In this document: one piece after another, positions 1 through 8,461 of the stretch
How positions within the stretch are numbered: the stretch's first letter is position 1
Layout of the letters: every line of letters starts with the position of its first letter
Source: Octopus sinensis
Lineage: Eukaryota
Reading direction: 5' to 3'
Length of the DNA stretch: 8,461 nt
Assembly: GCF_006345805.1 (NCBI RefSeq)
Contig: NW_021828433.1
Location: forward strand, 1-8,461
Notes under the pieces: model-generated
What the model saw: the letters and a program-made list of their open reading frames with translations, nothing else
Told to the model about the DNA's origin: nothing
Database searches by the model: none
Translations under genes and position numbers: made by a program

Positions 1-75
1 TATTCATCGCTGCCAAAGTAATTAACAGCATCATTGTAGAATCAGCACTTCCCGCCACCACCAAAAACCACGCCA
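1..75. repeat. Direct repeat copy A (truncated by window start); copy B at 599-674
   Basis: 1-75 matches 599-674 with no substitutions and three 1-nt homopolymer indels (G/GG, AAAAA/AAAA, C/CC); offset 598 bp. Confidence 0.95.
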
Positions 76-85
76 CTAAGAAAAT

Positions 86-247
86 GTACATAATTATCAA
101 CCCAAATTATGGTACATAATTTATCAACCCCAAAAGGATGAAAAGCAAAGTCGACCACGGCGGAACTTGAACTCAGAACGCAGCAACGGGGAACTGCAGC
201 AAAGCATTTCGCCCAGCGTGCTAACGGTTCTACCAGATCGCAGCCTT
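86..247 (-). mobile_element. 3'-truncated tRNA-derived SINE (Octopus-type)
   Basis: Minus strand reads AAGGCTGCGATCTGGTAGAACCGTTAGCACGCTGGGCGAAATGC...GAGTTCAAGTTCCGCCGTGGTCGACTTTGCTTTTCATCC. It has an A-box-like start and a B-box-like GAGTTCAAGTTCC (162-174), and is preceded on the minus strand by (ATT)n. Resemblance to an abundant octopus SINE is recalled, not searched. Confidence 0.75.
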
Positions 248-250
248 AGT

Positions 251-265
251 ATGATAATAATAATG

Positions 266-313
<48 letters not shown>

Positions 314-365
314 TAATAATAATAATGATGATAATAATAATAATAAAAATAATTAATAATATAAT
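251..365. repeat. (TAA)n microsatellite, imperfect
   Basis: Direct reading; gives the poly-Ile/Leu artefact in ORF 246..647. Confidence 0.97.
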
Positions 366-372
366 GCTATAG

Positions 373-560
373 GTACTATTACTACGACTACCAGCACCAC
401 ATCTACTACTACTACCACCACAACAACCACAGGTACTACTACTACTACTACTACTACTACTAATACTACTACTACTACTACTATTAATACTAATACTACT
501 ACTACTATTACTATTACTACTACTACTACTAGTACTACTACTTCTACTACTCCTACCATG
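373..560. repeat. (TAC)n microsatellite, imperfect
   Basis: Direct reading of TAC/TAT/CAC units. Confidence 0.93.
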
Positions 561-1060
561 ACCACCACCATCACCATAACTACCATCACTTCCACCATTA
601 TTCATCGCTGCCAAAGTAATTAACAGCATCATTGTAGGAATCAGCACTTCCCGCCACCACCAAAACCACCGCCAATACTAGAACTGTAGACAGAGTCTAA
701 GGCAATCACCACCGCTACCTTAAACACCATAATCACCAGCTTCAGTATTACAAGCACCAGCGCCACCACTGCAACCACCACCACCACCACTATTTCCACT
801 AACACCAGCACCCCAACAACCAACAGCAACCCTAACGCCAAAACGGCATTAAGGATAACAACAACAACAACAGCAAGCAATATGACATCATTGCCACCAT
901 TAACCTTTGCATCTCCTCCACCACTCCAACCACCACCACCACCATCACCACCACCACCACCACCACCACCACCACCAATATCAACAACAGCAACAACAAC
1001 AACAACACTAATGACGATGACATCTTGGTAAAATATCCGCAACAATAATAAAACCATGGT
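561..1060. repeat. Low-complexity (CCA)/(CAA)/(ACA) trinucleotide region; purest (CCA)n run at about 931-976
   Basis: Direct reading; source of the poly-Val/Gly ORFs on the minus strand. Confidence 0.9.
599..674. repeat. Direct repeat copy B (of 1-75)
   Basis: See copy A. Confidence 0.95.
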
Positions 1061-1086
1061 AACAACGAAGAAGAGGGGGGTAGAAT

Positions 1087-1130
1087 CCCCACCCAGTCCC
1101 CAGTCACCCAGTCACCCAGTCCCCCAGTCA
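1087..1130 (-). repeat. 7-8-bp minisatellite (CACCCAGT)x5; G-quadruplex motif on the minus strand
   Basis: Minus strand TGACTGGGGGACTGGGTGACTGGGTGACTGGGGACTGGGTGGGG has six runs of at least 3 G with 1-5 nt loops. Confidence 0.85.
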
Positions 1131-1318
1131 ACCACCGTAAAATCCGAAATACCCACCTTTACCTTCTTAACAACTTTTCTTCCAGCCTACTTAAACAACA
1201 TCTTCAAAACTTTCCGGAAGCCTTAAGGCTTTTTTCCTTGCAAATGTCTCTCTCGATCACCCCACCCTCTCTCTCTCACTCGCCCCTTTTGCTTCCTCTT
1301 TCCCACTGTCTTTAATAT

Positions 1319-1322
<4 letters not shown>

Positions 1323-1368
<46 letters not shown>
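1323..1368. repeat. (TC)23 microsatellite
   Basis: Perfect dinucleotide run. Confidence 0.98.
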
Positions 1369-1372
<4 letters not shown>

Positions 1373-1512
1373 TTAGCTAATAGAAAGCAGAAACCAGGCA
1401 TGTAACATGGATGAGTCAAATGTACGCCATCTTTATTGTTTGCTGTTTCAAATATGCTGGATGACGCTTTGGAATATTCGCTAATAAATAACTTCTTTTG
1501 ACTTTTTAACAG

Positions 1513-1656
1513 CTACGCCAGCCACACCAGCCACGCCAGCCGTGCCAGCAACGCCAGCCATACCAGACACGCCATCCTCGCCAGCCTCGCCAGACACTTC
1601 ATAAACGCCAGCCTTGCCAATCGTGCCAGCTCCTGCAGTCACGCTAGTCACGTCAG
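1513..1656. repeat. 9-bp minisatellite, about 16 degenerate units (consensus CCACGCCAG)
   Basis: Units stay in 9-bp phase: CTACGCCAG, CCACACCAG, CCACGCCAG, CCGTGCCAG, CAACGCCAG ... TCACGTCAG. Confidence 0.9.
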
Positions 1657-1798
1657 TAATGCTGTTCCCGCTCGTTTGTTACCATTCGGAGACATGAAAA
1701 TATATGCAAGTCTTAGGCGTTTCATAAAAAAGAAGTACTTTTCTAATTTTACAAGCGTTAAACTATATGTATGTATATACGTTCGTGTATGTATATAA

Positions 1799-1805
<7 letters not shown>

Positions 1806-1836
<31 letters not shown>
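1806..1836. repeat. (TG)n microsatellite
   Basis: Direct reading. Confidence 0.95.
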
Positions 1837-1922
1837 ATACAGGTAGGTCTATATATATAAGTTCCACCTGAAAACAACACTGATGGAAATTACGAGAGAA
1901 ATTCAGCAACAGTACTTCAGAA

Positions 1923-2036
1923 TAAAAATGTTTGCCAACATAACATGGCAGTCCTGGTTTAGGACGAATTACAGCTAAATTACAGCAACATTCGTCCTAA
2001 ACAAGGACTGCCATGTTACGTTGGCAAACATTTTTA
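1923..2036. repeat. Long inverted repeat / foldback (47-bp arms, 20-nt spacer), MITE-like
   Basis: 1923-1969 is the reverse complement of 1990-2036 at 45/47 positions (mismatches 1940/2019 and 1956/2003). Confidence 0.95.
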
Positions 2037-2041
2037 CTCCG

Positions 2042-2149
2042 ACACTGATGCAGATTGAGAAAAGGCTGCATCTAGCTCACAAAAAAGAAAAGCAATCAAG
2101 GAAGCCTGGGTTATAAAAGATAAAAAGCGAAATTCCAAATCTTTCTTTA

Positions 2150-2150
<1 letters not shown>
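2042..2150 (+). mobile_element. Possible CR1-group LINE ORF2 fragment (endonuclease-RT linker), frameshifted
   Basis: With one frameshift near 2090 it reads TLMQIEKRLHLAHKKE/AIKEAWVIKDKKRNSKSFFN, resembling the 'IE..L...H..E....E...I...K.N.K.FF' linker of CR1-group ORF2 proteins. Short, pattern-level match only. Confidence 0.4.
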
Positions 2151-2182
<32 letters not shown>

Positions 2183-2243
2183 CATATATATATACATATA
2201 TATACATATAAATATATATAATATATGTATATATATATATATG
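2151..2243. repeat. (TA)n microsatellite with TACA interruptions
   Basis: Direct reading. Confidence 0.97.
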
Positions 2244-2735
2244 TCAGATCTCGACTACTGGGGTCGACTAGAAAGTTGAAACTCTATTCACTCCAACGAT
2301 GCTGTGAACGCTACAATATCTGTATGATATGGAAAATATTCCATCAGCACTGTCCAAATGATGTTGGCATCACCTTCAAAATACACCCAAGACTTGGACC
2401 CCGTGCCATCCGTCCACAGCAAAAATCTAAATCGCATCTCATAACAACAATACGGCACAATTATTTCACCTCAATTGGACCCGCTCTCTTCAACATTACA
2501 CCAGGACACCTCAAAACAGAAACTGACCACACAAAATTCAAGAAGTATTTGGACAAATTCCTTCAAACAGTCCCGGATAAACCACCCACACCTGATATGT
2601 CTCCGCAAACAATAACTCTCTGCTCGAATGGGCCTCGGTGCCCAAATCCTGAATTGAAAAACTTCACCAGGTGGTACTATTAAGTTAGACATGGCCTGGG
2701 CCAATACTGGCCAAAACCTTGCTAAGTATTCTATG
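2244..2735 (+). mobile_element. 5'-truncated CR1-group (CR1/L2/Crack-like) LINE: ORF2 C-terminus plus 3' UTR
   Basis: Restoring one base near 2273 and one near 2594 gives SDLDYWGRLE-KLKLYSLQRCCERYNICMIWKI...FTSIGPALFNITP..LK....FKKYLDKFLQTVPDKP.TP-YVSANNNSLLEWASVPKS* (TGA 2650-2652). This carries the typical YW.RL..L.LYSLQRRRERY / GP.LFN.LP / FK..LDKFL..VPD.P / NSL motifs. A 3' stem-loop GGCCA-ATAC-TGGCC lies at 2699-2712, and the element ends in ATTCTATG (2728-2735). Confidence 0.88.
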
Positions 2736-2749
2736 TATATACATATATA

Positions 2750-2926
2750 GTTGAAATTTACAGAAAAGCAAAAGACCAAGACAGGTGTATGAACAACAAG
2801 CAGGTGTATTAGTTTGCCGCTCGGGAAAGTGAGAAAGGCCCTTGCGTTTCGAGCCTATGCTCTTCAACAGAAAGGAATAAGAGAAAGCAGAGAGAATAAA
2901 AAAAATGTGTGGATTTAGTGATCCAG
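2750..2926 (-). mobile_element. Interspersed repeat flanked by TA-rich microsatellites, possibly a Penelope-like terminal-repeat fragment
   Basis: Complex sequence bounded by TA/TACA repeats on both sides. The minus strand has a partial hammerhead-like core, CTGTTGAA-GAGC-ATAG-GCTC-GAAAC. Resemblance to a common octopus repeat is recalled only. Confidence 0.45.
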
Positions 2927-2974
2927 TATACATACATACATACACATACATATACATATATGTGTGTGTGTGTG

Positions 2975-3030
<56 letters not shown>
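2927..3030. repeat. Compound (TACA)/(TG)/(TA)n microsatellite
   Basis: Direct reading. Confidence 0.97.
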
Positions 3031-3031
<1 letters not shown>

Positions 3032-3239
3032 GAACAGAACACGTTTTCTTCACATATACAAGCAGATATCGTAAGCAAGTCTGGTTTAGAATATAAGCTT
3101 CTCTTTGAAATCTGAAGAATTTACTTGCGATGAGTTATCGATGGGGTTTCAAACGCATAATCCAGGATGGTCTCTATGTTTGTATATACGCAAGCATTCA
3201 TTCATAGATGTATGTAAACATGTATGTAAGAATGAATGA

Positions 3240-3718
3240 AAGTCATTATTCACTTTTATTTTGAGATTTCTTGCCAATAGAGAAAGAACCGTTTTCTAAC
3301 CTAGATCAAAGTCTCCTTCATTGGAATTTCAATATCAACAACAAGGTATTTTTGTTTGTATGTTTGTATGTATATGTGCAGATTTGCAGATTTTATGTAT
3401 GTTTTTCCGTATGTATTCTCATGCATATATTTGCATATCTAGACATGCTCATATGTATTTAAATGATAATCTTCAGGAAAGTTTTACAGATTTTCACAGT
3501 TCCATTGATGGATTGGATCTGTAGTCTTCGAATTAGCTTTCTCATTTCTGGTTTTGAGAAGCTTAATTTCTTAACATTGGTATTTAGGCAGTGTGTTACA
3601 TATCCCAGGTCCCCAATAATTACAGGTATAAACCTGAACTTGTAATCTGGATAGAGTAACTGCAGATTTATCAATAGTTCTCTTTTTCACTAATCTTCAG
3701 CTTTATGTTACCATTCGC
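3240..3718 (-). mobile_element. 5'-truncated non-LTR retrotransposon with restriction-like endonuclease (R4/Dong-like): ORF C-terminus plus 3' UTR
   Basis: Minus strand encodes ANGNIKLKISEKEN/(frameshift)/LINLQLLYPDYKFRFIPVIIGDLGYVTHCLNTNVKKLSFSKPEMRKLIRRLQIQSINGTVKICKTFLKIII* (stop 3459-3461). This matches the RLE C-terminal pattern 'NI..K..EK...L..L......IPV.IGALG.V...L...L........LQ.....GT..I'. AATAAA on the minus strand at 3255-3260. The clade assignment is less certain than the RLE call. Confidence 0.8.
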
Positions 3719-3752
3719 TGTATGTGTGCATGCATGTATGTATGTATGTATG

Positions 3753-3786
<34 letters not shown>

Positions 3787-4052
3787 TATATGTATGTATG
3801 TATGTATGTATGCATGCATGCATGTATGTATGTATGCATGTATGTATGTATGTATGTATGTATGCATGTATGCATGCATGCATGTATGTATGTATGTATG
3901 TATGTATGTATGTATATATGTATGTATGTATGTATGTATGCATGCATGCATGTATGTATGTATGTATGTATGTATGTATGTATGTATGCATGCATGCATG
4001 TATGTATGTATGTATGTATGTATGTATGTATGTATGTATGCATGTATGTATG
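3719..4052. repeat. (TATG)n tetranucleotide microsatellite with TGCA and TATA variant units
   Basis: Direct reading; generates six overlapping artefactual ORFs (MYVC/HTYI). Confidence 0.98.
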
Positions 4053-4400
4053 TGTATGTGTATATGCGAGGACGCGTGCCAACTAATACAAGACATATAC
4101 AGGAATGCATATATGCATGTTTGTACGTACGTAGGTATACCTGTACACGAGTGTGATGCATGTATTATGATGCATGTATGCGCACGTAAGTGTAATATAC
4201 GTTTGTACGACTGTGTGTGTATATGTATGCTTATACTTGCGTGTATCTGAAGTATGCTTCTGCGTGACTACGTCTCAGTACGTGCACATATGCATATTCA
4301 TGCCGACGCGTGCACGCATGCGTGCTTGCAAGGATACGTGCATGCATGCCTTTATGAATTCGAGCATGCGTGATAGTGTGAATGCCTGCGGGCGTGTATG
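4053..4400. repeat. Decayed alternating purine-pyrimidine tract
   Basis: TATG/TGCA/CGTG/TACG-rich; contains the 14-bp palindrome GCACGCATGCGTGC (4312-4325). Confidence 0.7.
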
Positions 4401-4790
4401 TTCCTGATTTTCAGTCATTTGCTATTAATTGCTATTAGCAACTCATTGAGATTAATAAGAAAGGGATAAAAACATAGAGACGTCTAAGAGAAAAAGAGGG
4501 AGTTTAGGAAAATAAATCGTATAAACACAAAGAGAAACTAACGGCCCGCACGTTAAAGGGACTACGAAGGCCATCATTTACGGTAGCTAACAAGGCACGA
4601 AATAACTGTCTTGAAGTCTTGTGCTTAGTCTTAAGAAAGCAGCAAAGCAGAAAAGAGACTCATCCAATAATTTAGATGTACATGAAGCAAATGATAGATT
4701 CTATGTGGTCGATTGGTGTGTCAGAAATAGCAGCTAAATATCTCTTGAATCCAATCCGTCAGTTTTAAAGATGAATGTTCCTTCGACGAT

Positions 4791-5191
4791 GTAACGTTTG
4801 TTGCGTCCCCAAAGTCCATTCCCTCCTCACTGTGGTGGCGACGCTGGCAACGGGTAATGTCAGAGCTATGCTGTCGGAAACTTCGGTTCCTGGTTGGGCT
4901 ACCCAAGGCGGATTGGTCTGACACCGAGTGGTATTAGGGCCACAACCCGGCAGACGGGGCTCTGGTGAAAATCCTCGGAATGTCTGTTTCGGCAACCGGC
5001 GGCTCCTCGGTCGTTCTGTCCCTGCGTCTGCGGACAATCTGCGGCAAACTAGATGTCTCTACACGCGGGATCGTTGGGGACCGCTTGTGAAATCCACATA
5101 TTCCCACGAAACTTCTTCCATGAGTAGAATAAGCCGACTCAACCCGCCCAGGGTGAATGTCGCCACAAGTACAAGTAAGTAACGTTTGTTG
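4791..5191 (+). mobile_element. 375-bp retroposed insert (4804-5178) with 13-bp target-site-duplication-like flanks; candidate non-autonomous RTE/Ingi-type element
   Basis: GTAACGTTTGTTG occurs exactly at 4791-4803 and 5179-5191. GC is 203/360 (56%) over 4801-5160 versus 30-38% in adjacent 60-bp blocks. The 3' end is a small stem-loop (5142-5154), then CGCCA and an (ACAAGT)2AA tail. Confidence 0.65.
4803..4918 (+). ncRNA. Candidate HDV-like self-cleaving ribozyme (degenerate)
   Basis: By-eye fold: P1 4805-4811/4836-4842 (6/7 bp), P2 4814-4821/4911-4918 (6/8), P3 4822-4824/4833-4835 (2/3) around loop CCUCACUG, P4 GGGUA/UACCC (4852-4856/4900-4904) containing a C(UUCG)G hairpin, and J4/2 with C4909. 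Not tested with a covariance model. Confidence 0.5.
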
Positions 5192-5249
5192 AATAGTAAA
5201 ACAGTCGAATCAAAATGGTGTCACATTTAAAACGGAATATATGCTAGCA

Positions 5250-5288
5250 TGTACGCATGCACACTCACACGCGTGCACACACACACAT

Positions 5289-5320
<32 letters not shown>
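5250..5320. repeat. (CA)n microsatellite with degenerate 5' part
   Basis: Direct reading. Confidence 0.95.
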
Positions 5321-5324
<4 letters not shown>

Positions 5325-5495
5325 CGGGCATAGCTGAGTGTTAAAATAGTTTTCATGGAGATCACAAGCTTTCAGATTCAGCCCCTCTGCGCGGTGGCGT
5401 CCTTATAAGATATCTTCTGCTTTAACCTCGAGCCGACTTATGATTCAGACTCCGTGAATGAATTTGGTAAAGGGACACGTATGTATGTATGTGAA
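5321..5495 (+). mobile_element. Degenerate tRNA/CORE-like SINE head, same family as the 7376-7540 head
   Basis: A-box-like TAGCTGAGTGT (5331-5341) and a degenerate B-box (5374-5384). 5413-5437 matches the reverse complement of 7428-7452 at 22/25. Confidence 0.7.
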
Positions 5496-5639
5496 AGGGC
5501 GGAGGAACACTTGAGAGTCAACGGCCATCCAATAAATGCGTAATTTTTTTTCCCCTTAAGGCTGTATCATGCGCGGGACATAGAAATAATCAGACTGAAT
5601 ACCCGATCGCGCAGTTAAAACATTGGGAGTGAAGGACTC

Positions 5640-5870
5640 CTAGCATTTGTTAGGGCATCCCCCTAGGAGAAGGGAACTCAGGAAACTGGGATAACTCCGA
5701 CATAAAACCTGCAGCTCAGTGGTTACCGATGATGTTGACTTGTTCTTTTCGGATTGAGGCTGCTGTTGCTTAGTGAGTGTGATTGACTCTGTGCACAGCC
5801 TTTCCTTACTTTAAAAATAATCTTCTTGCCCAGGCATTGCACGATAACAACATTAGTTTCGTGCAATGGC
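5640..5870 (+). mobile_element. Possible interspersed repeat resembling an RTE-clade 5' UTR
   Basis: TTAGGGCATCCCCCTAGGAGAAGGGAACTC...ACATAAAACC recalls RTE-type 5' UTR motifs (memory only). Ends in a 10-bp hairpin (5835-5868). Boundaries are uncertain. Confidence 0.3.
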
Positions 5871-6155
5871 CATACTCGATAACGAGGGAGCAGCTACCAT
5901 GTATGTATGTATGTAGCATTCCGTATATCATACCCAGCGCCGCAGATTTACTACACAGGGAGGTTGTTGTACGTTGCTCTGCAGTCACTTGGACACCTGA
6001 CGTGTGTTACACCATACACTTGTCCAGGCAATGTCGATCTAAAGTAGAGAATGCGCTAATGTACGGCACCAACATTTGATCGCTATACACAAATCTTTTG
6101 TGCAGGGTATTCGGCAAAAAGCCGAGCACTTATACGTCAACTTCGCCGTAAGAGC

Positions 6156-6172
6156 TATTATTATTAATATTA

Positions 6173-6231
<59 letters not shown>
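6156..6231. repeat. (ATT)n microsatellite
   Basis: Direct reading. Confidence 0.98.
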
Positions 6232-6232
6232 T

Positions 6233-6335
6233 ACTTATGAGTAGGTAGCGTTGTTAGTGGAGGTAATACTTAGCGACATACATTTCTTCCGGTTTTGTTG
6301 CTTTCTGAATCCAAATGCAGTCTTGGTGGAGCTGG
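6233..6335 (+). mobile_element. Old, highly diverged SINE head, probably the same family as 86-247
   Basis: Follows (ATT)n, as the 86-247 copy does. GTTGTTAG...AATACTTAG...TTCTGAATCCAAAT aligns loosely with CCGTTAG...AATGCTTTG...TTCTGAGTTCAAGT of that copy. Confidence 0.45.
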
Positions 6336-6384
6336 ACATCTTAATGCACAATGCTTTAGTCCACTCGCTTACCGAAAATGAACA

Positions 6385-6552
6385 GTACTTGTAATTTAAA
6401 AGGCCAGACATTTCCCATTCTGTGTCACGATCAATCCCCATTGAGAACTACATTAAGTCAACTCGCGCCTATGGAGTACTCAACCACTTGCGTGCTGGCT
6501 GTTCCATGGATCGAATCACCTGGATCGCTCGTCGTCGTACCCGACGAAGCAC
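6385..6552 (+). mobile_element. 3' half of another Octopus-type SINE, diverged
   Basis: CTGTGTCACG...GAGAACTACATTAAG...GGAGTACTCAACCACTTGC...GGCTGTTCCATGGATCG...CTCGTCGTCGTACCCGACG resembles a recalled abundant octopus SINE 3' region; not searched. Confidence 0.55.
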
Positions 6553-6794
6553 AAGTTCTTTTTCTTATTCTTTTTTCTTTCACTTCTTTCAGTCATTAAG
6601 ACTGCGGCCATCTTGAAGTGGCACAGCCTTGAAGTGATTTTAGTCGACAGAATCAATCCCAGTATATTTTTGAAAGCGTTCGTACATTTTCTGTCTGTCA
6701 ATTTTGCTGAACCGCTAAATTGTGAGGATGTAAACAAAGCAACACCGGCTGTCACGTGGTAGTGGTTGACAAATACTGACGCAAAAAAACATAC

Positions 6795-6996
6795 ACATAT
6801 GAATAAATCTATATGTATGTATATATGTGTATGTCTATATATAAAATGTGTGTGTGCATATATATATAAATCTATCTACCTAGCTAAATATACACACACA
6901 CATATATGCACGCACACTCACACATACTCATACACACACACTCTCTCACACACACAAACACACACACACACACACATATATTATATATATATATAC
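6795..6996. repeat. Compound (TA)/(TG)/(CA) microsatellite
   Basis: Direct reading. Confidence 0.92.
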
Positions 6997-7094
6997 CAGA
7001 ATACGCATTTAAATGCGAAACCAGGTGGAAAAAATAGTACTCGAATACCAGAGGTGGAGTAATATTGTTTATTAAAATTCAGCAAACATATCAC

Positions 7095-7141
7095 AAAAAC
7101 TGATACTCAGAGTTTCATGTTCCCGTTCGTCGGACAGTATT
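7095..7141 (-). ncRNA. Degenerate minimal type I hammerhead-like motif (left arm)
   Basis: Minus strand ATACTGT-CCGACGA-ACG(GGAA)CAT-GAAA-CT(CTG)AG-T-A-TCAGTTTTT. The core differs from CUGANGA at position 4; GUA triplet; stems I and II each have mismatches. Confidence 0.5.
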
Positions 7142-7150
7142 GCTTCTAAA

Positions 7151-7200
7151 CAAAACTGTCAGACGAACAGGAACGGGAAACTCTGAGTAAGAGAGTTTTG
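7151..7200 (+). ncRNA. Degenerate minimal type I hammerhead-like motif (right arm)
   Basis: CAAAACTGT-CAGACGA-ACA(GGAA)CGG-GAAA-CT(CTG)AG-T-A-AGAGAGTTTTG. Stem II is mostly disrupted; CAAAACT/AGTTTTG pairs at 7 bp. Confidence 0.4.
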
Positions 7201-7226
7201 GTCATATTTTGCAGCCTTTTAATAAA

Positions 7227-7254
7227 ATATATATATATATATAGAGATAGATAT

Positions 7255-7286
<32 letters not shown>

Positions 7287-7287
7287 G

Positions 7288-7333
<46 letters not shown>

Positions 7334-7375
7334 TAGATAAATAGAGATACACACACACAAACACACACACACACG
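7227..7375. repeat. Compound (TA)n-(GATA)n-(CA)n microsatellite
   Basis: Direct reading. Confidence 0.97.
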
Positions 7376-7826
7376 CATGACAGGTTTCTTTCATTTTGCG
7401 GCTACCATGTCCACTCACAAAGTTTTGGTCTGCCCGAGGTTATAGCAGAAGACACTTGCCTATGGGGTCGCGCAGACAAATTGAACCCGTAAATATGTAG
7501 TTGGGAAGCAAAATTCTAGCCACACTGCCATGTTTGTACTTGTTGTTGATATTGTTTTTCTCGTTGTCGATAATGGAAAGTGCCTGGAAACAAATCTGTA
7601 AAAAATTGCGGGTCCCCCCCCCCACTTGATCGTAATTCTAAATACATCCATGTCATTAAGATTATCTTTTGATGTGGAATCAGCCCCCAAGAACACAAGA
7701 GATCTAGAATCAGAACCAATACTAAACTATCATGGAATTCAAAGAGAATACAGACGATAAATACCAAAAAAAACCATATCAAAACAAAACACAAATAAAT
7801 AAAATGCATCACATAGATTTCCGTAT

Positions 7827-7853
7827 TGTGTGTGTGTGTGTGTGTGTGTGTGT
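7827..7853. repeat. (TG)n microsatellite
   Basis: Direct reading. Confidence 0.97.
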
Positions 7854-8229
7854 ATTTGCGCGTATATGTGTGTGTAAATGTGGATTTTTTTTATCTCCAC
7901 TTAAACCGGAAAATCTCTTAAGTCTTTGGAAATGGATTTGTATAAAAGAAGCGGGTATGTTTGTGGGATAACTAAATTCTTAGACTTTCTTATTGAGGTG
8001 CAGCTGTGTGTTGTTGGTAATCGCTATGGCATGTTCAGTGAAGTTTGAAATATGTAGGAGAAAAAGAAATAAAATGGAGGCATATATGCGATAAAGGCGA
8101 TACAGGCGTTCTAGCATGTTTTTCAATGAGCGATATTACGCTGATATGAAATGAGTAGAAATGGGTGAAAGAGAAAGAGTGAGAATCAATGAGACGTGGA
8201 GAGTCAGTGAGGGAAACAGAGAATCAGTG

Positions 8230-8380
8230 AGATATATAATATATCTTATATATATATAATATATATCTATATATATAGATAATATATATCAAGCTATAGA
8301 TACGGTGATAGATAAGTAGTGAGAGCAAGCGGAGCGAGAGAGAGGAGAGAGGGAGAGAGAGAAAGGAGAGGGAGAGAGGA
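8230..8380. repeat. Degenerate (TA)n followed by a (GA)-rich purine tract
   Basis: Direct reading (TA-rich 8230-8290; GA-rich 8333-8379). Confidence 0.85.
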
Positions 8381-8461
8381 TCATGAGAAGGAAATTTTAT
8401 TTCAGTAAAATCTATCAATGAATAGATAGATTGCACACACGCACTCATACACGTGTGTGCT

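What the first reader, a model, noticed from the sequence alone, without database searches (positions are those of the whole stretch)
4803..4918. HDV-like ribozyme fold beginning at the very 5' edge of that insert
Seen: all HDV-type elements occur in the right order. P1 is GUCCCCA/UGGCGAC (extendable to 8/9 bp from G4803); P2 is GUCCAUUC/GAUUGGUC; the L3 region reads CCUCCUCACUGUGG; UGGCAAC follows P1; P4 is GGGUA/UACCC enclosing GGAAAC(UUCG)GUUCC; and the end reads GGCGGAUUGGUC, with C4909 at the catalytic position. Established: HDV has CCUCCUCGCUGG, UGGGCAAC and GGCGAAUGGGAC at these places, and HDV-like ribozymes process the 5' ends of R2, RTE and L1Tc/Ingi retrotransposons. The predicted cleavage site (before G4805 or G4803) lies within 2 nt of the TSD boundary, as expected if self-cleavage defines the element's 5' end. 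P1, P2 and P3 each have mismatches and P1.1 is ambiguous, so this copy may be dead. Inference: a ribozyme-headed SINE-like system in a cephalopod-like genome.
Basis: partly seen in the sequence, partly recalled or inferred. Interest (0 to 1): 0.8.

Follow-up and report, generated by a model that had tools for sequence, protein, structure and literature searches.

The report
Ribozyme-like head of octopus retroposon
A 376-base retroposon copy in an octopus genome starts with a sequence that is probably a worn self-cutting RNA of the hepatitis-delta type, as known in Dong/R4, RTE and R2 jumping genes; this is a new example of a known trick, and cutting is untested.

Summary
The insert is real: a 13-base duplication (4791-4803 and 5179-5191) flanks 375 bases of 56% G+C in a 39% window.

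The fold alone is weak. Rfam gives only 14 bits against a cut-off of 44. P1, P2 and P3 all have mispairs. A conserved L3 base is changed in either register. A published HDV descriptor scores the region no better than about 10% of shuffles.

Three pointers nevertheless name G4803 as the first ribozyme base:
- the duplication boundary;
- the only Rfam hit in the region, an HDV-like family whose model position 1 falls on G4803;
- a 15-of-18 match to the 5' end of the silkmoth Dong element, whose HDV-like ribozyme was shown to cut at that end (about 1 in 2,000-10,000 by shuffles).

The host is an octopus. In Octopus vulgaris, Dong-R4 and RTE are the largest LINE groups, and both clades carry such ribozymes in other animals.

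Verdict: probably (about 0.7) the ribozyme head of a short non-autonomous non-LTR element, and this copy is probably impaired. It is a new member of a known kind. I could retrieve no other copies, so neither covariation nor cleavage was tested.

The parts
4791..4803 (.). Left copy of the target-site duplication, GTAACGTTTGTTG. Its last G may instead be the first base of the element, which would make the duplication 12 bp.
   Evidence: Exact 13-base repeat of 5179-5191.
4803..5178 (+). The whole inserted element, 375-376 bp, 56% G+C, CpG observed/expected 0.92. No coding homology, no tRNA-like head and no other copy in the window.
4803..4918 (+). HDV-like ribozyme-like head. Proposed cleavage lies between T4802 and G4803.
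   Evidence: Sole Rfam hit RF02682, 14 bits, model position 1 at G4803. Consensus alignment p about 0.003. Anchored descriptor p about 0.018. Match to the Dong 5' end, 15 of 18.
4803..4810 (+). P1 5' strand, GCGUCCCC. It pairs with 4837-4844 (A4811-U4836 is a possible ninth pair). C4808.C4839 is a mispair.
   Evidence: Read from the sequence. Duplex -10.7 kcal/mol. Same pairing in the Rfam alignment.
4814..4821 (+). P2 5' strand, GUCCAUUC. The core G4814-A4818 pairs with U4914-C4918, with U4815.U4917 mispaired. An alternative is 4818-4823 with 4908-4913.
4822..4836 (+). P3/L3 core. In the Rfam register, P3 is C4825-G4835 and C4826-G4834 (plus U4824.U4836) and L3 is UCACUGU 4827-4833.
   Evidence: L3 departs from the published UYYHCG(N)Y at a conserved C or G in either register.
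4837..4844 (+). P1 3' strand, GGCGACGC.
4845..4851 (+). J1/4 and the top of P4, UGGCAAC. U4845 and G4846 can form P1.1 with A4829 and C4828. GGCAAC equals the conserved GGCAAC of the RF02682 consensus.
   Evidence: alignment. The P1.1 pairing is read from the sequence.
4852..4904 (+). P4 domain. GGGUA/UACCC closes a 43-nt insert that holds the GGAAAC-UUCG-GUUCC hairpin (4877-4891).
   Evidence: The minimum-energy fold keeps the closing helix, but the domain is no more stable than shuffles (36% fold as well).
4905..4913 (+). J4/2, AAGGCGGAU. Candidate catalytic C4909 sits in C-G-G-A, which fits the published CNRA. C4903 is the alternative candidate.
   Evidence: Descriptor. Alternatives.
4914..4918 (+). 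P2 3' strand, UGGUC (extendable to 4911-4918).
4919..5164 (+). Body of the element. One frame is nearly open, but it has no protein relatives. Its function is unknown; it presumably carries the 3' recognition region for the partner reverse transcriptase.
5165..5178 (+). 3' tail, ACAAGTACAAGTAA: a short direct repeat and not poly(A), as in stringent LINE-dependent elements. It sets the orientation of the element.
   Evidence: Read from the sequence.
5179..5191 (.). Right copy of the target-site duplication.

Best explanation
The insert at 4803-5178 is a full-length copy of a short non-autonomous non-LTR retroelement of an octopus. It has the same build as the SIDEs of Drosophila R2: a LINE 5' end joined to a LINE 3' end.

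Its first 116 bases descend from an HDV-like self-cleaving ribozyme of the kind that heads Dong/R4 and RTE LINEs. The inferred mechanism has three steps.
1. A source copy is transcribed as part of a longer host transcript.
2. The ribozyme folds. P1 is 4803-4810 with 4837-4844. P3/L3 lies at 4822-4836. P1.1 uses U4845 and G4846. P4 is 4852-4904. C4909 sits in J4/2. P2 is 4814-4818 with 4914-4918. The ribozyme cuts just 5' of G4803, so the RNA begins exactly at the first base of the element.
3. A partner LINE's reverse transcriptase recognises the 3' region and the ACAAGT-repeat tail and copies the RNA into a nicked target. This makes the 12-13 bp duplication.

Shown here: the insertion, its boundaries and orientation, the absence of coding capacity, the octopus host, and the statistical resemblance to HDV-like ribozymes and to the Dong 5' end.

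Inferred: the ribozyme ancestry, the cleavage site, the partner LINE and read-through transcription.

This particular copy probably cleaves poorly or not at all (my estimate of activity is about 0.3). It has a C.C mispair in P1, U.U mispairs in P2 and P3, and a change at the conserved C-G of L3.
For: 1. Insertion. An exact 13-bp duplication and a G+C jump of 56% against 39%.

2. Rfam. Of 4227 Rfam families, the only match at E up to 10 in 4790-4930 is an HDV-like ribozyme (RF02682). It lies on the sense strand, covers the full model and has model position 1 at G4803. It aligns P1, P3/L3 and GGCAAC. Two neighbouring 141-nt control pieces gave only unrelated noise at E 3-7.

3. Sequence alone. 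The RF02682 consensus aligns to 4817-4851 with score 13. That is reached by 0.3% of 5000 shuffles and is the best score in the window.

4. Published descriptor. With P1 forced to start at 4803-4805, the published HDV descriptor is met as well by only 1.8% of 1000 shuffles.

5. Dong. The 5' end of Bombyx mori Dong is GCTCCCTAAAATCCTACC, taken from the primer in PMC3774820, where cleavage was shown just before that G. It aligns to GCGTCCCCAAAGTCCATTCC starting at G4803 with 15 of 18 bases matched. That score is reached by 2 of 16,874 window positions and by 0.05% or 0.01% of shuffles.

6. Host. The host is an octopus. In O. vulgaris, RTE (106 Mb) and Dong-R4 (93 Mb) are the largest LINE groups, Dong-R4 has the most recently active insertions, and 893 of the 900 recently active SINE families carry no recognised head. 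[quoted passage not shown]

7. Tolerance of flaws. Natural R2 ribozymes often have mispairs in P1 and P2, and one active example has a P3 mispair and odd L3 spacing.

8. Compensation. In the Rfam register the two departures A4829 and U4845 pair with each other, which keeps P1.1.

9. Energy. P1 is a strong helix (-10.7 kcal/mol). Forcing P1 and P3 costs only 4 kcal/mol against the nested optimum.
Against: - The Rfam score is 14 bits against a cut-off of 44. With E = 1.5 it lies within the noise range taken alone.
- That alignment skips P4 and puts a G where the catalytic C belongs.
- The HDV, CPEB3 and mosquito HDV-like models gave nothing.
- P3 has only 2 Watson-Crick pairs. L3 misses the conserved C or G in either register, and the inactive sow-bug R2 ribozyme has changes at those same two conserved L3 sites.
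- P2 is weak (-3.2 kcal/mol) and sits 3-5 nt from P3.
- The catalytic C is ambiguous (4909 or 4903).
- Unanchored, the descriptor score is ordinary. The nested fold and the P4 domain are no more stable than shuffles.
- The duplication is perfect and CpG is not depleted (0.92). The copy is therefore young, and its flaws were probably already present in its source.
- I found no second copy anywhere, so there is no covariation and no consensus.
- The Dong match covers P1, J1/2 and P2, parts that usually vary between lineages.
Confidence: 0.7

Rival explanations
1. Chance resemblance. The insert is a 5'-truncated 3' end of a LINE, or an unrelated short retroposon. Its G+C-rich, CCUCC- and GGUGG-rich first 116 bases merely happen to resemble an HDV-like core.
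For: The Rfam score is far below the cut-off. Every core helix has mispairs, and a conserved L3 base is changed. The unanchored descriptor score is ordinary. There is no thermodynamic signal. 5'-truncated LINE copies are the commonest kind of non-LTR insertion (general knowledge). One frame of the insert is nearly open. No family copies were found that could show a fixed 5' end.
Against: Three independent pointers agree on G4803: the duplication boundary, position 1 of the HDV-like Rfam model, and position 1 of the proven Dong ribozyme. Their joint chance, allowing about 10 comparators and 6 families, is below about 1e-4. The nearly open frame has no protein relatives among 1.84 billion representatives.
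Confidence: 0.22
2. The head is a conserved 5' RNA structure of Dong-R4-type elements that no longer serves cleavage. It might bind the element's protein or help attach the 5' end during integration.
For: The match to Dong lies in P1, J1/2 and P2, which normally drift. The catalytic core is flawed in a young copy.
Against: No direct evidence. The same region also matches the HDV-like catalytic core (L3/P3, GGCAAC, C-G-G-A). In Dong the 5' end was shown to self-cleave.
Confidence: 0.06
3. A classical SINE whose head derives from a tRNA, 5S RNA, 7SL RNA or an snRNA and carries a Pol III promoter.
For: Its size and duplication fit a SINE. Weak A-box-like and B-box-like strings can be read at 4836-4847 and 4886-4896.
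Against: ARAGORN finds no tRNA. Rfam finds no tRNA, 5S, 7SL or snRNA match even at E up to 10. The box-like strings match their consensus poorly.
Confidence: 0.02

Closest known systems
HDV-like ribozyme at the 5' end of Dong (Bombyx mori) and R4 (Ascaris), R4 clade of non-LTR retrotransposons (PMC3774820)
   Same: The ribozyme sits at the very 5' end of the element and cuts at the junction. The first 18 bases of Dong match the first 20 bases of the insert at 15 positions, both counted from the cleavage-site G. Dong-R4 LINEs are abundant and recently active in octopus.
   Different: Dong is autonomous, about 5 kb long, and inserts in TAA repeats. This element is 376 bp, has no coding sequence, and lies in a non-repeat target (GTAACGTTTGTTG). 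I could not obtain the rest of the Dong ribozyme, so only the first 18 bases were compared.
SIDEs (short internally deleted elements) of Drosophila R2 and R2/R1 (PMC3414825), and NARTc of Trypanosoma cruzi (PMC3383444)
   Same: Non-autonomous elements made of a LINE's 5' HDV-like ribozyme joined to a LINE 3' end, and moved by the LINE's machinery.
   Different: Those sit in rDNA (SIDEs) or belong to the L1Tc/ingi clade (NARTc). Here the host is a cephalopod, the target is not rDNA and the partner LINE is not identified.
RTE-clade LINEs with 5' HDV-like ribozymes (cited in PMC3774820 and in the RNArobo paper PMC4870747)
   Same: A 5'-end ribozyme and a simple-repeat 3' tail. RTE is the largest LINE group in O. 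vulgaris.
   Different: I had no RTE 5' sequence to compare. The sea-urchin ribozymes printed have a tighter fold: P3 of 3 bp, L3 UUCACGU and a short P4.
Rfam RF02682, HDV-like ribozyme of Faecalibacterium prausnitzii
   Same: It is the only Rfam family that matches. P1 in register, the CCUC...GUGG core and GGCAAC are shared.
   Different: The score is 14 bits against a cut-off of 44. The bacterial ribozyme is minimal, whereas here a 53-nt P4 domain is inserted. In that alignment the catalytic C is replaced by G.
Hepatitis delta virus ribozymes (Rfam RF00094)
   Same: The same order of elements.
   Different: The family model gives no match at E up to 10.

Membership tests
HDV-like self-cleaving ribozymes | Order of elements of the nested double pseudoknot: P1-P2-P3-L3-P3'-P1'-J1/4-P4-J4/2-P2' | tested here: met
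   All elements can be placed in this order between 4803 and 4918.
HDV-like self-cleaving ribozymes | P1 of 6-7 bp that starts with the cleavage-site G, with its 3' strand directly after P3 | tested here: met
   G4803-C4810 pairs with G4837-C4844: 7 Watson-Crick pairs in 8 positions, one C.C mispair, -10.7 kcal/mol. A C.C mispair in P1 has been linked to loss of activity at low Mg2+.
HDV-like self-cleaving ribozymes | P3 of 3 Watson-Crick pairs | tested here: not met
   Two G-C pairs plus a U.U or C.U mispair in every register. One active R2 ribozyme also has a P3 mispair.
HDV-like self-cleaving ribozymes | L3 of 7-8 nt fitting UYYHCG(N)Y, with the conserved C-G | tested here: not met
   UCACUGU has 2 departures, one of them U for the conserved C. 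The alternative UCCUCACU has A for the conserved G and then needs 2 extra bases.
HDV-like self-cleaving ribozymes | P1.1: two pairs between L3 and J1/4 | tested here: inconclusive
A4829-U4845 and C4828-G4846 pair in the Rfam register. A single sequence gives no covariation.
HDV-like self-cleaving ribozymes | Catalytic C in J4/2, fitting C-N-R-A, just before the P2 3' strand | tested here: met
   C4909-G-G-A followed by (U)UGGUC. C4903-C-A-A is an alternative.
HDV-like self-cleaving ribozymes | P2 of at least 5-6 bp that abuts P3 | tested here: inconclusive
   Four of 5 (or 6 of 8) positions pair, -3.2 kcal/mol, with a 3-5 nt spacer to P3. The strict descriptor is not met. About one third of R2 ribozymes have P2 mispairs.
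HDV-like self-cleaving ribozymes | Score above the curated Rfam cut-off of an HDV-like family | tested here: not met
   Best score is RF02682 at 14 bits against 44.
HDV-like self-cleaving ribozymes | Site-specific self-cleavage that depends on the catalytic C and on divalent ions | not testable with these tools
   This needs transcription and cleavage assays.
Non-LTR retroelement inserted by target-primed reverse transcription | Target-site duplication, a defined 3' tail, and a composition foreign to the flanks | tested here: met
   A 13-bp exact duplication, an ACAAGT-repeat tail, and 56% against 39% G+C.
Ribozyme-headed non-autonomous elements (SIDE or NARTc type) | No reverse-transcriptase coding sequence | tested here: met
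   No Pfam match and no protein relatives.
Ribozyme-headed non-autonomous elements (SIDE or NARTc type) | 5' head and 3' end shared with an autonomous LINE of the same genome | not testable with these tools
   Only 28 kb of octopus DNA was within reach, and it holds neither a partner LINE nor a second copy.
Dong/R4 clade | 5' end like that of Dong, starting at the cleavage-site G | tested here: met
   15 of 18 bases, anchored at G4803; p about 1e-4 to 5e-4.
Dong/R4 clade | Insertion into the clade's specific targets (TAA repeats, 28S rDNA) | tested here: not met
   The target is GTAACGTTTGTTG in unique-looking DNA. The target preference of octopus Dong-R4 elements is unknown to me.
Small-RNA-derived SINEs (Pol III head) | tRNA-, 5S-, 7SL- or snRNA-like 5' head | tested here: not met
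   ARAGORN finds none. Rfam finds no such match at E up to 10.

The most novel reading that the evidence does not exclude
A sizeable share of the many headless 'unclassified SINE' families of octopus are ribozyme-headed parasites of Dong-R4 or RTE LINEs. They would ride on read-through host transcripts and free themselves by self-cleavage. The first 20 bases or so of the Dong-type head would be conserved from insects to cephalopods because the 5' RNA end has a second role, such as protein binding or 5' attachment.
Probability: 0.2. Interest if true: 0.6.

Novelty: new member of a known kind. Interest (0 to 1): 0.45.

Why it matters
HDV-like ribozymes at the 5' ends of R2, R4/Dong, RTE and L1Tc elements have been known since about 2009-2013, and so have short non-autonomous derivatives (SIDEs, NARTc). 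The principle is therefore not new.

The setting would be new. None of the papers I searched links octopus retroelements with ribozymes. Octopus genomes are about 12% SINE, mostly families with no recognisable head, and LINE activity in the octopus brain is under active debate.

If this head is a working ribozyme in the family consensus, it would explain how such headless short elements get a defined 5' end without a promoter of their own. It would also give a simple sequence handle for classifying them and pairing them with their LINE partners.

Tried and rejected
1. Search for family copies, all empty.
- No other copy in the window.
- Protein word search with the minus-strand ORF and a full HMMER search with the 84-aa ORF. 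The latter gave only repeat proteins and a BRC-repeat protein, which I judged spurious.
- Exact look-ups of window ORFs.
- Scans of metagenome, genome and viral contigs by DNA word, degenerate pattern and back-translated peptides.
- The stored part of an octopus transcriptome and a repeat-annotation supplement.
- The one metagenome 'relative' (L003) is a 27-base chance match in a bacterial-looking coding contig.

2. Coding hypothesis (5'-truncated LINE ORF). There is no Pfam hit and no homologue. The nearly open frame fits the G+C content.

3. tRNA or Pol III head. Rejected.

4. A P4-less fold, with P2 formed by 4817-4823 and 4852-4859 and C4848 as the catalytic base. Its P2 is stronger (-5.2 kcal/mol). 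It leaves no linker between P1.1 and the catalytic C, and it scores no better than chance, so I kept it only as a possible competing fold.

5. CpG decay as the cause of A4829. This is weakly supported at best, because the insert's CpG observed/expected is 0.92.

6. The mir-297 and mir-466 Rfam hits at 5236-5299 are artefacts of the CA repeat.

7. The Ruminski 2011 paper, the Webb and Luptak 2011 paper and the original Dong paper are not held in the library.

Full report
THE OBSERVATION

- GTCCCCA (4805-4811) pairs with TGGCGAC (4836-4842) at 6 of 7 positions, with C4808.C4839 mispaired. From G4803-C4844 the count is 8 of 9.
- GTCCATTC (4814-4821) pairs with GATTGGTC (4911-4918) at 6 of 8 positions, with two U.U mispairs.
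- CCTCCTCACTGTGG lies at 4822-4835 and TGGCAAC at 4845-4851.
- GGGTA (4852-4856) and TACCC (4900-4904) enclose GGAAAC-TTCG-GTTCC (4877-4891).
- GGCGGATTGGTC lies at 4907-4918, with C4909.

The insertion itself is solid. GTAACGTTTGTTG occurs exactly at 4791-4803 and 5179-5191. The 375 bases between the two copies are 56% G+C, against 39% for the window and 42% for the flanks. The element ends in ACAAGTACAAGTAA, which sets its orientation. CpG is not depleted (observed/expected 0.92) and the duplication is perfect, so the copy is young.

WHAT THE INSERT IS NOT

- It has no tRNA-like head.
- It has no match to tRNA, 5S, 7SL, snRNA or rRNA models even at E up to 10.
- It has no Pfam domain.
- One frame is nearly open. 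Its 84-residue part has no real relative among 1.84 billion representative proteins. The three hits are repeat proteins, which I judged spurious.
- No second copy exists in the window.

IS THE FOLD MORE THAN CHANCE?

Taken alone, it is not.
- Rfam at its curated cut-offs finds nothing in the window.
- The nested minimum-energy fold of 4803-4920 is no better than shuffles (z = +1.27).
- I took the published RNArobo descriptor for HDV-like ribozymes. It requires:
  - P1 of 6-7 bp starting with G, and P2 of 6-7 bp;
  - P3 of 3 Watson-Crick pairs;
  - L3 fitting UYYHCG(N)Y;
  - J1/4 fitting RN, and J4/2 fitting CNRA.
- I counted departures from that descriptor. Unanchored, the best solution in 4790-4930 costs 4 and is a different fold, rich in G.U pairs. 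Of 400 shuffles, 12% do as well, and about 9% of 150-nt tiles across the window reach the candidate's score.
- In every register P3 has only two pairs, and L3 loses the conserved C or the conserved G. The inactive sow-bug R2 ribozyme carries changes at those same two conserved L3 sites.

THREE POINTERS TO G4803

The picture changes when position and sequence are brought in.

1. With P1 forced to start at 4803-4805, only 1.8% of 1000 shuffles meet the descriptor as well.

2. When only 4790-4930 is searched, the single Rfam match at E up to 10 among 4227 families is an HDV-like ribozyme, RF02682.
   - It lies on the sense strand, covers the whole model and has model position 1 on G4803.
   - It aligns P1 as GCGUC(C)CC with GG(C)GACGC, and P3/L3 as (U)CC-UCACUGU-GG(U).
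   - It also aligns the conserved GGCAAC.
   - The score is 14 bits and E is 1.5, which is noise level by itself. Two neighbouring control pieces gave 2 and 4 unrelated hits at E 3-7 and none from an HDV-like family. What is improbable is the family and the register together.
   - A plain sequence alignment of the printed consensus to the region scores 13. That is reached by 0.3% of 5000 shuffles and is the best score in the window.
   - In this register the two departures from the descriptor, A4829 in L3 and U4845 in J1/4, pair with each other. P1.1 is therefore kept, together with C4828-G4846.

3. The paper on R2 ribozyme evolution (PMC3774820) prints a primer that ends in the first 18 bases of the silkmoth Dong element, GCTCCCTAAAATCCTACC.
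   - The paper shows that Dong RNA cuts itself directly before that G, releasing the 21-nt TAA leader.
   - Anchored at G4803, the insert reads GCGTCCCCAAAGTCCATTCC, which matches 15 of the 18 bases with two one-base gaps.
   - That score is reached at 2 of 16,874 window positions, one of them the candidate itself. It is reached in 0.05% of dinucleotide shuffles and 0.01% of composition-matched shuffles.

So the duplication boundary, the Rfam model and the Dong 5' end all name the same first base. Even allowing about ten comparators and six HDV-like families, the joint chance is small.

THE HOST AND WHY IT MATTERS

- A transposon-derived ORF at 3459-3674 is 87% identical to an Octopus vulgaris protein on a 100-Mb chromosome record.
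- The window shares several repeats, at 68-83% identity, with that locus.
- In O. vulgaris, RTE (106 Mb) and Dong-R4 (93 Mb) are the two largest LINE groups. Dong-R4 has the most recently active insertions (1129).
- SINEs are 11.7% of the genome, and 893 of the 900 recently active SINE families are 'unclassified'.
- R4, Dong, RTE and L1Tc ribozymes all cut at the 5' end of their element.
- A ribozyme head on a short LINE-dependent element of an octopus is thus what one would expect beforehand. It is not a long shot.

TOLERANCE OF FLAWS

In natural R2 ribozymes:
- about a quarter have 1-2 mispairs in P1;
- about a third have mispairs in the first five pairs of P2;
- P4 is highly variable and J1/4 is 0-2 nt;
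- one active ribozyme has a 4-nt P1, a P3 mispair and odd L3 spacing.

On the other hand, a C.C mispair in P1 and changes at the conserved L3 sites go with loss of activity in vitro. The copy here carries both kinds of defect. It is also young, so its source copy probably carried them too.

BEST EXPLANATION (CONFIDENCE ABOUT 0.7)

The insert at 4803-5178 is a full-length short non-autonomous non-LTR element. It is built like the SIDEs of Drosophila R2 or NARTc of trypanosomes. Its first 116 bases descend from the HDV-like ribozyme of a Dong-R4 LINE or, less likely, an RTE LINE.

The inferred cycle is:
1. Transcription runs into the element from upstream host DNA.
2. The RNA cuts itself before G4803.
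3. A partner LINE copies the RNA into a new site, primed at the nicked target, using the 3' region and the ACAAGT tail. This gives the 12-13 bp duplication.

I put the chance that this particular copy cleaves at about 0.3. C4909 is the more likely catalytic base. It sits in GGC-GGA, which fits CNRA, and follows the P4 closing helix. C4903 is the alternative offered by the descriptor scan.

RIVALS

- Chance resemblance on a 5'-truncated LINE end or an unrelated retroposon: about 0.22.
- A conserved 5' RNA structure that no longer cleaves: about 0.06.
- A classical Pol III SINE: about 0.02, tested and not met.

WHAT COULD NOT BE DONE

No other copy of the element could be reached. Covariation, the family consensus and the partner LINE therefore remain untested. 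Only 18 bases of Dong were available.

NOVELTY

This is a new member of a known kind. None of the papers I searched links octopus retroelements with ribozymes. The mechanism and even the non-autonomous build have clear precedents.

Noticed in passing
window 2225-2683 (+): A 152-aa ORF that looks like the C-terminal tail of a LINE protein. I assign no clade. It has no Pfam match. Its relatives, at 38-72% identity, occur only on short JGI and ENA metagenome contigs, so cephalopod-like host DNA seems to be present in those metagenomes.
   Followed up: partly
window 3241-3680 (-): A transposon fragment 83% identical to O. vulgaris chromosome OX597824.1, where part of it is annotated as a 108-aa 'hypothetical predicted protein'. 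That gene model is probably a transposon ORF.
   Followed up: partly
window 110-295, 6576-6799 and 7349-7559: Three further interspersed repeats, each with one to six copies at 68-78% identity in a single 20-kb O. vulgaris locus. I did not classify them.
   Followed up: no
window 3720-4060: A tetranucleotide array of about 340 bp, (TATG/CATG)n. It produces several long spurious ORFs on both strands.
   Followed up: no
window 246-1131 and 1489-1641: Long trinucleotide tracts (AAT, ACT, ACC) and a 9-base periodic array (CGCCAGCCA-like, about 16 units). Both are codon-like in period but of low complexity.
   Followed up: no
window 5236-5299: Sub-threshold Rfam matches to mir-297, mir-466 and mir-3149. 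They are products of the CA/TG-rich repeat just 3' of the insert and are not microRNA genes.
   Followed up: yes
window 4817-4823 with 4852-4859: CAUUCCC can pair with GGG(U)AAUG at -5.2 kcal/mol, which is stronger than the proposed P2. This could be a competing fold that traps the head in an inactive form.
   Followed up: partly
window 5175-5182 and 4791-4794: The element's 3' end (AAGTAA) and the start of the duplicated target (GTAA) overlap in sequence. The true duplication may therefore be shorter, with a 4-base microhomology used for priming.
   Followed up: no
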